Source: a virus
Strand: one strand, 5' to 3'
Length of the DNA stretch: 64,000 nucleotides
IMG/VR virus record: IMGVR_UViG_3300033571_019687
Location: 69,875 to 133,874 of that record
Part shown: piece after piece, positions 1-64,000 of the stretch
How positions within the stretch are numbered: position 1 is the first letter of the stretch
Layout: each line of letters starts with the position of its first letter
The notes under the pieces: model-generated
What the model saw: the letters and a program-made list of their open reading frames with translations, nothing else
What the model was told of the DNA's origin: nothing
Databases searched by the model: none
Made by a program: the position numbers and the translations under genes

Positions 1-1
1 C

Positions 2-2515
2 AGCCTAGCATCAGCACAAAATAATAGGTATAACAAAGTAATTCAAGAATACATATCTCAGTTTATTATTGTAAGAAATGACGAATTTATAGATTTAGAT
101 AATGACTTTTATAAATTACCATTTTTACCAAATATTTTGTATAATGTTTCAAATGATACAGAATTTGCGACTAGTTTAATTGGGACATTTGATATGAACG
201 GCATTAATGTTAACTTATTTGATAAGTTAAAAGAACAGTCACCTTATGTCAATGATATTACTTTAAGTGGTATTAGGGATAGTAAAATGATACCTTATAC
301 TCTATCAACTGGTAGTAGATTTAACAGTAATTCTATATCATTTAATTATATTACTCAATTAGAATCTGATAAAATTGCTGCTAGAAACAATTTGATTAAT
401 AATCATATAATTAATACACATAAGTTAATTCGTTATTCGTTAAATAAACTTAAGTTAAAACTATTACAGTACACAAATTCTAATAGCGAATCGTTTATTT
501 TAGGTAATAATTCAAATAATGATATTGTTAAATTTAAAGCTGATACCTATTATAATTTAAAAGATATACATGATAGATATATATCTTTTGGTTTGGATAG
601 TGAGCGTACATATTTGAAACTTGGTGATAATATACCTATTAATACCAATGTTGATGACATATTATCTAGGGATTTGTTTTATGCATTTAATTTAGACGCT
701 TACTGTAATACAAATATTGGTGGTGTTAAAAAGAGCGGGTTCTTTTACAATACATTAAAAATAGTAGATAAAGGTAACAACGACATTGGTCATAAAATGT
801 ATGTGGATTTGGTAGATTTAAAATCAATACTTAATATTAAGGTTGATAATACATTTAATGTTGAGACATTAACTAAAACAACGTATTTTGGATTATTATC
901 TAATATAGCCAAGAATAATAAATTTTTAATGCACACCATTTCAACCTATGCTAATTTTACATCGGCAATAGGGAATGAAACTCCGCAAGAATATGCAAAT
1001 AAGTTATTTGGTCAACATACTACATTAGCAAGGATTGATAATACACCATCTTTGGTATTTCAATTAGCTTCATTAACATCTGAATCTAATAGTAACATAT
1101 TATATAATCCGATGAATACGTTTTGTATGGATATTGATACAACAGATAATGTAATTAAAGTAATTGATGATCCAAAAGGTAAAATACCGACAGATATATT
1201 AGATGGGGATGGTTATGTATCATCTTTTATTGTTGATTTTGCCAATAAAAACCAAAGTATGTTTAAAAACATAACAGTCAGTACGTCAGAATTTACAAAC
1301 ACAGAGGAATCTATAAAATCATTTGTGAATATGGTGAGTAATACTGCTGAAACCAAGGCAATTGTTTCTAGTAATAACTTATTTAATATCATTCAAAGTA
1401 GATCATATACAGCACAGGTTACGTCTATGCTTAATATGACTATACAACCATTATCATATTTTTATCTTAAGAATGTACCTATATTCTATGGTAGTTATTG
1501 GATAACAAATATAAAACATGAAATTCAAGGTAATAGTGGTACTACTACATTTAAGGGTGTTAGACAACCTATAATGTCTTTTGCTGATAATAGGAATACC
1601 ATCATAAAATATCTCGTTGATATCTTAGAGAAAGCGGTTACATATAGCGAAGAAAATACCGGTAAAACAAATTCATTATTGCCTTATGATAATGTTAATA
1701 CTAATTTTGTTACTGTATTCACTAAAACCGGAAAGTCGGCAATTATAAAAGTACCTATTAAGTTATCTAATGTACAAACACCTACACAAACACCTACACA
1801 AACACCGACTAATAACAATACAGTTGTTACACCTCCTGCACCTATTATAAATAATAATTCGGCGACTATTACACCTGATACTGTAAATATTGAACCACAA
1901 GCTCAAGTTAAAACATTACCTAGTATTAGAGCTAGTGTTAATGATGTAAGACTTGTTTTTGAGGAAAGAATAACACAAGCTTCAATAAACGATGATCCGG
2001 AAGAGTTTAAGTTGAAGGTGTTACAGGTAGCATCTGACCTTAAAATTAATCCTAATTGGTTGATGCAAATTATGATGATAGAATCTGGTATAAATACTAG
2101 GATTATAAATAGCATAAAAGCTGTAGGTTTAATACAATTTGTTAAATCTACTGCTAAAAATCTCGGCACAAACACAACTGAGTTGGCTAATATGAAGGGT
2201 ACTGAACAATTAGATTATGTGTATAAATATTTTAATGCAGCTACAAAAGGGTTCCCTACTTTTTATCATTTATATGCATACACATTTTTACCAATTTTAT
2301 ATAGTAGACTAAATGGTAGAGATGATGAAAGTATTATCCTACCAGATGGTACTGAAAAAGATCCTACGCTATATAAACGTTTAAATAAACCTTTATATAA
2401 TAAAGTTGGTAAAACAACATTTGGTGATTTTAAACGTAAAGTTAATAAAGCATTAAAGCGGTATTTTAATAATACATTAGCCTATAATAATTTTATTAAG
2501 GAAACTATGGTATAA
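2..2515 (+). CDS. Baseplate hub / tail-associated protein with C-terminal lytic transglycosylase (SLT-like) domain; 5'-truncated by the window
   Basis: Frame is open from base 2, so the track start at 137 is not the true start. C-terminal NPNWLMQIMMIESG...AVGLIQF...TAKNLG is a lysozyme-fold/SLT motif with catalytic E. A QTPT/Pro-Thr linker precedes it. Confidence 0.7.
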   Translation, partial: SLASAQNNRYNKVIQEYISQFIIVRNDEFIDLDNDFYKLPFLPNILYNVSNDTEFATSLIGTFDMNGINVNLFDKLKEQSPYVNDITLSGIRDSKMIPYTLSTGSRFNSNSISFNYITQLESDKIAARNNLINNHIINTHKLIRYSLNKLKLKLLQYTNSNSESFILGNNSNNDIVKFKADTYYNLKDIHDRYISFGLDSERTYLKLGDNIPINTNVDDILSRDLFYAFNLDAYCNTNIGGVKKSGFFYNTLKIVDKGNNDIGHKMYVDLVDLKSILNIKVDNTFNVETLTKTTYFGLLSNIAKNNKFLMHTISTYANFTSAIGNETPQEYANKLFGQHTTLARIDNTPSLVFQLASLTSESNSNILYNPMNTFCMDIDTTDNVIKVIDDPKGKIPTDILDGDGYVSSFIVDFANKNQSMFKNITVSTSEFTNTEESIKSFVNMVSNTAETKAIVSSNNLFNIIQSRSYTAQVTSMLNMTIQPLSYFYLKNVPIFYGSYWITNIKHEIQGNSGTTTFKGVRQPIMSFADNRNTIIKYLVDILEKAVTYSEENTGKTNSLLPYDNVNTNFVTVFTKTGKSAIIKVPIKLSNVQTPTQTPTQTPTNNNTVVTPPAPIINNNSATITPDTVNIEPQAQVKTLPSIRASVNDVRLVFEERITQASINDDPEEFKLKVLQVASDLKINPNWLMQIMMIESGINTRIINSIKAVGLIQFVKSTAKNLGTNTTELANMKGTEQLDYVYKYFNAATKGFPTFYHLYAYTFLPILYSRLNGRDDESIILPDGTEKDPTLYKRLNKPLYNKVGKTTFGDFKRKVNKALKRYFNNTLAYNNFIKETMV
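1775..1810 (+). repeat. 12-bp in-frame tandem repeat (CAAACACCTACA x2 plus one degenerate copy) encoding a QTPT linker
   Basis: Read directly from the sequence. Confidence 0.85.
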
Positions 2516-2532
2516 TTCTTTTACATAATTGA

Positions 2533-2539
2533 CTATTTA
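2533..2539 (+). promoter_or_regulatory. CTATTTA motif, candidate phage late promoter (representative copy)
   Basis: Recurs in short intergenic gaps before genes at 2533, 12824, 29914, 35025, 44624, 48505, 56785, 60079 (+) and 53546-53552 (-). Confidence 0.55.
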
Positions 2540-2554
2540 CAATAAACATCTATT

Positions 2555-2770
2555 ATGAGTAATTTAGATAACTTAAATAAATCTATCATTGATAGCTTCA
2601 ATGATAAGTTAAAAAAAGCAAAAGAGGAGTCACAAAAAAAAGTGATTGATCCTAAAGATGGTCTTATTCAATATGACAATCTTTTAGAAAAGCCTCTATA
2701 TACCAAAGACGGTAAAGAGCTTTTGACCGAAGAATTACCTATAAGCAACTCATCTAAAAGTTTTCTTTAA
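2555..2770 (+). CDS. Hypothetical protein (71 aa)
   Basis: ORF track; follows CTATTTA; abuts the next gene. Confidence 0.7.
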   Translation: MSNLDNLNKSIIDSFNDKLKKAKEESQKKVIDPKDGLIQYDNLLEKPLYTKDGKELLTEELPISNSSKSFL

Positions 2771-3702
2771 TGGAAAAAACAGTAAATATCTCAAACCCTA
2801 AAGCATTTAAAAGGTTTCAAAAATCAATTGGAAAATTGAGTGAAAACGTCGTTTATAATGTTGATGAATCGAAAAATGAGTTATCATCTTTAAACGAAAG
2901 TGTGTTAGATTTTAAACCAAAAAAAGACCATCTTACTAGGTTCAAAGAGATATTGAACGAAGGTATTCCATATAGATTTTTTGAAGATGAAAATAAAGGT
3001 GGTAATATTGATGCTAATGTAATGACACCAGATCCTGCTATGGCTCAACTGGATCAACCAGAAGAACCTAAACAGGATAATAATGAATTACCAGCACCTA
3101 CTGATAAAGGATTAGTACCTGACAGTCCTGTATCAGAACCTAAACCGGAAGATAACAATTTACCTGCACCTGATATGGGTGGCATCCCTGATTCTGGTAA
3201 TGATTTGCCTCCTATGGATAATGGTATGGATGGTGATGCTGGTACAGAAGAAATTGATGTTACTGAATTAGTTACAAGTACTACTGAATTAAAAGATAAA
3301 ATGGTTAACATTGATAATAGATTCAGTAAAGTATATAAAGATTTAGAAACCATTAATAATAACACTGTTAAAGTAAGTAATGATATTACCGGTTTTATTA
3401 AAGATGTTACTAATACATTACAGTCGTTAACTGCTGAGGTTAATAAAATGAGACCTCCGACAGAAGATGAAAAATTAAGAAGTACATTAGCATCTTCTTA
3501 TCCATTTACAGTAACTGATAAGGATTTTAAAAACGGTAATGCACCAAGAACTGTACAAGACATTCAAGGTAAACAAGTTCAATTTGAACCTGTAAAACAA
3601 AATTCTGGTAATCCATTTGAAAATATGTCAGTAGAAGACTTAAATGCTTTTGTTAGACAATTCCAGAACATAAACAAAATTAGAAACGAAATCACTGGTT
3701 AA
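2770..3702 (+). CDS. Acidic Pro-rich coiled-coil protein, possibly head/scaffold-associated
   Basis: DNNxLPAP-type repeats, LNE motifs, then a heptad-like segment. Confidence 0.45.
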   Translation: MEKTVNISNPKAFKRFQKSIGKLSENVVYNVDESKNELSSLNESVLDFKPKKDHLTRFKEILNEGIPYRFFEDENKGGNIDANVMTPDPAMAQLDQPEEPKQDNNELPAPTDKGLVPDSPVSEPKPEDNNLPAPDMGGIPDSGNDLPPMDNGMDGDAGTEEIDVTELVTSTTELKDKMVNIDNRFSKVYKDLETINNNTVKVSNDITGFIKDVTNTLQSLTAEVNKMRPPTEDEKLRSTLASSYPFTVTDKDFKNGNAPRTVQDIQGKQVQFEPVKQNSGNPFENMSVEDLNAFVRQFQNINKIRNEITG

Positions 3703-3707
3703 TAGTT

Positions 3708-4079
3708 ATGATGAATTTTGAATTTGAACAGGTAATCAATAGATTATCATTTTTAACAGGTGCAACATTACAAACTGTTACTGGTGTTACAGCAGAAGAT
3801 AATGATGAATATGTTATTAAATATGGAACATTTGTTCCGCTTATTGGACCATTAGATATTGTAACAGTAAGAATAGACGGAGTTGATCATAATTTAGTTG
3901 CTAATCAATCTATTTTTATGGAGTGTAGTGAAGTAGAGTTAGTTAGCATGAAACTTGTTAATGCTTCTAATCTTGTTACTTCATTTACAGGAACAACATC
4001 TCCAATAGGACAGGGCTTACAGGCTGATGCTGCTGCTGTTTTACTATACGGCACAAAACACAGAAAAAAAAGTTACTAA
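3708..4079 (+). CDS. Hypothetical protein (123 aa)
   Basis: ORF track; no motif recognised. Confidence 0.65.
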   Translation: MMNFEFEQVINRLSFLTGATLQTVTGVTAEDNDEYVIKYGTFVPLIGPLDIVTVRIDGVDHNLVANQSIFMECSEVELVSMKLVNASNLVTSFTGTTSPIGQGLQADAAAVLLYGTKHRKKSY

Positions 4080-4083
4080 CCTA

Positions 4084-4115
4084 TTTGGTTTTTTCGTAAA
4101 ATCCTTTTATATTTG
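4084..4115 (+). promoter_or_regulatory. Bacteroidota primary-sigma promoter upstream of the SSB gene
   Basis: TTTG (4084-4087), 20 nt, TATATTTG (4108-4115). Confidence 0.8.
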
Positions 4116-4187
4116 TAAAAGAAACTTAAAGTTCTAGCTAGACTTACGTTTATAAATAATTTCGTACACTTAAACAATTTACGTATC

Positions 4188-5204
4188 ATGAGTATTTTAG
4201 ACAAGTACAAATCAATTGACATTGCAGGCTCAGTGCAAGACTACAAAGACCAGAGAGACTGGCAATCAAAGCCGAAAGGCACAATGAGTAACGAAGATCG
4301 TCTAAAAATGTATTTTAGACCGACCATCCCAGCGGGACAAAAAAGCGCCTTTATCAACATTAGGGTACTTCCAATTTCAGCAGATTCAACAGAATGGTTT
4401 ACCAGTGAGTGGTATCATGAAGTTGAAGTCCAAGACAAAGATGGTAAAAAACAACGAGTAAAACTCTACGACCCAAGACTAAACAGCCCAAAAAGAGATG
4501 GTCTATCTCCATTATATAATGTCTATGCTGAGTTAAAACAGGCATTTGATAAAAATGGTGATCAAGCTGCTGGTGATTTAGCTAAACAATTCAAGGCTAA
4601 AGAATTCCATATTTTGAGAATTATTGATAGAGCTAATGAAGCTGATGGTCCTAAATTTTGGAGGATCAAAAAGAAAGACAGATGTGCATTCGATTTGATT
4701 ATGAATGAAATCGAAAGGTTGATTAGAGATGGTGAAAATTGTAATTTTTTACATCCTGAAACCGGATTTGATATTGAATTGACTGTTAATAAGGCAAAGA
4801 TTGGTAATACAGTTTTTGATGATGTAACTGCAACCAGATTTAGTAAACCTAAACCTCTTGCCTCAACTGTAGAACAGATGGAAGAATGGTTATCAGACTC
4901 TAAAACTGTAAGAACAGCATTCCCTATTAAACCTATTGAATATCTTGAAATTGTTGCATCTGGTGGTGTACCAACATGGGATAAGGAATTATCTAAATAT
5001 GTTGATGCTAATGCTGGTATGTATTTGGAAACGCAAGATGATGAAGATGCTACTGTAGGTATTAATATTGTTGCACCAAGTGTTGCGGCACAAAAAACTA
5101 CTGCTACTGTTGGTAAACCTGCTAAAAAAACTAAACAGCCGGAACCTGTTGTAGATGAAGATGACAGTGAAGCAGATGTTGCAGATGACGATATGCCTTT
5201 CTAA
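4188..5204 (+). CDS. T4 gp32-like single-stranded DNA-binding protein
   Basis: N-terminal IRVLP...WYH...CP-like layout, DP/HPETGFDIELT segment, acidic tail ending DDDMPF; lies next to the recombinase. Confidence 0.8.
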   Translation: MSILDKYKSIDIAGSVQDYKDQRDWQSKPKGTMSNEDRLKMYFRPTIPAGQKSAFINIRVLPISADSTEWFTSEWYHEVEVQDKDGKKQRVKLYDPRLNSPKRDGLSPLYNVYAELKQAFDKNGDQAAGDLAKQFKAKEFHILRIIDRANEADGPKFWRIKKKDRCAFDLIMNEIERLIRDGENCNFLHPETGFDIELTVNKAKIGNTVFDDVTATRFSKPKPLASTVEQMEEWLSDSKTVRTAFPIKPIEYLEIVASGGVPTWDKELSKYVDANAGMYLETQDDEDATVGINIVAPSVAAQKTTATVGKPAKKTKQPEPVVDEDDSEADVADDDMPF

Positions 5205-5222
5205 GGTAAATCGGTAAAATAA

Positions 5223-5251
5223 GTGGGCAGTTTAATACTGCCCACATTTTT
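5223..5251 (+). terminator. Intrinsic terminator
   Basis: GTGGGCAG / CTGCCCAC stem followed by ATTTTT. Confidence 0.8.
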
Positions 5252-5267
5252 CTAATTAAGTTTAACA

Positions 5268-6281
5268 ATGGCTGTTAAAGATAAAAAAACATTTGACATT
5301 AAAAAACTAATAAAAGATAATTCAAGCTCTACAAAATTTAAAGAGACTTCTTACTATAACTTGGGCCCATCTATGTCTAAATTAGGTATTAATGGTATCC
5401 CAAGGGGTCATATTACCCAAATCATAGGACACTCTGATACAGGTAAAACTACATCAATGTTGCTTGCTATTAAAAGTGCTATGGAGATGGGAGATATTCC
5501 TGTCATAATGATTACAGAAGGTAAGTGGGACTTTAATAGATTAAAACTAGTTGGTGCTCCAATTCACCAAAACGAAGACGGGTCATGGGAAGGTAATTTT
5601 ATTTATAGAGATGATTTGAATACTGTTGAAGAGTGGGGTGAGTTTATTAATGATTTATTAAAACAACAAGAAAAATCACCAGAACCTTTCAATTTATTCT
5701 TTTGTACAGATTCTATTGGTACAATCCCTTGTCAAATGACTTATGAAGGTAAAGGGGGTAAACAACATACAGCATCAAAACTTTCTGATATTGTAGGATT
5801 AAATTTACACCATAAAATTACTCGTACAAGAAAAGAGGAATGCCCTTATTACTCAACAATGTTAATTATTAACCAATGTTGGGTATTTACGCCACAAACA
5901 TATATGGCACAGCCTGTATTAAAACCAAAAGGTGGTGAAGCAATCTATACTCATTCTAGTATGGTACTTAAATTTGGTGCAACAACTCACTCAAGCAAAA
6001 CAAAAATTGATGCAGTTAAAGGTGGTAGAAAAGTGTTATTTGGTCATAAGACTAAAATTACATTAGATAAGGATCACATTAACGGTAAAAGTTTTAATGA
6101 TGTTAAAATAATCTCGGTACCTCACGGTTATATTGATGATACTAAAGAAGCAATTGAAGAGTATAAAAAGAAATATTCTGATTATTGGAAAAAAGAGTTA
6201 GATGTTACAAGTCTTGAAGATATTGAATTAGAAGAAAACGAAATTGTTAACACTGATACAGGAGAAATTTACGAAGAATGA
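5268..6281 (+). CDS. uvsX: UvsX/RecA-like recombinase
   Basis: Walker A GHSDTGKTT, Walker B-like DSIG, IINQ and KPKGGEAI motifs. Confidence 0.85.
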   Translation: MAVKDKKTFDIKKLIKDNSSSTKFKETSYYNLGPSMSKLGINGIPRGHITQIIGHSDTGKTTSMLLAIKSAMEMGDIPVIMITEGKWDFNRLKLVGAPIHQNEDGSWEGNFIYRDDLNTVEEWGEFINDLLKQQEKSPEPFNLFFCTDSIGTIPCQMTYEGKGGKQHTASKLSDIVGLNLHHKITRTRKEECPYYSTMLIINQCWVFTPQTYMAQPVLKPKGGEAIYTHSSMVLKFGATTHSSKTKIDAVKGGRKVLFGHKTKITLDKDHINGKSFNDVKIISVPHGYIDDTKEAIEEYKKKYSDYWKKELDVTSLEDIELEENEIVNTDTGEIYEE

Positions 6282-7339
6282 GCCTAATCAATTCAAATAA
6301 AAAGAGGGTAGTTAAAGAACAAAAAACCTTGCTTATTGACGGTGAAAGCCTACTTAAGCAGGGTTTTTATGGTACTAAGGATACTGTAACTAAAAACGGT
6401 AGAATAGCAACTGTATATAACTTTTATAATCAAATTCGTAAAATATATGAAACAGACTTGTTTAATAAAGTTGTTGTATTTTGGGAAGGAGAAGACTCTA
6501 AAAAATATAGACAGAATTACTATTCAAAATATAAAAGCGATAGAGTTACTAGTGAATTAGATCAATACCTTGAAACTGATCTTATGAATAAGCGTTTATT
6601 AGTTAAAAACTGTAATGAAGACCTGTTTATAAGACAGGTTGAAGTATATGGTTGTGAGGCTGATGATGCAATAGCTTTATATTGTAAGATGGCACCAAAT
6701 GAGATTAAAACTATATGTACCAATGATATGGATTTAACTCAGTTAATAGATGTTAATACCAAAGTATATTTGTGGGGTAAGAAGATTTTAGTAAATTTTA
6801 TTAATTTTAAAAGTTACTTTAAATATCACCATGAAAACGTTGGGTTAATTAAGATATTAGCAGGCGATAAGTCAGATAATATAGCTGGATTACAAAATAT
6901 AGGACCTGATACAGTACTAAAACTTTTTCCAGAAATCATAGATAATCCAATCACATTAGATTGGGTTAGAGAAAGGGCTAAACAGTTATTAGATGAAAAT
7001 CCTAAGAGTAATAAAATCAGGACTATTGTAGAAGGTACAGCTAAATGGGGACCAACAGGTGATGATTATTACCATGTTATGAAAACCATCATTGATCTTA
7101 GAGAACCATATTCACCAGAGGAATTAATAACCGAAATTAATGAAGCCATAAATGGTGTTTTAAATCCAGAAGGTAGATCTGGTGTAGAAGGGGTAATAAG
7201 TACGTTTGCTACTTACGGTATCGGAGTATTATTTTCAAGAAAAGATGAATATTTTTTGGAATTCTGGAATCCTTTTCTTAATATTGTAAATACAGAAAAG
7301 AGGAAGTACAACTCTTATCTTGCTAAAACAAATCTTTAA
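6278..7339 (+). CDS. 5'-3' exonuclease / T4 RNase H-like flap nuclease
   Basis: LLIDG, EADDAI, TNDMD, GDKSDNIAG..NIGP motifs. Confidence 0.88.
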   Translation: MSLINSNKKRVVKEQKTLLIDGESLLKQGFYGTKDTVTKNGRIATVYNFYNQIRKIYETDLFNKVVVFWEGEDSKKYRQNYYSKYKSDRVTSELDQYLETDLMNKRLLVKNCNEDLFIRQVEVYGCEADDAIALYCKMAPNEIKTICTNDMDLTQLIDVNTKVYLWGKKILVNFINFKSYFKYHHENVGLIKILAGDKSDNIAGLQNIGPDTVLKLFPEIIDNPITLDWVRERAKQLLDENPKSNKIRTIVEGTAKWGPTGDDYYHVMKTIIDLREPYSPEELITEINEAINGVLNPEGRSGVEGVISTFATYGIGVLFSRKDEYFLEFWNPFLNIVNTEKRKYNSYLAKTNL

Positions 7340-7358
7340 CTATAAATGCGTAATAAGT

Positions 7359-7889
7359 ATGCAAACAACAGAACAACAAACAAAAACAGAGTATCCTTTT
7401 AATCCTAAGACCCAAAAACGTTTAACTATCACTTTATATAGAAACAACAATATTGCGGTTAGGCGTGATTTTATTGTAGGCACAGCAGAAGATACTGGTA
7501 AGGGTGTCTTGGTTTATAATGAGAAATCGTCAAAGGGTATTGACTTAGTTTATCTTGGTTTAGAACATGTAGACATGATTAAGAGGTATTTAAAAGAACA
7601 GACAGTAGTCCATGCATTTGCTTTCCATAAGGAATATTATTTGAATCCGGAATACGACATGATTACTGCTAATAAGAATGATAATTTTAGTTATACATTA
7701 AGTGAAACTAGTGAGGATAATAAAGATGTTAAAGTATTTTTTAGAGAAACTTGGGATGCAACAAATTATCCTGCAACAGTTAGAAACAATGTTAACATTA
7801 GACATTTAACTAAAGAATTTATCAGAGATTTTCAAAGAATTTTAGTAAAAAAACAGGGTATAAATAAGAATAAAAATGCAAATAACTAA
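7359..7889 (+). CDS. Hypothetical protein
   Basis: ORF track 7320-7889; the ATG at 7359 avoids overlap with the upstream gene. Confidence 0.65.
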   Translation: MQTTEQQTKTEYPFNPKTQKRLTITLYRNNNIAVRRDFIVGTAEDTGKGVLVYNEKSSKGIDLVYLGLEHVDMIKRYLKEQTVVHAFAFHKEYYLNPEYDMITANKNDNFSYTLSETSEDNKDVKVFFRETWDATNYPATVRNNVNIRHLTKEFIRDFQRILVKKQGINKNKNANN

Positions 7890-9348
7890 TAAAGATTTTT
7901 CACATTTAGGTGCCGAATACCAATTACAGCTTATAAATGAGATTTTAACTGATAGTAAGTTTGCAGAAAAAATTATTGAAATAATAGAGCCTTCTTTCTT
8001 CCCAAGGGAGGCTCTTGCAAAACTTGTTTTACTGATTAAAAGATATTATGTTAAGCATGAAGTAGCACCATCCTTTTCTGTATTAGATACAGAGGTTAGA
8101 TTAAATACAGAAGATAATGATGCATTTAGAGATCAGTTATTAGAGACATTACAGAATATCAAATCAATAACTGATATTAATTATAATGTACAAGAAACTG
8201 CTCTTGAATTTTGTAAACTTAAAAGAGTTACAAATGTAATAAATGATATTCAAGGTAAACTAAAAAAAGGTGCTATTGATTATAATTTAATTGAGGCTCA
8301 AATAAAAGATGCTATCACATTTAAAGAAGATACAGAAGCATTTAACTTCTATAATAACGTAGAGGATATATTTGATGAACAATTTAGTGAACCAATTCCC
8401 ACAGGTTTACCAGAACTTGATAGATGTTTAAAAAATGGTGGTTTAAATAAAGGTACATTGGGTTTGCTTATAGCACCAACTGGTACCGGTAAAACCACAT
8501 TATTTACTATATTTGCTATAAATGCTTTTCTTGCTGGTTATAACGTACTTCATATCATTTTTGAAGATACAGTAAGGCAAATGAAAAGTAAGTATCTTAA
8601 ATCAATTTATCAAGCGTCAGATGAAGAGTTATTGTTAATTAAGGATAAAGTATTAGAGGAAACAAAGGATCTTAAAAATAGACCTAATAAATTACATACA
8701 ATTAGGTATTCAAGTGATGGTTCAACTACACCTTCTATTCTTAGAAAAGAGATAAAGAAGATTAATGCTAAAAACCCTAAAATCGATTTAGTGATTATTG
8801 ACTATCTTGATTGTATGGATGTTGATTATGCTCAAAGATCTGCTGATGTTAACCATAATGAAGGCAGACTTATTAGAAGCATGGAAAGTATGGCTAGTGA
8901 TGAGAATGTTGCTTTATGGGCGGCAACTCAAGGTGGTAGATCATCAGTTGATAAAGATACTGTAGGTATTGAACAAATTGGCGGTTCAATTAAAAAGGCA
9001 CAAGCCGCCCACGTTATATTAACTATTGCCAAAACTCAAAGTGATAGAGATCAAAAAACTGGTAATATGTTTATTTCAAAAAATAGAGATGGTAAAGATG
9101 GTGTAGAATTTAGAGGTGTTATATTTGATAATGAAAGATGTAAAGTAGATTTAGGTAAAACATTTTCTATTGATGGTTTTGATAAACCAATTAACCCAAC
9201 ATCAGCTAGTGATCATAAGAAAAATACTGAACAAGATACACGTGCTAAAGCTATGGCAAAATATTTATTACAGAAACAAGAAAAAGAAAAACAGTTAAAA
9301 GAATTTGAGGAAACTACTAGTCAAATTAAAGTTCAAGCAGCTATTTAA
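7876..9348 (+). CDS. DnaB-like (T4 gp41-like) replicative helicase
   Basis: IPTGLPELD, Walker A APTGTGKT, IIDYLD, ATQ, KNRDG. Confidence 0.9.
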   Translation: MQITNKDFSHLGAEYQLQLINEILTDSKFAEKIIEIIEPSFFPREALAKLVLLIKRYYVKHEVAPSFSVLDTEVRLNTEDNDAFRDQLLETLQNIKSITDINYNVQETALEFCKLKRVTNVINDIQGKLKKGAIDYNLIEAQIKDAITFKEDTEAFNFYNNVEDIFDEQFSEPIPTGLPELDRCLKNGGLNKGTLGLLIAPTGTGKTTLFTIFAINAFLAGYNVLHIIFEDTVRQMKSKYLKSIYQASDEELLLIKDKVLEETKDLKNRPNKLHTIRYSSDGSTTPSILRKEIKKINAKNPKIDLVIIDYLDCMDVDYAQRSADVNHNEGRLIRSMESMASDENVALWAATQGGRSSVDKDTVGIEQIGGSIKKAQAAHVILTIAKTQSDRDQKTGNMFISKNRDGKDGVEFRGVIFDNERCKVDLGKTFSIDGFDKPINPTSASDHKKNTEQDTRAKAMAKYLLQKQEKEKQLKEFEETTSQIKVQAAI

Positions 9349-9387
9349 ACTTACCTATAAAAATAAACTAAACAAAACAAATAACGT

Positions 9388-10335
9388 ATGGAACCGATTT
9401 TGATTGAAAATCCGGGCAGGTTTGTAATTTTCCCAATAGAACATCAAGATATTTTTGATTTCTATCAGAAACATCAATCTGCCTATTGGACAGCAGAAGA
9501 AGTTGAATTATCAAATGATCTTAATGATTGGAATTCGTTGGATGAAAATTCAAGATATTTCATTAAGAATATACTATCATTTTTTGCTGCGAGTGATGGT
9601 ATAGTAAATGAAAATTTGGCTATGAACTTTTTAAATGAAGTACAATATCCAGAGGCTAAATTCTTTTATGGATTTCAGTTAATGATGGAGAATATTCATA
9701 GCCACATGTATTCATTATTAATTGATACTTATATAAAAAGACATGAAGAAAAACTTGAATGTTTTAATGCCATTGAAACTAATCCTATTGTTAAGAAAAA
9801 GGCTGATTGGGCACTTAAATGGATTAAAAGTGATTCATTTGCTGAGAGACTTTTGGCTTTTGCTGCGGTTGAAGGTATATTTTTTGCTGGTTCGTTTGCT
9901 TCTATTTTTTGGTTAAAAAGTAAAGGTTTAATGCCGGGGCTATCTCAAGCAAATCAGTTTATTTTTAAAGATGAGAATTTACATTGTGAATTTGCATTAC
10001 ATCTTTTTAATAATCATGTAACAAACAAACCTTCAAGAGATAGAATTAAAGAAATCTTTTTATCTGCACTTGAAATTGAAAAAGAATTTATAACTGAGTC
10101 TTTACCAGTATCATTAATTGGTATGAATGCTGATCTAATGAAAAGGTATTTGGAATTTATTGTTGATGAATTACTTCATAAACTAGGTGTGGAAAAACAA
10201 TTTAATGTTACACAACCATTTGATTTTATGAACGGTATTGCAGTTGAAACAAAAACTAATTTCTTTGAAGCAAGACCAGCGGAATATCAAAAAGCAAAAA
10301 CCAATGAAATAATTCAGTTTAACGAAGATTTTTAA
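9388..10335 (+). CDS. nrdB: Ribonucleotide reductase class Ia beta subunit
   Basis: [35 protein letters not shown] di-iron motifs. Confidence 0.96.
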
Positions 10336-10350
10336 TAAACAGTAACAAAA

Positions 10351-12789
10351 ATGAAAATAATTAAACGTAACAGTAAAACAGTAAACTTTGACCCATCTAA
10401 AATTGATAAGAGGATTAGGGCTGCTGCCAAAGGATTAAATGTAGATACGGCATCATTGTTTGTCAAAGTTATCACATCATTACCAACAGATGATTTGTCA
10501 GTATCTACAAGTCAAATAGATGGTGAATTGGCTAGAATAGCCAATTCAATGGTAACAACCCATCCAGATTATGCAAAGTTTGCTGCGAGTATAGCATTAA
10601 CTTCTTTATATAAAGACACTAATCCGAGTTTTTATGATTTAACAGTATCTTTAGATGGTAAAAATATTCTACACCCTGAATATATCAATAAAGTTAAATC
10701 TATCGGTAAAGAGATTGATAATATCATTGATTTAACCAAAGATGAGTTGTATGATTATTTTGCAGTAGAATCGCTTAAACAAGTGTATTTGCTTAAAGAC
10801 AATACTGGTAAACTAATAGAAAGACCACAATACATGTATTTAAGAGTGGCTACATGGCTTGCAGATACTTTAGATGAAATTAAGATTTTGTATAATTATT
10901 TGTCAAATCAACAAATATCAGCAGCAACACCTATTATGATTAACTCAGGTAAATTTTACCCTCAGTTAATTTCATGTACCTTAATTGAGAATAAAGAGGA
11001 CTCAAGACGTGGTATTATTGAAACTATGGGTGATATTTGTGATTATTCTAGTAATGCTGCTGGTATTGGTTTGTGTGTTTCAAATGTTAGATCAGCTAAA
11101 ACTAAAATTAAATCAAGTGGTGGTAATGCTGGTGGTCTATTAAAATACATTAAGATGGTTAATGAAAATCTAAGGTTCTTTAATCAACAAGGTAGAAGAC
11201 CGGGCGCTGCTGCAATTTATGTTGAGCCTTGGCATAAAGATATTTTTGACATTATCCATATTAGAAGTCAGACCGGTAAAGATGAACTTAGAGCGAGAGA
11301 TACATTTTTGGCATTGTGGTGTCCATCTAGGTTCTTTGAGGCTGTTGAAAATGATGCAGATTGGTATTTAATGTGTCCTAAAGATATTGAAGACGCTGGT
11401 TTACCTGCTTTACATAAAATTTACGGTGATGAGTTTAACCGTGTTTATGATAAAGCCATTGAATTAGGGTTAGGTGAAAAAATTAAAGCACAAGATTTAT
11501 GGAAAGAGATTTATAAAGCGCATACTGAAACTGGTGTGCCTTATATCTTATCAAAAGATAATGCTAACTATAAGTCTAATCAATCTAATATTGGTCCACT
11601 TATAATGTCAAACTTGTGTGCTGAAATTTTTGAGGTTGCAACACCAGATGAAACTGCTCAATGTACATTATCTTCTATGGTTCTTAAAAACTTTGTTAAA
11701 AAAGATAATAATAAGGTTTATTTTGACTTTGAGGAAATGAGAAATGCTGTTAAAACAACAGTAAAAATGCTTAATCGTGCTATTGATATTAATGACTATT
11801 CTACTGAAAAAGGTAGAATTGGCGGTCTTAATCAAAGAGCATTAGCTATTGGTGTACAAGGATTAGCAGACGTATTCTTTATGTTTGATTATGTTTTTGA
11901 TTCACCGGAAGCAAGGGAGCTAAATAAAGAGATTTTTGAGAATATTTATTTTGCCGCAATTCAAGGTTCTAATGAATTAGTGATTAATGGTCAATATGAA
12001 CCATATAAATATTTTAAAGGTTCTCCTATGTCAGAGGGTAAATTCCAATTTGATTTGTGGGGTTATGATCATTCTAACTTGAAATTAGGTAAAGATAAAT
12101 GGGACGAGCTTAAATCAAGCGTTATTAAACATGGTATATGTAATAGTTTGTTTACTGCTGTAATGCCAGTTGCATCATCTGCTAAAATTACTGGTTCTAA
12201 TGAAATGGTTGAACCACAGTTTAGTAATGTATATAATAGAAAAGTTATTGGTGGTGAATTTACAATTGTATCTAAATATGTCATTGATGATTTATCAGCA
12301 TTAGGTATTTGGAATCAACATGTTAAAGATACTCTTATTATCAATAAGGGTGATATTTCTAAATTACCTTATGAGCAATATCTTGATTTGAGTAATCAAT
12401 TTATTGTGGATAAAGTTAATCATTTGATTGATAAGTATAGAACTATTTGGAACATTAAACAAAAATCGCTTATTGAGATGGCTGCTGATAGAGGACCATT
12501 TGTAGACCAATCACAGTCAATGAATATCTATATGGCTAATAATACTATTTCAAAAATGACAAGTGCGTTATTATTAGGACATAAGTTAGGACTTAAAACA
12601 TTGTGTTACTACTATAAAACACAAGCTGTTGATAGTACTCCAACATATTTGGCAGTTAAATTATCAGATATGGGAGATAAACCTAAATTTGTTAAAGAGG
12701 TAGTAGATGAAAGACATGAATTTAGTGAAAGTTTATTACCACCTAAACCTGAAAATAGTTATTTTGAATGTGAAGGATGTTCAGCGTAA
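10351..12789 (+). CDS. nrdA: Ribonucleotide reductase class Ia alpha subunit with ATP cone
   Basis: ATP cone KRN...FD..KI, ATP..MN.G, SNLCAEI, MPVASS, GLKTLCYY, C-terminal CEGCSA. No intein-sized insert. Confidence 0.96.
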   Translation: MKIIKRNSKTVNFDPSKIDKRIRAAAKGLNVDTASLFVKVITSLPTDDLSVSTSQIDGELARIANSMVTTHPDYAKFAASIALTSLYKDTNPSFYDLTVSLDGKNILHPEYINKVKSIGKEIDNIIDLTKDELYDYFAVESLKQVYLLKDNTGKLIERPQYMYLRVATWLADTLDEIKILYNYLSNQQISAATPIMINSGKFYPQLISCTLIENKEDSRRGIIETMGDICDYSSNAAGIGLCVSNVRSAKTKIKSSGGNAGGLLKYIKMVNENLRFFNQQGRRPGAAAIYVEPWHKDIFDIIHIRSQTGKDELRARDTFLALWCPSRFFEAVENDADWYLMCPKDIEDAGLPALHKIYGDEFNRVYDKAIELGLGEKIKAQDLWKEIYKAHTETGVPYILSKDNANYKSNQSNIGPLIMSNLCAEIFEVATPDETAQCTLSSMVLKNFVKKDNNKVYFDFEEMRNAVKTTVKMLNRAIDINDYSTEKGRIGGLNQRALAIGVQGLADVFFMFDYVFDSPEARELNKEIFENIYFAAIQGSNELVINGQYEPYKYFKGSPMSEGKFQFDLWGYDHSNLKLGKDKWDELKSSVIKHGICNSLFTAVMPVASSAKITGSNEMVEPQFSNVYNRKVIGGEFTIVSKYVIDDLSALGIWNQHVKDTLIINKGDISKLPYEQYLDLSNQFIVDKVNHLIDKYRTIWNIKQKSLIEMAADRGPFVDQSQSMNIYMANNTISKMTSALLLGHKLGLKTLCYYYKTQAVDSTPTYLAVKLSDMGDKPKFVKEVVDERHEFSESLLPPKPENSYFECEGCSA

Positions 12790-12790
12790 A

Positions 12791-12820
12791 AAAGGGCCCC
12801 AATTGGGGCCTTTCTTTTTT
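12791..12820 (+). terminator. Intrinsic terminator after nrdA
   Basis: GGCCCC-AATT-GGGGCC hairpin followed by a T-run. Confidence 0.8.
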
Positions 12821-12845
12821 GTTCTATTTAATATAAATTGGTATT

Positions 12846-13229
12846 ATGAGTGTTAGAAAAACTACATACGGCATATCATTCCCATTTGAGGATTCACAAA
12901 ATGGTGATTATTTCAAATTGACAACCTCTCCGATTGAGGAAACTAAAACCATGCTTATACATTATTTTATGACAGATAAAGGATCAAGATATATGTATCC
13001 AGAATTTGGTACTAGGCTTAAATATCTATTATTTGATCAAAATGATGAGATTATGAGACAGGAGGTCACTCAAGAAATATATGATGTTGAAAATTATATC
13101 CCTAATGTTAAAATTAAAGGGGTTAATTATGAAAAGGATGAAAATAGAAGTACATTAATAGTATCAATAAATTATCTATTCACAGATAATACATTTGAAT
13201 ATAACGACAATATAACAATAGAACTATAA
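12846..13229 (+). CDS. gp25-like baseplate wedge protein
   Basis: T.KGSRYMYPEFGT.L..LLF is the gp25/GPW motif. Confidence 0.85.
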   Translation: MSVRKTTYGISFPFEDSQNGDYFKLTTSPIEETKTMLIHYFMTDKGSRYMYPEFGTRLKYLLFDQNDEIMRQEVTQEIYDVENYIPNVKIKGVNYEKDENRSTLIVSINYLFTDNTFEYNDNITIEL

Positions 13230-13230
13230 A

Positions 13231-15054
13231 ATGGCAAGAACATTATCTTATGCTGTTAGGGATTTTAAATCACTTAAAGAAGAACAGTATAATTACATAA
13301 AAAATTATTACCCAGATCTAATCAATAATTTCAATGATGGATCAATAATGTCAGTATTAGCTGATTTAAATGCTGGTATTGCTGATACTTTAAATCATGG
13401 TATTGATAGATCCGTTAATGAGGTATTTTTATATACTGCTCAAAAAAGGGAATCATTGTATAGATTAGCTGAAACTTATGGGTTAAGCTTACCAAATAAA
13501 TCAGCAAGCATTGCTATATGTCAGTTTACAGTTCAAGTACCAGCATTTGGTGACGATGCTGACCCTTCGTATATGCCAATACTTAAAGCAGGTACTCAAG
13601 TATTAGGTGGTAATAATAGTTACGAGTTATTATATGACGTGGATTTTTCCTCACCATTCAATATATCAGGTGTATTAGATAGAACAAAAACTCCTATTAC
13701 ATCAAATGGGATTATTGTGGCATATAGATTAACTAAAACGGGTATAGTAATAGCCGGTATTAGCAAAGTATTTACACAGGTTTTTGGTAATGCAGATGTT
13801 AAACCGTTTTATTCTCTTATTTTACCAGATGATAACGTATTATCTGTACAAAGCGTAATAATGAAGCCCGGCACAAACTTATCATCTCAACCATCTATTA
13901 ATGATTTTTCAAATGAGAATTATTTGTGGTATGAAGTTGATGCCTTAGCACAAAAAAGTGTTTTTGTTAGAGATAGAAGTAAAGCCGTTGACAGTAATGG
14001 TATTCCAGCAGGTAAGTGGTTAGAGACAACTAAACGTTATATCAAAAAATATTTACCAAATAATCAATGTAAAATAACATTTGGTAATCAAACAAATTCA
14101 GGATTTGATATTCTTGACGATTTTGTTGATGGTGGAACATTTGATTTACAGTCGTTATTGAATAATAGTAGTTTAGGTGAAGCACCATTTAAAAATCACA
14201 CAATGTACATTAGGTATAGAATAGGCGGTGGTAGTAATAGTAATGTAGGTGTTAATGTTATTAATTCATTTGGTACAAAATATATTGAAATAAATGGTAG
14301 TGATGTTAGAACAAACGCCGTTGTTGAAGGTTCTTTAAGTGTTACAAACGTAACTCCAGCAGTTGGTGGGGGTGAAGAGTTAGATATTGAAGAATTAAGA
14401 AATATGATTGCATATAACTTTGCATCTCAAAAAAGAGCAGTCACATTAAATGATTATAAAGCGTTATTGGTTTCATTACCAAAAGATTTTGGTGCCCCAG
14501 CTAAAGTAGGTGTAAGACAAGTAAACAATAAAATAGAAGTCAACTTACTATCTTATGATAATGAGGGCAAAATTTCCAATCAAGTAACATCTACTGTAAT
14601 GGAAAATGTGGGAGCATATTTATCAAATTATAGAATGTTAAATGATTACATACTTATTAAACCCGGACAAGTAATTGATTTAGGATTTGAAGTGAGTGTA
14701 TTGATTGATAATACAACTCAAATAGAAACTAGTAATAGAATAATTGATCTTATTAATAGTGAGTTTGAAAATTCAAAGATTGATACTGGTAGATCATATA
14801 ATCTTGGTAGATTAATTAGACTTATATCAAACATTGATACCGTACAAAACATTAACTTTATTAAAGTATATAATAAAGTCGGTGGTCAATATAGCAGCAA
14901 CACGATAAATCAACCTTTAAATAATACTACTACAAGGGAAGTAAATACTAGCAATAATATTTTAAAGTGTGAATCTAATCAAATTTTACAAATTAGATAT
15001 CCACAAAGAGATATTATTGTTAGAACAACTACTCTTAGTAATAACTTAATCTAA
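13231..15054 (+). CDS. gp6-like baseplate wedge protein (baseplate J family)
   Basis: RDF..LK, YRIGGG..SNV, GG.E..IEELR, RAVT..DY motifs. Confidence 0.85.
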   Translation: MARTLSYAVRDFKSLKEEQYNYIKNYYPDLINNFNDGSIMSVLADLNAGIADTLNHGIDRSVNEVFLYTAQKRESLYRLAETYGLSLPNKSASIAICQFTVQVPAFGDDADPSYMPILKAGTQVLGGNNSYELLYDVDFSSPFNISGVLDRTKTPITSNGIIVAYRLTKTGIVIAGISKVFTQVFGNADVKPFYSLILPDDNVLSVQSVIMKPGTNLSSQPSINDFSNENYLWYEVDALAQKSVFVRDRSKAVDSNGIPAGKWLETTKRYIKKYLPNNQCKITFGNQTNSGFDILDDFVDGGTFDLQSLLNNSSLGEAPFKNHTMYIRYRIGGGSNSNVGVNVINSFGTKYIEINGSDVRTNAVVEGSLSVTNVTPAVGGGEELDIEELRNMIAYNFASQKRAVTLNDYKALLVSLPKDFGAPAKVGVRQVNNKIEVNLLSYDNEGKISNQVTSTVMENVGAYLSNYRMLNDYILIKPGQVIDLGFEVSVLIDNTTQIETSNRIIDLINSEFENSKIDTGRSYNLGRLIRLISNIDTVQNINFIKVYNKVGGQYSSNTINQPLNNTTTREVNTSNNILKCESNQILQIRYPQRDIIVRTTTLSNNLI

Positions 15055-15055
15055 T

Positions 15056-17254
15056 ATGGACATAGAAAATATCGTATTAAAGGTAGATGATTTAAATACC
15101 GATAATGTCATTAGTTTAAATTTAGAACAAGACTTTGATGAACTCAAAGTCTTATCTTTAGCTGTTTCATCTGATGATGTCTATAATCGAGTATCCTCTA
15201 ATGAAGGTGTAATTGCCGGTAGTATAAAACTAAAAAATGGTGTTGGTGTGCAAAATGCAAAAGTCAGTGTTTTCATACCTATAACAACTGATGATTTGTT
15301 AAGGAACGATATTATCAAATATTACCCCTTTACAAGCCCTACAGATGCTTTCCCTAATGGTTTGAGACATAATCTACTACCAAGGGTTAGGAACGCTAAA
15401 AACGCATCACATAGAGCCGTAGGAAGCTTTCCTGATGTGAATGATTTTGTTAATTATCCTATATTGGAGGAAGTATATAACAAGTATTATAAATTCACTG
15501 CAACGACAAACGAAAATGGTGATTATATGATATTTGGCGTACCGGTTGGCCCACATCAAGTTAGAATGGATTTTGATTTGTTTGATACAAATAGTTTCAA
15601 TATTAATGCAAGTGATTTAGCTAATCAGTTATCTGGTGGTGAGACAATAAATTCAATAAAGTCTTTCATATCTGCAAATATATCTGGTTCAACATTAGAT
15701 GATGTATCAAATATACCGGGATTCATTTATACCGGAAATGGTGATTATGAGGTAGAAGTCAATGTTGATATTGATAAGATGCCAAATATATTTACAGAGG
15801 TTAAACAATTAAATGTCTTACCTTTTTGGGGTGATAATAATAACGTAGGTATTACTGAATGTAATTTTACTATTGATTATACTTTTATTCCAACTGCAAC
15901 ATTTTTCGGTTTTATAGGATCATCCCCTGAATACATAGGTTACAATTTTGATGGTTCATATTTTACCATTAATAACGACTCAGGATTGGACGAAAATTCT
16001 GTTATAGAAGCAAATAGTGTTTATGGTGAAACTAAAGATGGTAGAATAGCCGGTGGGTTTTATCCTGTTCAGGAATTAGAAGTGGTGATTTATAAAATGG
16101 ATGATACTAATACTGTTGGTACAAGAAAAAGAATTGGTACATATAGATTTCCAAAATCTAGTGGAGTATTCAAGATTAATTTACCAATGTATAGTGATTA
16201 TTACATGACTAATGAATACGGTGATAAAATACCTACTGAAAATAAAACATTGGGTGTACCAACTAAAGGTTCATATTGTTTTGAGTTTTACGAGGCGGAT
16301 AAGATTAATTACGGTACCAGAAGACCTTGGGGAGGATTTAAACATCAAGTATTATCTGGTGTTAGAATACCTGCCAATAATGAAGGAGACCCTAATATAG
16401 GCGGTTGGTTAGGCACTTATTGGGGTAGTTTTGAATACGACATATTGAATAACAGACGTAAGTTTTATACAATAAAAACTTCATACAAATCACATGGTAA
16501 TACCATAAATCAGAATGGGTTAAATATCCCATATATACCAAAAATTGATACCAATAAATCTGAAAAAGTATTTTGGCAACATCCAGTAAGTAATATAACT
16601 GGAGATACGGAAGTAATTGGTTCATGTTTTTTACCTAGAATTTCTGTTAATACAGCTAGAGGTACTGTAGTTAGAAATGTATTGAGAAATTTTTCTATAA
16701 TTATTGATGATGTTGTTGATGTAAATAGGTTAAAAATTCCGGGGTTAATAGAAGAGATTGTTTATGGTATTGGTAGCGATATAGCAGGCGGATCAAGTAC
16801 AGTAGGTAAAAATATAGGCCCAGTATTTGAAGAATTATTTAATAGCAACGATTTTACTTCTAATAATCTTGATATATATGGCCAATTAGATACTGTTAAT
16901 TTTGGCGATAATTCAGGTAGTGTTGTTTATAGGGGTACACCATATTCAAGAGATTTGGCTAAAAGTAAAAATAGTGAGGCTAATTCTTTTAATGTACACC
17001 CACCGTATAACAAAGCACTTAATGATACTGTAACAGTTGGATTATTTGTTAATTGTTGTGACTTTAGAAATTATAAAACTGCATTAGAAATAGAAATTGT
17101 GGATATTACAAATGATTTACCTGATCTAATTGCAAATACTGTCTATTCATCTTATGGTAAACAAAATAATATGTATAATGGCAAATACTATTATTTTGGT
17201 ATGTGGGATGGGGCAAATTCACTAATAGACATAGAAAACATCTACTTTAAATAA
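15056..17254 (+). CDS. Baseplate/tail structural protein with a carboxypeptidase-regulatory-like beta domain
   Basis: G.I....GVGVQNAKVSVF ... TTNENGDYMIFGVPVG; position in the baseplate operon. Confidence 0.55.
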   Translation: MDIENIVLKVDDLNTDNVISLNLEQDFDELKVLSLAVSSDDVYNRVSSNEGVIAGSIKLKNGVGVQNAKVSVFIPITTDDLLRNDIIKYYPFTSPTDAFPNGLRHNLLPRVRNAKNASHRAVGSFPDVNDFVNYPILEEVYNKYYKFTATTNENGDYMIFGVPVGPHQVRMDFDLFDTNSFNINASDLANQLSGGETINSIKSFISANISGSTLDDVSNIPGFIYTGNGDYEVEVNVDIDKMPNIFTEVKQLNVLPFWGDNNNVGITECNFTIDYTFIPTATFFGFIGSSPEYIGYNFDGSYFTINNDSGLDENSVIEANSVYGETKDGRIAGGFYPVQELEVVIYKMDDTNTVGTRKRIGTYRFPKSSGVFKINLPMYSDYYMTNEYGDKIPTENKTLGVPTKGSYCFEFYEADKINYGTRRPWGGFKHQVLSGVRIPANNEGDPNIGGWLGTYWGSFEYDILNNRRKFYTIKTSYKSHGNTINQNGLNIPYIPKIDTNKSEKVFWQHPVSNITGDTEVIGSCFLPRISVNTARGTVVRNVLRNFSIIIDDVVDVNRLKIPGLIEEIVYGIGSDIAGGSSTVGKNIGPVFEELFNSNDFTSNNLDIYGQLDTVNFGDNSGSVVYRGTPYSRDLAKSKNSEANSFNVHPPYNKALNDTVTVGLFVNCCDFRNYKTALEIEIVDITNDLPDLIANTVYSSYGKQNNMYNGKYYYFGMWDGANSLIDIENIYFK

Positions 17255-18753
17255 TGAAAGAGAGATTAGATAAAACAATAGGTATTAAAAGTGATATATC
17301 TCTACCATTAACTGTTGAATCAGCAGAAAAACGAATGGTAGATGATAAATACTATTATACCATATCTGGTATTCAACAATATCAGTTAGAAAAAAATACC
17401 ACTAATAATCTTAGATTATATGGTAAAGTTGATCCTATAATTAATACAAACCCCGTTATTTTACTTAATAATAACATATATTCATCTATCAATATTGATA
17501 AAACCAAATTGTCTTTTAATAAAGATAATTGGTCAATTGTTGTATTGGTTGAAACAGGTGAAGAACTTTATGTAAAAACAGCGAATAATGAATTTGATTT
17601 AAGAAAGGGTATTCCAGCAAAGATTGCGTATGAGTTAAATATAGATACACCTAATAGGTTATGTTTTAAACCCTTATTTGAATGTGATGTTGAATTTGGC
17701 GATACGCTTTATGTGACAAATGCAACAAATAGCGAAATATCATCTGGATTATATGTGGTTGATGAATATACAAATGGTATTGTGTATTTAAGAGATACAA
17801 GGCCTGCTATACAAAGCGTAACAGGTTATACGGTTACAGATACATTGATAGGTAATGTAGGTTTTAAGAATAGTGAATTATCTGCATTATATGAAGATAG
17901 ACCAAATGTTATTAAACTACTTAAACCAGATCTAAATTTCAGAAAAGTTAAAAATGGTGAGTTAATACAGTATTATTTTAAACAATTAGAAGTCATAGAT
18001 ATAATACCTGATTATGATATATGTTCATTTAGTAAAAATTGTTTCAATTCAGAAATTTATAATTTTGTAAATGATATAGATACTAATATTGAGAACTTAT
18101 TGAATCATAAAGGTTATCCGATAACAAATATTGTTATTGGTATTATGTATAATGGCGGCATAAAATCTAATTTAAGTGAGTTTATTGAAAGTACTAGTAG
18201 TGATTATATAGAAAATACTAATGGTGTATATATAGGTCAGAAATACATACATTCAATATGTTCTTGGTCTGTATTAGAACAAGTTGAAACTGAACTTACC
18301 ACTTTAAAACACTGTTTTATGTTGGGTGATGTATTATATCATTATAACCCATTTTACATAAAACAACTTAGATTATTGGGTGAATTGCAGACCACTAGTA
18401 ATCAGGAACTAACACCATATTATGCAACATTACTTAATGATGGTAGATATATATGGAGAGATGTTAAAGATTATGCTTATGTTGATCCATTAACGGCAGC
18501 AAACGTAGATTATCCATTCATTAACAACGCTTTATATGTTTACAATGATATAAGGTTTATCGTTAATGTAGAAAAGAGATATACTAAACTAAATACTAAT
18601 GATGATAATGATTTAGTTAATATTAGAAATGTGCCTACAAGAATTAATCAATCATATATATTTAATTTTAGAGATTATATAAATGGTCTATTTGATAATA
18701 CAGGACTGTTTACTGATGATAACTTTAGTGAATACAAGCGAGTAAAATGTTAA
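17254..18753 (+). CDS. Putative baseplate/tail structural protein
   Basis: Overlapping start/stop within the structural operon. Confidence 0.5.
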   Translation: MKERLDKTIGIKSDISLPLTVESAEKRMVDDKYYYTISGIQQYQLEKNTTNNLRLYGKVDPIINTNPVILLNNNIYSSINIDKTKLSFNKDNWSIVVLVETGEELYVKTANNEFDLRKGIPAKIAYELNIDTPNRLCFKPLFECDVEFGDTLYVTNATNSEISSGLYVVDEYTNGIVYLRDTRPAIQSVTGYTVTDTLIGNVGFKNSELSALYEDRPNVIKLLKPDLNFRKVKNGELIQYYFKQLEVIDIIPDYDICSFSKNCFNSEIYNFVNDIDTNIENLLNHKGYPITNIVIGIMYNGGIKSNLSEFIESTSSDYIENTNGVYIGQKYIHSICSWSVLEQVETELTTLKHCFMLGDVLYHYNPFYIKQLRLLGELQTTSNQELTPYYATLLNDGRYIWRDVKDYAYVDPLTAANVDYPFINNALYVYNDIRFIVNVEKRYTKLNTNDDNDLVNIRNVPTRINQSYIFNFRDYINGLFDNTGLFTDDNFSEYKRVKC

Positions 18754-21293
18754 AGATAGACAAAGATATTAATTTAGTAATAGATGTCAGCTCTGATATT
18801 GGTAAATCTAATCAGAGTGAAAATAACACTGATTTTTTAAATCAAAATGTAGGATTTTCGGTTAATCCGATTACTGATAATGAGTTGTATGAATTTAAAA
18901 ATAGATTCACTAATATAAGTTATTGTCTATTTTTTTTCAATACATTTAATCCGCTTATATCTGGTGACACATTAGATAGGTTTATTGATAGTAATTATAT
19001 AATACTTAAAAGTGATATTAATAATTTAGCTTTAACTATACAAAGACAGTCATTAATAACAGATTATCAATATTATGCTATACCAAGACCTTACAATACT
19101 AATTTATTGCCTAGTGAAGTACTTATTAATAGTGGTTTAATCTCGCAAAGTTTTGTTACTGATATATCACTACCTAGACCAACATTTACCGATTTACCTA
19201 TATATTACTCATCGTTTGCAATACCTTTTAAATCTAAACAAACAACGTGGGTTAATAATTACAATGATAAGCCTTATTTGTATGCAAGTGGATTAATTAT
19301 TGAATACTTTGATAGTAATGATCCTATAAGACAGAAGTTAATAATGACCACTAAGGTACCTGTTAGTGAGAGATATTGTGATACAGAAGTATTAAGTGAG
19401 AGTAAAACATTAAGACCTTTATTCAATTTAGATAAAACTAAAGAAGGTTATTCTATATCATTTACTAAATTTGGTTTTGATGAGTTGTATGCTAAGTATT
19501 ATTTTTATGATGCCGCAAATAATAGACGTATCCCAATGATACCAGCAAGCGTTAGTACAAATAATAGAAGATGGGTGATTTCAAATGATGAATTTAATGT
19601 TAAATATGAGTATTCTAAAATCGTTTTGAATAAATCCTTATTACAATACGATACGTTATTATTTGATGGAAATGATTATACAATAGAAACACCAGATATT
19701 GATTTATTTGAACTAGTGATTGATACATATTGGTCAGATAAAAAAGTTCCCATATTTAGACCAACCCAACCAGTACCAGTATCATATTTTGGTACAATGG
19801 TTAAAAATAATAGTATAAACAAAGACATTAGTATCAATAATACACTATTTGAAGATGGTTTATTAGATACAATGTTTAGAAATAATATATATGAAAATGC
19901 TAATGTAGTTAATACTGTATTTAAGATATTAATATATTCATTATTTACCAACAATGAGTTAAAATATTTTTTCGGATCAGACTTTAAGTTTAATAGATAT
20001 GATTTAATCAATGATAGAGGGAATTTATCTATTGAGAGTAACTTAGGTAAAATAAGAATACAAAACCAGTCAAATAAACAATTTAAACTTAAAGATTTGT
20101 ATTTTGATACTATAAACTTAACTGGTAATACTTTAAATAATCAATCTTTTGTTACTGTTGAAAAAACTAGATTAGATCAATTTAATAGATATGCTTCAAT
20201 TAAACTAGCGTATGGGGACGAAACTTCAAGATTACCAGACTACCCAGAAGATAATATCTATATCAAGTTTGTAGATTTAATAAATGATAATGGTTTCATG
20301 AATGTTGTGTTAGGTACACATACAAATCCAACTTATGTTGCAATGCGTAAAGCCGATATTGATGATTTTTTTTATGATGTAAGTCATCAATATGGAGAAT
20401 TAGAAATACCTACCGATTTAAGATTTATTTCTAGCGGTAATACTTTTGCATCTAATACCGGATTTAATTTTACAAATACAGGGACAATGGTTTCAAGCGG
20501 ATTTTATATAAAGCCTGCTAAAGAATGGTCTGATGCTGATAAAGAATTGGTATATAAAAGAGAGGTCGAATCTAAATTTGAGACTCTTAATCAATACACT
20601 GATTATCTTTTAAACTCTACTGCAATAAAGTATGTTATTTTAAGTAGAAATTCTAGTACTATAGGTAGAATAGAACTTACTCAAAATACTACACCAAAAG
20701 GTCAGAGTGTTGCCACTAATACCGGTATTAGATTAACTGTAAATGGTATAACATATCAAAATACTCCTTATACTTTTAGATTTAATAAATACCCAAATGT
20801 TAATTTTATCCAGAATAGGAAATTTTGGCTTAAAAATTTGAATGAGTATAAACAATTATATGATCAGTATATAGCAAGTCTAGCAAATATAGATCCAACT
20901 AACGGGCAGTTAACAGGTGTTAATACACAAAGTATAAATATAATAAAAAATGCTATATTAACATTAAAACCTATTAGCGAAATAAAAACTGATTATATTA
21001 ACTTAATGAGATATTACCATAGGCTAGTTCCAAATAGAGACCAATCAAGTTTATTTGATAATGATTTCTCGGTCGTTGTTAATATGGTTACAAATCAAAC
21101 TAAATCTATTATTGAGCCAAGTGAAATTATAGATTTAGATGTAAAAACCTATTTTAATTACTTACTGTTTTCATATAATTTTGATATACCTTCTACATTA
21201 AGATGTAATATAGTATATAAGGCAATATTTGAGGATTTAAATGATTCTAGTATAACAGAACTAACTGATGCTATTAACTTTTCATTGATATGA
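18747..21293 (+). CDS. Putative baseplate/tail structural protein
   Basis: Operon context; N/T/S-rich. Confidence 0.5.
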   Translation: MLKIDKDINLVIDVSSDIGKSNQSENNTDFLNQNVGFSVNPITDNELYEFKNRFTNISYCLFFFNTFNPLISGDTLDRFIDSNYIILKSDINNLALTIQRQSLITDYQYYAIPRPYNTNLLPSEVLINSGLISQSFVTDISLPRPTFTDLPIYYSSFAIPFKSKQTTWVNNYNDKPYLYASGLIIEYFDSNDPIRQKLIMTTKVPVSERYCDTEVLSESKTLRPLFNLDKTKEGYSISFTKFGFDELYAKYYFYDAANNRRIPMIPASVSTNNRRWVISNDEFNVKYEYSKIVLNKSLLQYDTLLFDGNDYTIETPDIDLFELVIDTYWSDKKVPIFRPTQPVPVSYFGTMVKNNSINKDISINNTLFEDGLLDTMFRNNIYENANVVNTVFKILIYSLFTNNELKYFFGSDFKFNRYDLINDRGNLSIESNLGKIRIQNQSNKQFKLKDLYFDTINLTGNTLNNQSFVTVEKTRLDQFNRYASIKLAYGDETSRLPDYPEDNIYIKFVDLINDNGFMNVVLGTHTNPTYVAMRKADIDDFFYDVSHQYGELEIPTDLRFISSGNTFASNTGFNFTNTGTMVSSGFYIKPAKEWSDADKELVYKREVESKFETLNQYTDYLLNSTAIKYVILSRNSSTIGRIELTQNTTPKGQSVATNTGIRLTVNGITYQNTPYTFRFNKYPNVNFIQNRKFWLKNLNEYKQLYDQYIASLANIDPTNGQLTGVNTQSINIIKNAILTLKPISEIKTDYINLMRYYHRLVPNRDQSSLFDNDFSVVVNMVTNQTKSIIEPSEIIDLDVKTYFNYLLFSYNFDIPSTLRCNIVYKAIFEDLNDSSITELTDAINFSLI

Positions 21294-21934
21294 CATTAAA
21301 TATAGAACAAACACAAAATGATATCAACTATCTATTACAATTAGATCAAAATATATCAGCTAATGGGGTATATGTTGATACAGATGGGTATATTAATAGA
21401 GTTAATTTAGATAATACCATTATTAACCAGACAGTGTACTCAGATTTAACAGGATTAACAGTATTATTCTCTCAAGATATAAATTATATTACAGGTGTTA
21501 CTACTTCAAAACTCGGTGCTATTTTAACACAGGATGAGTTAAATGGTAATTTTAATAGGACTAATTTAGGTAAACCTATATTAATATCTGGTACCGATCT
21601 AGTTGCTATAATAGAAAATTATGATGTAACTAATGACAATTATTATTATAAGTATTATATTGGTGTTGGTACATCAAATCCTATATTATATGAAGAAATT
21701 AATGAACGTGTTATATATAAAGCTATACCTAATGATGATTATATTACTAAACCGGTTTATATGTTATATGACAGCATAGCAGAAGAACCAAAAATACAAA
21801 GTAGTGTATTTATAGATAGAGGTACAAATAGTGTATTTGAATCAATAAGTAAGTTAAATAAAACTAGGACGTTGCAGGAATTAAAAAAGACTGGTCTTGG
21901 GTTTTTTAAGATAAATAAAAACGGCATATTATGA
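21290..21934 (+). CDS. Putative baseplate structural protein
   Basis: Operon context; C-terminal VFIDRG...L..L...G.GFF segment. Confidence 0.45.
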   Translation: MTLNIEQTQNDINYLLQLDQNISANGVYVDTDGYINRVNLDNTIINQTVYSDLTGLTVLFSQDINYITGVTTSKLGAILTQDELNGNFNRTNLGKPILISGTDLVAIIENYDVTNDNYYYKYYIGVGTSNPILYEEINERVIYKAIPNDDYITKPVYMLYDSIAEEPKIQSSVFIDRGTNSVFESISKLNKTRTLQELKKTGLGFFKINKNGIL

Positions 21935-22833
21935 GTTTAGGTAATTACGGTTTTAAAAGACCAGCAGATGTAAACCCAAGTGATATTGAGGTTATTGTCA
22001 TATACTCAAGGACAAGAGCATCTGGTGAACAACAAGTGATAAAAAAACTTTCTGGATCAACGGTAATTAGACCTTTGTATTCGAATCAAGAACTTGGTGG
22101 TAACACATCAGAACTATTAGGCGGGTTATATAATTTAACATTACCAAAAGATGTTTTTAATCAAAAAGGTATATACACAATATATATCAGGCCAGCACAG
22201 ATAAGAACTACTATACTTGATTGTGGAGAATTAGTTAATGTTCCTGATATTAGAGGTTTAGTTTTTGATGTAAACTCAGCACCAGTAGACTTTATTCGTA
22301 AATTTACAAATAATGGTCTTGATGGGTATAGAGTTGAATACCTAAATAATAACGGTTCAAAAATTGAGGGTTTATATAAAATCGTAACTACTAGTTTTTT
22401 GTGTGAAGCAACGCAATCAATTGGTAATGGAACCACACAAAAGGGTATTAAATACGCATATAACAATACTGGTAGCTTACTATTCTGTACAGTTACACCA
22501 AATACTGCACCATCATTTAGACCTACAGCACAACCATTTATTGGTAGAAAGGGACAAAATGTGATATTAAGTAATACTAGTTTTAATCCAATAGTTAAAG
22601 AGATTGAAGTTGTAGATTTTGATATTGAGAGTCTATCAATAGCATTATTTGGTGAACAAAGTAAGTCACTTAAAGATGGGATTTATACACTTTATAATAC
22701 TGATGGTACAATTTATAAACAATATGATCTATATGAAATTGATGATCCAAATATCGGTCATTATGAAGTTAGAAGAATAAGAACAGATATAGATTCAAGT
22801 AAATCATTAGATAACATACCGTTACCAAACTAA
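21931..22833 (+). CDS. Putative baseplate/tail structural protein
   Basis: Operon context. Confidence 0.5.
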   Translation: MSLGNYGFKRPADVNPSDIEVIVIYSRTRASGEQQVIKKLSGSTVIRPLYSNQELGGNTSELLGGLYNLTLPKDVFNQKGIYTIYIRPAQIRTTILDCGELVNVPDIRGLVFDVNSAPVDFIRKFTNNGLDGYRVEYLNNNGSKIEGLYKIVTTSFLCEATQSIGNGTTQKGIKYAYNNTGSLLFCTVTPNTAPSFRPTAQPFIGRKGQNVILSNTSFNPIVKEIEVVDFDIESLSIALFGEQSKSLKDGIYTLYNTDGTIYKQYDLYEIDDPNIGHYEVRRIRTDIDSSKSLDNIPLPN

Positions 22834-22837
22834 TAAA

Positions 22838-25800
22838 ATGGCAGTAATAAATTCACCTATACTACGTTTTGTATATTCAAGTAAAGAAGAAGCAATAAAC
22901 AAGGCAAAAGAATTAGGATCAGATGGTTTTAGAGAGTATAATATTAATGGTACATTATGCTATGTACCATGTTTTACTTTTGCTGAATATGAAAAAGTCA
23001 CTAGAACTGTAATAACAAAGGGGGGTAATTTAGCTAGTGGTAATGATACATTTGGTGGTGGTTTAGTTGGTATGCAATTTGCCAATAATAATGAATTTGG
23101 CGGAGACCCATTTCTAACTCTTGGTAATTTTAGTATAGTTAAAGATATTAGTGTAATTCAGACAAGTGTATCTGGAGAAACTAATGCACCAGTATCTTAT
23201 ACACAAGAAAGTATATCTAACACATTAGGTGTTCAACCAAATAATTTATCTAATTATGTTGAAGATAAATTAAAACCTAAATTTAATGTTGATACTAGTA
23301 ATGTTAGCAGATTTGTATTATTTTCTTCATTAAAAGAGAGGATTAAAAATGGATTAGTTGAAATCATTACTAACTTCCCGGCTGCGATTAAAATAGAGTA
23401 TTTGGGTCAAAATATTCGTAATGTTGTTTCTTATATTGAAAATAGAAATAATAATACATCAACTATTACTATAAATTCAAATGCTATAAGAAATCCATTT
23501 GGTATTGAATATAATACTACTGGTACAACATTAAATGATTATGATGACCGTGCTATTATTAGGAACTTTTCAAAATACTATACGAATTATACTGTATTTT
23601 TTAATGATCAAGAATATGATATTATTGATGTAGTATTAAGAACATCTGGTACTAATTTATCAGTAACTGTAAATGGGTTCCCATTTGCAGATGTAAAAGA
23701 TAATGATAATAATGTTAACACCAAGTTTTATTTAAAACCGAATAAAACTATAGTTAATAAGTTTTATGAAGGATTAAGTGATGTTGCCAAATTTTTATTA
23801 AATTTTGACAATCAAAATAAACTATATGCAACAAAAATTAATGTACCGGTATCAGATGACACTGGTAAGTCCGTAATACAACCTGTGGTACTATATTTCC
23901 CGTTATATGATGATTATAACTTAGATGTGTTTACAACAAAATATGATGAATATGTATTAGAATTAAATTCGATTGCTGAATCATTTGATAGTTTTAAAAG
24001 TGATTTAATTAGTAGAACATTAACAACTGAGGCCTTTAAAGAGTTTGATACCGTAGATCGTAAAATGGAAAACGTTTTGCAGTTATATGGTAGAGGATTT
24101 GATGCTGTTAAAGTTTATGTCGATTCACTTGCTTACATGAGAAATGTAAGTTATGATAAAATAGATAATGTACCTGATTTGTTAATTAAAAACTTTGCTC
24201 AGACATTAGGTTGGGACACAAATAGATTAGATGATGATGATGCAATAGTTACAAGTCTGTTTACCATAAGTCAACCTTTAGAAGATACTATTACACCACA
24301 AGAGTTTGATATTGAGGTGTGGAGAAGGTTATTATTGAATACAGCATATCTATTCAAAAGTAAAGGTACTAGAAAGGCCATAGAAGCCCTATTAGAGATC
24401 GTCGGGATACCTGACTATATAATAGACATTAATGAGTATATCTACTTAACAGAAGCGAAATTAGACGCTAATAACAAGTATTTAGAAATAGCGGAAGCTT
24501 TAGGTGAAGATGATCCGGCTAATCTTGTTGGGTTATACCCATTTGATTCAGAGGGTTATCCATCTGCACCAACTGATGTTGCTTATCAGGAAGCTGGTGG
24601 TTATATTGTTATAGATAAAGAAAATATTGGACCTTATGATAATGGTAAGACATATCTTGACAAATTTAGGGATTTTGACGGTATAAAAGGTTTTGAGCTT
24701 ATCAAAACTATTGATAATAAAAAATCTTGGGTTTACACCGAATCTGCCACCATTAATGAGGACACAGATTCAGATACTTCTTATGAAGTGATTGATAGTA
24801 GATTATTAATTAATACAAAAGAGGTTGAGATCTATCTTAATTCACAAAGGGTTGTTGATTTTTTAATTTATAGATATTTTAAACGTAATAGACTTATTAT
24901 TGATACTAATTACGGTATATCTTACACAAATGGTGTTAATCCTACTAATATAACATTTTCGCAATTCATTAAAGATTGTCTTAATAATTTTATTGACCCA
25001 AGAAATAGAAAAACAGTTATTGTTTATCCTACACTTAGAAAATTATATTATGATTTTAAAAAATCTTATGGTAAAGATATTAGTAATAGTGTAGGTATTG
25101 ATTTTATTAATCAGTTTGATACATATTGGGTTCAACTTATTAAACAAGTTATACCTGCAACAACTATATTTAACGCTGGTAAAAAGGTTAAAAACTCAGA
25201 TCTACTTGATAATAAGTATAAGTATAAAGCTGGTATTGATAAAGGATCAGAATTTACTAATGAAACTTTAAAAAGGGTTAATCAGGGTACTAATAGTATA
25301 GAGATTAATGGTGGAAAAATATATGATACCGCAAAGGCATTGTCTACACCATTATCAATCTATAATCAATTAAAAGAAAGTAATAAAGGTATCGATAATA
25401 GCCTTAACCTTTACAGAGGTAAATATTACAGTATTAAAGATGAATGTGAGAGAGATGGTAAATATTATCTATATGATAATTTAACTGATTATACTGAAAG
25501 TGATTTTGGTGGTAATATCAATACGTTAGTTGTTGCTACCGGACTTACATCAGAATCAGTTGGTGGTAGATACGGTGTGTTTGTTGTGGCTAGAGGCAAT
25601 CTATACAGACTTAGAACTGTTAATAACTATGATGAAAATAATAATCTGTTAACACCTAATGATACCGAATTAAATACTACTTCACAAATAACTATAATTA
25701 ATGTATTGTATAATAGACCCGGAGGTACTGTTACGTTATACAAAAAGTATAATGGCATAACTGGTGTTACAGTTGATTATGACAGACCAGCATTTGATAT

Positions 25801-28800
25801 TGTACCAAAAAATGTTAACTCACATACAATAACGTTTGCTGATTGTCCTAATCCTACAAATATTGAAAGAGAGTTCTTTATAAATTCAATATCAAAAGCT
25901 TTAGCTTACATTGAATTAGGATTTAATTTTGATTGCCCTCCACCTAAAGCACATACATGTTATTTTGATATAGCAGGTAGCATAATAGATTTAGAACCGG
26001 GGTCATATACGTCATCAGATACCCAATATACTATACCTGATGTGGCATATTATACCGATAATACAAATACAGATAGGGTTATTAAACAACCTTATTATTA
26101 TGGGTATAGTACATACACAGGAACAACCAAACCACTTGATGGTGAGTATTTAAGAGATAATAATTGGTTAGTACCATATAGAAGAAGCAAAACATGGTCT
26201 AATGGTATTACCTATTATAAAGGAGATGTTGTTAGTTATAGTGGTAATTTCTATGAAATAACAGCAACAACTGCTGTTGGTAGCGTATCAACACCTACAG
26301 GATCAACATTAACACCTTATAGAAATGGTTTAGCATATAAGTATTCAAAAAGGGTTAAAACTGATCCTTTAATGCATATAGATTATGCTTATATTAATAA
26401 AATTAACCTTAATCCAATGAATGATACTTTATCAATTAATTTGTCAAAATTAATAGATACGTATCAAATTTTTAGTGGATTAACAATTGATACAACATAT
26501 AAAGTTGATGATATATATGTTGGTGATAAGTTGTTTATTGATAATAAGCTTATAGCTGAGTTTGATGGTTTATACCCAGTAAATTCAGATAATATAGGAC
26601 CATTTTATAATCTTAATGATACTAGTCTAATTCACACTTTAACTGATGAGTTAGATTTAGTACCTAATATTGATAATTTTATTTCAATCACTTCAATTAA
26701 TGAAGGTTTTGCTGATACTCTTGAAGACGTTTCTTTGGTAAAGTCTAATAATCCTTATTATTTAATCAAAGATATTGGGTTTTATAAATTTGATATCAAT
26801 TTATATTTTGATGCTGATTTAACAAGAAATAATAGACAAAGTGTTATTATTAAACTAGTGGATCAAAACGGTTTGATCTATAATCAGCAAGAATTTACAT
26901 TTATTGGTAGTTCTTTGGCGGATGATAGAATTTACAATTTTGTTTATGAAGGATTTTTTAGACAAAATGATAGAGTTTATATTGCAATTCAACCATTGGA
27001 TTTTCCTTGTAAATTAAAAAGATTTGAAGAAATAGATTATACACATTCTGAGGTCCCTTACGGTCAATATAACCCAATAAACGATGGTAGATTTAGATTA
27101 TTATTTAATGCTGGTAGGTTAATAAATGGTAACAGCATATTTGAAAAAATATTATCTATTCAACCTTTATTAGGTAAAGAAGATATTGTTAGTCAAACAA
27201 CAATTAATATCGCTGATAAAGACGTTTATAAAATAGCAACACAAGGGCAAAGTCAATCTTATTTTGATATAGTTAAACCAAAGGTAGTTGGTAATACCGA
27301 TCCTGATTTATTGTTTAATAAACTATACTCTGATTATTATAAAAAATATAGAGACACGGATGATATTTTAAACATATCATCATTAGTATATGATAAAACA
27401 ATAAACTATGACAAAGTAGATTTTACATTTAAGGCTAAGACTAGAAAGTTACCTATTGAGCGTAAAGAAGATAATGATGATTTGGCTGGTGAATACGGTA
27501 TAACTGTGACCAAAGATATAACATTAACTGATTGGTATTTAGGTAATACACCTACAGCTTATGAATTTGCTTCACCATCATTTAATATTAGTATAGGTAA
27601 GAAACAAATTAAGAGGGATAGTGTATATAGTAAAACTATACCGTATGCACCTAATAGGTCACATATAAATGGTAGTAAATCACCTATTTCAACAGGATCT
27701 ACTGGATCAATAGATATTGATGGTACATCATTTGGTATAGAAGGTTATGATAAATATGATTTTAATAAACCGTTTGAGACAGAATTTAAAGATAAGAATT
27801 ATACTGTCAATGATTTAACTTATTTATTAGAAAACCCAATTTATTCTAGTGAAGAATATTTACAATTACTTGAATTTGCGGAAGAGTTTAATCCTAAGAT
27901 TATTAACTATCAATTAAATGATATTGTTAAATACAAGATTAACAGTTATAAAAAACCTGTTTTGACTTCAACTGGTTATACAATAGAAACAGTAGATATT
28001 TATAGATTATTTGTTTGTATTGAGGAAACCACAATATTCCATTGTGATTTAAATGATATATTACCAAAAAACATTAGAAATATTTATCATCCTAATGCCG
28101 GTCATTCATGTTTTGTTGAAATAACAGAATATGATCCTAAATTATTCACACCTTGGGGATACGAAAAATGGAGATATAAAGATATAACCTATTCTAATAT
28201 TGAACCATATACTTATGGACCTATAACTACTTATACGGGATCAAGTACAGATTTCACACAGTTTAATTATGGTGATATCGTAACTGATGGTACTAGAGTT
28301 TATAGATATATTTATAATAAACCTATAAATTATATCTCTGGAGGTACTGTAACATATTTGGCGGGTGATTTTGTACAGTATAAAACTGGTACAACGTATA
28401 GTTTTTATGTATGTAAAAGTGTTACAGGTACTACAACAGCACCGGGAACTGCTAATTGGCAACATATAGATCCATTCTCACCTACATTAATTACTTTTAC
28501 TAATGCATTTTTTGATAAAAATAGTAAAATATGTAGGTTACAAAATTTAGTACCACGTAATGGGTTTACTGTTACTAATGCATATACAACTGGATATACT
28601 GATGTCTATAGAAATGAAATGTTAATATATCCTATGGAATTATCAGGTACTAGTTACGGTGATATACCTAACTTATATAGTATAGATAATGGTACAACAA
28701 ATATAGGGGCAAGAATATCTACTACAACATTTAGTAATTATCCTGTGTATAATGCTAACACTTCTGGGTTAACCGTTGTACCAAGTTATTTAGGTGCAAA

Positions 28801-29896
28801 TAGTTACCCTTTATTTGAAGAGTTATGTAATATTAGTTTGATTAATAATCCTAGACAATTTTCTACTGGCACAACTTATAATGCTTTTGAAAAAACATTA
28901 TCATATAAGTATGCTGTATCACATGGTAAAGTATGGAGGTTTAAGGGCTCACAAACAACAGGTACCACATTAACAGTAAATGAGGCACCAAGTGTTAATG
29001 CTGAATACTGGACAGATTCAGATTTTTGCGTTGCAGATAAGTTTAAATTCTATAAAGATAGGGTATCTGTTAAAGTATATAATTCAACAGTTGAGTCTTT
29101 AGATGAAACTACTAAAGATAATCTATATTTCTTTAATTCTAATTTAGAATATAAGAATGGTTTTAGTATAAATCAATTTACTGGTTCTACATTAGATACA
29201 AAACATTTAAATGCATTAGAATTATATGCTGATAGTATAGATGAGAATATTAAGTCAGTGACTAAATATGGTAACTTTGCAACAAGATATTCTAATGGTG
29301 ATTTGTTTTTAGATTATCAAATTGAAAAAGATAATTTAGGGTTACCTGTAACTGGTGAGTTTGTTGGTAAGTTAAATTTAAAAGACGTTTGCGGTAATAG
29401 TGCTACGACAATATTTGGGTTATTATTAGATACAGATGTCAATAAATTAAGAGATATGCAAGTTAGATACATTGCATATAATACTGATGTCACTAATACT
29501 AATGGATTTAATTATTTTGTTAGGGTGATTACAAATTATACATCTGATGACCCTATGATTATTAATTACACCGGATTAACTACTGGTATATTAACGGTGG
29601 ATAGGAGTAATAATTTGGATAGAAATTTATTAACCAATAAAAATGGTGAAATAGTATTAGAATTCAAATATGTTATTGGTAAAGGTAAGACTTTAGTTAA
29701 ATCAGTATTACTTAATTCGGTTAATATTGATCAATTATCAAATGTTACCAGCAGCACTAGTGTATCAGGTAATATTGAAACTAGGGTAATAAAGATAAGT
29801 AAGGTTGTTGGTAATTTTACATTAAACTTTATTACCGACACATTTAATGATCTTAATATTGGTAATACTAACATAAACACAACAATAAATTTATAA
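22838..29896 (+). CDS. Giant (2352 aa) baseplate wedge/tail protein with a P2 gpI / T4 gp7-like segment and carbohydrate-binding-like repeats
   Basis: LLIKNFAQTLGW...LLNTAYLFKSKGTRKAIEALL motif; several W/Y...TY..GD.V.Y CBM5/12-like motifs. Confidence 0.65.
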   Translation: MAVINSPILRFVYSSKEEAINKAKELGSDGFREYNINGTLCYVPCFTFAEYEKVTRTVITKGGNLASGNDTFGGGLVGMQFANNNEFGGDPFLTLGNFSIVKDISVIQTSVSGETNAPVSYTQESISNTLGVQPNNLSNYVEDKLKPKFNVDTSNVSRFVLFSSLKERIKNGLVEIITNFPAAIKIEYLGQNIRNVVSYIENRNNNTSTITINSNAIRNPFGIEYNTTGTTLNDYDDRAIIRNFSKYYTNYTVFFNDQEYDIIDVVLRTSGTNLSVTVNGFPFADVKDNDNNVNTKFYLKPNKTIVNKFYEGLSDVAKFLLNFDNQNKLYATKINVPVSDDTGKSVIQPVVLYFPLYDDYNLDVFTTKYDEYVLELNSIAESFDSFKSDLISRTLTTEAFKEFDTVDRKMENVLQLYGRGFDAVKVYVDSLAYMRNVSYDKIDNVPDLLIKNFAQTLGWDTNRLDDDDAIVTSLFTISQPLEDTITPQEFDIEVWRRLLLNTAYLFKSKGTRKAIEALLEIVGIPDYIIDINEYIYLTEAKLDANNKYLEIAEALGEDDPANLVGLYPFDSEGYPSAPTDVAYQEAGGYIVIDKENIGPYDNGKTYLDKFRDFDGIKGFELIKTIDNKKSWVYTESATINEDTDSDTSYEVIDSRLLINTKEVEIYLNSQRVVDFLIYRYFKRNRLIIDTNYGISYTNGVNPTNITFSQFIKDCLNNFIDPRNRKTVIVYPTLRKLYYDFKKSYGKDISNSVGIDFINQFDTYWVQLIKQVIPATTIFNAGKKVKNSDLLDNKYKYKAGIDKGSEFTNETLKRVNQGTNSIEINGGKIYDTAKALSTPLSIYNQLKESNKGIDNSLNLYRGKYYSIKDECERDGKYYLYDNLTDYTESDFGGNINTLVVATGLTSESVGGRYGVFVVARGNLYRLRTVNNYDENNNLLTPNDTELNTTSQITIINVLYNRPGGTVTLYKKYNGITGVTVDYDRPAFDIVPKNVNSHTITFADCPNPTNIEREFFINSISKALAYIELGFNFDCPPPKAHTCYFDIAGSIIDLEPGSYTSSDTQYTIPDVAYYTDNTNTDRVIKQPYYYGYSTYTGTTKPLDGEYLRDNNWLVPYRRSKTWSNGITYYKGDVVSYSGNFYEITATTAVGSVSTPTGSTLTPYRNGLAYKYSKRVKTDPLMHIDYAYINKINLNPMNDTLSINLSKLIDTYQIFSGLTIDTTYKVDDIYVGDKLFIDNKLIAEFDGLYPVNSDNIGPFYNLNDTSLIHTLTDELDLVPNIDNFISITSINEGFADTLEDVSLVKSNNPYYLIKDIGFYKFDINLYFDADLTRNNRQSVIIKLVDQNGLIYNQQEFTFIGSSLADDRIYNFVYEGFFRQNDRVYIAIQPLDFPCKLKRFEEIDYTHSEVPYGQYNPINDGRFRLLFNAGRLINGNSIFEKILSIQPLLGKEDIVSQTTINIADKDVYKIATQGQSQSYFDIVKPKVVGNTDPDLLFNKLYSDYYKKYRDTDDILNISSLVYDKTINYDKVDFTFKAKTRKLPIERKEDNDDLAGEYGITVTKDITLTDWYLGNTPTAYEFASPSFNISIGKKQIKRDSVYSKTIPYAPNRSHINGSKSPISTGSTGSIDIDGTSFGIEGYDKYDFNKPFETEFKDKNYTVNDLTYLLENPIYSSEEYLQLLEFAEEFNPKIINYQLNDIVKYKINSYKKPVLTSTGYTIETVDIYRLFVCIEETTIFHCDLNDILPKNIRNIYHPNAGHSCFVEITEYDPKLFTPWGYEKWRYKDITYSNIEPYTYGPITTYTGSSTDFTQFNYGDIVTDGTRVYRYIYNKPINYISGGTVTYLAGDFVQYKTGTTYSFYVCKSVTGTTTAPGTANWQHIDPFSPTLITFTNAFFDKNSKICRLQNLVPRNGFTVTNAYTTGYTDVYRNEMLIYPMELSGTSYGDIPNLYSIDNGTTNIGARISTTTFSNYPVYNANTSGLTVVPSYLGANSYPLFEELCNISLINNPRQFSTGTTYNAFEKTLSYKYAVSHGKVWRFKGSQTTGTTLTVNEAPSVNAEYWTDSDFCVADKFKFYKDRVSVKVYNSTVESLDETTKDNLYFFNSNLEYKNGFSINQFTGSTLDTKHLNALELYADSIDENIKSVTKYGNFATRYSNGDLFLDYQIEKDNLGLPVTGEFVGKLNLKDVCGNSATTIFGLLLDTDVNKLRDMQVRYIAYNTDVTNTNGFNYFVRVITNYTSDDPMIINYTGLTTGILTVDRSNNLDRNLLTNKNGEIVLEFKYVIGKGKTLVKSVLLNSVNIDQLSNVTSSTSVSGNIETRVIKISKVVGNFTLNFITDTFNDLNIGNTNINTTINL

Positions 29897-29965
29897 GTGG
29901 TTTTTATACCAACCTATTTATCTTTTAGTTAGGAGTTACTAAATTTAACCAACTAATTTGGCAAT

Positions 29966-32689
29966 ATGTCGTACATTATAAAAAATAGTGAACCAAGTAT
30001 AAATCTTAAATTAACTGACAAGGGTAGAAGTAATTTAGCTTTTGGGCAGTTAAATTATGTTAGTTATGTATTAGGTGATAGTGAAATTGATTATACTAAT
30101 CAATTGCCTTCACAAATGATATTAAGACCTAAAGATAATCAACATGATATTATATACCCTGTACCAATTAGAGATAATATAACTAAAGTTGATTTACCAT
30201 CTGTATCAGCAAAACCTAGAGTTATATATCAAAGTTCAACCCCAAGAGGTTTTTTTGAACCTAGTGGAGATACATATCAGCCTAGACAATCTATATGTTC
30301 GATATATGATATTCGTAATCATCCTAACTTTAGTTACAGCGGTGATACATTTTATAATTTAGATGTTGCATTTAATAATCATGATACATTTGTATTGAAT
30401 ACAGGATTAACAACTATTTTATCTGTTAATGATACTTTATTTGTTAAATTTATTGACGAAGAATTAGTTGATGATTATGATGAAACAAGTTTACCACCAA
30501 CTTTTAATCATGGTGCTATTAAAGCTTTGTTTTATAAGGTCACTGGATTATATGATGAAAATGATGAATTGGTTGATAGTATTAATCTAACCGGATTAAC
30601 AACTTTTGGTATTAAAGTTGATAGAGAATTACCATCAAGACATGAGGCGACTATTGTGTCTATATATATTGTACCTTTTAATATTAAAGAGTTATTTGAT
30701 CCAGAAGATCCTGCCCAGTATTGGGATGAAGATTTGCTTAGCTTTAATTCAACTTGTGATACAACAGTTGCAGATGTACCATTTTGGGATTTCAACATTA
30801 TATATAGAGAAAATGTTATAGGTTTAGATGCTGCTATAAAAAAGAATAAAGATGAGGTGTTATCTAAAGATTATGTTGGTACTTATGTTTCATTAAAATT
30901 ATTCGAGCAGACTGACATTACTAAAATAGGTGTTGTACATTACACTAATCATCTTATTGATAATTATTATGCCGAAGGTTTTTATAGAAACACGTTAAAA
31001 CTCGTTATACCACATATTATGTGGCATAAAAAACAGTTTGAAGGTATTAGTACAGGCACGTCATTAGGTTATACATTTGTGTGCGGAACTGAGATTAAGT
31101 TTATTGATAATAAGATTAGATATTATGATTTAGTAGATCAAGAAGTAAATCAAACGATTGTTGGTAAAGTTCTTTTAGATGATAAGATAATTATTATAGA
31201 ACATCCTGAGTTGTTAACAGCTTTATCATTTAAATCTGATAGAAACCATACTCTACCTAAACCGTCATTACAGCTATTAGATCCCGGTTCATGCCCCCAA
31301 ATAAGCTCTATTGGTTCATTAGAGCCCAATCAGACAATGTGTGTTAGTTATATGTTAACTACACAAAATGAAACGCATTATAACACATCTTTACATTGTG
31401 AAGATTATGCTAAGCTAACTAATACTACTGATAAAAATAAAGACGTGCTGTTTTATTTTGATAGATCAGTAAGTGATAACTTTGCGTATTTATCTACATT
31501 ATATGTGGATAATCCTATTAAAGGTTATGGATATTCTTATGACAATGTTTACATTCTATGGCAAATTGTTAATGGTGATCAAATACCAGACCCTACACAG
31601 TGGAATATAGAAGATATAACAAGATATTTAAACACTAATGGTTGTCTTAATAGCGACCCAACAGTATGTGAACAAGTATCTTTAAAAACACAAGTATCAG
31701 TTGGTGCTATTAGTGGGTTTACCTTAAGTGAATATCCTATTGGTGATGTTTTAGTATTTTGGAATGGTAATGTTTTAATACCTAACAATGATTATACTAT
31801 ATCAAATAAAAACGTTACATTTACTGGTGGTTTAATTACTGGCGGTACAACAGTCTATAGTTATCTATATGGTGAAGGTGCTGTTGGGACAAGATTAATT
31901 AGGTTTGAATTACCAGAACCGGGGGATGAATTAGAGTTTGACTCTATTGTTTATACTTATCCAAGTGGAACAGATTTAACTGAATATGTTGCTACAGTAT
32001 TAGAAGCAACAGGTAGCACAAATTTAGTTACATTACCTAACGGCCAACAAGCATTTTCAGATAATGGTTCTTCTACTGATGGTTTGTCATTAGTAATACC
32101 ATCTACACCAAATAATGATGTTGTTTATGTGCATTATTCAGGTGTTTTATTAGATTCAAGTATGTACACATTAGCTACTGATGGTATAACCACTTGGGTT
32201 AGATTAGATTTTGCACCTGCGGATTTAACTGATATTGTTATTTATTATTTGGATAATAGTTTAGGGGGGTCTACATTGATACCTAACTCTGATAAAACAC
32301 CTCAAGCATTAAGAGCTATAAATGTTGTTATTGATAAGGAGTTTACTGATAATTCAGAAGGTAATTATTATGTTATTGCAAACAAATTTAATTTACCTAA
32401 CATTTCAACAACAGGGTTTACATTTGGTGATGAATTCATATTTCCGGGGATTATAGAGACTGATATTAAATCAACAATATATAAAACTTCATTCAATATA
32501 AATATATTACCTAATACATATACTACATCAAATAATCCTACTTTTAGTACTGGAGATAAAGTTGCATTTAGCGAATTAGGTATATATGATAATCAGAATA
32601 ATCTAGTTTGTATAGGTAAGTTTTCAACTCCTATAACTAGAAAATATAATGCCGATATTTTGACTATTGAGGCTACTATTGACTTTTAA
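29966..32689 (+). CDS. Tail-collar/fibre-base protein
   Basis: N-terminal LTDKGR...LGDSEIDY and C-terminal FSELGIYD..NNLVCIGK...PI.K halves of a gpH/tail-collar-like domain. Confidence 0.55.
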   Translation: MSYIIKNSEPSINLKLTDKGRSNLAFGQLNYVSYVLGDSEIDYTNQLPSQMILRPKDNQHDIIYPVPIRDNITKVDLPSVSAKPRVIYQSSTPRGFFEPSGDTYQPRQSICSIYDIRNHPNFSYSGDTFYNLDVAFNNHDTFVLNTGLTTILSVNDTLFVKFIDEELVDDYDETSLPPTFNHGAIKALFYKVTGLYDENDELVDSINLTGLTTFGIKVDRELPSRHEATIVSIYIVPFNIKELFDPEDPAQYWDEDLLSFNSTCDTTVADVPFWDFNIIYRENVIGLDAAIKKNKDEVLSKDYVGTYVSLKLFEQTDITKIGVVHYTNHLIDNYYAEGFYRNTLKLVIPHIMWHKKQFEGISTGTSLGYTFVCGTEIKFIDNKIRYYDLVDQEVNQTIVGKVLLDDKIIIIEHPELLTALSFKSDRNHTLPKPSLQLLDPGSCPQISSIGSLEPNQTMCVSYMLTTQNETHYNTSLHCEDYAKLTNTTDKNKDVLFYFDRSVSDNFAYLSTLYVDNPIKGYGYSYDNVYILWQIVNGDQIPDPTQWNIEDITRYLNTNGCLNSDPTVCEQVSLKTQVSVGAISGFTLSEYPIGDVLVFWNGNVLIPNNDYTISNKNVTFTGGLITGGTTVYSYLYGEGAVGTRLIRFELPEPGDELEFDSIVYTYPSGTDLTEYVATVLEATGSTNLVTLPNGQQAFSDNGSSTDGLSLVIPSTPNNDVVYVHYSGVLLDSSMYTLATDGITTWVRLDFAPADLTDIVIYYLDNSLGGSTLIPNSDKTPQALRAINVVIDKEFTDNSEGNYYVIANKFNLPNISTTGFTFGDEFIFPGIIETDIKSTIYKTSFNINILPNTYTTSNNPTFSTGDKVAFSELGIYDNQNNLVCIGKFSTPITRKYNADILTIEATIDF

Positions 32690-32690
32690 C

Positions 32691-33845
32691 ATGGGCTATA
32701 TATTAGATAACACAAATCAATTTAAGGTATATTTAACTGATAAAGGTAAAGAATTATTATCTGATGGTGGATTATTGGCAAATATTGCGTATTTTTCAAT
32801 GTCAGATGAAGATACGAATTATACTACATTAACAGATAATTTTGACCCTATTGATGTAGATAAACAAGATATAGTATCTATAGAAAATGAGTTATTTAAA
32901 GTTAATGGATTATCATTAGTTTTTGTTCAACCAGTATTAAGAGGTAATATTGTAAATGGTACTCAGAAAGATGATTCTTTATTATATATTAATAATAATG
33001 GATTTAAAGATGTGTTATTAGTTGATGGGGAAGAAGTAACGGAGAAAAAATTATTAACATATAGAGATAATAATGGATATAGAAAGTTTAAATTAACTGG
33101 TAATAATGGTTTATATTTACATTCACCTTATCCAGAGGTATTAACAGATTTTAACGAGTTAATTAAAAATTATGACTTTTATCCAACAAATGATAAAGAA
33201 AGAACATTATTTGATTTAAAAAACGTATCATTTTCTGATAATTCAACATTAAAGGGTAATAATAGAACGTCAGAGAGTAACTCATCATTGATTAGTAGTA
33301 ATATAACTAAGAAATCTGAACTTATATTACATGAAAGATATTACACGGAGTTTAATGTGTATTTTAATTATTGGAAAGGTTTCGGGTTTGATAACAGTAG
33401 TCCTGATTATAAGACACAAGTTGATTTTTATGCTAGTTTAGGAACTAATAGAATTAAATTATTATTAGATGGATTACAGTATTATGATCCAAACTCTTTT
33501 ACATATACAACTATACCCACAGGATTAACTTCTTATATTCAATTGAGTGGTGATACACTTATGTTAGATTATTCAAATACTGATAGTGTTGTGTCATTAC
33601 TTAATACGGTTTCACCATTGGCACCTAATGGATGTAATTTTAGGGTTAGGTGTAGATTAATTGATGATATTGCTGATTTTTTAACAGAAGATAATGTTGT
33701 TACAGACAGTAAAGATTTTAAGTTAGAAATAGTGTACTCAACTACATCAGATACTATATCAGAGGCACAACAAACTTTAGTAAATATAACCAATCCATTA
33801 TCTAATAGTGGAGAACCGCCTATTATAATACCAGACCCTTCATAA
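32691..33845 (+). CDS. Tail structural protein with the LTDxG...DxY N-terminal module
   Basis: VYLTDKGKELL...FSMSDEDTNY. ATG at 32691 preferred over the track start 32667. Confidence 0.5.
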   Translation: MGYILDNTNQFKVYLTDKGKELLSDGGLLANIAYFSMSDEDTNYTTLTDNFDPIDVDKQDIVSIENELFKVNGLSLVFVQPVLRGNIVNGTQKDDSLLYINNNGFKDVLLVDGEEVTEKKLLTYRDNNGYRKFKLTGNNGLYLHSPYPEVLTDFNELIKNYDFYPTNDKERTLFDLKNVSFSDNSTLKGNNRTSESNSSLISSNITKKSELILHERYYTEFNVYFNYWKGFGFDNSSPDYKTQVDFYASLGTNRIKLLLDGLQYYDPNSFTYTTIPTGLTSYIQLSGDTLMLDYSNTDSVVSLLNTVSPLAPNGCNFRVRCRLIDDIADFLTEDNVVTDSKDFKLEIVYSTTSDTISEAQQTLVNITNPLSNSGEPPIIIPDPS

Positions 33846-33846
33846 C

Positions 33847-34506
33847 ATGGCTACAATACCAATAGTATTAAATACTGGGCTATTAAGTAAACAAAATCCT
33901 ATATTTGATTTTGTTATACCTAGCTATGACTTTTTTATTAATCAGCCATCATTAAGTGTTAGTGAAGCTAATAAATCAGTTTCGTTACTGCAAGACGGTG
34001 AATTACGATTATTAAATAAAAATACGAGTCCAGTATATTTTAAATCCATTACACTAATTGATGCTAAAATAAATGATCAATATCTTTCTAGTATAGACAA
34101 AGTATTAAGATTTTCATTAGTTAATGAAGTACAAGATGTTACAAATAATGTTATATTCATTAATTATAAAATAACGTATAAAGGTAGTCAGATAGGTACT
34201 ATTACATGTAGATATAATTTAGATTACTATAATACGACAAAAATATTATATCCCATGCAATCATTACCATTATCATTTTATTATAAAGTTGATAATGTTG
34301 GGATATTGAATCAACAATATTTTGGTAAAAGTAATAGTAATAAAAATAAAAGAGTGGGTTTAATTGATTTTACTTTTACAATAGAATGTTATGATAATAA
34401 TAGTTTCACGACGACTATTACAGAACCTTTAATTGTTAGCGCATATTTAGTTAATAGTGCCTATGTTCCCCCTATACTTAATGAACCAATTGATTATGGT
34501 AGTTAA
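33847..34506 (+). CDS. Hypothetical structural-region protein
   Basis: ORF track. Confidence 0.55.
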   Translation: MATIPIVLNTGLLSKQNPIFDFVIPSYDFFINQPSLSVSEANKSVSLLQDGELRLLNKNTSPVYFKSITLIDAKINDQYLSSIDKVLRFSLVNEVQDVTNNVIFINYKITYKGSQIGTITCRYNLDYYNTTKILYPMQSLPLSFYYKVDNVGILNQQYFGKSNSNKNKRVGLIDFTFTIECYDNNSFTTTITEPLIVSAYLVNSAYVPPILNEPIDYGS

Positions 34507-35021
34507 TGAATACAGTTAAATACATTTTTGAAAATATAGAACTTGAATACAACTATAATAATGCTACGATTAGAAGTGTTATTAATATGTTTAATGAGTT
34601 TAAGTATTCAAATGTATATTGTTTTGGTTCATTTCTAAATGTTATGTATGGTAAAACTGATAATGTTCAAGATGTTGATTTATTTTATATTGGTGAGTAT
34701 AATAAGCATTTAGAAAACGATATATTTATTAGGGCAAAAAATAGTGGTATAGTAATAGATTTATTTTATCTACCTAATTATACTGAATCTGATATTATTG
34801 GTAACCCGTTAAAAACTATAGTCAATGATAACGTTAAAGACTTAACAGTATATAGATCGTATTCAGTCAAGTTAATAAATAATGAAGTTAAATACGGGTC
34901 TGATATATTAACAGAATTTGGTTATAGGTTTAATTTCAAGAATGAATTATTATATAGACATAAAGATATTGATGGTAATAATTTGATAGGTGTTAAGTAT
35001 AATCCTATCAAGTTATCGTAA
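34506..35021 (+). CDS. Pol-beta superfamily nucleotidyltransferase (small, single domain)
   Basis: hGS...DhD motif (FGSF-x10-QDVDLF) and a third acidic strand IDLF. Confidence 0.6.
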   Translation: MNTVKYIFENIELEYNYNNATIRSVINMFNEFKYSNVYCFGSFLNVMYGKTDNVQDVDLFYIGEYNKHLENDIFIRAKNSGIVIDLFYLPNYTESDIIGNPLKTIVNDNVKDLTVYRSYSVKLINNEVKYGSDILTEFGYRFNFKNELLYRHKDIDGNNLIGVKYNPIKLS

Positions 35022-35062
35022 TAACTATTTAATAATAAAGTAACTTATATTAACATTGTAAA

Positions 35063-35398
35063 ATGGCATACGCAACAGGCACTACAACAGAAACAATGAC
35101 TGTCTATCTAACAGATTTAGGTAGAAAAAGAATTTTGGAACAGGGATTTAATCCGGTTAGTTTTTCATTATCTGATGATGATGTTAACTATATTGCTGAT
35201 AATGAAAATTTGGTACAATTAGTACCTGATTTAACTGGTGATCACAATGATGAAGTATTATCATTATCAAAAAATTATATCATAAGGGCTAATATTATCA
35301 GAAATGATAATTTAACTAATTCGGTTGTTATTCCAGTTAATGTAACTGGTACAACGATAGATCCCACAACAACTAATAACACAAATAGCGGAATATAA
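35063..35398 (+). CDS. Short tail protein made mostly of the LTDxG...DxY module
   Basis: VYLTDLGRKRIL...FSLSDDDVNY. Confidence 0.55.
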   Translation: MAYATGTTTETMTVYLTDLGRKRILEQGFNPVSFSLSDDDVNYIADNENLVQLVPDLTGDHNDEVLSLSKNYIIRANIIRNDNLTNSVVIPVNVTGTTIDPTTTNNTNSGI

Positions 35399-35399
35399 A

Positions 35400-37259
35400 A
35401 TGGCTAATATTAGAACAAAAATAAAATTTGCTAGAAGAAAAAGTACAGGTACAGGTAATGGCCTAGTTACATTTTTCTTATCTGGAGCACCTGATTATAC
35501 ACCATCATTAAACCAAAGGGTTATTATAACTCATACTAATGTTGCTGAAAATAGTGGTCTTAAAACTAAATTAGATAGTATTTCAACAAATACCGTAACA
35601 GGACAATTCCAAAGCTATCAACAAAATTTGGATTCAAATTCAATTATACAGTCAGATGGTTTTTCACAGTTCTTTGTAATTAGATATGATGATGTAACAT
35701 TCTCATCTAATCAGTTTGGTGGATCATGTGATGGTTATATAGAGTTTGATGCTAACGTATCATCTGCTGAATATCTCAAAGCTATTGAAAATGCTGTTAT
35801 TGTATCTGAAAATGTACCATTTGATAATGCAGATGCTCAAAATACAATTTCATCACATATAACACAATTAAGTGGGTTAACCGTTTCACCTATGTTTTTC
35901 ATGAAGCGTAATGCGGTTAAGAGTATATTTGCCAACACGCTTAAATCTTTAAATCTACCTGTTACTGATGACGCAATGAAACAATATACTAGATCTGCTT
36001 ATGGTACATTAACCCAGACTAGCGGTACAACTTACGATACATTAATAGACGGTATTAAATATAATTGGTCTGCTTTAACAACAACCGGTTCAACCGCTAT
36101 TGTTAGTGTACATCCAACAACTGGTCATACCGGGGATTTTTATTCTAGTGCGTTACAAACAATAGGGTCTTATAACTTTTTAAAAGACAATTATTTTGAA
36201 CCAGTTAAGAACGGTTTATATTTAGCATTTGAAATCCCTCAAAATAGCTATGGTGAAATTATAGATGGTAAAACATTCAAATTAAGTTTACCTTATTGGG
36301 CACCAACTGGTAATACAACTGGTCATACAGAAGAAAATCAGTATGGTGTATATAGTGGTTATACTTCAAGCCCTAGTACTATTGAGTTATTTGGTACATA
36401 TAATCTTAATGGTTTAAGTAAATTTGATCTTGATAGAGTATTAAGTGAAAAAGGTGTGGAAGCTCAAACTGTTGGTAATAAATTGGATTTAAGTAAAAAC
36501 CCTAATGAATACGAGTCTAATATAGTATTTTTATTTTGTAACGATATTAAAACGCCTCAAGTTGATGATTTTGATTCGTGGGAAGATGGTCATGAAAATG
36601 CTTTTGAAGGTATTAAAGTTCTTCAAAATAACAGTACTAGGTCTAAAGCATTATTTGATTTTAGAAGAGATGAATGTGTTGGGTTTGTCGCATTAGATAA
36701 GGGTTTTGTTGTTATTACACATCCATTAATCGTTGATAGTTTCTTTATTAAAGGTTTTGGCGGTGTAATAGATATTCAAGGTTCTGGTAGCAACAGAGAA
36801 AAAACATATTTATACTATGATTCAATTCCACAAGGTACATCTCTAACTAGATTGAATGTTACTACAGCAAGTGGGGATACTAGGGTTAAATATACTATTG
36901 AAGAGGAAAACGGATTTATTGATTGGGATTCCACTCAATTTTTATATAATGCAACAGGTACAACTATTCCTACTATGAGATTCCTATCTTATAATTCAGA
37001 AAAGAATTTAGTAATAACCTGTACTGCTTCATCTGGTGAATTTGTTAGGAGTACAAATGATACTGCTAAAGTATTACATAATACAACAAGTCCATTTCCT
37101 ACATTTAAAACTGATAATACAGAATTGTATCCAGTTTGTATAACAAAGATTGGTATTCATGATGCTGATGGTAACTTACTTGCAATATGCGTACCATCTC
37201 AGCCAATTAAAAAATATTGGTATGATGTAGTATCGTTTAATTTAAAGATAAGAGTTTAA
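35400..37259 (+). CDS. Tail structural protein ending in the ITKIGI.D..GNLLA...PI.K module
   Basis: C-terminus is paralogous to that of 29966-32689. Confidence 0.55.
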   Translation: MANIRTKIKFARRKSTGTGNGLVTFFLSGAPDYTPSLNQRVIITHTNVAENSGLKTKLDSISTNTVTGQFQSYQQNLDSNSIIQSDGFSQFFVIRYDDVTFSSNQFGGSCDGYIEFDANVSSAEYLKAIENAVIVSENVPFDNADAQNTISSHITQLSGLTVSPMFFMKRNAVKSIFANTLKSLNLPVTDDAMKQYTRSAYGTLTQTSGTTYDTLIDGIKYNWSALTTTGSTAIVSVHPTTGHTGDFYSSALQTIGSYNFLKDNYFEPVKNGLYLAFEIPQNSYGEIIDGKTFKLSLPYWAPTGNTTGHTEENQYGVYSGYTSSPSTIELFGTYNLNGLSKFDLDRVLSEKGVEAQTVGNKLDLSKNPNEYESNIVFLFCNDIKTPQVDDFDSWEDGHENAFEGIKVLQNNSTRSKALFDFRRDECVGFVALDKGFVVITHPLIVDSFFIKGFGGVIDIQGSGSNREKTYLYYDSIPQGTSLTRLNVTTASGDTRVKYTIEEENGFIDWDSTQFLYNATGTTIPTMRFLSYNSEKNLVITCTASSGEFVRSTNDTAKVLHNTTSPFPTFKTDNTELYPVCITKIGIHDADGNLLAICVPSQPIKKYWYDVVSFNLKIRV

Positions 37260-37263
37260 TAAT

Positions 37264-37869
37264 ATGATAACAAAAAACGACACCTCGTATTTACTTAGTT
37301 TAGATGTATCAACTACTACCATTGGTATGTGTGTATTTAATCTTAATGGGAAATTATTAGATATTTCCCATTTTACTCCTAAAGTAAAATGTGATAATAA
37401 GATTGAAGAGTTGATTAAAAAAGTTGATGGGTTCAATATTTTTGTTGATGATGTCATAACATCACTAAAAATCAATATAAAAGATATTGTAGCAATTGTA
37501 ATTGAAGAACCATTGCTTAAATCTAATAATGCAAATACTGTTGGTACACTTATGAGATTTAATGGTATGATTACCAAACTTGTGCATACTAAGTTTAATG
37601 TTATACCAAGTTACATTAGTACATACGATTCTCGTAAAAATGGGTTTCCACAGCTAATGAGACCAAATAAAACTGGTGATATTGTATTATTTGGCGGTTA
37701 CCCTAAAGATACTGATAAAAAATTGGTAGTGTGGGAAGAAGTAGCAAAACTTGAACCTACTATTAACTGGGTATATAACTCAAAAGGTCAACTTAAAAAA
37801 GAAAACTTTGATATGAGTGACGCTTATTGTTGTGGTCTTGGATATCTTAGGTTAAAAAATTACATATAA
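37264..37869 (+). CDS. RuvC-like Holliday junction resolvase
   Basis: LSLDVSTTTIG, VIEEP, D.SDAY RNase H-fold acidic triad. Confidence 0.75.
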   Translation: MITKNDTSYLLSLDVSTTTIGMCVFNLNGKLLDISHFTPKVKCDNKIEELIKKVDGFNIFVDDVITSLKINIKDIVAIVIEEPLLKSNNANTVGTLMRFNGMITKLVHTKFNVIPSYISTYDSRKNGFPQLMRPNKTGDIVLFGGYPKDTDKKLVVWEEVAKLEPTINWVYNSKGQLKKENFDMSDAYCCGLGYLRLKNYI

Positions 37870-37871
37870 AA

Positions 37872-37903
37872 TTTGGATATCCCAAAAATATTGCCTACAT
37901 TTG
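37872..37903 (+). promoter_or_regulatory. Bacteroidota promoter upstream of primase
   Basis: TTTG, 20 nt, TACATTTG. Confidence 0.75.
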
Positions 37904-37917
37904 TGGAAAAATAACCC

Positions 37918-38910
37918 ATGAGTGTAGGCAATCTTTTTAATGAAAACGGTTTAACCGTACTTATATCTCTCTTAGAAGACACTCTAGGGGAGTGTAAAAA
38001 GCATTATGAAGGTAAGGCTGAATTACTTTTTGATTGCCCGGTATGCTCTGCTAATAGCGGTGTTTTTTTTGACGGTAAAGGTAATTTACAAGTCAATTAT
38101 GTAAAAGGTAAGTATAATTGTTGGGCATGTGGTGAATCTTGTAATACAAAAGGTAGTATTAAGAACCTATTTAAAAAATTTGCTGATGGTAAAACATACA
38201 TCAAATATGCTAAATTGGGTTTTAGATATAATGACGACTCATTTATTTTTGATGAAGAAGATGAATTAACTGAAAAAGCACCTGTTGTATTACCAAGATT
38301 TAGTTTACCTATAAATGGTATGACAGAAAATACCCCAAAATTTAAGGATGTAAATAAGTATTTAACATTAAGGGGTTTAGATAGTAAAATAATAAGTAAG
38401 TTTAATTTACATTTTGGTGGTGATGGGTTTGAAAACAGAATTATTATACCATCTTATGATCTTAGTGGTAGTCTAAATTATTATACAGGCAGACTAATAT
38501 ATAAGTATCAAAACAGGAAGGTAATAAAGTATAAAAACTTTGAAGCCCCGAAAGAAACATTCATATTTAATGAGGGACTTATAGATTGGAATAAACGGGT
38601 TTTCTTAGTAGAAGGCCCATTTGATCACATTGTTTTACCAAACTCAATACCATTACTTGGTAAAAAGTTAAGCAACTTATTATACAACTCCATATATTAT
38701 AAAGCTAAAAAAGGTATAACTATTGTATTAGATCCAGATGCTAGAGAAGATTCAAAAAAAATTTTTTACAAATTAGACGCTGGTAGATTGTATGGTAAAG
38801 TTAATTATGTTGACTTACCTTATGATATGGACGTTAGCGAAATATATCAGAATTACGGCCTATCTGGTTTAAGAGATGTGGTAATAAAACAAAGAAGATT
38901 TAAAGATTAA
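37918..38910 (+). CDS. DNA primase (Zn finger + TOPRIM)
   Basis: CPVC...CWAC, RIIIP, EGPFD, LDPDA. Confidence 0.88.
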   Translation: MSVGNLFNENGLTVLISLLEDTLGECKKHYEGKAELLFDCPVCSANSGVFFDGKGNLQVNYVKGKYNCWACGESCNTKGSIKNLFKKFADGKTYIKYAKLGFRYNDDSFIFDEEDELTEKAPVVLPRFSLPINGMTENTPKFKDVNKYLTLRGLDSKIISKFNLHFGGDGFENRIIIPSYDLSGSLNYYTGRLIYKYQNRKVIKYKNFEAPKETFIFNEGLIDWNKRVFLVEGPFDHIVLPNSIPLLGKKLSNLLYNSIYYKAKKGITIVLDPDAREDSKKIFYKLDAGRLYGKVNYVDLPYDMDVSEIYQNYGLSGLRDVVIKQRRFKD

Positions 38911-38911
38911 C

Positions 38912-39679
38912 ATGCCGGTATATTTAGAACATGAAACGCATACTTATATTAACACAGATAAACCAGATTTGGTTTATAAGAGTGTTACTACAATTTTAGG
39001 TGAATATAAGAAGAAGTTTGAAACCGAAAAAATGGCAGCCAGAACTGCTAAGAAAAGGGGATTAACTACAGAAGAAATATTAACTGAATGGCAACAAATA
39101 AATGATGATGCCAATGTTTTTGGTACAGCTTTTCATGAGATTTTAGAGAATTATCTTAAAAATAGACTTTTTTACATCCCTAAAGATGATTTTGAAAGAC
39201 ATGTTATTCAAAAATTTGTGGCATGCTGCACAAAACACAAATTGTTAAAAACTTTTGATAAATATAACAAGTATAAAGTAACTCCAGAAAAAATCCTTCA
39301 TATTGAATTTAATGAAAACGAAGGTATTGCTGGAACTACTGACGTATTAGAGGATGTCAATGATGATTATTTCAATATCTTTGACTTTAAAACCAATAAA
39401 ATTTTTAACTATTATAGCAAGTATAATGAAAAGTTACTGCCACCTGTATCACATTTGGACCATTGTGAGTTAAATGATTATACTTTACAAATATCAATGT
39501 ATGCTTTAATGTATGAAAGGTTAAGTGGTAGAAAGTTTAAACATGGGGGATTATTTTTTTGGGACAAAGAACTAGAAGATTTTACCTATTATCCGGTAAC
39601 ATATCATAGAAAAGATGTTATAGAAATAGTTAATCACTATATTAATAAACACAATATAACTGTAATTAAAAATGGCTAA
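38912..39679 (+). CDS. PD-(D/E)xK exonuclease
   Basis: GTAFH..LE, E, AGTTD, IFDFKT, YTLQISMYA. Confidence 0.8.
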   Translation: MPVYLEHETHTYINTDKPDLVYKSVTTILGEYKKKFETEKMAARTAKKRGLTTEEILTEWQQINDDANVFGTAFHEILENYLKNRLFYIPKDDFERHVIQKFVACCTKHKLLKTFDKYNKYKVTPEKILHIEFNENEGIAGTTDVLEDVNDDYFNIFDFKTNKIFNYYSKYNEKLLPPVSHLDHCELNDYTLQISMYALMYERLSGRKFKHGGLFFWDKELEDFTYYPVTYHRKDVIEIVNHYINKHNITVIKNG

Positions 39680-40478
39680 TATTAAGAAGATAATTGCTAT
39701 TGCAGATATTCACTTCCGTAAATATGAAAGGCGAGAAGAATATGATACTGTACTTAAACAATTATATACAGAGTTAGAACAACAAAAACCAGATAGGATA
39801 GTTGTTGCCGGGGATATAGTACATAGTTATACTACATTAACACCTGAATTGGTATTTGATGTTGGTAATTTTTTAAGAAAATTGGCCTCATTAACAGAAA
39901 AAGTGATTATTATCCCCGGTAATCACGATTTTGTTATGAAGAGTAAATCCAGAATGGACTCCATAACACCTATTCTTAGTAATCTAAAAATAGATAATAT
40001 TTCTTATTATAAGAATACCGGGATATATGATGATGAAAATGTTAAATGGGTTATATACTCTTTGTTAGATGACAATATTAGACCAAAAGGTTTAGATTAT
40101 AAAGATTCTGACAAGACATATATAGGTGTATTTCATGGTATAGTGGAAGGTATGAGCAATGCATACGGTATAGAGCTCAAGGGAGGCTTATCTAAGGCTA
40201 GATTTGATGGGTGTGATGTTGTTATATGTGGAGACGTTCACAAGCGTCAGGTGGCTTATATGGACGAATATGACGATACTAACCCTATCATAATGGTCGG
40301 GTCTTTAATACAGCAAGATCATGGAGAAACTATTGATGGACATGGTTATTGTACAGTAGAATTGGGAGAAAATATAATTTTTTCTTTCAAAGATTTGGAA
40401 AATCCAGTAAAATACTATACCTTTGTAGTCCGTGGAATTGAAAGTATAGAAAATAACTCAGAGGTACTCATTAATTAG
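39672..40478 (+). CDS. Mre11/SbcD/gp47-like nuclease subunit
   Basis: ADIH, AGDI, PGNHD, GDVH metallophosphoesterase motifs; upstream of the ATPase subunit. Confidence 0.85.
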   Translation: MANIKKIIAIADIHFRKYERREEYDTVLKQLYTELEQQKPDRIVVAGDIVHSYTTLTPELVFDVGNFLRKLASLTEKVIIIPGNHDFVMKSKSRMDSITPILSNLKIDNISYYKNTGIYDDENVKWVIYSLLDDNIRPKGLDYKDSDKTYIGVFHGIVEGMSNAYGIELKGGLSKARFDGCDVVICGDVHKRQVAYMDEYDDTNPIIMVGSLIQQDHGETIDGHGYCTVELGENIIFSFKDLENPVKYYTFVVRGIESIENNSEVLIN

Positions 40479-40480
40479 AT

Positions 40481-40711
40481 ATGGAGCTAGATGATAATTT
40501 GGCAAATGATGTAAGATTATTTTATGAAGCCAATAAGGATAAATTTACATCATTAGATCATTGTTTAAATAGTATTGTTAAGGCTGGTCTAATGAGACTT
40601 ATGTATCCTATACCACAAAAAAAAGTGGTTAGTCCTATGGTTATTAAAGACGTAAACAAAGAAGAGTCGAAAGAAAAAAAACAAGGGTTTTATGGAAAAC
40701 ACTCAATATAA
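40481..40711 (+). CDS. Hypothetical protein (76 aa)
   Basis: ORF track; lies between the gp47- and gp46-like genes. Confidence 0.55.
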   Translation: MELDDNLANDVRLFYEANKDKFTSLDHCLNSIVKAGLMRLMYPIPQKKVVSPMVIKDVNKEESKEKKQGFYGKHSI

Positions 40712-43043
40712 TAAGGTGAGGGTTATATGGGAAGATACCATAGACAACCAAACTAAAGCTAACGCTAAAAAAATAGCTGATTATTTTAAGACTAAATATA
40801 ATGCATCTACAGTAAATATTTCTAAGCAAAATACAACTGTTAAAAATAGAAGTGAGGTTGATGTTACAGATATGGACATTGACGTATCTCACATGGTCAT
40901 ATCAGATGATTTTCAACTTAGGTTAATTAATCAATATCTTGATAACAATGAAATAGATATTGATCGTAATCTTATCTATAGACTTAACAGTAAAATTAAT
41001 GGTCTTATAGAAGGTTATAAAGAGTCTACAATACGTAATAGGAATATTAGACCACTAGATATTAAATTTGATAATTTTTTATCATACGGGTCTGGTAATG
41101 TAATTGATTTTACCAAATATAATGGTTTAACAACAATAAAGGGTTATCCGGAAAACTATAGTGGTAAAACAACATTAGCGGTAGATTTGTTGTTATTTTT
41201 GTTTTTTGGTAAAACAACAAAAACTGATGTATTATATGAAATCTTTAATAAGTTTGTATCAGATGATATTTTAACTGTTAGAGGTCGTGTGGCCATTGAT
41301 GATAAAATATATGTTATCAAGCGTAGTATAACAAGAAAGAAAAAACGTGATAGTAGTTTCAATGCAGAAGGTAGGCTTGAATTATATTTAGAAGATGAAA
41401 AAGGTAATCTAATTCAAGAAAACAAAGAAACTGCGGTTGTAACTGATAGTTATATTCAAGAACTTGTTGGTACTTACAATGATTTTTTAATTACTATTCT
41501 TACGACTGGTGATAACTTAGATGATCTTATTAGAACAAAACCTACTGAAAGAGGTAAATTGTTCACAAGATATGTTGGTTTAGAAATTTTTGATAAAAAG
41601 TTTGATGTGGCCAAAGCTGATTACAAAGCTTGGTACTCAGGCACAAAACTAAGTCAGTATAGTAAAGCTAATTTAAAAATTGATAATGAAAATAGTCTTA
41701 CCCAAGTTACAGAACTAAAAGAGCAGGTTGATAATTTACAGGAAGAGTATGATAATGATCAAAAAACTATTCTTATATATGAAGAAAAATTAGGTAAGCT
41801 TTATTCAAAAAAGAGACCTGTTGATAATGATACGTATTCATTTAATAAGGATTTTGCGGTTAGCGAGATTGAAAGACTTGAACAACGTAAAGACCAGTAT
41901 GTTAATGATATATCAAAAGCAAAGGAAGTTGTAGATAATTCAAAACCTGATATTGATTTTAACGATTATGATTATAAATCAGCACAATCTGACATTAGAA
42001 CTCTAGTAAATAAGGTTGCGTCTATAAAAAGTGAGATACAATCTTTTAAAAGAGATATTGAGAATATTAACAATTCTGAGCTTTGTCCTCATTGTGGTAA
42101 ACATATTAATCATTTAAACGTAGAAGAAAAACTATCTATTATAAATGATAAAATTGTTGATAAAAACAAAGAGTTAGTTAATTTTGAAAATGAGTTAGCT
42201 AAAAATGAAGAATATATATCCGGACAAGATGAATTAAAAAAAGCTTGGGATTCATATAATATGAATAATCTTGCTTATAGCAGGAAAATTTTAGAATTAC
42301 AAGAACTCCAAAATAAAATTGACAGATATAAAAATGATCTTGATAAGTTTTTAAGACAACAAAGTGATATTGAGCATAATAAAGAAATAGATGTTGAGCT
42401 CAATAAGCTAAACTATGATTTAAAACAGGTTAAAGATAATTCAGTTTTAAAGTATAAAAGTATTGCCAATATATCAAATCAGATTACTAACTTGCAGGAT
42501 CAAATTAGTAAAAATGAGAAATTAATTATTGATATTAGCAAAGAGGAGAAAATAGATAAGGTATATAAAGTATATCTTGATATTTTTGGTAAAAACGGGA
42601 TATCAAAAATGGTATTGGCAACAATGATACCTGTTATGAACCAACATCTTGAAAATCTTACTTATGACTCATCTAGTGAATTTAAGTTAGAAGTAAGGCT
42701 TAACGATAAAGAGGAGTTAGATTTCTGGATGATTGATAATTTAACTGGTATTGAACGCCCACTTAAATCCGGGTCAGGTTATGAAAAAACTATAAGTTCT
42801 TTAGCTTTAAGATGTGTATTAGCTAAAATCTGTAGTTTACCAAAACTTAGTATCATAGTATTTGATGAAATTACTGGTAAAGTGGCTAAATCAAATATGC
42901 AAAATATTGAAAGCTTTTTTCAAAAGATTAAAAACTATTTTGATAATATTTTCATTATTTCACATGATGAGACCGTGCAAGATTGGGGTGAAAACATTAT
43001 TATGGTAGAAAAAGAAAACAACATCTCTAAAATTCTTAATTAA
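40692..43043 (+). CDS. Rad50/SbcC/gp46-like ATPase subunit
   Basis: NYSGKTT Walker A, coiled coil with CPHCG Zn hook, SGYE signature, FDE Walker B, ISH. Confidence 0.88.
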   Translation: MENTQYNKVRVIWEDTIDNQTKANAKKIADYFKTKYNASTVNISKQNTTVKNRSEVDVTDMDIDVSHMVISDDFQLRLINQYLDNNEIDIDRNLIYRLNSKINGLIEGYKESTIRNRNIRPLDIKFDNFLSYGSGNVIDFTKYNGLTTIKGYPENYSGKTTLAVDLLLFLFFGKTTKTDVLYEIFNKFVSDDILTVRGRVAIDDKIYVIKRSITRKKKRDSSFNAEGRLELYLEDEKGNLIQENKETAVVTDSYIQELVGTYNDFLITILTTGDNLDDLIRTKPTERGKLFTRYVGLEIFDKKFDVAKADYKAWYSGTKLSQYSKANLKIDNENSLTQVTELKEQVDNLQEEYDNDQKTILIYEEKLGKLYSKKRPVDNDTYSFNKDFAVSEIERLEQRKDQYVNDISKAKEVVDNSKPDIDFNDYDYKSAQSDIRTLVNKVASIKSEIQSFKRDIENINNSELCPHCGKHINHLNVEEKLSIINDKIVDKNKELVNFENELAKNEEYISGQDELKKAWDSYNMNNLAYSRKILELQELQNKIDRYKNDLDKFLRQQSDIEHNKEIDVELNKLNYDLKQVKDNSVLKYKSIANISNQITNLQDQISKNEKLIIDISKEEKIDKVYKVYLDIFGKNGISKMVLATMIPVMNQHLENLTYDSSSEFKLEVRLNDKEELDFWMIDNLTGIERPLKSGSGYEKTISSLALRCVLAKICSLPKLSIIVFDEITGKVAKSNMQNIESFFQKIKNYFDNIFIISHDETVQDWGENIIMVEKENNISKILN

Positions 43044-43050
43044 TAAAACT

Positions 43051-43668
43051 ATGTGGAATCCATTTAAGTGGTTTAGAAAACCAGAAGCACCTAAAAAAGT
43101 TGAAGATGAATATGAACTATATCATATTCTAGTTAGTGGGACGATACCAAGTGAATTTGATGCCAATGTATTAAAAGTGCTCCCAGAAGGTCATAGAATT
43201 GGTATTATACCTGATAATCGTATTAGAATGATCAACGTTATTTATTATGTCCCAACTAAAGATAGTAATCCAGTTTTTATTCTTAATGAGATTATAGAAA
43301 AGATTTTTCCCCTCTATTATAAAAACATGTTCGGAGAGGAAGATCTTAGAGACATGTACATGACCAAGTTAAGTGATTCCGGTAGTGTATTTCTGATGAA
43401 ATCAATGAATATGCCAAAACAAGCACTTGTTATGAAAAAAATGGAGTATATCATTAATCAGGGATATACATTAGATCGAGAAATACAATCTGTTGATCTG
43501 TATTATAAACAGCAAATGCAGATAATTAAAGATTTTTACTCACCTAAAGATGATGCTACAGAAGATGAAGTTAGTAGATTAGATGAATTGCTTGATAAAA
43601 TCAACAAAACTGGAATTGAATCATTAACAGAAAACGAATTAAAAGAACTAAACCAATTATCTAAATAA
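43051..43668 (+). CDS. Hypothetical protein with C-terminal LD.LLDKI...GIESLT..E...L motif (DUF6576-like)
   Basis: C-terminal motif recognised by eye. Confidence 0.5.
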   Translation: MWNPFKWFRKPEAPKKVEDEYELYHILVSGTIPSEFDANVLKVLPEGHRIGIIPDNRIRMINVIYYVPTKDSNPVFILNEIIEKIFPLYYKNMFGEEDLRDMYMTKLSDSGSVFLMKSMNMPKQALVMKKMEYIINQGYTLDREIQSVDLYYKQQMQIIKDFYSPKDDATEDEVSRLDELLDKINKTGIESLTENELKELNQLSK

Positions 43669-43671
43669 ACA

Positions 43672-44589
43672 ATGGCCGTAGGTAAAATTTTCGCACACAC
43701 AAAAGAATTAGCAGAGTATCTTAAAGAAGTTAATAAGTATAAAGTCTTAAGTATAGTAGAAGAAAAAAAAGTATATGATGAAATTATTGATATACTAAAA
43801 AACAAAAACAAAGTTATACTAAAAATACAGAATACTAATATAAGTGATATTGAGACGATAAAAGGTTTAAATGCCGAACTAAAAATATTAGAAAGACTAG
43901 AAAGAAAAACCAAGGATATTTTAGTTAACACTAATTTACGATATGTAGTTAGAATGGCTAAAATACATGCCGGAAATGCAAGTGTATATGATTTAATGGA
44001 TTTGATCCAAGAGGGGCATCTTGGTCTAATTCATGCCACTAATGTGTTTGATTATGAGAGTTATTATAGTCATAGATTTATGACATACGCAACTTATCAT
44101 GTTAGGGTTTTCATCATCAATGGTATTCAGAAATACGGTTATCAGATTAGAGTACCTGCTGATGTACACGTTGCTAAACAAAAATATAGCAAAGTACCTT
44201 TAAAGGAAGAATTAACTTATGACGATTATGAAAATCTAACAAAGGTAGAATCAAGTTTTAAACCTACGGTAAGTCTTTATAGTCAACTTGGAGATGAATA
44301 TGAATTGATTGATACTGTTAGATCAGATGAATTCCCTGATACTGATCATAATATGGATAATGATACAATCTTAGTTCAAGACTTATTCAGTAAAATGGGT
44401 GATGTGTTAGATAGACGTGAAATAGATATTTTGAAAAAATATTATGGTATAGACTTATATACACCTTGTAGTTTTGAGGAGATTGCAGATGAATATGATT
44501 TAACCAAAGAACGTGTTAGACAAATAAAAGAAAAGGCAATTATGAAGCTAAGAGACTGTATATATGACCTACATAACCTTTATCATTGA
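43672..44589 (+). CDS. Sigma-70 family RNA polymerase sigma factor
   Basis: Region 2 NLRYVV..AK, DLIQEG.LGL, F.TYA; region 4 SFEEIADEYDLTKERVRQIKEKA..KLR. Confidence 0.9.
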   Translation: MAVGKIFAHTKELAEYLKEVNKYKVLSIVEEKKVYDEIIDILKNKNKVILKIQNTNISDIETIKGLNAELKILERLERKTKDILVNTNLRYVVRMAKIHAGNASVYDLMDLIQEGHLGLIHATNVFDYESYYSHRFMTYATYHVRVFIINGIQKYGYQIRVPADVHVAKQKYSKVPLKEELTYDDYENLTKVESSFKPTVSLYSQLGDEYELIDTVRSDEFPDTDHNMDNDTILVQDLFSKMGDVLDRREIDILKKYYGIDLYTPCSFEEIADEYDLTKERVRQIKEKAIMKLRDCIYDLHNLYH

Positions 44590-44613
44590 TAATAAACTAT
44601 GAACAATTTAACT

Positions 44614-44644
44614 AAAAGCCTTGCTATTTAATGGTAAGGCTTTT
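44614..44644 (+). terminator. Intrinsic terminator after the sigma gene, with CTATTTA in its loop
   Basis: AAAAGCCTTGC / GTAAGGCTTTT stem. Confidence 0.7.
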
Positions 44645-44675
44645 ATGATTAATAGCGTAAAACAATTATAGCAAG

Positions 44676-47207
44676 ATGAATATTATAAACACAAACATTA
44701 AAAGTAGATATTTCAATGTAATACCAATAGCATTTAGACCAGATAAATCTGTTACTTATGTTGTTGAATCTAAGAATGACAATGAAATATTTGCATTACT
44801 TGAAGAAGTATTAGTTTTTGATAGAAGAGTTATTGAACCAAGCGCATATAAATCGAATGAAGATTATTGGGATGCGGTATATGCTGCAAATGGTGATAGT
44901 TTTGAAGCAAAAGCCGCATTAAATAAAATGATACCTACTTACCAGCAAGATCCAGAAACTGGTAAAAAGAAATTTGTTAGAGATGAAGATGGTAATATTG
45001 TTGCTACTAGAGCTATTGGTAGAAACGATGTTAATACAGGTGAATTCGCTGCATCTAAGAAACAAGGTCAAAGTGCTGGTACTAGTGGTAACTTACTACA
45101 AAATGGGAAAACTGTAGTTAGAGTTGCGGAGATAAAAACAAAATTACTTTCTTATACAAAAGAGGATAATTCATACGGCGAAAACAAATTTTTATATAAC
45201 AGTACAACCGGCAGATGGCAATTCACTGCAACTTATGACAAATCACCAGATGGCGAAGTATTGAGTTTGGGTGAAAATAAGTTAACATCATTTTTGGCTT
45301 TGGCCGATAAGTATTTAGATGAAATGTATAAACTACAAATCCCTGAAAGGATATACAGATTATATCAAAATAATAAACTTGGTGTTCCTATTGTAAATAA
45401 AATTATGACATCAGGGATTAGAAAAAAACCTGTTATCAGTATTGGCAGTAAAGGTGTTGATGTTAAATTTAGGGGAAAAACAGAAGCTGAACAGGCCGTT
45501 GGTACTTTTATGGCAACAGCATTGCCGGTGATAAATAAATATATTCGTGAAATTATTGAAGATGTATCTGTAGGTGAATTGGTAGGTGATTTAGCTGAAA
45601 GAATGGAAGAATTGAAAATAAATTCTGATGCTGGTGATTCTTTAACTGTTAATAATGTTAATGTTACTGATATGAAGCCATATCAAAAAGCATTTCAACA
45701 AAGAATAAATCAATTAACCTATGCGATTAGATCTAATGAATTTACTGTAGATGAATTCTTTAATAACCAACCAAAGTTTGAAAATATAAGAAATTATATC
45801 GAAAGAAGTAAAATTTCTAATTTATTGGGTAAAGAAGAATTTAGTTTTTTCCCTAGAGTTAATGCATTACTTTTAATGTTGTATTCTGAATTAGATGGTA
45901 AAACATATACACTAGCCAATGTTGCTGACGACACGTCATGGACGAATGCTGGGTATGCCATTAAACCCGGTGCCATGCCATTGTATTTGCTTACCCCAGC
46001 TTATGAAACAAGAAATATTGATAGTGGAGTAAAGGGTCAGGTTGATGTAGATAAAGCTAATGAATGGATATCAACATATTCTCGTAACAAAAATTTAACG
46101 TATGAAGAATTAGTTGAATTGGCTAATAGTGGTCAAGCGACAGAAGAACAATATGCTACTATGAGATTCATTAGTAACGCATTTATTAAAGCACCTCAAA
46201 CAGATAGAACATCTAGTAGAACAAGTATTACAGCATATTTTAGCGACAATGACGTTGTCTATATTGGCGGTAATAAATCTAAGCGAGGGTTTACTGCTAG
46301 AGATATAATGAATTCTGCTGATCAAATTGTTAATGTTGATCCATCAACTAATAGATCAAAGATGTATATTTTCTTGGATTATGATTACAACAAAGAAAAT
46401 TCTTTAAGACCAATGATTGTTTTTAGAAATTATATCAAAACTCTTATTGCTAAATTAGGTGGGTCACCTAGATTGGGGATTATTCCTAAAGTAACACCTG
46501 ATATGAGTGATGAAGAATTTAATGATAGTTATAACGCTTTATACAATAATATTCGTATTGGTCTTGAAGATGGTATTAAAGTATTATTAGATAATATTGA
46601 TAATATAGAAAATGATACTAGAGCCGTTGCAGATATTAAACTTAGATTACAAAATCTAGGTATCGATACTGGTGTAGGTGGCAGAAAAGTGACTACCATA
46701 AACCCTTTATTTACACAATATTTTAATAATGCCGCTAATAATGAAGATATAAATGAAACTAGGGCTGAAATATTGGCTAACATGGTTTTATATTACTACG
46801 GTTCTCAAAATGCTAGGGAAGCTATTACTGAATTAACTACATTAATGTTATCAAGTATGGTACCTAAACAATTTGTAGAAGTTGAGAAAAATGTAATACT
46901 TGTAGTGTTTAAGAACTTTATTAAAGATTTAAACCGTATTAGAAATGAATCTGTTAAAACTAATCAGGTTAGTACTAAAGATGCTGAATTAGTAAACTTA
47001 AGGGGTAATAAATCTATTATGGAGAGTTATGGCTTTGAGGTTTATAATGACATTATTGATAAAAACCTTATTTATCTTGATTTAAAAATGATCAATAATA
47101 GTGAGACTTTATTAAGTGAACTTTTCGATAATTATCAATTTGCTAATAAGGCATCCGCAGTATTATCTGAAATAAACAACCTCTTAAAATTAAAAAAGAA
47201 TGGCTAA
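44676..47207 (+). CDS. Large protein with an internal ArdC-like ssDNA-binding segment
   Basis: NALLL...VA...SW...GY.IKPGA.PLYLL.P...YF...DV. Confidence 0.4.
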   Translation: MNIINTNIKSRYFNVIPIAFRPDKSVTYVVESKNDNEIFALLEEVLVFDRRVIEPSAYKSNEDYWDAVYAANGDSFEAKAALNKMIPTYQQDPETGKKKFVRDEDGNIVATRAIGRNDVNTGEFAASKKQGQSAGTSGNLLQNGKTVVRVAEIKTKLLSYTKEDNSYGENKFLYNSTTGRWQFTATYDKSPDGEVLSLGENKLTSFLALADKYLDEMYKLQIPERIYRLYQNNKLGVPIVNKIMTSGIRKKPVISIGSKGVDVKFRGKTEAEQAVGTFMATALPVINKYIREIIEDVSVGELVGDLAERMEELKINSDAGDSLTVNNVNVTDMKPYQKAFQQRINQLTYAIRSNEFTVDEFFNNQPKFENIRNYIERSKISNLLGKEEFSFFPRVNALLLMLYSELDGKTYTLANVADDTSWTNAGYAIKPGAMPLYLLTPAYETRNIDSGVKGQVDVDKANEWISTYSRNKNLTYEELVELANSGQATEEQYATMRFISNAFIKAPQTDRTSSRTSITAYFSDNDVVYIGGNKSKRGFTARDIMNSADQIVNVDPSTNRSKMYIFLDYDYNKENSLRPMIVFRNYIKTLIAKLGGSPRLGIIPKVTPDMSDEEFNDSYNALYNNIRIGLEDGIKVLLDNIDNIENDTRAVADIKLRLQNLGIDTGVGGRKVTTINPLFTQYFNNAANNEDINETRAEILANMVLYYYGSQNAREAITELTTLMLSSMVPKQFVEVEKNVILVVFKNFIKDLNRIRNESVKTNQVSTKDAELVNLRGNKSIMESYGFEVYNDIIDKNLIYLDLKMINNSETLLSELFDNYQFANKASAVLSEINNLLKLKKNG

Positions 47208-47784
47208 GAAATTAAATGAAGTTAAAAAAATGCTGGAGCTTGCAAAGGTTCATTCAGCAGATACAGTTAAATATATACCATCATCATTGATGGTTGAAAA
47301 TATAATGACTAATCAATTAGTTATTGGTATTGATTCAAATCAAAGTAGTGGTAATAAAGTATCTTTTGATACAATATCAACAGAGGCTATAATTGACTTT
47401 GGTAATATAGATCAATCTAAACAAGACGAAGTTAAAAAAGGTTTTGAGGAATTACTTAAATCATCATTAATGTCCGCTATTAATGTTAATATAAAGATTA
47501 GTGAAGGTTCATTTCTAATTACAACTAATACTGTTAATAACCCAAAAGTTGAATGTATTGCTAGTGTTAAAATAGATTCAACTGCTGATAATGCAGAGGT
47601 AGAATTTAAACAAGGCAAAGCAAATATTAATTCAGAATTGGTTAATATAATTAAGGGTTTACATTCTTTATATGAAGATAATGGTTCAATAACAACAATG
47701 CTTAATATAATATCTGGTAATTCTAATCAAGAAGGGCCTGATAACACAGATATAAATCCATTAGCAAATGATAAAGCACTTTAA
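47200..47784 (+). CDS. Hypothetical protein, possibly head-associated
   Basis: KKLNEVKKMLEL N-terminus. Confidence 0.5.
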   Translation: MAKKLNEVKKMLELAKVHSADTVKYIPSSLMVENIMTNQLVIGIDSNQSSGNKVSFDTISTEAIIDFGNIDQSKQDEVKKGFEELLKSSLMSAINVNIKISEGSFLITTNTVNNPKVECIASVKIDSTADNAEVEFKQGKANINSELVNIIKGLHSLYEDNGSITTMLNIISGNSNQEGPDNTDINPLANDKAL

Positions 47785-48502
47785 TACATTACTGTTAGCA
47801 ATACTTGCATTTACTGTATTTTTACTAGTAAATCAGTGTTCGTTAAACAATAGACAAGACCAAATCATTAAGCAAAATGAATTGGCAATGAAAGACTCTA
47901 GTTATTCAGCAATCAAAACAATAACAGAACTTAAAGAAGAGCTTGCCAAAAAGGATAGTGCATTATCAGTAAAGGTTAATACTATAGTAAAAGAAAAGAT
48001 TACATCTGTTACTAAAACTGTTGTTAAATATAAAAGAGATACGACTGTTCTTACTAATACTAAATTAATTTATACTGATAGTACTATATTATTCAACTCA
48101 ATATTTAATGACTCAATTATTAAACTATCAGTTGATAGTCATGTAAAATATAAATATGATACAATAACTGAGTCTCTCAAGGTAGATACTGCATATAATA
48201 TTTTGAATAAACTAGATTTAAATTTTGGTATAGGACTAATCAAATCTGTTGATAATGATGGGTTTTTAAGAGTTAGAAGTCAAGCATATTATTTAAATTC
48301 TGTTGGCGGATTTAGTAAAGAAATACCAAAGAACATATTAAATCTAAGAACGCAGGATATTGTTATTGATAATACTAAAAAAGAAAGTAGGTGGGCATTA
48401 ACATTATCTCCAGCAAGTGTCGGTTTATTTTTAACTCCAGTTGGGGTTAATTTAGGTATTGGTCCGAGTGCAGCCTTTTCTTATGTAATAAGAGTTAAAT
48501 AA
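47768..48502 (+). CDS. Membrane-anchored coiled-coil protein (spanin-like candidate)
   Basis: N-terminal hydrophobic helix, short coiled coil, C-terminal G-rich beta hairpin. Confidence 0.4.
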   Translation: MIKHFNTLLLAILAFTVFLLVNQCSLNNRQDQIIKQNELAMKDSSYSAIKTITELKEELAKKDSALSVKVNTIVKEKITSVTKTVVKYKRDTTVLTNTKLIYTDSTILFNSIFNDSIIKLSVDSHVKYKYDTITESLKVDTAYNILNKLDLNFGIGLIKSVDNDGFLRVRSQAYYLNSVGGFSKEIPKNILNLRTQDIVIDNTKKESRWALTLSPASVGLFLTPVGVNLGIGPSAAFSYVIRVK

Positions 48503-48526
48503 AACTATTTATCTAAAAAAAGAGTT

Positions 48527-48832
48527 ATGGTAATAAAGCATAAATTAACCGAGTCGCAATTAAAATCTATCATAAAAGAATGGTTAGATGAAGACGGTAA
48601 AGAAGTTATAAATGAATCTGTAGATAAAACAGATGTTAAAGAACTTATTAAAAAAGAGTTGGCATCATTTGCTAAGAGCGATGAATTTAAAACTCAGATT
48701 AAAAATATGGTTCTTAAAGAAGTTAAAGGTAAAGATGCTGAAAAATATATTGTTGAAATAACTAAGAATGTATTAGCTGATGTTTATAAAACATTGTGGT
48801 TAAGAAAAAACACATTATTTGCTGGGATCTAA
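48527..48832 (+). CDS. Putative internal head protein
   Basis: KLTESQLKSIIKE N-terminal motif; INE site. Confidence 0.45.
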   Translation: MVIKHKLTESQLKSIIKEWLDEDGKEVINESVDKTDVKELIKKELASFAKSDEFKTQIKNMVLKEVKGKDAEKYIVEITKNVLADVYKTLWLRKNTLFAGI

Positions 48833-48833
48833 A

Positions 48834-49259
48834 ATGGGTAAAAAGGTTTTAAAAGAAGTTACTGCAATTGGGGGTGATGTATCTAATTCACCAAGTACAG
48901 GTTTTTTTATTGGACCTATTGGTGCTAAACCGATTAAAAGGAAACTTTACAAATCGCCAGAAGATAGCTATCTTTATAATGAATCAGGTGAAAGATTAAC
49001 AAAGACTCAATTAAATGAAATGTTATTTGAGACAACTTATAAAACAAATCCGATTAAAGCTGAAATTGAACCTAAATGTGAAGCATTCCCTTATTGTGAT
49101 AAATCAGTATTAAGTGAAGGTTATCTTAGATTGATAGAAAACAGTGATGAAGGTATGTGTCAAGATTGTAGACAATATTGTGAAAGTGTTGGCGGTTTAA
49201 TAAATAAGTCGGCCGATTATATAGCAGAAATAATAAACAAGAAATATAGTAAACTATAA
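48834..49259 (+). CDS. Hypothetical protein with Cys pairs
   Basis: C..FPYC and CQDC..YC; ATG at 48834 preferred. Confidence 0.55.
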   Translation: MGKKVLKEVTAIGGDVSNSPSTGFFIGPIGAKPIKRKLYKSPEDSYLYNESGERLTKTQLNEMLFETTYKTNPIKAEIEPKCEAFPYCDKSVLSEGYLRLIENSDEGMCQDCRQYCESVGGLINKSADYIAEIINKKYSKL

Positions 49260-50782
49260 TGAAAGAGTTACAAAGACTTAAAGAAATCGTATCAAATAAA
49301 CCAGTACTAGATCATTTAATTAATGATGGGTTTCTTTTTGAAGGCGAGGATATTGATACACAATTATCAGTTTTATATTCTGATGATAAATCTCATTTTA
49401 CTAAAATGCTAAATGAGGCTGAAAAAGTATATGATAAATATATTGAGGATTCCACATCAAAAGAAGTTGAACCATCAGACGAAGAACTTGATGAACAAGC
49501 CAAATTGGATCAAATGATTGCTGAGGCATTTATTATGGGTGCTTATGGGTCACCTTTTGTTCCGGCTCATTATAAGCAACAGATTAGAGAAAATTTTGAG
49601 GGTTTTGTAGAATTTATGGTGGATAATTTTAAACTACCAAATTTATCCGATTTTTCAGAAACAGGTACATTATTTGAAGGATTTTATCCGGAATTAAATG
49701 AGGAGTCTTTAACTGATGATGAATCTGATAGATATGGTATCGGTGAACCAATGCCTAAAAAATACAGATATTATGATGATAAAGATGAACTTGTAAGTAA
49801 AGTTATGTCACCAGACTTTGGTAAAGAGTTAGTTGATGCGTTTGGTGAAGAACCTTATGACGATGATGCTGGTCATGAAAACAGTGGATTAAATGAAGCC
49901 AGACTTCACAAAAAATTTGATATAAGTGAATTAGATGGTGCTTTACAAGATGCTTTAAATTTTTTTAATACTAAAGAATTTTTAAATGTAACTGATTTTA
50001 GTGATGAAGCTGAAAATGCTATAAACTTTATTAAGAAACTTGGCTCACTTGAAGGTGATAAAACACCTGAAAGACTTATATCTATTGCTGATCAATTTAA
50101 TATAGATGTTAAAAAGTTTAATGATTTGAACTTTATTGCTCAAACTATTTTTTCAAATAAACCCGGTCCCGCTAAAAGGCTTAAAGTGTACATGTCAAAA
50201 ATTATGCGTATTCTTGATTCATATTTTGATAAATATGATGAAGAAAGTAGAGAAACGTATAAACCTAAAAAAGTGGCAAAAACCCGTCTTAATTATGCAA
50301 AAAATTCAGCATTGAGAGACTTTGATGTTGCAAGTAAGAATATATTTTCTTTATATGGTAAATCAAAAAAATTGAATGAAGAAAAAGTTGGTGATGGTAT
50401 AGCATTCGGTAAAGGCAAAACTAAAAGGGAAGACCTTAATACAAATATTAGAATTTCAGATGCGTTTAAACCTAAAAAATATGAAATGACTGATAATGAA
50501 AAAGAAGCCAGTGAACAATTATTAGGTAGAAATGGGTTGTTAGATATTGATTATACCAACGGTGCTCCCGATCATATTAAAGATGCTAATATAGAAGGCG
50601 TTAAAGGCGATAAAAAGAAGAATAAAGATATGGGAGGTGCTGAATACACAGATTCGGGGGATACCATGCTTAAAGCTGCTAAGAAAAGATTTGAAGATGA
50701 TGGTATAGCTAATCTTGATTATACCGCTAGAGGTGTTAAAATTAAAGATGGTGAAGAATATAAAAAGACACCGGGATTTTGA
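49259..50782 (+). CDS. Acidic putative head/ejection protein
   Basis: Very acidic, with repeated LNE sites. Confidence 0.45.
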   Translation: MKELQRLKEIVSNKPVLDHLINDGFLFEGEDIDTQLSVLYSDDKSHFTKMLNEAEKVYDKYIEDSTSKEVEPSDEELDEQAKLDQMIAEAFIMGAYGSPFVPAHYKQQIRENFEGFVEFMVDNFKLPNLSDFSETGTLFEGFYPELNEESLTDDESDRYGIGEPMPKKYRYYDDKDELVSKVMSPDFGKELVDAFGEEPYDDDAGHENSGLNEARLHKKFDISELDGALQDALNFFNTKEFLNVTDFSDEAENAINFIKKLGSLEGDKTPERLISIADQFNIDVKKFNDLNFIAQTIFSNKPGPAKRLKVYMSKIMRILDSYFDKYDEESRETYKPKKVAKTRLNYAKNSALRDFDVASKNIFSLYGKSKKLNEEKVGDGIAFGKGKTKREDLNTNIRISDAFKPKKYEMTDNEKEASEQLLGRNGLLDIDYTNGAPDHIKDANIEGVKGDKKKNKDMGGAEYTDSGDTMLKAAKKRFEDDGIANLDYTARGVKIKDGEEYKKTPGF

Positions 50783-50820
50783 TTTCCAGAAAATAGTATA
50801 ATTTTAATAATAAAAAACCT

Positions 50821-50850
50821 AAAAACCTTGATTAAGTTCAAGGTTTTTCT
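50821..50850 (+). terminator. Intrinsic terminator
   Basis: AAAAACCTTGA / TCAAGGTTTTT stem. Confidence 0.75.
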
Positions 50851-50883
50851 TATTTATTGATACATATAAACGTAAAATGAGAA

Positions 50884-51282
50884 ATGCCTGAATTAACAAA
50901 AGAAAGATTAGCATATCTAAACAAAATGCATGGGGTTACTGAAAGCAAGGTTAAAAAGATAAAAACTTTTATAACCGCTTTAATTGATTTGGTTGACTCA
51001 ACTTATTTAGGTGACGAGTTATATGATGATATAGATGAATTTGATGGCCATTTTTATTGGTGTATAAATAATATAACTGGTAGTGAAGTAGATAAATCAA
51101 AACCTGAGTATTTATTTATAAAGGACATATTTATATTCTCATATTATGATAAAAATGATGAGAATAGAGTTCAAGATACTAAGGACCATTTTGACCTATT
51201 TTTAACTAATAAAGGCATCAATATGGAACATTACGAAATTTTTGTAAATTACTACAATAATTTAGTTGTTTTCATTGACTAA
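50884..51282 (+). CDS. Hypothetical protein (132 aa)
   Basis: ORF track. Confidence 0.65.
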   Translation: MPELTKERLAYLNKMHGVTESKVKKIKTFITALIDLVDSTYLGDELYDDIDEFDGHFYWCINNITGSEVDKSKPEYLFIKDIFIFSYYDKNDENRVQDTKDHFDLFLTNKGINMEHYEIFVNYYNNLVVFID

Positions 51283-51309
51283 TATGTCTATAATTCTTAT
51301 CATTGTTTT

Positions 51310-51528
51310 ATGGAGATAATAAAAACACTTTTAGACGTGGGTTCAGATTTAGGTCACTTATATCTTATATTTATGGGCCTGATAATTATTGGTAAAATTG
51401 TCTTAGCTGTTATTGCTAATGAAGAGAATAGTATTACTAAAATATCAAATCAGGAAATTAATCAGATAATAATTGGGTTAGCTGCAATTGTATTACTCAT
51501 AGTTAGACTACATTTAGGGTTATGGTAA
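51310..51528 (+). CDS. Small two-helix membrane protein
   Basis: Two hydrophobic segments. Confidence 0.55.
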   Translation: MEIIKTLLDVGSDLGHLYLIFMGLIIIGKIVLAVIANEENSITKISNQEINQIIIGLAAIVLLIVRLHLGLW

Positions 51529-51947
51529 AAAATGATCAACAAACTAAGACCTATTCATTGGTAAATGATTTATTTGCATATAATGATAACTCAATAAAAA
51601 ATATTGGTTATCAATTAGATTATGAGAGTGGGCAAGAAACACCAGTAATTAAACTTCAATATGGTGATAGAACCGCAATAATGGTTTCAAGACTTAGAGC
51701 AAAACTTAATCATCCATATAATATTGATGTTCAAGATGAGTATTCTTATTTTTATAGTGATGATCCTACTACAGTTATTGGTGATCTTGTAAAAGAGTTT
51801 ATTACTACTAGTGACCAAGTTATAGAAGAAATTAAGAAAGAAGAGTTAATTACTAATACGTTTAATGAGATTAAGAATAGTGTATCAGAAATATCAATGG
51901 AAGAATTAGCACAATTACTTAATACAATAAAGAAAGATAAAAAGTAA
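51522..51947 (+). CDS. Hypothetical protein (141 aa)
   Basis: ORF track. Confidence 0.65.
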   Translation: MVKNDQQTKTYSLVNDLFAYNDNSIKNIGYQLDYESGQETPVIKLQYGDRTAIMVSRLRAKLNHPYNIDVQDEYSYFYSDDPTTVIGDLVKEFITTSDQVIEEIKKEELITNTFNEIKNSVSEISMEELAQLLNTIKKDKK

Positions 51948-51953
51948 TGTAAT

Positions 51954-52310
51954 ATGATTGATGTGTTTGCTATTTTAATGTATTACTTTGCTGTCTATTC
52001 TATAAGTCTGATAGTGACTCAAAGTAATTTATTTAAACCGTTAAGAGATAGATTACAAGGTAAATTCTTAGGTAAAGTATTATCATGTATAATGTGTCTA
52101 CCTTTCTGGATGTCTATTATATTAACATTATCAATAGGATTTTCTCCTGTAGAAATGATTATGTATTCTTATTACTACACAACAGAGGCCGGTATTAGTT
52201 TAACACATTCAATTATATACAGATTTATGGATTCAGTTATATCATCTGGATTCAGTTGGTTAATAAACTCTCATGTTGAGAATAATCTAAAAAATACCGA
52301 TTATGAATGA
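51954..52310 (+). CDS. Membrane protein, DUF1360-like
   Basis: F.PLR...LGKVLSCIMCLPFW motif with TM helices. Confidence 0.55.
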   Translation: MIDVFAILMYYFAVYSISLIVTQSNLFKPLRDRLQGKFLGKVLSCIMCLPFWMSIILTLSIGFSPVEMIMYSYYYTTEAGISLTHSIIYRFMDSVISSGFSWLINSHVENNLKNTDYE

Positions 52311-52494
52311 AGAGAATCCGCTAAATGAACTAAAAGAATACCAACAAGAAATATTAGCGTCAGATAAAATGTTAGAACTTCAATTAAGTAATTATAAGAA
52401 AGAACTAATTGAAGAAATGAAACGTAATAAGACTAAAGAACCTAATAAGAAAAATACTAGTATATTAAAAAAGTTGGCTAAGATTTTTTCTTAG
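52303..52494 (+). CDS. Hypothetical protein (63 aa)
   Basis: ORF track. Confidence 0.55.
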   Translation: MNEENPLNELKEYQQEILASDKMLELQLSNYKKELIEEMKRNKTKEPNKKNTSILKKLAKIFS

Positions 52495-53077
52495 TTGTTT
52501 GTCTTATCATTTCATATCTTGATATATTATATTCATTTACTATTTCATCAATAATATCAAGTTTGGTAGATTTAGGTAGTTTATCAATAAAAATGTGTCC
52601 ACATTTTGAAAAATACTTAATTACAATCATTTTCATTAAGTGATAAAATCTTTTAGCATCTGATATATCCTTTAATACAAAGAAGTCATAAGACCCCAAT
52701 GACTGAATTATAAACTTGTTATTTATCAAAAAGAAGGATAGATTTTTTTTGGATTTAATAAACTTTTTAATAATATCCGGCATTGTATAACGTTTATTAT
52801 CTTTAACCCTTAAAATAGTTTCTTCTATTTTGTAATCCTCTTTTTTCTTTATAGTCAAATCTTCATATTTTTGATCATGTACAGAATATGATTTATTAAC
52901 CATAATACATAATTCATACATGACTTTCTCACTTTGTGTTATCTTTTTCTCAAATAATACCTTATTATCGGCAAGCATTTTATTGTAATATGCTAATGCT
53001 TGTGCATAACGCTTATAGGACTTATATAAACGCTTTCTAAGGCCGTTCTTGTATAAAATGATATAATACTCCGTCAT
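52478..53077 (-). CDS. Basic hypothetical protein (199 aa)
   Basis: Only long ORF in the interval; ATG start. Confidence 0.7.
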   Translation of the reverse strand: MTEYYIILYKNGLRKRLYKSYKRYAQALAYYNKMLADNKVLFEKKITQSEKVMYELCIMVNKSYSVHDQKYEDLTIKKKEDYKIEETILRVKDNKRYTMPDIIKKFIKSKKNLSFFLINNKFIIQSLGSYDFFVLKDISDAKRFYHLMKMIVIKYFSKCGHIFIDKLPKSTKLDIIDEIVNEYNISRYEMIRQTTKKKS

Positions 53078-53081
53078 AAAT

Positions 53082-53112
53082 AAGAAAGCCCGTATAACGA
53101 GCTATACGGGCC
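53082..53112 (-). terminator. Intrinsic terminator after the 53135-53527 gene
   Basis: GCCCGTATA / TATACGGGC stem; T-run on the minus strand. Confidence 0.7.
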
Positions 53113-53134
53113 TAATATAATGGTTATTTAATTA

Positions 53135-53527
53135 TTAGTAAACAATGCTGTATTGACTCATAATATCAACTTTACAGTTTGTTAATTTTCTATAAACAGC
53201 ATAAAGACTATCTCTAATCTCTTTATTTTTTTCACTTGCAGCAACTTCACTTAATTTAGACAAAGCCACATCATATAAATTCAAAAACTCTAACATGTCT
53301 TTAGGTGGATTTTTAATTTCTAGTGCTGTTTCCATAGGATCTTTTTCATCCAAACCTTTTTTTGTATCAAGATGAACCGGCGCATTTGGTTTATTATAAT
53401 CAACCACACGATCTTCTTTATTACCTAACATGTCTTCAATTTCCTTTAATCTTTCCTCACTAACGTTTTCGGCGATTATGTTCTTAATCTCAGATTCAGT
53501 GATATTCAATTTAATTTTCTTGCTCAT
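53135..53527 (-). CDS. Putative internal head protein
   Basis: KLNITESEIKNIIAE N-terminal motif; CTATTTA 18 nt upstream on the minus strand. Confidence 0.55.
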   Translation of the reverse strand: MSKKIKLNITESEIKNIIAENVSEERLKEIEDMLGNKEDRVVDYNKPNAPVHLDTKKGLDEKDPMETALEIKNPPKDMLEFLNLYDVALSKLSEVAASEKNKEIRDSLYAVYRKLTNCKVDIMSQYSIVY

Positions 53528-53575
53528 AACAATCTAGTTTAGTAATAAATAGATCAAAAGATTTAAATATGTTAC

Positions 53576-53658
53576 TGACATGATGTCATATCACTGTCAT
53601 ACATAATATGACAAAACTTGTCATTATGTCATGTTTTATGTATTGGCATAGGTATTGT
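53576..53658 (+). promoter_or_regulatory. Sigma-54-like promoter with an upstream cluster of TGACA/TGTCA boxes
   Basis: TGGCATA-N4-TTGT at 53644-53658; six TGACA/TGTCA pentamers at 53576-53631. Confidence 0.5.
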
Positions 53659-53696
53659 AAATGGTTTAGTACAAACTTTAAAACCTAAGTAAAACT

Positions 53697-54029
53697 ATGT
53701 TCACAACAGATTTATTATTTGACTTGTTGCAAACAGGAATTAATGCAACAGCTAACACCACATCACCAGTTACTTATAACTTTGCTGGCTTGTCAGCAGA
53801 AGATCTTGAGATTACTCAAGAAAAGAGAGGATCAGTGTTTTATTACACACTAACTCTAAAATTTGATGACAAGCATGAGTTATACGATGTTCTTAAAACT
53901 CGTTTCAAGAAACAGTATGTATTGAAAACTTACTGCGAGGTTGATTTCAAATTTAAGAATGGACTGTTGATTACTACACCTAAACAGGAAACTGTAACCA
54001 AGGAAAAGGTAACAATCAAAGTGATGTAA
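53697..54029 (+). CDS. Hsp20/alpha-crystallin-like small heat-shock protein
   Basis: NFAGLSAEDLEIT...F...Y.L...DFKFKNGLLITTPK. Confidence 0.65.
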   Translation: MFTTDLLFDLLQTGINATANTTSPVTYNFAGLSAEDLEITQEKRGSVFYYTLTLKFDDKHELYDVLKTRFKKQYVLKTYCEVDFKFKNGLLITTPKQETVTKEKVTIKVM

Positions 54030-54035
54030 CAAATA

Positions 54036-54065
54036 AAAGCCGGATTTTTATCCGGCTTTCTTGTT
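54036..54065 (+). terminator. Intrinsic terminator
   Basis: AAAGCCGGA / TCCGGCTTT stem. Confidence 0.75.
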
Positions 54066-54108
54066 TAAAAGGAAAATAAATACTATATTAGGTACAAATT
54101 AGTGAATT

Positions 54109-55119
54109 ATGATATACTACTTTACACCTAACCATAGTAAACCGTCTGGAGGTATTAGATATTTATTACGTCATGCTCTGATTGCATCAGAGACTAATGA
54201 GGTAACGCTTTTAATACCAAAGCTTATTGATCCTAATACAGGGTTACCTCAATTATTTGAACCTAAATGGTTGTATTACAATATATCAAAACTTAATATA
54301 ACCTATATTGATTTAAATAAGGATTGGTTTTCTATAATCAAAGCAAACGATACCTTGGTATTACCAGAAGGTATAGGTGATATTATAACAGTTTTAAGCA
54401 AACATAAATGCAACAAAGTTGTTTTGGCCCAAAGTTGGGTTTATATTGTAAATTCATTTATGCGGTTTAATTATAGACCTTGGAGTGATTTTGGTGTTAC
54501 TAAGGTTATCAGTATTAGTTCTGGTATAACTGATTATATAAAAACTTTAATGCCAAAAATAGATGTTTTGACAGTAACACAAGGTATAGATCATGAAGTA
54601 TTTGCTCAACAAGATTCAGATGTAATTAAGTGGCATCAAAGTGATGATGATGTCGTTAATGTTTGTTATACTCAAAATAGGGGTCCAGAAAGTGAATGGA
54701 AGATTAAGTCTCTAATGGAGCAGGTTAGAGCAAATAATCCTAATATTCGTTTTACTAGATTAACTGGATTAAATCAATTAGATTATGCTAAATATTTGAG
54801 AGAAGCCGATGTATTCTTATTTACTGATGATATAGCCGGATTTGGTACACAACCGATTGAAGCGATGGCATCCGGTACGTTAGTATTAGGGTTTAAAAGT
54901 AAATTTAATTCAATATATACGGAAGATGATAATGGTTTTTGGTGCGATAATGGTAATTATGAACAATTATTAGATATGTTTAAAATTTTTAGCATACCAC
55001 AAGTGACAAAAGATTTAGCAGAATGGAAGATTGGTAATGGTTTAGAAACCAGTCGTAAATTTACAATGGATATAGAAAGATCTGAAATAATAAAATCATT
55101 AAAGTGGATTACAGAATGA
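54109..55119 (+). CDS. GT-B (GT4-like) glycosyltransferase
   Basis: PSGGIR N-terminus; EADVFL...GFGTQPIEAMASG.LV motif. Confidence 0.82.
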   Translation: MIYYFTPNHSKPSGGIRYLLRHALIASETNEVTLLIPKLIDPNTGLPQLFEPKWLYYNISKLNITYIDLNKDWFSIIKANDTLVLPEGIGDIITVLSKHKCNKVVLAQSWVYIVNSFMRFNYRPWSDFGVTKVISISSGITDYIKTLMPKIDVLTVTQGIDHEVFAQQDSDVIKWHQSDDDVVNVCYTQNRGPESEWKIKSLMEQVRANNPNIRFTRLTGLNQLDYAKYLREADVFLFTDDIAGFGTQPIEAMASGTLVLGFKSKFNSIYTEDDNGFWCDNGNYEQLLDMFKIFSIPQVTKDLAEWKIGNGLETSRKFTMDIERSEIIKSLKWITE

Positions 55120-55796
55120 ATTTACTTATAAAATTTCCAACTAGACAGCGACCAGATACATTCATTAGAGTATTGGGATTATATAGAAGCCATTTAAGCG
55201 GTCTTAATAGAGTTAAGTTTTTGATTAGTTGTGATAATGATGATCCAACAACTAATAATGATAATTTTAGGAAACGTGTACATAAAGTATTATCAGATAT
55301 AGAATATGAAATTGATTATGCTGATAATAAAAACAAAATACAAGCAATAAATGCCGGACTAACCTCAGAACGATTAGATGGATTTGATGTAATACTTTTA
55401 GCATCAGATGATATGATTCCGGTAAAATATGATTATGATGATTATATTGCAGAAGATTTTGAAGAACATTTCCCTGACTATGATGGTGTATTATGGTACA
55501 ATGATGGGTACCAAGCTAAAAATTTGAATACATTACCTATATTAGGTGTTAAGTATTTTAATAGATTTGGTTATATTTATCACCCATCTTATTATTCTTT
55601 ATGGTGTGATAATGAGTTTATGGATGTTGCAAGTATTTTACATAAACAGGTTTATATAGATGAGATTATAATTAATCATCAACATCCGGTTTGGACTAAT
55701 CAACCTTGGGATGATTTACAAAAGAAAAACGATATGTTTAATAATACAGATCGTGAAAACTATTATAAAAGAAAATCAAACAATTTTGACCTATGA
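55104..55796 (+). CDS. GT-A (GT2-like) glycosyltransferase
   Basis: FPTRQRP, CDNDD, K..AIN.G, ILLASDD (DxD-like), WCDNEF, IINHQHP. Confidence 0.72.
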   Translation: MDYRMNLLIKFPTRQRPDTFIRVLGLYRSHLSGLNRVKFLISCDNDDPTTNNDNFRKRVHKVLSDIEYEIDYADNKNKIQAINAGLTSERLDGFDVILLASDDMIPVKYDYDDYIAEDFEEHFPDYDGVLWYNDGYQAKNLNTLPILGVKYFNRFGYIYHPSYYSLWCDNEFMDVASILHKQVYIDEIIINHQHPVWTNQPWDDLQKKNDMFNNTDRENYYKRKSNNFDL

Positions 55797-56371
55797 GCAT
55801 TTATAGCATACCAACAGTACCTGAATACAGTAATACTAACTTAATCAATGTAGATATTTTTTCAAAACTATTAAAAAATAGAGAAATCCTTTGTTTCGGT
55901 GAAATATCACAAGAAACATCTATAATGATTAATAGTCAATTACTTTACTTAGATTCTGTAAGCGATGATCCAATCACGATTTACCTTAATTCGGGGGGAG
56001 GATCGGTTTATGATGGTTTAGCCATAATAGATACGATGCGTTATATTACTTCGGATGTTAAGATTGTATGTACTGGAGTATGTGCATCTATGGCAGCAGT
56101 TATATTAGCATCTGGTGATCAAAGATATGCAACCCCTAATTCACGAATTATGCTACATCAGGTAAGCACTGGTGATTATGGTAATATAAATGATCTTAAT
56201 GTTACTATAAAGGCAACAAATGAATTAAATGATCTAATTACAAGTATAATGTCTGATACTATGGGTATCACCAAAAGAAAGTATAAGTCATTAACTAATA
56301 GAGATCTTTGGCTTACACCAAAAGATGCTATTAAATATAGAATAATTGATGGGATACAAATATCTAAGTAA
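55793..56371 (+). CDS. clpP: ClpP-like serine protease subunit
   Basis: LNSGGGSV..GLAI.D, CASMAA (Ser), IMLHQ (His), RDLW (Asp). Confidence 0.92.
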   Translation: MSIYSIPTVPEYSNTNLINVDIFSKLLKNREILCFGEISQETSIMINSQLLYLDSVSDDPITIYLNSGGGSVYDGLAIIDTMRYITSDVKIVCTGVCASMAAVILASGDQRYATPNSRIMLHQVSTGDYGNINDLNVTIKATNELNDLITSIMSDTMGITKRKYKSLTNRDLWLTPKDAIKYRIIDGIQISK

Positions 56372-56778
56372 TGGTAAAAATCAAAACATCTGGATTTAAA
56401 CTTGATGATGAAATAAAAGAGGGTTTACAATTATTCGTTGACTTTATTATAGAAAAATTGAAGATAAAGTCAGAACCAAGCATTATTTTATCAGATGTTG
56501 AAAACAAAGATAAATATGGTATAGTAACGAGTGCCTTAGTTGAATTAAGTACTAATGAAGTTAGATTAATAGCTAAGAATAGGATGTTTTTAGATGTTAT
56601 TAGATCTATTGCCCATGAGTTTGTTCATATTAAACAAAATGAACAAAATAGAGTTAAAAGTGATACACCAGATGTTGGTGGACAAATTGAAGATGAAGCA
56701 AATAGTTTAGCCGGTGTGTATGTTAAACTTTTTATTTACAAGTTAAATGGTAACGATGTTATATATAAAGTCGTTTAA
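56371..56778 (+). CDS. HExxH metallopeptidase-like protein
   Basis: RSIAHEFVHIKQ...EDEAN. Confidence 0.65.
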   Translation: MVKIKTSGFKLDDEIKEGLQLFVDFIIEKLKIKSEPSIILSDVENKDKYGIVTSALVELSTNEVRLIAKNRMFLDVIRSIAHEFVHIKQNEQNRVKSDTPDVGGQIEDEANSLAGVYVKLFIYKLNGNDVIYKVV

Positions 56779-56803
56779 TTTGAGCTATTTAAAATAAAAA
56801 GTC

Positions 56804-57772
56804 ATGGAATTAACACTTAATGGTAATATAGCAAAAATTAAAATTGATACATTAAAACAACCACTTAATGAATCTATTAATTCATATAATTTACTTGATG
56901 TTAAATCTTTAATTCTCAAAGAAATTAACGATAACAATTTATCTGTAATTGATTATGATTTTATGGATACATTTGATGGGGAGGAAGTTGATGTTGAAGT
57001 AAGGCATAAAACACCGCAAGAGTTAGAAGAAGAACTTTTTGAGGAAATGGATAATCAGGTTAATCCAAATACATTTGGTATGACCAGACTTGCAAAAGAT
57101 GCCGATCCTAAAAAGATCGACGTAATCATGAAAAATACTTTTGCCGCTAAATTAGCTGATTATACATTAAAAAGCGATGTAGGTAATTGGGAAGTTAAAC
57201 AGGTAAAAAACACTGATGGGAAACTTGAGGTTGTTTGGTATTCAAAAGAACAAGAACAGATCACATTAAGTTCGGTATTTTTTACCAAAGAATCCAATAA
57301 AATTAAAAATACTATCATGGATAGAGGAACACCTTTATACACTGATTACTTTGAGATATATAGAATTCCATTAGATTACCCAACAGCTTTGAAATTGTTT
57401 AAAAAGAGTTATTTCCCATTATTAAAAAACTTTATAAACACAATTGTAGTTAGATTAAGACCGTTTAATAGGCAGTTTGTGTTTTGGCATACCAATAACC
57501 CCAACTTTAGTTATTCGTTTTCTTCACCTAAAAAGAACAAAGTATTGTTAGGTCTTATTAACTTTATATCAACAACTCAAAGACCTATTCTTGACGATTT
57601 CTTTGAACAAAACAACTTAAGACATAAACAAGGTTATTTACAGAATCTACTTGATGCTGCCGAAGCTGCTGGTATTTTTGAATTCAAGAGAACCGGAAAT
57701 GAGATTTTGATTGTTAGAGGTATAAACTATCAGACATTTTTGGATGGTAAATTAAGAAGAATTCAAACTTAA
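56804..57772 (+). CDS. Hypothetical protein, possibly head-associated
   Basis: LNES motif; CTATTTA 12 nt upstream. Confidence 0.55.
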   Translation: MELTLNGNIAKIKIDTLKQPLNESINSYNLLDVKSLILKEINDNNLSVIDYDFMDTFDGEEVDVEVRHKTPQELEEELFEEMDNQVNPNTFGMTRLAKDADPKKIDVIMKNTFAAKLADYTLKSDVGNWEVKQVKNTDGKLEVVWYSKEQEQITLSSVFFTKESNKIKNTIMDRGTPLYTDYFEIYRIPLDYPTALKLFKKSYFPLLKNFINTIVVRLRPFNRQFVFWHTNNPNFSYSFSSPKKNKVLLGLINFISTTQRPILDDFFEQNNLRHKQGYLQNLLDAAEAAGIFEFKRTGNEILIVRGINYQTFLDGKLRRIQT

Positions 57773-57835
57773 TTTTGTTTTTTCAAATTCTCATATTATA
57801 TTGGTATTAATAACATTAACTATTAATACGTTTAT

Positions 57836-59341
57836 ATGCAACAATTCGAGACCATAGCTGATTTAGTAAAGAATAATGTAGACCTACTTTTGCAATATGA
57901 AAAAGATGGTTACAATAAAACTCAAATGGCAAATGCACTACTTGCTACGCATAATACTGATTTTGATCCAGAATCTGTCAGAAAAGCAATCTCTAGGTAT
58001 TTAAACAAATATCATATAGAAAAGATTGAGGAAAATGATGATGAACAAAATCTGGAACAAGAATTAAAAGATGAGTTTACAAAAGATGAATTAGATAGTC
58101 TTAAGGTAAATTATGAGTATGGTGAAAAATTCCATTATGACGAAAAAAATGATGCTTATATATTTTATATTAGAGGCAGAGTTTTAAGATTTAATGGGAT
58201 TGCTATAAGAGCTATGAAAGATAGCTATAGTAATTTAGTAAGTCGTGGGTTGACTATAAATCAAATATGTGCTGCTTATGAAATACCTCGTGATATTTTT
58301 ACTAGAATTAAAACTTATCTTGGTTGGACAAAAGATTCTTTACCTTTAACTAATGAAGAATTAATTGATGTAGATGTTGATCAAGTAACAGATGATTTAG
58401 TTCAAAAGAAAATATTTAGCATTTCTCAAAAGTATAATCAGAAACTAACCAAATATACAGAAGATGCTGCCGCTAAATATATTAGTTTAACTACAAACGA
58501 ATTAAATCCATTTATATCACTAATTAATAAGGCTCAAGAAAATTATCAAAGACCAACATTTGTATTAAGTCAACATAAAGAAACTGCACTTGTTATATCA
58601 CCATTTGATTTACATTACGGTAAATATGCTTGGTTTGGTGAAACTAATGATACCTATAATAGAGATATTGCTAGAAAGAGATTAATTGAAAGTACCAATA
58701 AATTATTATCAGATGCAAAAATCTATAACCCAGAAAAAATTATTGTACCTATCGGTAGTGATTTTTTCCATATAGATAAACCAGAAAAAACCACAACTGC
58801 CGGTACACCACAAGACACTGATGGTACTTATGTACAAATTATGGTTGAAGGTAATATGTTGATGGTTGATTTTATTGAATTATTAAGACAAGTTGCACCA
58901 GTTGAATTATATTTAGCAGCAGGTAACCATGATTATAATTCATCTATAATGTTGCAACAATATTTATCCGCATATTATAAAGATACTGCTGATGTAACAG
59001 TATTCAATATGCAAACAAATAGACAGTATTCATTATATGGTGAAACCTTATTAGGGTTTACACATGGTGATACTGCCAAAATGAAAGACTTACCTATGCT
59101 TATGGCAAATGAGGCCAAAGATATGTGGTCAAAAGCAAAAAATAAAGCATTTTTTGTTGGTCACTTACATAGCGAAAAAGTTGTCGATGCATCCGGGGTT
59201 AAAGTTTATCAAATGCCATCATTATCAGGATCTGATAGGTGGCACCATAATAACGGTTATATCGGATCAGTAAAAGGTATGGCAGCATACGTTGTTGATA
59301 AAACCGAAGGAATTAAAGTAACAATTTTATCTAATTTATAA
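57836..59341 (+). CDS. N-terminal helical/HTH-like region fused to a calcineurin-like metallophosphoesterase
   Basis: DLHYG, GSDFFH, GNHD, HGD, GHLH. Confidence 0.75.
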   Translation: MQQFETIADLVKNNVDLLLQYEKDGYNKTQMANALLATHNTDFDPESVRKAISRYLNKYHIEKIEENDDEQNLEQELKDEFTKDELDSLKVNYEYGEKFHYDEKNDAYIFYIRGRVLRFNGIAIRAMKDSYSNLVSRGLTINQICAAYEIPRDIFTRIKTYLGWTKDSLPLTNEELIDVDVDQVTDDLVQKKIFSISQKYNQKLTKYTEDAAAKYISLTTNELNPFISLINKAQENYQRPTFVLSQHKETALVISPFDLHYGKYAWFGETNDTYNRDIARKRLIESTNKLLSDAKIYNPEKIIVPIGSDFFHIDKPEKTTTAGTPQDTDGTYVQIMVEGNMLMVDFIELLRQVAPVELYLAAGNHDYNSSIMLQQYLSAYYKDTADVTVFNMQTNRQYSLYGETLLGFTHGDTAKMKDLPMLMANEAKDMWSKAKNKAFFVGHLHSEKVVDASGVKVYQMPSLSGSDRWHHNNGYIGSVKGMAAYVVDKTEGIKVTILSNL

Positions 59342-59346
59342 ACATC

Positions 59347-59556
59347 ATGGAAACACTAAAAAATATCTTCAATCTAGTTTTTAATAGATCATTAACAAAT
59401 AATCTTATTGCTGCTGCAATTTTAGTAATATCAAGTTTACTCTTATTGTTTAACGTTATTACTCTTACTGGGGCATTTATAATGAATTTATACCCTATTA
59501 GTTTATTTCTAGTAAATTTTGTTAGAATGTTGTTAACATTAGTTAAAAAGAATTGA
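59347..59556 (+). CDS. Small membrane protein
   Basis: Two hydrophobic segments. Confidence 0.5.
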   Translation: METLKNIFNLVFNRSLTNNLIAAAILVISSLLLLFNVITLTGAFIMNLYPISLFLVNFVRMLLTLVKKN

Positions 59557-60056
59557 TTATGGCTAAAAATAAAAATACCGAAAATAAAGTTGTAGATGTC
59601 ACTAAACTTGTATTTAAGAAAGCTGATGGTACTAAAATACCTGATATAGTATCTTATGTAGATGATTGGCGATTAACACACCCCAATTCAGAATTATTTA
59701 TAGGTTGTGACTCTATTGATAAAAAGTACATGACAAAATACTCAATAGCTATTGTTATGTATGATAAAGGTAAAGGTGGTCACGTAGTAACTGCTGAAAC
59801 AGAAGATAAAGGTAATATGGAAATCATGCAAAGATTATGGCCTGAAATTGAACAATCTGTTAATACAGCAAAACTATTGGAACAACTAAATATACCAATA
59901 ACTATACATATTGATTACAATAATGAGAAAACTTATAAAAGTAATCAATTATTAGATGCAGCTATCGGGTATGCAAATTCAGTAGGATTTAAAGCGGAAG
60001 GTAAACCTAATGCACCAGCAGCTTCTTACGCAGCAGATAAAAATTGTAGAAAATAG
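59553..60056 (+). CDS. RNase H-like YkuK family protein
   Basis: LFIGCDS, RLW.E...S, IHIDYN, KP.A.AASYAAD. Confidence 0.75.
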   Translation: MIMAKNKNTENKVVDVTKLVFKKADGTKIPDIVSYVDDWRLTHPNSELFIGCDSIDKKYMTKYSIAIVMYDKGKGGHVVTAETEDKGNMEIMQRLWPEIEQSVNTAKLLEQLNIPITIHIDYNNEKTYKSNQLLDAAIGYANSVGFKAEGKPNAPAASYAADKNCRK

Positions 60057-60107
60057 TTGAACTTTTTACAAATCACTACTATTTATATCTAAACAGTAAT
60101 AATACAA

Positions 60108-60203
60108 ATGTTCCATAATAAACATATCGTTAATGTAATCAATCCGGATAATAACGGGGATTATAGAGGTATGTGCTTAGGGGGCGGCACAATTATAACC
60201 TAG
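60108..60203 (+). CDS. 31-aa small ORF (MFHNKHIVNVINPDNNGDYRGMCLGGGTIIT)
   Basis: Translated by hand; CTATTTA upstream, TAG-TAG-TAA stops, terminator downstream. Below the track cutoff. Confidence 0.4.
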   Translation: MFHNKHIVNVINPDNNGDYRGMCLGGGTIIT

Positions 60204-60229
60204 TAGTAAAAAAAACTGCAAATATAATA

Positions 60230-60272
60230 AAAATCCCCGAAGATACCAAACATTTTCGGGGATTTTTATTTT
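60230..60272 (+). terminator. Intrinsic terminator insulating the tRNA locus
   Basis: AAAATCCCCGAA / TTCGGGGATTTT stem plus T-run. Confidence 0.85.
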
Positions 60273-60281
60273 TGGGTAAAA

Positions 60282-60313
60282 TTTGGAAGTTACGATACCT
60301 TATACTATATTTG
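60282..60313 (+). promoter_or_regulatory. Bacteroidota promoter P1
   Basis: TTTG, 20 nt, TATATTTG. Confidence 0.8.
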
Positions 60314-60366
60314 CAACATGAAACCGAAAGCGGATGAGCCTAGGTGAAAAAAAAAGTGAAAAAATA

Positions 60367-60398
60367 TTTGGTGGTACCAAAAACTTCACTTATATTTG
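60367..60398 (+). promoter_or_regulatory. Bacteroidota promoter P2
   Basis: TTTG, 20 nt, TATATTTG; A-tract upstream. Confidence 0.82.
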
Positions 60399-60432
60399 CA
60401 TCATCAAATCCGAACGAGGAAATGATTAACAT

Positions 60433-60508
60433 GGTGAACATAAGTTAATAGGAATAAACTGCTAGACTGTGAATCTGGTAAATGCGAGTTCGAGTCTCGT
60501 TGTTCACC
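60433..60508 (+). tRNA. tRNA-His(GTG) with encoded G-1
   Basis: G-GTGAACA / TGTTCAC-C acceptor, loop CTGTGAA, T-loop TTCGAGT. Confidence 0.9.
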
Positions 60509-60529
60509 CAAAAAAAAACTTGACAAAAA

Positions 60530-60561
60530 TTTGGATAAGTGAAAATCTTACCTTATATTTG
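60530..60561 (+). promoter_or_regulatory. Bacteroidota promoter P3
   Basis: TTTG, 20 nt, TATATTTG. Confidence 0.82.
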
Positions 60562-60610
60562 CAAGACCAATGACAAAACGATGTCAACGGTAAAAAAAGT
60601 TGAAAAAAGT

Positions 60611-60642
60611 TTTGGTAATTCAAAAAATTATTCTTAACTTTG
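60611..60642 (+). promoter_or_regulatory. Bacteroidota promoter P4
   Basis: TTTG, 20 nt, TAACTTTG. Confidence 0.82.
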
Positions 60643-60673
60643 CAAAACAGAAATCAAATACGACTGATTTCAT

Positions 60674-60687
60674 AAGTTCTTTGACAT
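60674..60687 (+). promoter_or_regulatory. boxA-like antitermination element
   Basis: AAGTTCTTTGACAT resembles rrn boxA (TGCTCTTTAACA); about 30 nt downstream of P4. Confidence 0.55.
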
Positions 60688-60759
60688 AGCAGCAACTATA
60701 AGATGGTAGCTAAATATCGAAAGATGTTTGAGCAGTGATTCAAAGTCACATCCATCACA

Positions 60760-60886
60760 CTAGAATAGTTAAGATTAGATTTACATCTGGAAAATAAAAC
60801 TATCTAAAATTGTTTTTAAAAGGTTCAAGCCCTTTAACCGATAACTAATAGTTATCGTCGCTTAATCTATTCAATATTCTTTCTAG
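60760..60886 (+). ncRNA. TTACATC-family RNA copy A (Y-RNA-like)
   Basis: TTAGAT-TTACATC-[8 nt]-AAAACT-ATCTAA; T-arm-like AAAGG-TTCAAGC-CCTTT at 60819-60835; outer CTAGAA/TTCTAG. Confidence 0.6.
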
Positions 60887-60893
60887 TATTTAT

Positions 60894-60968
60894 GCAGTAA
60901 TAGCTCAGTTGGTTTAGAGTATTGTCCTTCCAAGTCAAGGGTCGTGGGTTCGAGCCCCACTTACTGCT
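60894..60968 (+). tRNA. tRNA-Gly(TCC)
   Basis: GCAGTAA / TTACTGC acceptor, loop CTTCCAA. Confidence 0.92.
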
Positions 60969-61044
60969 CAAAGATCATTCATTATTAATAATAATTGTGG
61001 AATAACATCTGTCAACTTATTAGTAATTTTGATCTTTATCTTAC

Positions 61045-61117
61045 GGTGGTAAGGTCAAATGGTTAAGATGTCTCACTGTCTATGAGTACGGAGCGGGTTC
61101 GACTCCCGTTATCACCG
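61045..61117 (+). tRNA. tRNA-Asp(GTC)
   Basis: GGTGGTA / TATCACC acceptor, loop CTGTCTA, G73. Confidence 0.9.
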
Positions 61118-61119
61118 CA

Positions 61120-61212
61120 TGAACTTGTGCCAAAATCTGCATCACTAGTTGCAGTACCTAATCAGGAGGTTATAAGCAGCGTAATTTAATACGCAAACGC
61201 CTGATAAGTTCA
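61120..61212 (+). ncRNA. Unidentified structured RNA
   Basis: TGAACTTGT / ATAAGTTCA closing stem, internal hairpins, possible ACCT/AGGT + TCAGG/CCTGA pseudoknot. Confidence 0.5.
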
Positions 61213-61220
61213 AAAACATC

Positions 61221-61291
61221 CTTGAGATAGCTCATTGGTAGAGTGTCATATTTGGTTATGACTGGTAGGTGGTTCGATTCCATCTCTCAAG
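61221..61291 (+). tRNA. tRNA-Pro-like (TGG) with a 6-nt anticodon loop
   Basis: Good acceptor, D and T arms; TCATA-TTTGGT-TATGA. Confidence 0.6.
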
Positions 61292-61293
61292 GC

Positions 61294-61367
61294 GCAGTAA
61301 TAGCTCAGTTGATTAGAGTATAACCTTGCCAAGGTTAGGGCCGTGGGTTTGAATCCCACTTACTGCT
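61294..61367 (+). tRNA. tRNA-Gly(GCC)
   Basis: Same acceptor as Gly(TCC); loop TTGCCAA; T-loop TTTGAAT. Confidence 0.85.
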
Positions 61368-61372
61368 CACAT

Positions 61373-61464
61373 ATGGTAAATATTGATTTACATCTGGAAA
61401 ATAAGGTTCGACTCCTTGTTTGCTACTATTAGGCAAATTATAATAATCAGTATAAAATTCCCAT
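61373..61464 (+). ncRNA. TTACATC-family RNA copy B (T-arm + closed acceptor-like stem cargo)
   Basis: ATATTGAT-TTACATC-[AAGG-TTCGACT-CCTT, GTTTGC..GCAAA]-AATA-ATCAGTAT. Confidence 0.7.
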
Positions 61465-61471
61465 GTATTAC

Positions 61472-61546
61472 ACTCGCATAGCTCAGTAGGTTTAGAGCAT
61501 CTGACTGATACTCAGAAGGCCATAGGTTCGAGTCCTATTGTGAGTA
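61472..61546 (+). tRNA. tRNA-Ile(GAT)
   Basis: ACTCGCA / TGTGAGT acceptor, loop CTGATAC. Confidence 0.9.
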
Positions 61547-61550
61547 CAAC

Positions 61551-61709
61551 GTGTTAATTATCGCAAGAGATAACGCTTAATCATTTCCGACATATTTAAT
61601 GACTTTATGGGGGTTTTGTCATTAAATAGCAATTTGCGCTTTTGTTGTCCATAGTCGATGTTGAAGTTATTTGTTATTTTTAACTTGCGATCTCTTGCGG
61701 TTTTAACAC
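61551..61709 (+). ncRNA. Unidentified long multibranched hairpin RNA
   Basis: GTGTTAA/TTAACAC and TCGCAAGAGA/TCTCTTGCGG outer helices; TATTTAATGAC/GTCATTAAATA inner helix. Confidence 0.55.
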
Positions 61710-61715
61710 TATTTT

Positions 61716-61787
61716 GGTTCCATAGTTTAAAGGATAAAACTACTGGTTTCTACCCAGTCGTTGGGGGTTCGATTCCCTCTGGAACTA
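61716..61787 (+). tRNA. tRNA-Arg(TCT)
   Basis: GGTTCCA / TGGAACT acceptor, loop TTTCTAC. Confidence 0.9.
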
Positions 61788-61789
61788 CA

Positions 61790-61868
61790 TTGTGCATAGT
61801 CATTCAGTGATTTACATCAAGCCCTTTCTCGGTTTACCAAAAACAATCATTGGTTCATTCTTGCACAA
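61790..61868 (+). ncRNA. TTACATC-family RNA copy C
   Basis: CAGTGAT-TTACATC-[20 nt hairpin AAGCC-CTTTCTC-GGTTT]-AAAAACA-ATCATTG; outer TTGTGCA/TGCACAA. Confidence 0.75.
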
Positions 61869-61875
61869 AACTTAT

Positions 61876-62022
61876 TGATAACAAATTGTTGTTAAATAGT
61901 GATTTACATCCATTTCAAGGGGGAAACGTTGGTTCAAATCCAACCTGTGCTGTCACCAGCCGGTCGTCTAGCGGTAGGACACTCAAAAAAACAATCATTA
62001 TACCATTCTCATTTTGTTATTA
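61876..62022 (+). ncRNA. TTACATC-family RNA copy D carrying a circularly permuted tRNA-Glu-like domain
   Basis: TAGTGAT-TTACATC-[3' half TTC..T arm, linker, 5' half D arm]-AAAAACA-ATCATTA; outer TGATAACAAA/TTTGTTATTA. Confidence 0.78.
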
Positions 62023-62029
62023 AACTTAC

Positions 62030-62110
62030 TGATAATTATTGCAGTGAATTAAACATTTACATCTAATTTGGAAAGAAAAACAATGTTTATATAATTCTCG
62101 ATAATTATTA
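62030..62110 (+). ncRNA. TTACATC-family RNA copy E (minimal cargo)
   Basis: TAAACAT-TTACATC-[12 nt]-AAAAACA-ATGTTTA with compensatory stem changes. Confidence 0.75.
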
Positions 62111-62118
62111 AACTCATT

Positions 62119-62249
62119 AACTGTGGTAAATTTATGATTTACATCTAAATCAGCGTGTCATTGGTTCAAGTCCAATTAAGTTCAAAAGACTTATAGCTCA
62201 GACGGTAGAGCAGCCGACTAAAAACATGATCATAGAGTAATTCCCAGTT
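62119..62249 (+). ncRNA. TTACATC-family RNA copy F carrying a near-complete circularly permuted tRNA
   Basis: TTATGAT-TTACATC-[74 nt]-AAAAACATG-ATCATAG; outer AACTG/CAGTT. Confidence 0.8.
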
Positions 62250-62254
62250 TTTTT

Positions 62255-62311
62255 CGCTTAGTTGAATGCAATGAGAATATATCTCAGTAGGCTCGATTCC
62301 TACCTAAGCGA
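62255..62311 (+). ncRNA. 57-nt tRNA-like mini-RNA (acceptor + T arm, no D stem, no anticodon loop)
   Basis: CGCTTAG/CTAAGCG, GTAGG-CTCGATT-CCTAC, TGAGA-ATATA-TCTCA. Confidence 0.6.
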
Positions 62312-62356
62312 CATCAGTATATATTGGTGCGAATCCAGTTTTAAGGATTAAAATAT

Positions 62357-62430
62357 AGCGGGTGGTAGCAGTTGGTAGCTCGCAGGGCTCATAACCCTTG
62401 AGGTCGTCGGTTCAAGTCCGACCCCCGCCA
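62357..62430 (+). tRNA. Initiator-type tRNA-Met(CAT)
   Basis: 1:72 mismatch, GGG/CCC anticodon stem, loop CTCATAA. Confidence 0.85.
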
Positions 62431-62466
62431 CTATTATACAATTTCTTGTTGTTGTATAATATATTT

Positions 62467-62541
62467 GACTGTGAAGCTTAAGTGGTATATAGCGTTCGCC
62501 TGTTAAGCGAAGGACAGTAGGTTCGAGTCCTACCACAGTCG
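62467..62541 (+). tRNA. tRNA-Asn(GTT)
   Basis: GACTGTG / CACAGTC acceptor, loop CTGTTAA, G73. Confidence 0.92.
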
Positions 62542-62552
62542 CAAAAAAAATA

Positions 62553-62584
62553 TTTGCAAATATCAAAAACTTGTTGTATCTTTG
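62553..62584 (+). promoter_or_regulatory. Bacteroidota promoter P5 (internal to the cluster)
   Basis: TTTG, 20 nt, TATCTTTG. Confidence 0.82.
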
Positions 62585-62590
62585 CAATAT

Positions 62591-62860
62591 CAAATCACAG
62601 TAAGTGATAAAGATAAAGTCCGATCCAAAATAAATGTCGGTATTTTGGTGATGGCTTAATATGAAAATAACCGACATACCATATTCCAGATGGTTAAACT
62701 AAAGGTGAACTGGAATAGGTTGATTTATTATGCGCAGAATAGTCAATCGAAAAACTTTTTAAAGATTGTTAGGATCTTTAAAAAGAACCAAAAAATATCC
62801 TAACCGTGGCTACAGCGAAAAAAATGTGGCAGGTGAAGCTTCCTGCCTAAACGGAAGCAA
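62591..62860 (+). ncRNA. Pseudoknot-rich RNA resembling the mRNA-like part of tmRNA
   Basis: AUG-less frame ending LVMA-TAA in a hairpin loop, then three H-type pseudoknots (see findings). Confidence 0.55.
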
Positions 62861-62864
62861 TTTT

Positions 62865-62945
62865 GGGAGTGTTGGGCAATTGGCTGGCCCACCTGACTGT
62901 AAATCAGGCCTTAATCGCTTGTAGGTTCGAATCCTACCACTCCCA
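62865..62945 (+). tRNA. tRNA-Tyr(GTA)
   Basis: GGGAGTG / CACTCCC acceptor, loop CTGTAAA, long variable region. Confidence 0.92.
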
Positions 62946-62960
62946 CTTAGTTAATACAAT

Positions 62961-63033
62961 GTCCTCGTAGCTTAGCAGGTAGAGCCTTCCACTTTTAATG
63001 GAAATTGCGTGGTTTCGACTACCACCGAGGACA
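62961..63033 (+). tRNA. tRNA-Lys(TTT)
   Basis: GTCCTCG / CGAGGAC acceptor, loop CTTTTAA. Confidence 0.9.
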
Positions 63034-63036
63034 CAT

Positions 63037-63104
63037 TGTTTGGTAGCTTAATTAAAGCCCTTGATAGTACTGAGGCGATGCAAGTTAAAATCTTGCCCAA
63101 ACAA
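63037..63104 (+). tRNA. Degenerate tRNA-like gene, identity undetermined
   Basis: Perfect TGTTTGG/CCAAACA acceptor and D/T stems; T-loop TTAAAAT; poor anticodon arm around TAGTAC. Confidence 0.5.
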
Positions 63105-63142
63105 AAACATGGTTCATAATACGTTTATCGTGATTATGAATA

Positions 63143-63214
63143 GGTTTGTAGCTTAATGGTTAGAGCAGTTTGATTTTAATCAAATGATGGTAGGTTCGAG
63201 CCCTATCCAAACCA
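63143..63214 (+). tRNA. tRNA-Lys-like gene with a 6-nt anticodon loop and 6-bp acceptor
   Basis: TTTGA-TTTTAA-TCAAA; GGTTTG/CAAACC. Confidence 0.55.
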
Positions 63215-63225
63215 CCTTAGTTTAA

Positions 63226-63299
63226 GGGCTATTAGATCAATTGGTTAGATCACCTGACTCATAATCAGTAGGTTACAGGTTCGAGTCCTGTATGGCCCA
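63226..63299 (+). tRNA. tRNA(CAT), probably Ile2 (lysidine type) rather than elongator Met
   Basis: GGGCTAT/ATGGCCC acceptor, loop CTCATAA; Ile2 assignment inferred from resemblance only. Confidence 0.8.
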
Positions 63300-63377
63300 C
63301 GTAGTATAAATAAAAATTTTGCCGCAAAGCACGAAAAGTGCAGGTTATGTAGACGTGCATAATAAGGATTGGTTTAA

Positions 63378-63500
63378 GAAGAGGAGTTTGTGAATGATAT
63401 TATGATGTTTATGACATCATTATCAGGTCGTTTATATGGTTCACGCAGTGCAAAACGTAGGAAAAAAATAAAAGAAGATAAACAAAAAGAAAAATGTTAA
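63378..63500 (+). pseudogene. C-terminal remnant of an IS607-family serine recombinase TnpA
   Basis: EEEFVNDIMMFMTSLSGRLYGSRSAKRRK follows an in-frame TAA; catalytic N-terminus absent. Confidence 0.7.
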
Positions 63501-64000
63501 AGGGTGTTAAAATAAGGTTATATCCAAATAAAGAACAAGAAATTATATTTAATGGTTTGCTTGGTGGGTATCGCTTTGTTTATAATTCCGCTTTATCATA
63601 TAAAATAACCAAATACGAAACTGAAAGTAAATCAACTTCATTATCTGATACAAGCCATTATTTTCACCAAGATTTAAGAAATAACCATGACTGGTTAAAA
63701 GCACACAATACAAAAGTCATTAAGCAAGGTCTAAGAGATTTGGAAGTTGCATATAAAAATTTCTTTAAAAATGGTCGTGGGTTTCCTAAGTATAAGTCAA
63801 GGAAAGATGAACAACGTTGTCGTTTCCCTAAAGAAGCTGTGGCAAAAGACACATTTAAGAATGATATGTTAAACCTAACCAAAACTATTAATGGTATTAA
63901 TTTCTCGTGTTCTGAAAGAGATAGAAATTATCTATACAAAAATAAAGAGGGTATAAAGTCGGTTACCGTTATTAAAACTAAAACTGGTAAATATTTTGCA
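63494..64000 (+). mobile_element. tnpB: TnpB RNA-guided nuclease, N-terminal part, runs off the window
   Basis: Hand translation: MLKGVKIRLYPNKEQ...GGYRFVYNSAL...LEVAYKNFFKNGRGFPKYKSRK. Absent from the ORF track because no stop is reached. Confidence 0.88.

Follow-up and report, generated by a model that had tools for sequence, protein, structure and literature searches.

Within the tRNA cluster of a large phage, positions 60759-62256 of the window (the whole 64,000-nucleotide stretch analysed here, part of IMG/VR record IMGVR_UViG_3300033571_019687) hold six RNA units, all on the + strand, which are very probably paralogous phage-encoded Y RNAs of the YrlA/YrlB type, with proposed roles in docking on Ro60 and in addressing effectors. 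Y RNAs are partners of the ring protein Ro60, and the conservation of Ro60-Y RNA particles extends from bacteria to humans, in whom Ro60 is an autoantigen in lupus and Sjogren's syndrome. An initial annotation of the same DNA had read the units as a phage Y-RNA-like family, and this reading is supported by a match to the Rfam YrlA model, by two further covariance models built solely from RNAs beside Ro60 genes elsewhere (R1 and R3) and by the association of homologues with TROVE genes. The novelty that it implied does not stand, as phage-encoded YrlA-type RNAs, their look of permuted tRNAs and the occurrence of several Y RNAs per locus are already in print (PMC4201824, bioRxiv 10.1101/312249, PMC12135203), the YrlA type having been known from 22 phages as of 2014 (PMC4201824). 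Phage Y RNAs have thus been described since 2014; here they are unusually multiplied, and no Ro60 gene lies in the sequenced part of the genome.

Six units built on a common handle

All six related copies with TTACATC listed in the initial annotation were recovered at their places on the + strand. Specifically, TTTACATC starts at 60780, 61387, 61811, 61903, 62056 and 62138 (+); it occurs 17 times in the window, compared with 6.0 +/- 2.4 times in shuffled sequences. On both strands of the whole 133.9-kb record there are nine occurrences of ATTTACATC, six of which fall within 1.4 kb, and by our own Poisson estimate the probability of such clustering by chance is about 1e-13. The units and the spacers between them are as follows.

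60759..60887, +, copy A: outer helix ACUAGAA/UUCUAGU; helix 2 UUAGAU/AUCUA; UUACAUC at 60781-60787; cargo of a small hairpin, a T arm (~60821-60835) and an 8-bp hairpin (60839-60857); 3' AUUCUU motif
61371..61466, +, copy B: outer helix AUAUGG/CCCAUGU; loop UAAAU; helix 2 AUAUUGAU/AUCAGUAU; UUACAUC at 61388-61394; cargo of a T arm and a loop-closed 5-bp stem, without a D arm
61792..61866, +, copy C: outer helix GUGCA/UGCAC; loop UAGUCAUU; helix 2 CAGUGAU/AUCAUUG; UUACAUC at 61812-61818; cargo of a single 5-bp hairpin; 3' strand CAUUCUUGC; delimited from folds
61867..62118, +, spacers AAACUYAYUGA between C and D, D and E, and E and F, read from the sequence
61875..62023, +, copy D: 11-bp outer helix; helix 2 AUAGUGAU/AUCAUUAU; UUACAUC at 61904-61910; cargo of a T arm, a tetraloop-closed acceptor stem with one bulged U and a Glu-type D arm
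62030..62110, +, copy E: 12-bp outer helix; loop UGAAUU; helix 2 UAAACAU/AUGUUUA (C:G swap); UUACAUC at 62057-62063; cargo of only a ~20-nt loop (YrlB-like)
62119..62256, +, copy F: outer helix AACUG.GG/CCCAGUU, followed by a U7 run; loop UAAAU; helix 2 UUAUGAU/AUCAUAG; UUACAUC at 62139-62145; cargo of a T arm, a loop-closed acceptor with one bulged U, a UA linker and a D arm

Every copy folds into the same handle, in which a copy-specific outer helix is followed by an internal loop, a helix 2 of 6-9 bp and UUACAUC opposite an A-rich strand. The outer helices pair in all six copies despite their unrelated sequences, and helix 2 carries compensatory changes between copies (e.g. G:C to C:G in E, and T:A to A:T), so the co-variation of the stems around an invariant TTACATC, as first annotated, is real. 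The ends of the units accordingly pair, with covariation, into the long stem characteristic of Y RNAs. What had been noticed as a second shared element (5' GTNAAT, 3' ATTCYY) turned out to be the internal loop of the handle, with the motifs UAAAU or UAGUNA on the 5' side and AUUCY on the 3' side; this loop corresponds to the presumed Ro60 (Rsr)-binding region of the relatives. In YrlA, a conserved YUAY marks the point where stem and effector module meet, and its UA makes a kink of ~30 degrees in the YrlA crystal structure (PMC4201824; 10.1101/312249). The form UUAC is present at this junction in all six copies, and the invariant UUAC(AUC) is this YUAY/UA kink, which sets the angle between handle and effector module.

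The interior of the units is an exchangeable effector module, ranging from a full tRNA mimic with a sealed acceptor (D and F) through a T arm plus hairpin (A and B) to a plain hairpin (C) or bare loop (E). The claim that D and F contain whole permuted tRNAs is upheld by the order of their parts, namely a T arm (with T loops GGUUCAAAUCC and GGUUCAAGUCC), a loop-closed acceptor with one bulged U and a D arm with GG in its loop. They thus possess the complete tRNA-like domain of YrlA, signature bases included, which is reduced to the T arm in A and B and absent from the YrlB-like C and E; an anticodon loop is missing from D and F, its place being occupied by the handle. Copy A, annotated with a cargo of 8 nt, had been mis-delimited: once its outer helix is included, it encloses a B-like cargo, and the first 20 nt of its core are identical to those of B. 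Its fold has a z-score of -2.74 (one of 200 shuffled sequences folds equally well), while that of E has a z-score of -2.55. According to the tRNA coordinates, the gap between the genes for tRNA-Gly and tRNA-Ile is exactly copy B.

Homology to YrlA and the Ro60 genes of relatives

Comparison with the Rfam YrlA model (RF02553), a check proposed in the initial annotation, yielded a full-length match to F (model positions 1-114; 40.6 bits, E ~1e-7), albeit one below the gathering cut-off of 69 bits, which no YrlA score in the window reaches; D gave no match. Phage relatives located beside Ro60 genes likewise score below the cut-off, at 32-58 bits, which means that the Rfam threshold excludes the whole phage branch. 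A model built from 13 units of other phages and no window sequence (R1) finds both D (63.7 bits, E 7e-13) and F (51.8 bits, E 4e-10) over their full length, the score at tandem-tRNA junctions being at most 28 bits. The model R3, based on 11 chromosomal YrlAs of Bacteroidota adjoining Ro60 genes, finds F with 53.1 bits (E 9e-13) and D with 32.9 bits (E 4.5e-7).

The covariation expected among homologues proved to be strong. In an alignment of 24 sequences including D and F, 93% of cells are paired, as opposed to 43-49% with slid partners, and compensatory changes occur in 27 of 32 pairs (15 of 17 in the family-wide helices 1 and 2), with none of 500 shuffles attaining the observed score. UACAUC is invariant in all 13 phage relatives and takes the form UACUUC in Bacteroidota YrlA, so that UAC is common to the 13 phage relatives and the 11 Bacteroidota sequences. 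For the shorter units, a short-scaffold model (R2) ranked A and E at the top of the window under default settings, but with filters off they did no better than AT-rich background (A scores 16.7 bits, which alone is not significant, and E a weak 15.1 bits over its full length). We therefore claim no outside homology for A, B, C and E, whose membership in the family is suggested by their similarity to D and F within the window.

The relatives were found by pattern scans of sequence collections. A scan of viral sequences with GATTTACATC-N60-90-AAAAAC returned chance matches only, and when a gap of 8-30 was allowed ahead of the T loop, the matches were dominated by ordinary tRNA-Val(UAC), the anticodon loop of which reads UUUACAU; raising the gap to 13-30 recovered true relatives. 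Most matches in genome contigs were not Y RNAs, a single locus (L341) passing R1, as did a single one (L460) from metagenomes.

Co-occurrence with TROVE, the other check proposed, is evident: of the 17 other virus records in which R1 finds units, 15 code for a TROVE-family protein, identified as Ro60 by profile A1 in 12 cases, as TROVE-only in one and as DUF2828 in two. Pfam confirmed TROVE and vWA_Ro60 on the five members of A1 and on the protein from L201. In the 12 records for which coordinates were mapped, the gene lies 0-30 kb from the units and mostly adjoins them, and all ten records that are at least 76% complete encode a TROVE-family protein. The arrays of these uncultured phages (L201, L177, L272, L253/L266, L278/L286 and others) resemble the one in the window in handle architecture, in the motif UAC(A/U)UC, in tRNA-like or short cargo and in their position inside tRNA clusters; they differ from it in having a Ro60, TROVE or DUF2828 gene adjoining or within ~30 kb and, for the most part, a GAAUGC loop. 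The closest handle subtype is that of L201 (5' loop UAGUAA, 3' loop AAnUUUCU, UUAC[U/A]UC), which shares its loop motifs with the window and the array of which encloses a gene (L201:3787-5415) for a 542-aa TROVE protein with a weaker vWA_Ro60 match, just below the cut-off. Short-cargo and T-arm-only units are also found in the arrays of relatives, marking the graded cargo as a trait of the family.

Compared with the YrlA and YrlB RNAs that partner Rsr, the units share a long stem that is formed by the paired ends and interrupted by an internal loop, the YUAY at the junction, the permuted tRNA mimic with a loop-closed acceptor (D and F), the existence of shorter RNAs without the mimic (YrlB, like C and E) and the presence of several copies per locus. 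The window differs, besides its sub-cut-off scores, in having six paralogues that include half-way forms with only a T arm and in their dispersal through a tRNA array, whereas YrlA and YrlB lie just upstream of rsr. The motif GNCGAAN0-1G near the 5' end of YrlA, the presumed contact with Rsr (PMC4201824), is absent from all six copies. This motif is not universal, since its exact form occurs in just five of 25 phage relatives and GUGYYGUAGA replaces it in the chromosomal YrlAs of Bacteroidota that lie beside Ro60.

The partner gene and alternative readings

A same-strand Ro60/TROVE gene is expected no more than ~4 kb from YrlA-type RNAs (PMC4201824). A TROVE-family gene, present in 15 of the 17 related records, was not found in the record investigated here, which is 43% complete and whose contig ends 1.7 kb past the array. 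The lack of Ro60/TROVE in the window, noted at the outset, extends to the whole 133.9 kb, where Ro60, DUF2828 and vWA_Ro60 were sought with Pfam profiles, a phage Ro60 profile and a pooled HMM (--max), and Ro60-family genes by phmmer with five divergent phage homologues; the 1.7 kb downstream contain no Ro60 gene either. A neighbouring 501-aa protein considered as a hidden Ro60 is an Mre11/SbcD-type exonuclease, and the 3'-open ORF at the contig end encodes an IS605-type transposase, the contig breaking inside the gene. A search for related loci with the exonuclease revealed no relative; the nearest GenBank phage by this protein (38% identity), Tunturiibacter phage Tunturi_5, has neither Ro60 nor Y RNAs and is uninformative.

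It is conceivable, though improbable, that the array works without a phage Ro60, its RNAs either hijacking or titrating host Rsr as decoys that block surveillance by Rsr/PNPase, or serving independently of Ro60 as tRNA-elbow mimics with another partner. The absence of a Ro60-family gene from 134 kb, including the 60 kb directly upstream, is in favour of this scenario, as is the drift of the handle loop from both the CGAAUGC and the GUGYYGUAGA type, and a host protein could exist, considering that Ro60 with an adjacent YrlA was found in 14 of 201 sampled Bacteroidota genomes (~7%). However, Rsr is present in only a minority of possible hosts, every one of the ten sufficiently complete relatives encodes a TROVE-family protein of its own, a Ro60 is also encoded by L201, whose handle is of the same subtype, and the incomplete record is cut short by the nearby contig end. 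If true, the Y-RNA scaffold would here be used independently of Ro60, or in a manner parasitic on the host's Ro60, its modular tRNA-derived heads addressing different effectors.

Copies D and F might instead be circularly permuted tRNA genes, with the handle as an excisable intron-like stem, ligation and opening of the acceptor loop giving working tRNAs, and the remaining copies representing decayed remnants. Permuted tRNA genes of the Cyanidioschyzon type have a bulge-helix-bulge splice motif and yield a functional anticodon once their ends are joined. In D and F the 3' half does precede the 5' half, with the T arm, D arm and 7-bp acceptor intact, and some L201 handles surround complete, non-permuted tRNAs with anticodons. 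Such processing has also been raised as a possibility by the YrlA authors, and YrlA of M. smegmatis is cut by RNase P and receives CCA (10.1101/312249). Nevertheless, we regard this possibility as highly improbable. The handle and UUACAUC are equally conserved in units without tRNA parts (C, E and eight short units in relatives), which argues for a role of the handle of its own; the loops closing the acceptor vary, and CCA is missing from most. Bacteria are not known to have a splicing endonuclease, RtcB and Rnl2 gave no match in the record (nor did Rnl1, but its search found nothing in control genomes either), and the units associate with Ro60 rather than with RNA ligases.

The initial annotation also entertained a self-processing (self-cleaving) scaffold and bait for anticodon nucleases; these readings, together with that of spacers acting purely in cis in the processing of the tRNA operon, can be practically dismissed in spite of the interleaving of the units with tRNAs and the conserved AAACUYA spacers between C, D, E and F. 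Searches of Rfam matched no ribozyme or other family up to an E of 10, the YUAY of YrlA accounts for the invariant motif, and D and F, lacking an anticodon loop, cannot be substrates of anticodon-reading nucleases.

Proposed role of the units as phage Y RNAs

Regarding the units as phage Y RNAs, we propose that they would be co-transcribed with the tRNA array and that the machinery of tRNA processing would trim them. Among the tandem units C-D-E-F, a U run follows F only, and this, together with the spacers, fits a single transcript that may be cut into units; a scan for sigma-70 promoters and terminators was uninformative. Each RNA would then dock on a Ro60-family ring protein, most likely one encoded by the phage in the unsequenced 57% of its genome and otherwise host Rsr, where it could function either as a gate or by tethering an effector, for instance host PNPase or a tRNA-elbow-recognising protein. 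In this way, RNA decay or quality control would be redirected in the course of infection.

A precedent comes from the Thermus phage phiLo: in vitro, its Ro60 binds host PNPase as well as two Y-RNA-like RNAs of the phage (PMC12135203). A phage Ro60-Y RNA particle recruiting PNPase is the mechanism proposed for both phages. The two phiLo RNAs (Yrl1 and Yrl2) are located directly upstream of the Ro60 gene and have a CGAA-containing bulge and no reported tRNA mimic, whereas the window has six RNAs, no CGAA and no partner gene in sight.

Phage arrays of this kind combine a constant Ro60 handle with graded heads, from the full tRNA mimic through the T arm only to the bare loop, a natural series with which the recruitment of each effector could be traced to a particular part of the Y RNA. 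The present phage adds a diverged, AT-rich subtype of the handle, and it shows that an entire branch of Y RNAs, in phages and Bacteroidota, escapes the Rfam YrlA cut-off and the GNCGAA motif.

Architecture of the six RNA units

The motif TTTACATC lies on the plus strand of the array at 60780, 61387, 61811, 61903, 62056 and 62138; the window as a whole contains 17 matches to it, against 6.0 ± 2.4 in shuffled sequences, and six of the nine occurrences of ATTTACATC across the whole record fall in the array. Each unit (copies A to F) has a copy-specific outer helix of 5–12 bp, an internal loop (5′ UAAAU, UGAAUU or UAGUNA; 3′ AUUCY) and a second helix of 6–9 bp with compensatory changes between copies. 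On its 5′ side stands UUACAUC, opposite an A-rich 3′ strand that reads AAAAAC in C–F, AAAAC in the inner pairing of A and AUAAUA in B. We call these paired ends the handle. The interiors, or cargo, vary from copy to copy, being a T arm and closed stem in B, a hairpin in C and a bare loop in E. Three copies are delimited as follows:

60759–60887, plus strand: copy A, re-delimited, with outer helix ACUAGAA/UUCUAGU (fold z −2.74)
61875–62023, plus strand: copy D, whose cargo comprises a T arm, an acceptor-like stem with a single bulged U and a closing loop, and a D arm
62119–62249, then a U7 run, plus strand: copy F, whose cargo likewise comprises T arm, loop-closed acceptor-like stem (a single bulged U) and D arm

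The initial annotation was right to count copy A among the six but drew its limits wrongly, as its true span encloses an 8-bp hairpin besides a T arm, cargo like that of B, and includes the AUUCUU motif. The AAACUYA spacers within C-D-E-F and the U run after F suggest, at the sequence level, that these four copies form a single transcript processed into units.

Relationship to YrlA RNAs

Rfam searches at gathering thresholds returned tRNAs and no other family. At relaxed thresholds, YrlA (RF02553) aligned with F over model positions 1–114 (40.6 bits, E about 1e-7), no window copy reaching the YrlA gathering cut-off; phage relatives, at 32–58 bits, also stay under it. We built two covariance models from sequences outside the window only: R1 used 13 phage relatives recovered by our IMG/VR scan, and R3 used 11 chromosomal YrlAs adjoining Ro60 genes in Bacteroidota. 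R1 matched D (63.7 bits, E 7e-13) and F (51.8 bits, E 4e-10) at full length, with tandem-tRNA junctions scoring at most 28 bits, and R3 gave 53.1 bits (E 9e-13) on F and 32.9 bits (E 4.5e-7) on D. In a 24-sequence alignment, which was fitted to the model and is thus biased towards structure, 93% of cells were paired versus 43–49% for slid partners, a margin that is nonetheless large, and 27 of 32 pairs showed compensatory changes. Statistical support for outside homology was not obtained for A, B, C and E, which belong to the family through the core they have in common with D and F.

The published YrlA carries a conserved YUAY where the stem meets the effector module (PMC4201824), and its UA makes a kink of ~30 degrees between the tRNA-like module and the stem binding Rsr, the bacterial Ro60, in the crystal structure (10.1101/312249). 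Because YUAY occupies the same junction, the TTACATC already recognized as invariant by the initial annotation is an extended form of it, UUAC being present in all six copies. The array further resembles YrlA in the permuted tRNA-like domain of D and F and in a terminal stem with covariation support; it differs in its sub-cut-off Rfam score and in the absence of GNCGAAN0-1G (0/6 copies). Of 25 phage relatives, just 5 match this motif exactly, and in Bacteroidota YrlAs GUGYYGUAGA takes its place.

Phage-encoded YrlA (22 phages; PMC4201824), the permuted-tRNA look of these RNAs (10.1101/312249), the Ro60-Yrl particle of Thermus phage phiLo (PMC12135203) and several Y RNAs per locus are already in print, and putative Y RNAs, abundant in a Listeria phage, lie close to its Rsr-like gene (PMC12282133). 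Particular to the present array are its six members, half-way cargo forms and diverged AT-rich handle subtype, together with the absence of a partner gene from the sequenced 134 kb of a record that is 43% complete (CheckV).

Relatives in other phages and in Bacteroidota

A complete IMG/VR scan for TTTACATC-N13-30-GGTTCRANTCC, followed by script screening, showed that many uncultured phages share this scaffold. UACAUC is invariant among these relatives, and their cargo is tRNA-like (81–104 nt) or short (11–38 nt). Unlike the 5′ loops of the window copies, their loop is usually (C)GAAUGC facing UUUGUC, the Rsr-contact region of YrlA. In a viral contig scan, TTTACATC with a T loop 12 nt on was rejected as a handle, since the motif equals the anticodon loop of tRNA-Val(UAC), a trap for pattern searches of this kind.

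Ro60 occurs in 14 of 201 sampled Bacteroidota genomes; all ten loci sampled (L510–L519) have an adjacent YrlA, with GUG..GUAG ... UACUUCG as its invariant handle in place of the published GNCGAAN0-1G.

The nearest relative array, L201 (IMGVR_UViG_3300033076_000931), is also the closest to the window in handle subtype, with 5′ loop UAGUAA/UAGCAA, 3′ loop AAnUUUCU and UUAC[U/A]UC. Two of its units, at 3382–3562 and 5479–5640, have handles around complete, non-permuted tRNAs with an anticodon arm (ARAGORN: Leu-tag, 3423–3494; Asp-atc, 5512–5583), attached at the acceptor end and not at the anticodon. Such a handle-enclosed tRNA may represent a pre-tRNA carrying a Ro60 tag, or a mimic of another sort.

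The probable partner protein and the surroundings of the array

R1-positive units occur in 17 other virus records. In 12 of these, profile A1 identifies a Ro60, with the Pfam domains TROVE and vWA_Ro60 confirmed for the five A1 members. One more has a shorter TROVE protein right beside the unit, and two have a DUF2828 (TROVE-like) protein ~2 kb off on the same strand. A TROVE-family gene is thus carried by every record of at least 76% completeness (ten of ten) and is missing from two, both of them fragments (16% and 24% complete). L201 codes mid-array for a 542-aa protein with TROVE over the Pfam cut-off and vWA_Ro60 just below it.

In the window's own IMG/VR record (133,874 bp, the window being its final 64 kb; G+C 29%), no TROVE, DUF2828 or vWA_Ro60 gene came up with Pfam profiles, a phage Ro60 profile, phmmer with five divergent homologues or a filters-off pooled HMM. 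The contig stops 1.7 kb past copy F, inside this gene:

63494–64000, plus strand: IS605 OrfB/TnpB-type transposase gene, broken by the contig end (HTH_OrfB_IS605, E 5e-14)

The likeliest reading is therefore that a partner gene lies past the break, and the repeated element probably caused the assembly break just downstream of the array.

Demonstrated here are homology of the handle, mimicry of tRNA and, in relatives, linkage to Ro60; from the families involved we infer the rest of the mechanism. The Y RNA would attach by its stem and loop to the outside of the Ro60 ring and its second module would tether an effector, as with PNPase on Yrn1 of D. radiodurans and, in vitro, with the phiLo Ro60, Yrl and host PNPase (PMC12135203). 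The RNA might, in addition, serve as a gate to the ring. With six heads on a common handle, one ring protein could be sent to different partners or regulated differently.

Upstream of the array lie genes for glycosyltransferases, ClpP, an Mre11/SbcD-like exonuclease and an RNase H-like protein, and TAnnTTTG-type motifs there suggest a Bacteroidota host. Directly 3′ of copy F (62254–62311, plus strand; z −2.86) lies a D-armless tRNA-like element, called by neither ARAGORN nor Rfam. It consists of an 8-bp closing stem, unpaired UUGAAUGCAA, a hairpin of 5 bp and a T arm, and UUGAAUGCAA includes the GAAUGC known from canonical phage handles. A structured RNA without an Rfam match (61120–61213, plus strand; z −2.7) sits between tRNA-Asp and the next tRNA and has a 9-bp closing helix and two internal hairpins. 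All 13 tRNAs of the record belong to this single array at its end. Two plus-strand tRNAs are odd, at 61221–61293 (ARAGORN anticodon 'ttgg', 8-nt loop; Rfam tRNA 44 bits) and 63143–63216 (anticodon 'tt', irregular anticodon loop; 40 bits), and are perhaps tRNAs for frameshifting or unusual decoding, or else genes in decay.

Follow-up and report, generated by a model that had tools for sequence, protein, structure and literature searches.

The locus analysed here raises the question of what a tRNA-like sequence is doing within a phage tRNA array when its 3′ half precedes its 5′ half, and whether such an arrangement represents a split tRNA gene awaiting re-joining or a non-coding RNA of another kind. 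The sequence, copy F in the following, lies in the last 64 kb (64,000 nt, positions 69,875 to 133,874; hereafter the window) of the IMG/VR virus record IMGVR_UViG_3300033571_019687, which comprises 133,874 bp at a CheckV completeness of 43%. We consider it probable that copy F is a stable non-coding Y RNA of the YrlA type, carrying a tRNA-mimic module and belonging to six paralogs in the phage tRNA array. The best reading therefore places it in a known class, as a divergent phage version of a YrlA-type Y RNA, and not among split tRNA genes. This assessment is built on the anatomy of the copy F sequence, its fold and its kinship with phage RNAs encoded next to Ro60 genes; the binding of copy F to a partner protein is putative.

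The record has a G+C content of 29.5% and encodes the large subunit of ribonucleotide reductase, a DnaB-like helicase, a baseplate wedge subunit, an SbcC-like protein and ClpP. Its tRNA array extends from about 60.3 kb to the end of the window and holds 14 resident tRNAs, 13 of them called by ARAGORN and one detected through Rfam only; upstream of it are TTTG...TAnnTTTG repeats (family D1), which we take to fit the Bacteroidota promoter consensus. Past copy F the contig extends for another 1.75 kb. Within the array, the tRNA at 63143-63216 has a 6-nt anticodon loop, UUUUAA, for which ARAGORN reports the 2-nt anticodon “tt” (Rfam tRNA 39.9 bits), and the tRNA at 61221-61293 has an 8-nt loop with a 4-nt anticodon “ttgg” (44.3 bits), giving it the shape of a frameshift-suppressor tRNA. 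The stretch 62359-62430, scored by Rfam only (30.9 bits) and without an ARAGORN call, reads as a tRNA with a CAU anticodon, and its top BLAST matches are Prevotella Lak megaphages. A short element right behind the T-run of copy F (62255-62311) combines a perfect 7-bp acceptor-like stem (CGCTTAG/CTAAGCG) with a T arm and has neither a D arm nor an anticodon arm. Directly past the array begins a TnpB-like open reading frame (63494-64000) with an IS605 OrfB-type helix-turn-helix N-terminus (PF12323, 51.8 bits), which continues beyond the contig end.

The minimum free energy (MFE) fold of copy F (RNAfold, 62119-62249) is a cloverleaf, or four-way junction, standing on a two-part stem that is built from the flanks (Table 1). 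A first-pass annotation of this DNA had assigned the segment 62146-62219 element by element, and each element was recovered where it had been placed; the order that it described, the 3′ half ahead of the 5′ half, is confirmed as well, with the T arm, the closed acceptor-like hairpin and the D arm standing in permuted order. The stem formed by GCCGA and TCAGC contains a central C.A mismatch, and the nucleotides for tertiary contacts in tRNA are all present (U8, A14, G18 G19, the G15:C48 Levitt pair, G53-C61 and the T-loop UUC). The fold energy is unexceptional (z = -1.84), with 12 of 200 shuffled sequences folding equally well or better. With its loop limit of 8 nt, the terminator scan leaves the 3′ T-run of copy F outside its scoring.

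Table 1. Coordinates, in the window, of the six paralogous units and of the elements of copy F.
Feature	Coordinates	Strand	Basis
Copy A, minimal form	60775..60807	+	six-copy comparison
Copy B, T arm and hairpin, no A-box	61382..61451	+	fold, six-copy comparison
Copy C, minimal form	61806..61851	+	fold, six-copy comparison
Copy D, second YrlA-type paralog, Glu-type D arm	61882..62018	+	R1 44.8 bits, E 1.5e-9
Copy E, minimal form	62051..62088	+	fold, six-copy comparison
Copy F, whole predicted RNA, outer stem to outer stem	62119..62249	+	MFE fold; Rfam YrlA 62132-62238; model R1 62123-62250
F, outer stem 5′ strand (AACUG.GG), then UAAAUU	62119..62126	+	pairs with 62243-62249 in MFE fold
F, inner stem 5′ strand (UUUAUGAUU)	62131..62139	+	pairs with 62228-62236; 7/7 pairs, covarying across six copies
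F, UACAUC junction motif, includes YrlA “YUAY”/UA	62140..62145	+	invariant, 6/6 copies; also in Ro60-adjacent phage Y RNAs; aligned to model's CUAc
F, start of module: TAAA; TCAGC; GTGTC	62146..62149; 62150..62154; 62155..62159	+	
F, junction stem 3′-type strand UCAGC, anticodon-stem analogue	62150..62154	+	4/5 pairs with GCCGA 62213-62217
F, T arm ATTGG/TTCAAGT/CCAAT	62160..62176	+	Rfam YrlA alignment, MFE fold
F, closed acceptor-like hairpin, 6 bp, 5-nt loop CAAAA	62177..62193	+	Rfam YrlA alignment, MFE fold
F, acceptor region: TAAGTTC; A-rich linker; GACTTA; then TA	62177..62183; 62184..62187; 62188..62193; 62194..62195	+	
F, D arm GCTC/AGACGGTA/GAGC (RNA: GCUC AGACGGUA GAGC)	62196..62211	+	Rfam YrlA alignment, MFE fold
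F, end of module: A; GCCGA; CT	62212; 62213..62217; 62218..62219	+	
F, junction stem 5′-type strand GCCGA	62213..62217	+	MFE fold
F, AAAAAC box, 3′ side of junction	62220..62225	+	common to copies C, D, E, F; AAAAC in G001, L308 homologs
F, inner stem 3′ strand	62228..62236	+	MFE fold
F, outer stem 3′ strand (CCCAGUU) into run of seven T, possible 3′ end	62243..62254	+	sequence, MFE fold

Features by which YrlA RNAs are recognised include binding by Ro60/Rsr, modification by TruB and DusA, and a location on the strand of a Ro60/TROVE gene at a distance of no more than 4 kb. By definition their two ends pair into a stem, which leads to a T arm, then to a closed acceptor-like stem-loop and lastly to a D arm (Chen et al., 2014; PMC4201824); a YrlA crystal structure is available (PDB 6cu1; bioRxiv 10.1101/312249), and Y RNAs have been reported from phages (PMC4201824; 10.1101/312249; PMC12135203). 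In an Rfam scan of a 1.65-kb region at a relaxed threshold, YrlA (RF02553) was the one non-tRNA match at copy F, spanning the full length of the model (positions 1-114) at 40.6 bits (E 4e-7), below the gathering cut-off of 69 bits. Neither ARAGORN nor Rfam finds a complete tRNA overlapping the region of copy F, and ARAGORN accepts the sequence once it is re-permuted. Taken together with an excess of the motif ATTTACATC, of which the window has 9 occurrences where 1.85 would be expected, 6 of the 9 in this array, these results place the match beyond chance.

Beyond the score, copy F is like YrlA in the long stem made by pairing of its ends, where the MFE fold and the covariation of the inner stem agree, in the order of (V region), T arm, closed acceptor hairpin and D arm, in the conserved tertiary-contact nucleotides, in the UA or YUAY at the 5′ junction, and in the multiple paralogs per locus, some without the full tRNA module. 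For the 5′ junction, cmscan aligns the UUAC of UUUACAUC to CUAc of the YrlA model in the homologs, corresponding to what Chen et al. call “YUAY” and to the UA that forms the kink in the crystal structure, and copy F lies in the same register as its homologs under the covariance model R1 described below. It is unlike YrlA in its sub-cut-off score, in having one of the two stem segments shorter and no V hairpin, in lacking a Ro60 gene within reach, in its position inside a phage tRNA array, and in reading GGUAAAU in place of the box GNCGAAN0-1G (CGAA), the proposed Ro60 contact. This box is absent from all six window copies: copy F reads GUGGUAAAUUU where the locus L288 of phage G001 reads GUGGCGAAUGC, and the corresponding position is occupied by GGUAAAU in copies B and F, GUUAAAU in D, GUGAAUU in E and UAGAAUA in A. 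Judged by their sequences, these variants look like an AT-drifted form of the box, since the phage Ro60 locus L417 also uses AGAAUGC.

Copy F does not stand alone. The sequence UUUACAUC occurs in all six window units, a 9-nt motif is invariant among them, and the inner stems covary, with five different stem sequences that pair at 7/7 positions in five copies and at 6/7 in copy A. The full tRNA-like module is found in D and F, a T arm with a hairpin in B, and the minimal form in the remaining three. One could see in copy F and its siblings the decaying by-products of a rearranged tRNA array, or of an older Y-RNA locus, that are functionless now; the unremarkable fold energies of copies D, E and B, the degenerate Ro60 box and the three minimal copies would suit such a relic. 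We nevertheless regard this as improbable, given that the six copies keep the 9-nt motif unchanged beside stems that covary, that the tRNA tertiary-contact nucleotides of copy F are all intact, and that the full-length architecture is kept in both F and D.

Relatives were sought with a three-part DNA pattern (TTTACATC, T loop, AAAAAC). The scan was dominated by tRNA-Val(UAC) genes followed by a second tRNA, because UUUACAU is the anticodon loop of tRNA-Val(UAC), and besides these it returned true look-alikes at L288, a locus in the complete 423,825-bp phage G001, and at L308 and L368, two short metagenomic contigs. In the RNAs of G001 the YrlA build is complete: their outer stem contains GGCGAAUG or GACGAAUG (the GNCGAAN0-1G box), their inner stem ends in GGG-UUUACAUC, and beyond it come a V hairpin, the T arm, the acceptor hairpin, the D arm and finally AAAAC; they score 57.8 and 31.8 bits with Rfam YrlA. 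From six RNAs (one adjacent to the Ro60 gene of G001, two more from G001, two from L308 and one from L368), with no window sequence among them, the model R1 was trained. Its best match in the 64-kb window is copy F (51.1 bits, E 3.4e-11), followed by copy D, both over their full length; the matches after these reach at most 23.8 bits and are tRNA junctions. In an alignment of ten family members, 93.6% of cells pair; the figure drops to 65% after shuffling and to about 40% with the partners slid. Compensatory changes are seen at 26 of 32 pairs, although F and D belong to this alignment and its fitting to the model favours the structure.

Covariance scores of this kind should be interpreted with caution. 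Chen et al. had already warned that tandem tRNAs mimic the YrlA model (PMC4201824), and in phages related to ours R1 gives a tRNA-Gly/tRNA junction 45 bits; Rfam YrlA also scores tandem tRNA junctions. In the phage records G005 and G003 (L422/L423), a tRNA-Gly is followed after 2 nt by another tRNA, the pair reaching up to 45 bits with a YrlA-type model, and this value is a concrete false-positive level for YrlA-type covariance searches. Since tandem tRNAs attain it, the R1 score of copy F is supportive and not decisive, and evidence other than the score was sought. No close homolog of the exact scaffold of copy F was found in IMG/VR, where exact-motif scans (GATTTACATC...AAAAACA[AT]) gave chance or coding matches only, and phages related through a neighbouring 501-aa protein have no such RNA within 10 kb, their R1 matches being tandem tRNAs. 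An alignment of the minimal Y RNAs on the scaffold alone was too poor for modelling. Two other origins for the scaffold were considered and rejected: a decayed tRNA-Val, whose flanks do not close the loop and which does not account for RNAs beside Ro60 conserving UACAUC only, with varying 5′ neighbours; and IS200/IS605 PATE-like elements with a TTAC target (the TnpB gene lies at 63494), which were set aside in view of the RNA-type covariation of the stems and the association with Ro60.

That association rests on loci in which a phage carries both components. The Ro60 ortholog of G001 is a protein of 621 aa (vWA_Ro60 51.8 bits, TROVE 27.4 bits, PDB entry 2nvo for Rsr at E 2e-10), with the Ro60 of phage phiLo and Rsr of D. 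radiodurans as its top PDB matches, and a YrlA-like RNA with GGG-UUUACAUC (50.4 bits) lies 178 nt upstream of its gene on the same strand. Y RNAs in G001 number at least five and fall into two loci about 20 kb apart (L415 4685-4900; L288 2233-2517), one directly upstream of Ro60 and the other among tRNAs, and all score under the Rfam YrlA cut-off (best 57.8 bits). Six further phage Ro60 loci, five of them distinct, were fetched with the G001 protein. R1 matches on the Ro60 strand were present in four of the five, and three (L416, L417, L420) contain, within about 2 kb of Ro60 at most and on the same strand, (C/A)GAAUGC, a short stem and then UACAUC; two RNAs of this type are found in G001 itself. 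Some of these Ro60-adjacent RNAs include the tRNA-like module (L416, R1 69.8 bits), and others are minimal hairpins with an internal loop. Just downstream of the Ro60 gene in L417 (6967-7990), four units stand in a row together with two more UACAUC sites (NGAAUGC, stem, YUACAUC), mostly without the tRNA-like module.

In the window, UACAUC stands directly 3′ of the 5′ strand of the inner stem in every copy, and this motif, shared with phage RNAs next to Ro60 genes, appears to us to be the decisive link, a better one than any score. Compared with the Ro60-associated Y RNAs of phages, namely those of mycobacteriophages (PMC4201824), Yrl1/Yrl2 of Thermus phage phiLo (PMC12135203) and the environmental jumbo-phage loci L415-L420, the window copies are alike in the UACAUC ending the 5′ strand of the inner stem, in their mixed arrays of 2-6 copies and in their occurrence in large phages. 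They are unlike them in that those RNAs have (C/A)GAAUGC and lie within at most about 2 kb of Ro60 on the same strand, and the window copies have neither in the sampled DNA. Because the same pattern is seen in Ro60-adjacent arrays, and because the divergent inner stems all pair, we read the six units as a Y-RNA family with copy F as its YrlA-type member. The first-pass annotation had offered a Y RNA as one of two possibilities, and in view of the YrlA topology and the UACAUC held in common with Y RNAs beside phage Ro60 genes this was right in kind.

Whether Ro60 is still the partner is a separate matter. No TROVE/Ro60 gene was found in the 134-kb record with the Pfam model or the G001 Ro60 protein (the record being 43% complete), none in twelve related, incomplete phage records, and no proteins are common to the flanks of the phage Ro60 loci and this record. 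Bacteroides thetaiotaomicron, searched as a control genome, has both a TROVE protein and RtcB, and the former makes a host-supplied partner conceivable. These observations bear on a scenario in which the RNA keeps the same fold and the scaffold, with its UACAUC/AAAAAC junction and AU-rich bulged stem, binds a different partner, so that the tRNA-like end acts as a Ro60-independent decoy titrating RNase P, an anticodon nuclease, a modification enzyme or some other host factor that targets tRNAs. The absence of the CGAA box from all six copies, the lack of a Ro60 gene in the record and its twelve relatives, and the position among tRNAs instead of beside Ro60 are what such a decoy would lead one to expect. 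We judge it unlikely all the same, with UACAUC being common to RNAs directly beside phage Ro60 genes, with more than half of the genome outside the record, and with a TROVE protein in B. thetaiotaomicron, whose phylum matches the promoter type of the array.

The second possibility raised at the outset was that of a permuted cassette which circularises to yield a tRNA. Both possibilities are already published for YrlA: the Discussion of 10.1101/312249 treats the likeness of YrlA to permuted tRNAs, their possible processing and an origin from dimeric tRNA transcripts. Applied to copy F, cuts at UACAU/C and directly before AAAAAC, ligation (e.g., by the RtcB of the host), RNase P cleavage and 3′ trimming at the acceptor loop, and CCA addition would yield a tRNA(CUA), with a back-splice junction at which GCCGACU is joined to CUAAAUCAGC. 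The order of 3′ half, linker and 5′ half does lie in one predicted transcript, and in Mycobacterium smegmatis YrlA is a substrate of RNase P and acquires CCA (PMC4201824). The register in question provides copy F with a 7-nt loop, CUCUAAA, including U33 and A37, on a stem of five positions, which ARAGORN calls as tRNA(cta). In copy D the same register gives a CUCCC/GGGGG stem with the loop AUUUCAA, which alongside the CUA loop of copy F is an eye-catching coincidence.

As a control on register, the modules of eight family members were circularised and submitted to ARAGORN in 49 cut combinations each. Most homologs are called as tRNA in most registers (G001_b in 48, L308_2 in 44), copy F in 26 with an anticodon that shifts with the register, L368, the closest structural match to F, in 3, and D in none; in members with a V hairpin, ARAGORN uses that hairpin as the anticodon arm at any cut. 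Being callable as a tRNA thus reflects a tRNA-like core and not a specific processing register, and the anticodon CTA proposed by the first-pass annotation depends on the cut that is chosen. The same annotation had named the anticodon strands of homologs as a test; L368 and L308_1 cannot rebuild an anticodon arm in the register of F, which leaves maturation unsupported, and a canonical re-joined tRNA is not conserved among the homologs. Copy F would moreover contain A1.C72 and C29.A41 mismatches and a linker of 2-3 nt.

The genomic setting argues in the same direction. The standard code covers 94.4% of the record, coverage hardly rises when TAG is read as sense, and 4 of 93 long frames end in TAG, so that there is no sign of TAG recoding and no coding need for a TAG-reading product; RtcB, Rnl1 and Rnl2 were not found in the record. 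With the permuted tRNA genes of Cyanidioschyzon merolae, some green algae and Thermofilum pendens (10.1101/312249), copy F has in common that the 3′ half comes first, that the acceptor is closed by a linker and that a helix joins the ends. It differs from them in its bacterial host, in the lack of a re-joinable anticodon arm conserved in homologs, and in its junction, which in the MFE fold is a 10-nt by 10-nt internal loop and not a bulge-helix-bulge; the splicing endonuclease is unreported in bacteria (10.1101/312249). On these grounds the cassette proposal is not upheld, and we find it extremely improbable that copy F (and possibly D too) serves as a genuine permuted precursor, which a host ligase such as RtcB turns into a working tRNA(CUA). 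If it were true, bacterial viruses would have their first permuted tRNA gene, and Y-RNA scaffolds would gain a processing role.

The YrlA-type module in copy F also appears to be older than had been supposed. Re-permuted modules are at most 67% (F) and 61% (D) identical to the 14 resident tRNAs. In the window, in G001 and in L308 alike, a unit with a Glu-type D arm (UCGUCUARYGGUAGGAC) is accompanied by another whose D arm is of the generic UAGCUCAG..GGUAGAGC type. This pairing of D-arm types is more in keeping with a pair of old paralogous lineages than with captures made recently and independently; repeated derivation of the Glu-type units from tRNA-Glu is possible. The suggestion that copy F was recently built from a tRNA does not agree with its low identity to the resident tRNAs, nor with the recurrence of the D-arm pairing in two unrelated metagenomic sources. 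It was likewise said to keep more of the anticodon arm than YrlA does; the Rfam consensus has a 4-pair stem at this place, and L368 has five perfect pairs.

For the YrlA-type Y RNA that we favour, we suggest the following scenario. Copy F would be transcribed together with the tRNAs of the array, and its 5′ and 3′ flanks would pair into a long bulged stem, presenting an L-shaped tRNA look-alike (T arm, closed acceptor hairpin and D arm) by way of a short stem and a junction with UACAUC on one side and AAAAAC on the other. As characterised Y RNAs do, copy F may dock the ring of Ro60/Rsr through its long stem; the protein could be supplied by the unsampled 57% of the phage genome or by a Bacteroidota host. 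The tRNA-like end might then engage a tRNA-binding or RNA-decay factor, for example PNPase, and an engagement of this kind could redirect the turnover or repair of host RNA in infection.

These results extend the world of Ro60 and Y RNAs to a large AT-rich phage with Bacteroidota-type promoters. The six Y-like RNAs of this phage alternate with tRNAs and have an apparently drifted form of the canonical Ro60-binding box, and the UACAUC at the junction of stem and module provides a simple marker for phage Y RNAs that are missed by the Rfam threshold. The near-intact anticodon stem of copy F makes it a good test case for the published origin of YrlA from dimeric tRNA transcripts. If the window RNAs still bind Ro60, the recognition of Y RNAs by this protein would have to be redefined; if they do not, they would be tRNA mimics with a new partner. 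Either outcome bears on how phages manipulate the tRNA and RNA-decay machinery of their hosts.

Follow-up and report, generated by a model that had tools for sequence, protein, structure and literature searches.

Clusters of tRNA genes in phages are increasingly viewed as modules of counter-defence and translation takeover, and the non-tRNA RNAs that lie in them, from T4 RNAC and RNAD onward, are mostly of a function that is not known. Tobamovirus RNAs combine an upstream pseudoknot domain with a tRNA-like end. We know of no documented form of phage tmRNA that consists of the message part only. Phage tmRNAs as such have been documented, including a form with the tRNA-like domain alone (PMC4131195, PMC7162821). 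RNAC and RNAD of T4 are stable small RNAs of unknown function from a phage tRNA cluster (PMC9697503), and GOLLD and ROOL are large RNAs found beside phage tRNAs (PMC12286853). ToxI and the pseudo-ToxI of phages are built of tandem repeats of one 36-nt pseudoknot unit and are processed by the toxin (PMC3475682).

The element described here was analysed in a window (the whole stretch of DNA under study) that comprises the final 64 kb of a 133,874-nt IMG/VR phage contig, for which the completeness estimate is 43%. The phage is large and combines T4-like traits with Bacteroidota-type promoters. All positions are those of the window unless a related record is named. The reading that we favour, with moderate confidence, is that 62591–62864 encodes an orphan non-coding RNA, which forms the P5-driven 5′ leader of five tRNA genes and is freed by RNase P.

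Locus, promoter and transcript ends

Positions 60280–63300 form a cluster with 13–14 tRNA genes, five promoter copies and several non-tRNA RNAs. The element fills the 322-nt gap from tRNA-Asn (62467–62542) to tRNA-Tyr (62865–62946), all on the same strand, and the genes of five tRNAs (Tyr, Lys, Thr, an odd one and Met) follow it as a sub-operon. The tRNA-Tyr gene was called by both ARAGORN and Rfam and begins 6 nt after the last pseudoknot of the element (PK-d, below), and no terminator was called between the two. The signals that would define the ends of the RNA are as follows.

62553–62584, + strand: promoter P5, of the Bacteroidota primary-sigma type, with TTTG at −33 (62553–62556), a 20-nt spacer and TATCTTTG at −7 (62577–62584)
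62859–62864, + strand: 3′ tail AATTTT, which runs to the predicted site of RNase P cleavage (U at −1 and G at +1 relative to tRNA-Tyr)

Five aligned copies (P1–P5) of a TTTG-N20-TAnnTTTG promoter occur in the tRNA cluster, and P5 shares 77% identity over 52 nt with P2; this recurrence as a promoter repeat bears out the proposal of the initial annotation that the element has a promoter of its own. Host RNA polymerase would start the RNA at P5, near 62591, and the product would be the 5′ leader of a tRNA-Tyr-Lys-Thr-X-Met transcript. From the general course of tRNA processing, RNase P would be expected to cut at 62864/62865, and this cut would release the element RNA. It had also been claimed that the RNA finishes just ahead of tRNA-Tyr and contains no tRNA-like domain. 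Both statements hold: the element reaches the 5′ end of tRNA-Tyr, and no tRNA, T-arm or tmRNA was called inside 62543–62864.

Other features of the cluster were recorded alongside. An array of YrlA-type Y RNA (RF02553) lies nearby; the element is not of this type, the only weak match (17.8 bits) falling on tRNA-Tyr/tRNA-Lys at 62919–62985 and the TTACATC motif of the local Y-RNA copies being absent from 62543–62864. Two tRNA-like genes (61221–61293 and 63143–63216) have abnormal anticodon loops, one of 8 nt read as 'ttgg' and one of 6 nt read as 'tt', and may be tRNAs of a frameshift or decoy type. Rfam detected a CAT-anticodon tRNA (62359–62430) at just 30.9 bits, and ARAGORN missed it; its acceptor/T-stem register looks irregular. 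Directly past the cluster, a TnpB gene (IS605 OrfB, HTH_OrfB_IS605; 63494–64000), preceded by a 36-codon ORF (63390–63500), is cut by the contig end. Genomic matches to the TnpB fragment reach at most 42% identity and lie in Firmicutes and one Methylobacillus genome, so that TnpB gives no clue to the host.

Predicted fold of the element

Modelled from its single sequence, the RNA of ~270 bases very probably folds as four consecutive pseudoknots. Its body would consist of a 5′ hairpin and then four classical H-type pseudoknots, for which the first stem (S1), second stem (S2) and loops (L1–L3) are given below.

62594–62608, + strand: 5′ hairpin ATCAC/GTGAT with loop AGTAA (MFE and centroid folds)
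62625–62677, + strand: pseudoknot PK-a (pseudoknot finder); S1 CCAAAATA (62625–62632)/TATTTTGG (62641–62648), L1 = A, S2 ATGTCGG (62634–62640)/CCGACAT (62671–62677), L2 = 0, L3 = 22 nt
62678–62715, + strand: pseudoknot PK-b; S1 ACCAT/ATGGT, L1 = A, S2 TTCCAG (62684–62689)/CTGGAA (62710–62715), L2 = 0, L3 = 15 nt
62718–62748, + strand: weak central hairpin GGTTGATT/AGTCAATC with two G–U pairs (helix list, MFE fold)
62755–62804, + strand: pseudoknot PK-c; S1 CTTTTTAAAGAT/ATCTTTAAAAAG of 12 bp, L1 = T, S2 GTTAGG (62768–62773)/CCTAAC (62799–62804), L2 = 0, A-rich L3 of 13 nt
62828–62858, + strand: pseudoknot PK-d; S1 GGCA/TGCC, L1 = 6 nt, S2 GCTTCC (62838–62843)/GGAAGC (62853–62858), L3 = TAAAC

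The seven helix pairs proposed in the initial annotation all proved perfectly complementary in place, and the three H-type pseudoknots that it listed (PK-b, PK-c and PK-d) were each recovered by a custom pseudoknot finder, which added PK-a as a fourth. A stop codon had been assigned to the loop of a hairpin ATGTCGG/CCGACAT. The pairing and the position of the stop were confirmed; ATGTCGG sits in the loop enclosed by S1 of PK-a, so that the 'stop hairpin' becomes the second stem of a pseudoknot. PK-b adjoins PK-a with zero spacer, and the central hairpin, which alone is not significant, lies in the 39 nt that separate PK-b from PK-c. In three of the four pseudoknots a single-nucleotide L1 spans an S2 of 6–7 bp, L2 is zero and L3 is A-rich; adenine makes up 30 of the 55 L3 nucleotides (55%) compared with 39% across the element. 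S2 of PK-c can be extended to 8 bp, with S1 paying for the extension. PK-d, with an S1 of 4 bp and an L1 of 6 nt, is the weakest of the four; it falls in a loose class of which the contig has many examples, and alone is not significant.

Pseudoknot energies were calculated as rough sums only. On this scale the pseudoknot and nested values are −13.4 to −16.0 versus −13.6 kcal/mol for PK-a, −8.4 to −11.0 versus −4.5 kcal/mol for PK-b and −14.1 to −16.7 versus −12.2 kcal/mol for PK-c. PK-a competes with a 13-bp plain hairpin (62634–62646/62664–62677) and PK-d with a plain hairpin GGCAGG/CCTGCC, the energies in the latter case being near-degenerate. Overall, PK-b and PK-c lie clearly below the best nested folds, and for PK-a and PK-d the pseudoknot and the plain hairpin come out roughly equal. 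The + strand of the whole gap has a folding energy of −73.6 kcal/mol (z = −4.1 versus shuffles).

Under loose rules the contig has a background of 1.5–1.8 pseudoknots per kb and other clusters of three to five; because pseudoknots of the loose class are this common, the loose count at the element is not special. A strict class was defined by an S1 of at least 5 bp, an L1 of at most 2 nt, L2 = 0, an S2 of six Watson–Crick base pairs and an L3 of 2–30 nt. The 134-kb contig contains nine such pseudoknots on the + strand and ten on the − strand. Of the nine, three fall within 180 nt at 62625–62804, and no other strict-class cluster of two or more was found in the contig. Related phage loci (2.02 Mb, both strands) contain 81 strict pseudoknots, with one pair and no triple. 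When the element was shuffled 50,000 times with its dinucleotides preserved, a single strict pseudoknot appeared in 316 of the shuffles and two or more in none. The strict-class triple has no counterpart in 2.3 Mb of real phage sequence, and the structure signal far exceeds chance. The minus strand at the element holds no strict-class pseudoknot. A single nucleotide is long enough, as L1, to bridge the deep groove of an S2 of 6–7 bp, and too short, as L3, to bridge S1; this stereochemistry, taken with the asymmetry between L1 and L3, points to the + strand, which is also that of the promoter and the tRNAs. Two phage tRNA regions were inspected for comparison. The tRNA cluster of Cellulophaga phage phi4:1 has no pseudoknot cluster, and the region upstream of the tRNAs of phage P1 has no strict-class pseudoknots and carries a GC-rich RNA of a different type from the element.

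Further motifs within the element were noted. On the minus strand, 62818–62847 (GGCAGGAAGCTTCACCTGCC then ACATTTTTTT) resembles an intrinsic terminator; S1 of PK-d and the preceding A-tract form its complement, no minus-strand gene lies near, and such sites are as numerous as expected from shuffles. At 62634–62681 a 13-bp hairpin (ATGTCGG/CCGACAT plus TATTTT/AAAATA) followed immediately by ACCA has the look of a tRNA minihelix that finishes in a discriminator and CCA. The motif is internal and its 3:70 pair is G–C, and the likeness is probably a coincidence. The motif GGTGA(T/A)/AGGTGA, whose complement lies in the 16S 3′ tail beside the anti-Shine–Dalgarno sequence, occurs three times in the loops of PK-a, PK-b and PK-d (62647–62652, 62703–62708 and 62831–62836), compared with ~0.2 expected in what was a post hoc count. 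A reading of the PK-a and PK-b loops U-GUC-G and U-UCC-A as Asp and Gly anticodon loops (GAC, GGA) was rejected as post hoc, a 5-mer match being expected by chance (estimate).

The main rival to a freed RNA is a cis-acting leader, whose pseudoknots would tune the downstream tRNA genes via alternative folds; we regard it as unlikely, while giving it real weight. The site lies directly between promoter and tRNAs with no terminator before tRNA-Tyr, and mutually exclusive helices are present. PK-a and PK-d are close in energy to their plain hairpins, TATTTTGG can pair upstream (in PK-a) or downstream (in the long hairpin), GGCAGG/CCTGCC at S1 of PK-d could alternate with a GCTTCC/GGAAGC hairpin that, with UUUU, would act as a weak terminator, and TCCAAAAT (62624–62631) can pair with ATTTTGGG (62860–62867) across the RNase P site. 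However, the U-tract has only four U residues and was not called as a terminator, the competing helices are short and AU-rich, and four pseudoknots far exceed the needs of a switch. The element matched no riboswitch or leader family, and no ligand or effector candidate emerged. Rfam at gathering thresholds returned only tRNAs from the window, a permissive Rfam search of the element gave no family at E ≤ 10 beyond noise, and permissive cmscan searches of its two halves gave only noise matches to miRNA and snoRNA models, with no preQ1, SAM-II, pistol or other riboswitch or ribozyme.

It is improbable that the gap instead serves one or more small protein genes, for example from ATG 62690 to TAA 62804–62806 (37 residues, basic), whose translation the RNA structure would control. 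Frame 0 is unusually open, with three stops in 91 codons against 9–10 in the other frames, and the list of open reading frames includes the ATG-started ORF of 37 codons (62690–62803). So few stops would be expected at ~2% per frame (Poisson, our own arithmetic), which is unremarkable when three or six frames are considered. The start codon, moreover, is hidden within PK-b. The 47-residue stop-to-stop translation had one match, a spurious one to a repetitive protein, among 1.84 billion representative proteins. The coding signal is much weaker than the structure signal.

Relation to tmRNA

Canonical one-piece tmRNAs are encoded by five related phages (RF00023, 72–88 bits); in G001, G003 and G004, those checked, the gene leads the tRNA cluster. 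The four located below measure 418–444 nt.

L099:1501–1940, − strand: tmRNA of a related phage
L098:1501–1918, − strand: tmRNA of a related phage
L100:1501–1944, − strand: tmRNA of a related phage
L101:1501–1940, − strand: tmRNA of a related phage

The tmRNAs of the relatives read GGGGCUG...CAGCUCCA, with G3–U70 and a T arm, are mutually 67–84% identical and encode a conserved tag of 23 residues, GENPFF[VAI]LAGL..EVAL[AV]A. ARAGORN misses them; for annotation, the phage lineage thus encodes tmRNAs with a conserved tag that this program overlooks. The phage studied here retains the flanks of the tmRNA site and has no tmRNA between them.

60603–60687, + strand: promoter P4 and the box GTTCTTTGACAT, orthologous to the promoter and post-tmRNA spacer in related phages

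The tmRNA promoter of G001 and G003 (...TTTGCTGAACAGAAAT, then G1 of the tmRNA) aligns with P4 at 60608–60654 (...TTTGCAAAACAGAAAT), and their post-tmRNA spacer (CAAATA...CAGTTCTTTGACAT) aligns with 60655–60687. The local alignments stop exactly one base before G1 of the tmRNA and restart past the tmRNA, with nothing between the two parts here. Since P4 and the box are both present with nothing between them, the tmRNA was either lost from the P4 site or never gained there. The tmRNA history of the lineage raises the prior for a tmRNA-derived reading of the element; a tmRNA remnant would, however, be expected at the P4 site, whereas the element lies 2 kb from it and follows a copy of a different promoter.

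The initial annotation had read the element as a tmRNA-derived module, the message-plus-pseudoknot half without the tRNA-like domain, which would act in trans or as an SmpB/ribosome decoy. We consider this very improbable, also in a form in which the module would work with a mini-RNA at 62255–62311. A string of pseudoknots is a hallmark of tmRNA, and the element has four of the H type; five relatives have a canonical tmRNA in the tRNA cluster, absent here behind the orthologous P4; and the proposed message ends in ...LVMA-UAA in a loop.

62594–62659, + strand: AUG-less open frame ITVSDKDKVRSKINVGILVMA (translation), ending ...DKDKVRSKINVGILVMA before the stop TAA at 62657–62659

This frame, its stop and the in-frame codons GAT (62606) and GTC (62636) are all as had been described. 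Its role as a message fared worse. The frame overlaps S1 and S2 of PK-a and would be buried in these stems, neither helix 2 nor PK1 is present upstream of it, and its peptide is unlike the conserved tag of the relatives (GENPFF.LAGL..EVALAA). An open frame of 22 codons arises by chance at ~14% per frame (our own arithmetic from base composition), and one would turn up here about one time in three.

Descent from tmRNA found no support in any of the three profile searches. With Infernal in permissive mode, the best RF00023 score at the element was 6.4 bits, on the promoter only (gathering score 47), and across the contig the hits of the model were confined to T-arms of tRNAs and a single tRNA-Arg fragment. 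The tmRNAs of the relatives act as positive controls: at 72–88 bits they make Infernal a valid test in this lineage, which the element fails. An nhmmer profile of four of these tmRNAs found nothing in the contig at E ≤ 10. A covariance model of the tag, helix 5 and PK2 of the relatives (R3), run over 59000–64000 with filters off, gave 2.6 bits at 62750–62843, which is inside the noise. ARAGORN -m, run on the whole contig, called no tmRNA; since it also misses the tmRNAs of the relatives, its silence on the element counts little. The element has a G+C content of 34%, against 45–46% in two of the relatives' tmRNAs (an aligned pair), and no SmpB gene was found on the contig (~43% of the genome) or in the records of 15 relatives; the SmpB of the host could serve.

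Other components fit the scheme no better. The mini-RNA (57 nt, 62255–62311) is tRNA-like, with a 7-bp acceptor, a short capped helix and a T arm, and has no D arm and no G3–U70. Against the tRNA-like domain of the relatives it scores 41, within the range of ordinary phage tRNAs (34–50), and its predicted pairing with the element is weaker than that of shuffles. With likeness at the tRNA level, no G3–U70 and no pairing, a split tmRNA is not supported. A ClpP-family protein (55793–56371) had been proposed as the reader of the tag; its best PHROG matches are head-maturation protease families (1e-41 to 1e-21), which makes it a weak candidate for that role. The gene itself sits among glycosyltransferase and DNA-repair genes, not among head genes. 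A search of the contig for antisense targets of the element gave a longest match of 13 nt, AT-rich and not significant.

As judged from these comparisons, the element is not a tmRNA or a detectable tmRNA derivative. The fallback offered with the module, an unrelated pseudoknot RNA, survives: the evidence favours it and lends no support to tmRNA descent.

Homologues, function and comparison with known systems

Searches for homologues returned no match. The element was compared by blastn with 50,697 phage records and by blastn and nhmmer with the tRNA clusters of the relatives; exact and gapped patterns (the 12-bp hairpin, the 5′ part of tRNA-Tyr and a local Y-RNA 20-mer) were sought in IMG/VR, and two exact patterns in JGI metagenome contigs. 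Single-sequence covariance models of PK-a with PK-b (R1) and PK-c with PK-d (R2) found nothing in 1.07 Mb of loci or in the whole records of 15 relatives. A possible origin by decay from genes of the relatives was discarded, the element having no similarity to any frame or ORF of their clusters. The nearest relatives (43–48% protein identity) have protein genes, not pseudoknot RNA, before tRNA-Tyr. For the neighbouring exonuclease (57836–59341), the closest proteins in a large protein collection are 99% identical, from one 7.9-kb Logan contig, and the next at most 50%; among the IMG/VR relatives its identity is 43–48%. In G001, the interval from tRNA-Asn to tRNA-Tyr (L083:5165–5330, − strand) holds a Bacteroidota-type promoter CTTAACTTTGC and then a tRNA-like RNA with a long insert, a closing stem AATCGCGA...TCGCGATT and a T-loop GGTTCGAATCC; in the corresponding interval of G003 a tRNA-Pro was called.

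With the element a single sequence, and with loose-class pseudoknots common in the genome and clustered elsewhere, the fold might be taken for a functionless chance array of AT-rich inverted repeats in a spacer. This, too, is highly unlikely: the strict triple is unmatched in both real and shuffled sequence, the asymmetry of L1 and L3 fits the transcribed strand and a dedicated promoter stands directly upstream. Least probable of all is a type III antitoxin mimic like the pseudo-ToxI of phage PhiTE, neutralizing a host endoribonuclease of the ToxN/AbiQ type: phage pseudoknot RNAs that neutralize ToxN are documented (PMC3475682) and the host-type promoter would probably give early expression, but Tandem Repeats Finder found no tandem repeats, the element has no direct-repeat family and its four units share no sequence.

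For the orphan RNA freed by RNase P, our guess is that it would be compact and resist nucleases, and that it would bind protein or act as a decoy early in infection; such a stable protein-binding or decoy function is favoured over that of a message. A bolder reading, to which we assign a low probability, is that of a free-standing RNA made of a pseudoknot string, kept or evolved after the loss of tmRNA behind P4, that would perform some of the work of the tmRNA body, for instance as a ribosome/SmpB decoy blunting host trans-translation; or, alternatively, that of the first of a class of multi-pseudoknot decoys which the phage expresses with its tRNAs against host RNA-targeting defences. The element is a compact case with a clear and testable architecture, four textbook pseudoknots set between a promoter of their own and a defined 3′ end, in a phage without tmRNA whose sister phages carry a canonical one. 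Should it bind ribosomes, SmpB, RNases or defence proteins, it would represent a new phage use of RNA structure; should it bind none of these, it would still offer a clean natural model of tandem pseudoknots.

Compared with the known systems, the element has in common with tmRNA (SsrA; RF00023) the run of H-type pseudoknots, the setting in a phage tRNA cluster, the Bacteroidota-type promoter and an open frame that ends in hydrophobic residues and Ala with its stop in a loop; it differs in having no tRNA-like domain, G3–U70, helix 2, PK1 before the frame or (A)CCA end. Like the RNA of tobamoviruses, it places consecutive small classical pseudoknots directly 5′ of a tRNA-shaped unit, but here that unit is a genuine tRNA gene, which RNase P should remove; tobamoviruses also have hosts of another kingdom and a genome of another type, and the likeness implies no homology. 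ToxI and pseudo-ToxI are likewise multi-pseudoknot and phage-borne, whereas the four units of the element differ in sequence and size. It has no Rfam match to GOLLD or ROOL and is much smaller than these, with purely classical pseudoknots. T4 RNAC and RNAD offer a parallel: the element, too, is a non-tRNA RNA within a tRNA cluster, on the same strand and with predicted co-transcription, the likeness being one of position. It is most likely to be grouped with such stable RNAs, other than tRNAs, that phage tRNA clusters encode, of the T4 RNAC/RNAD type.
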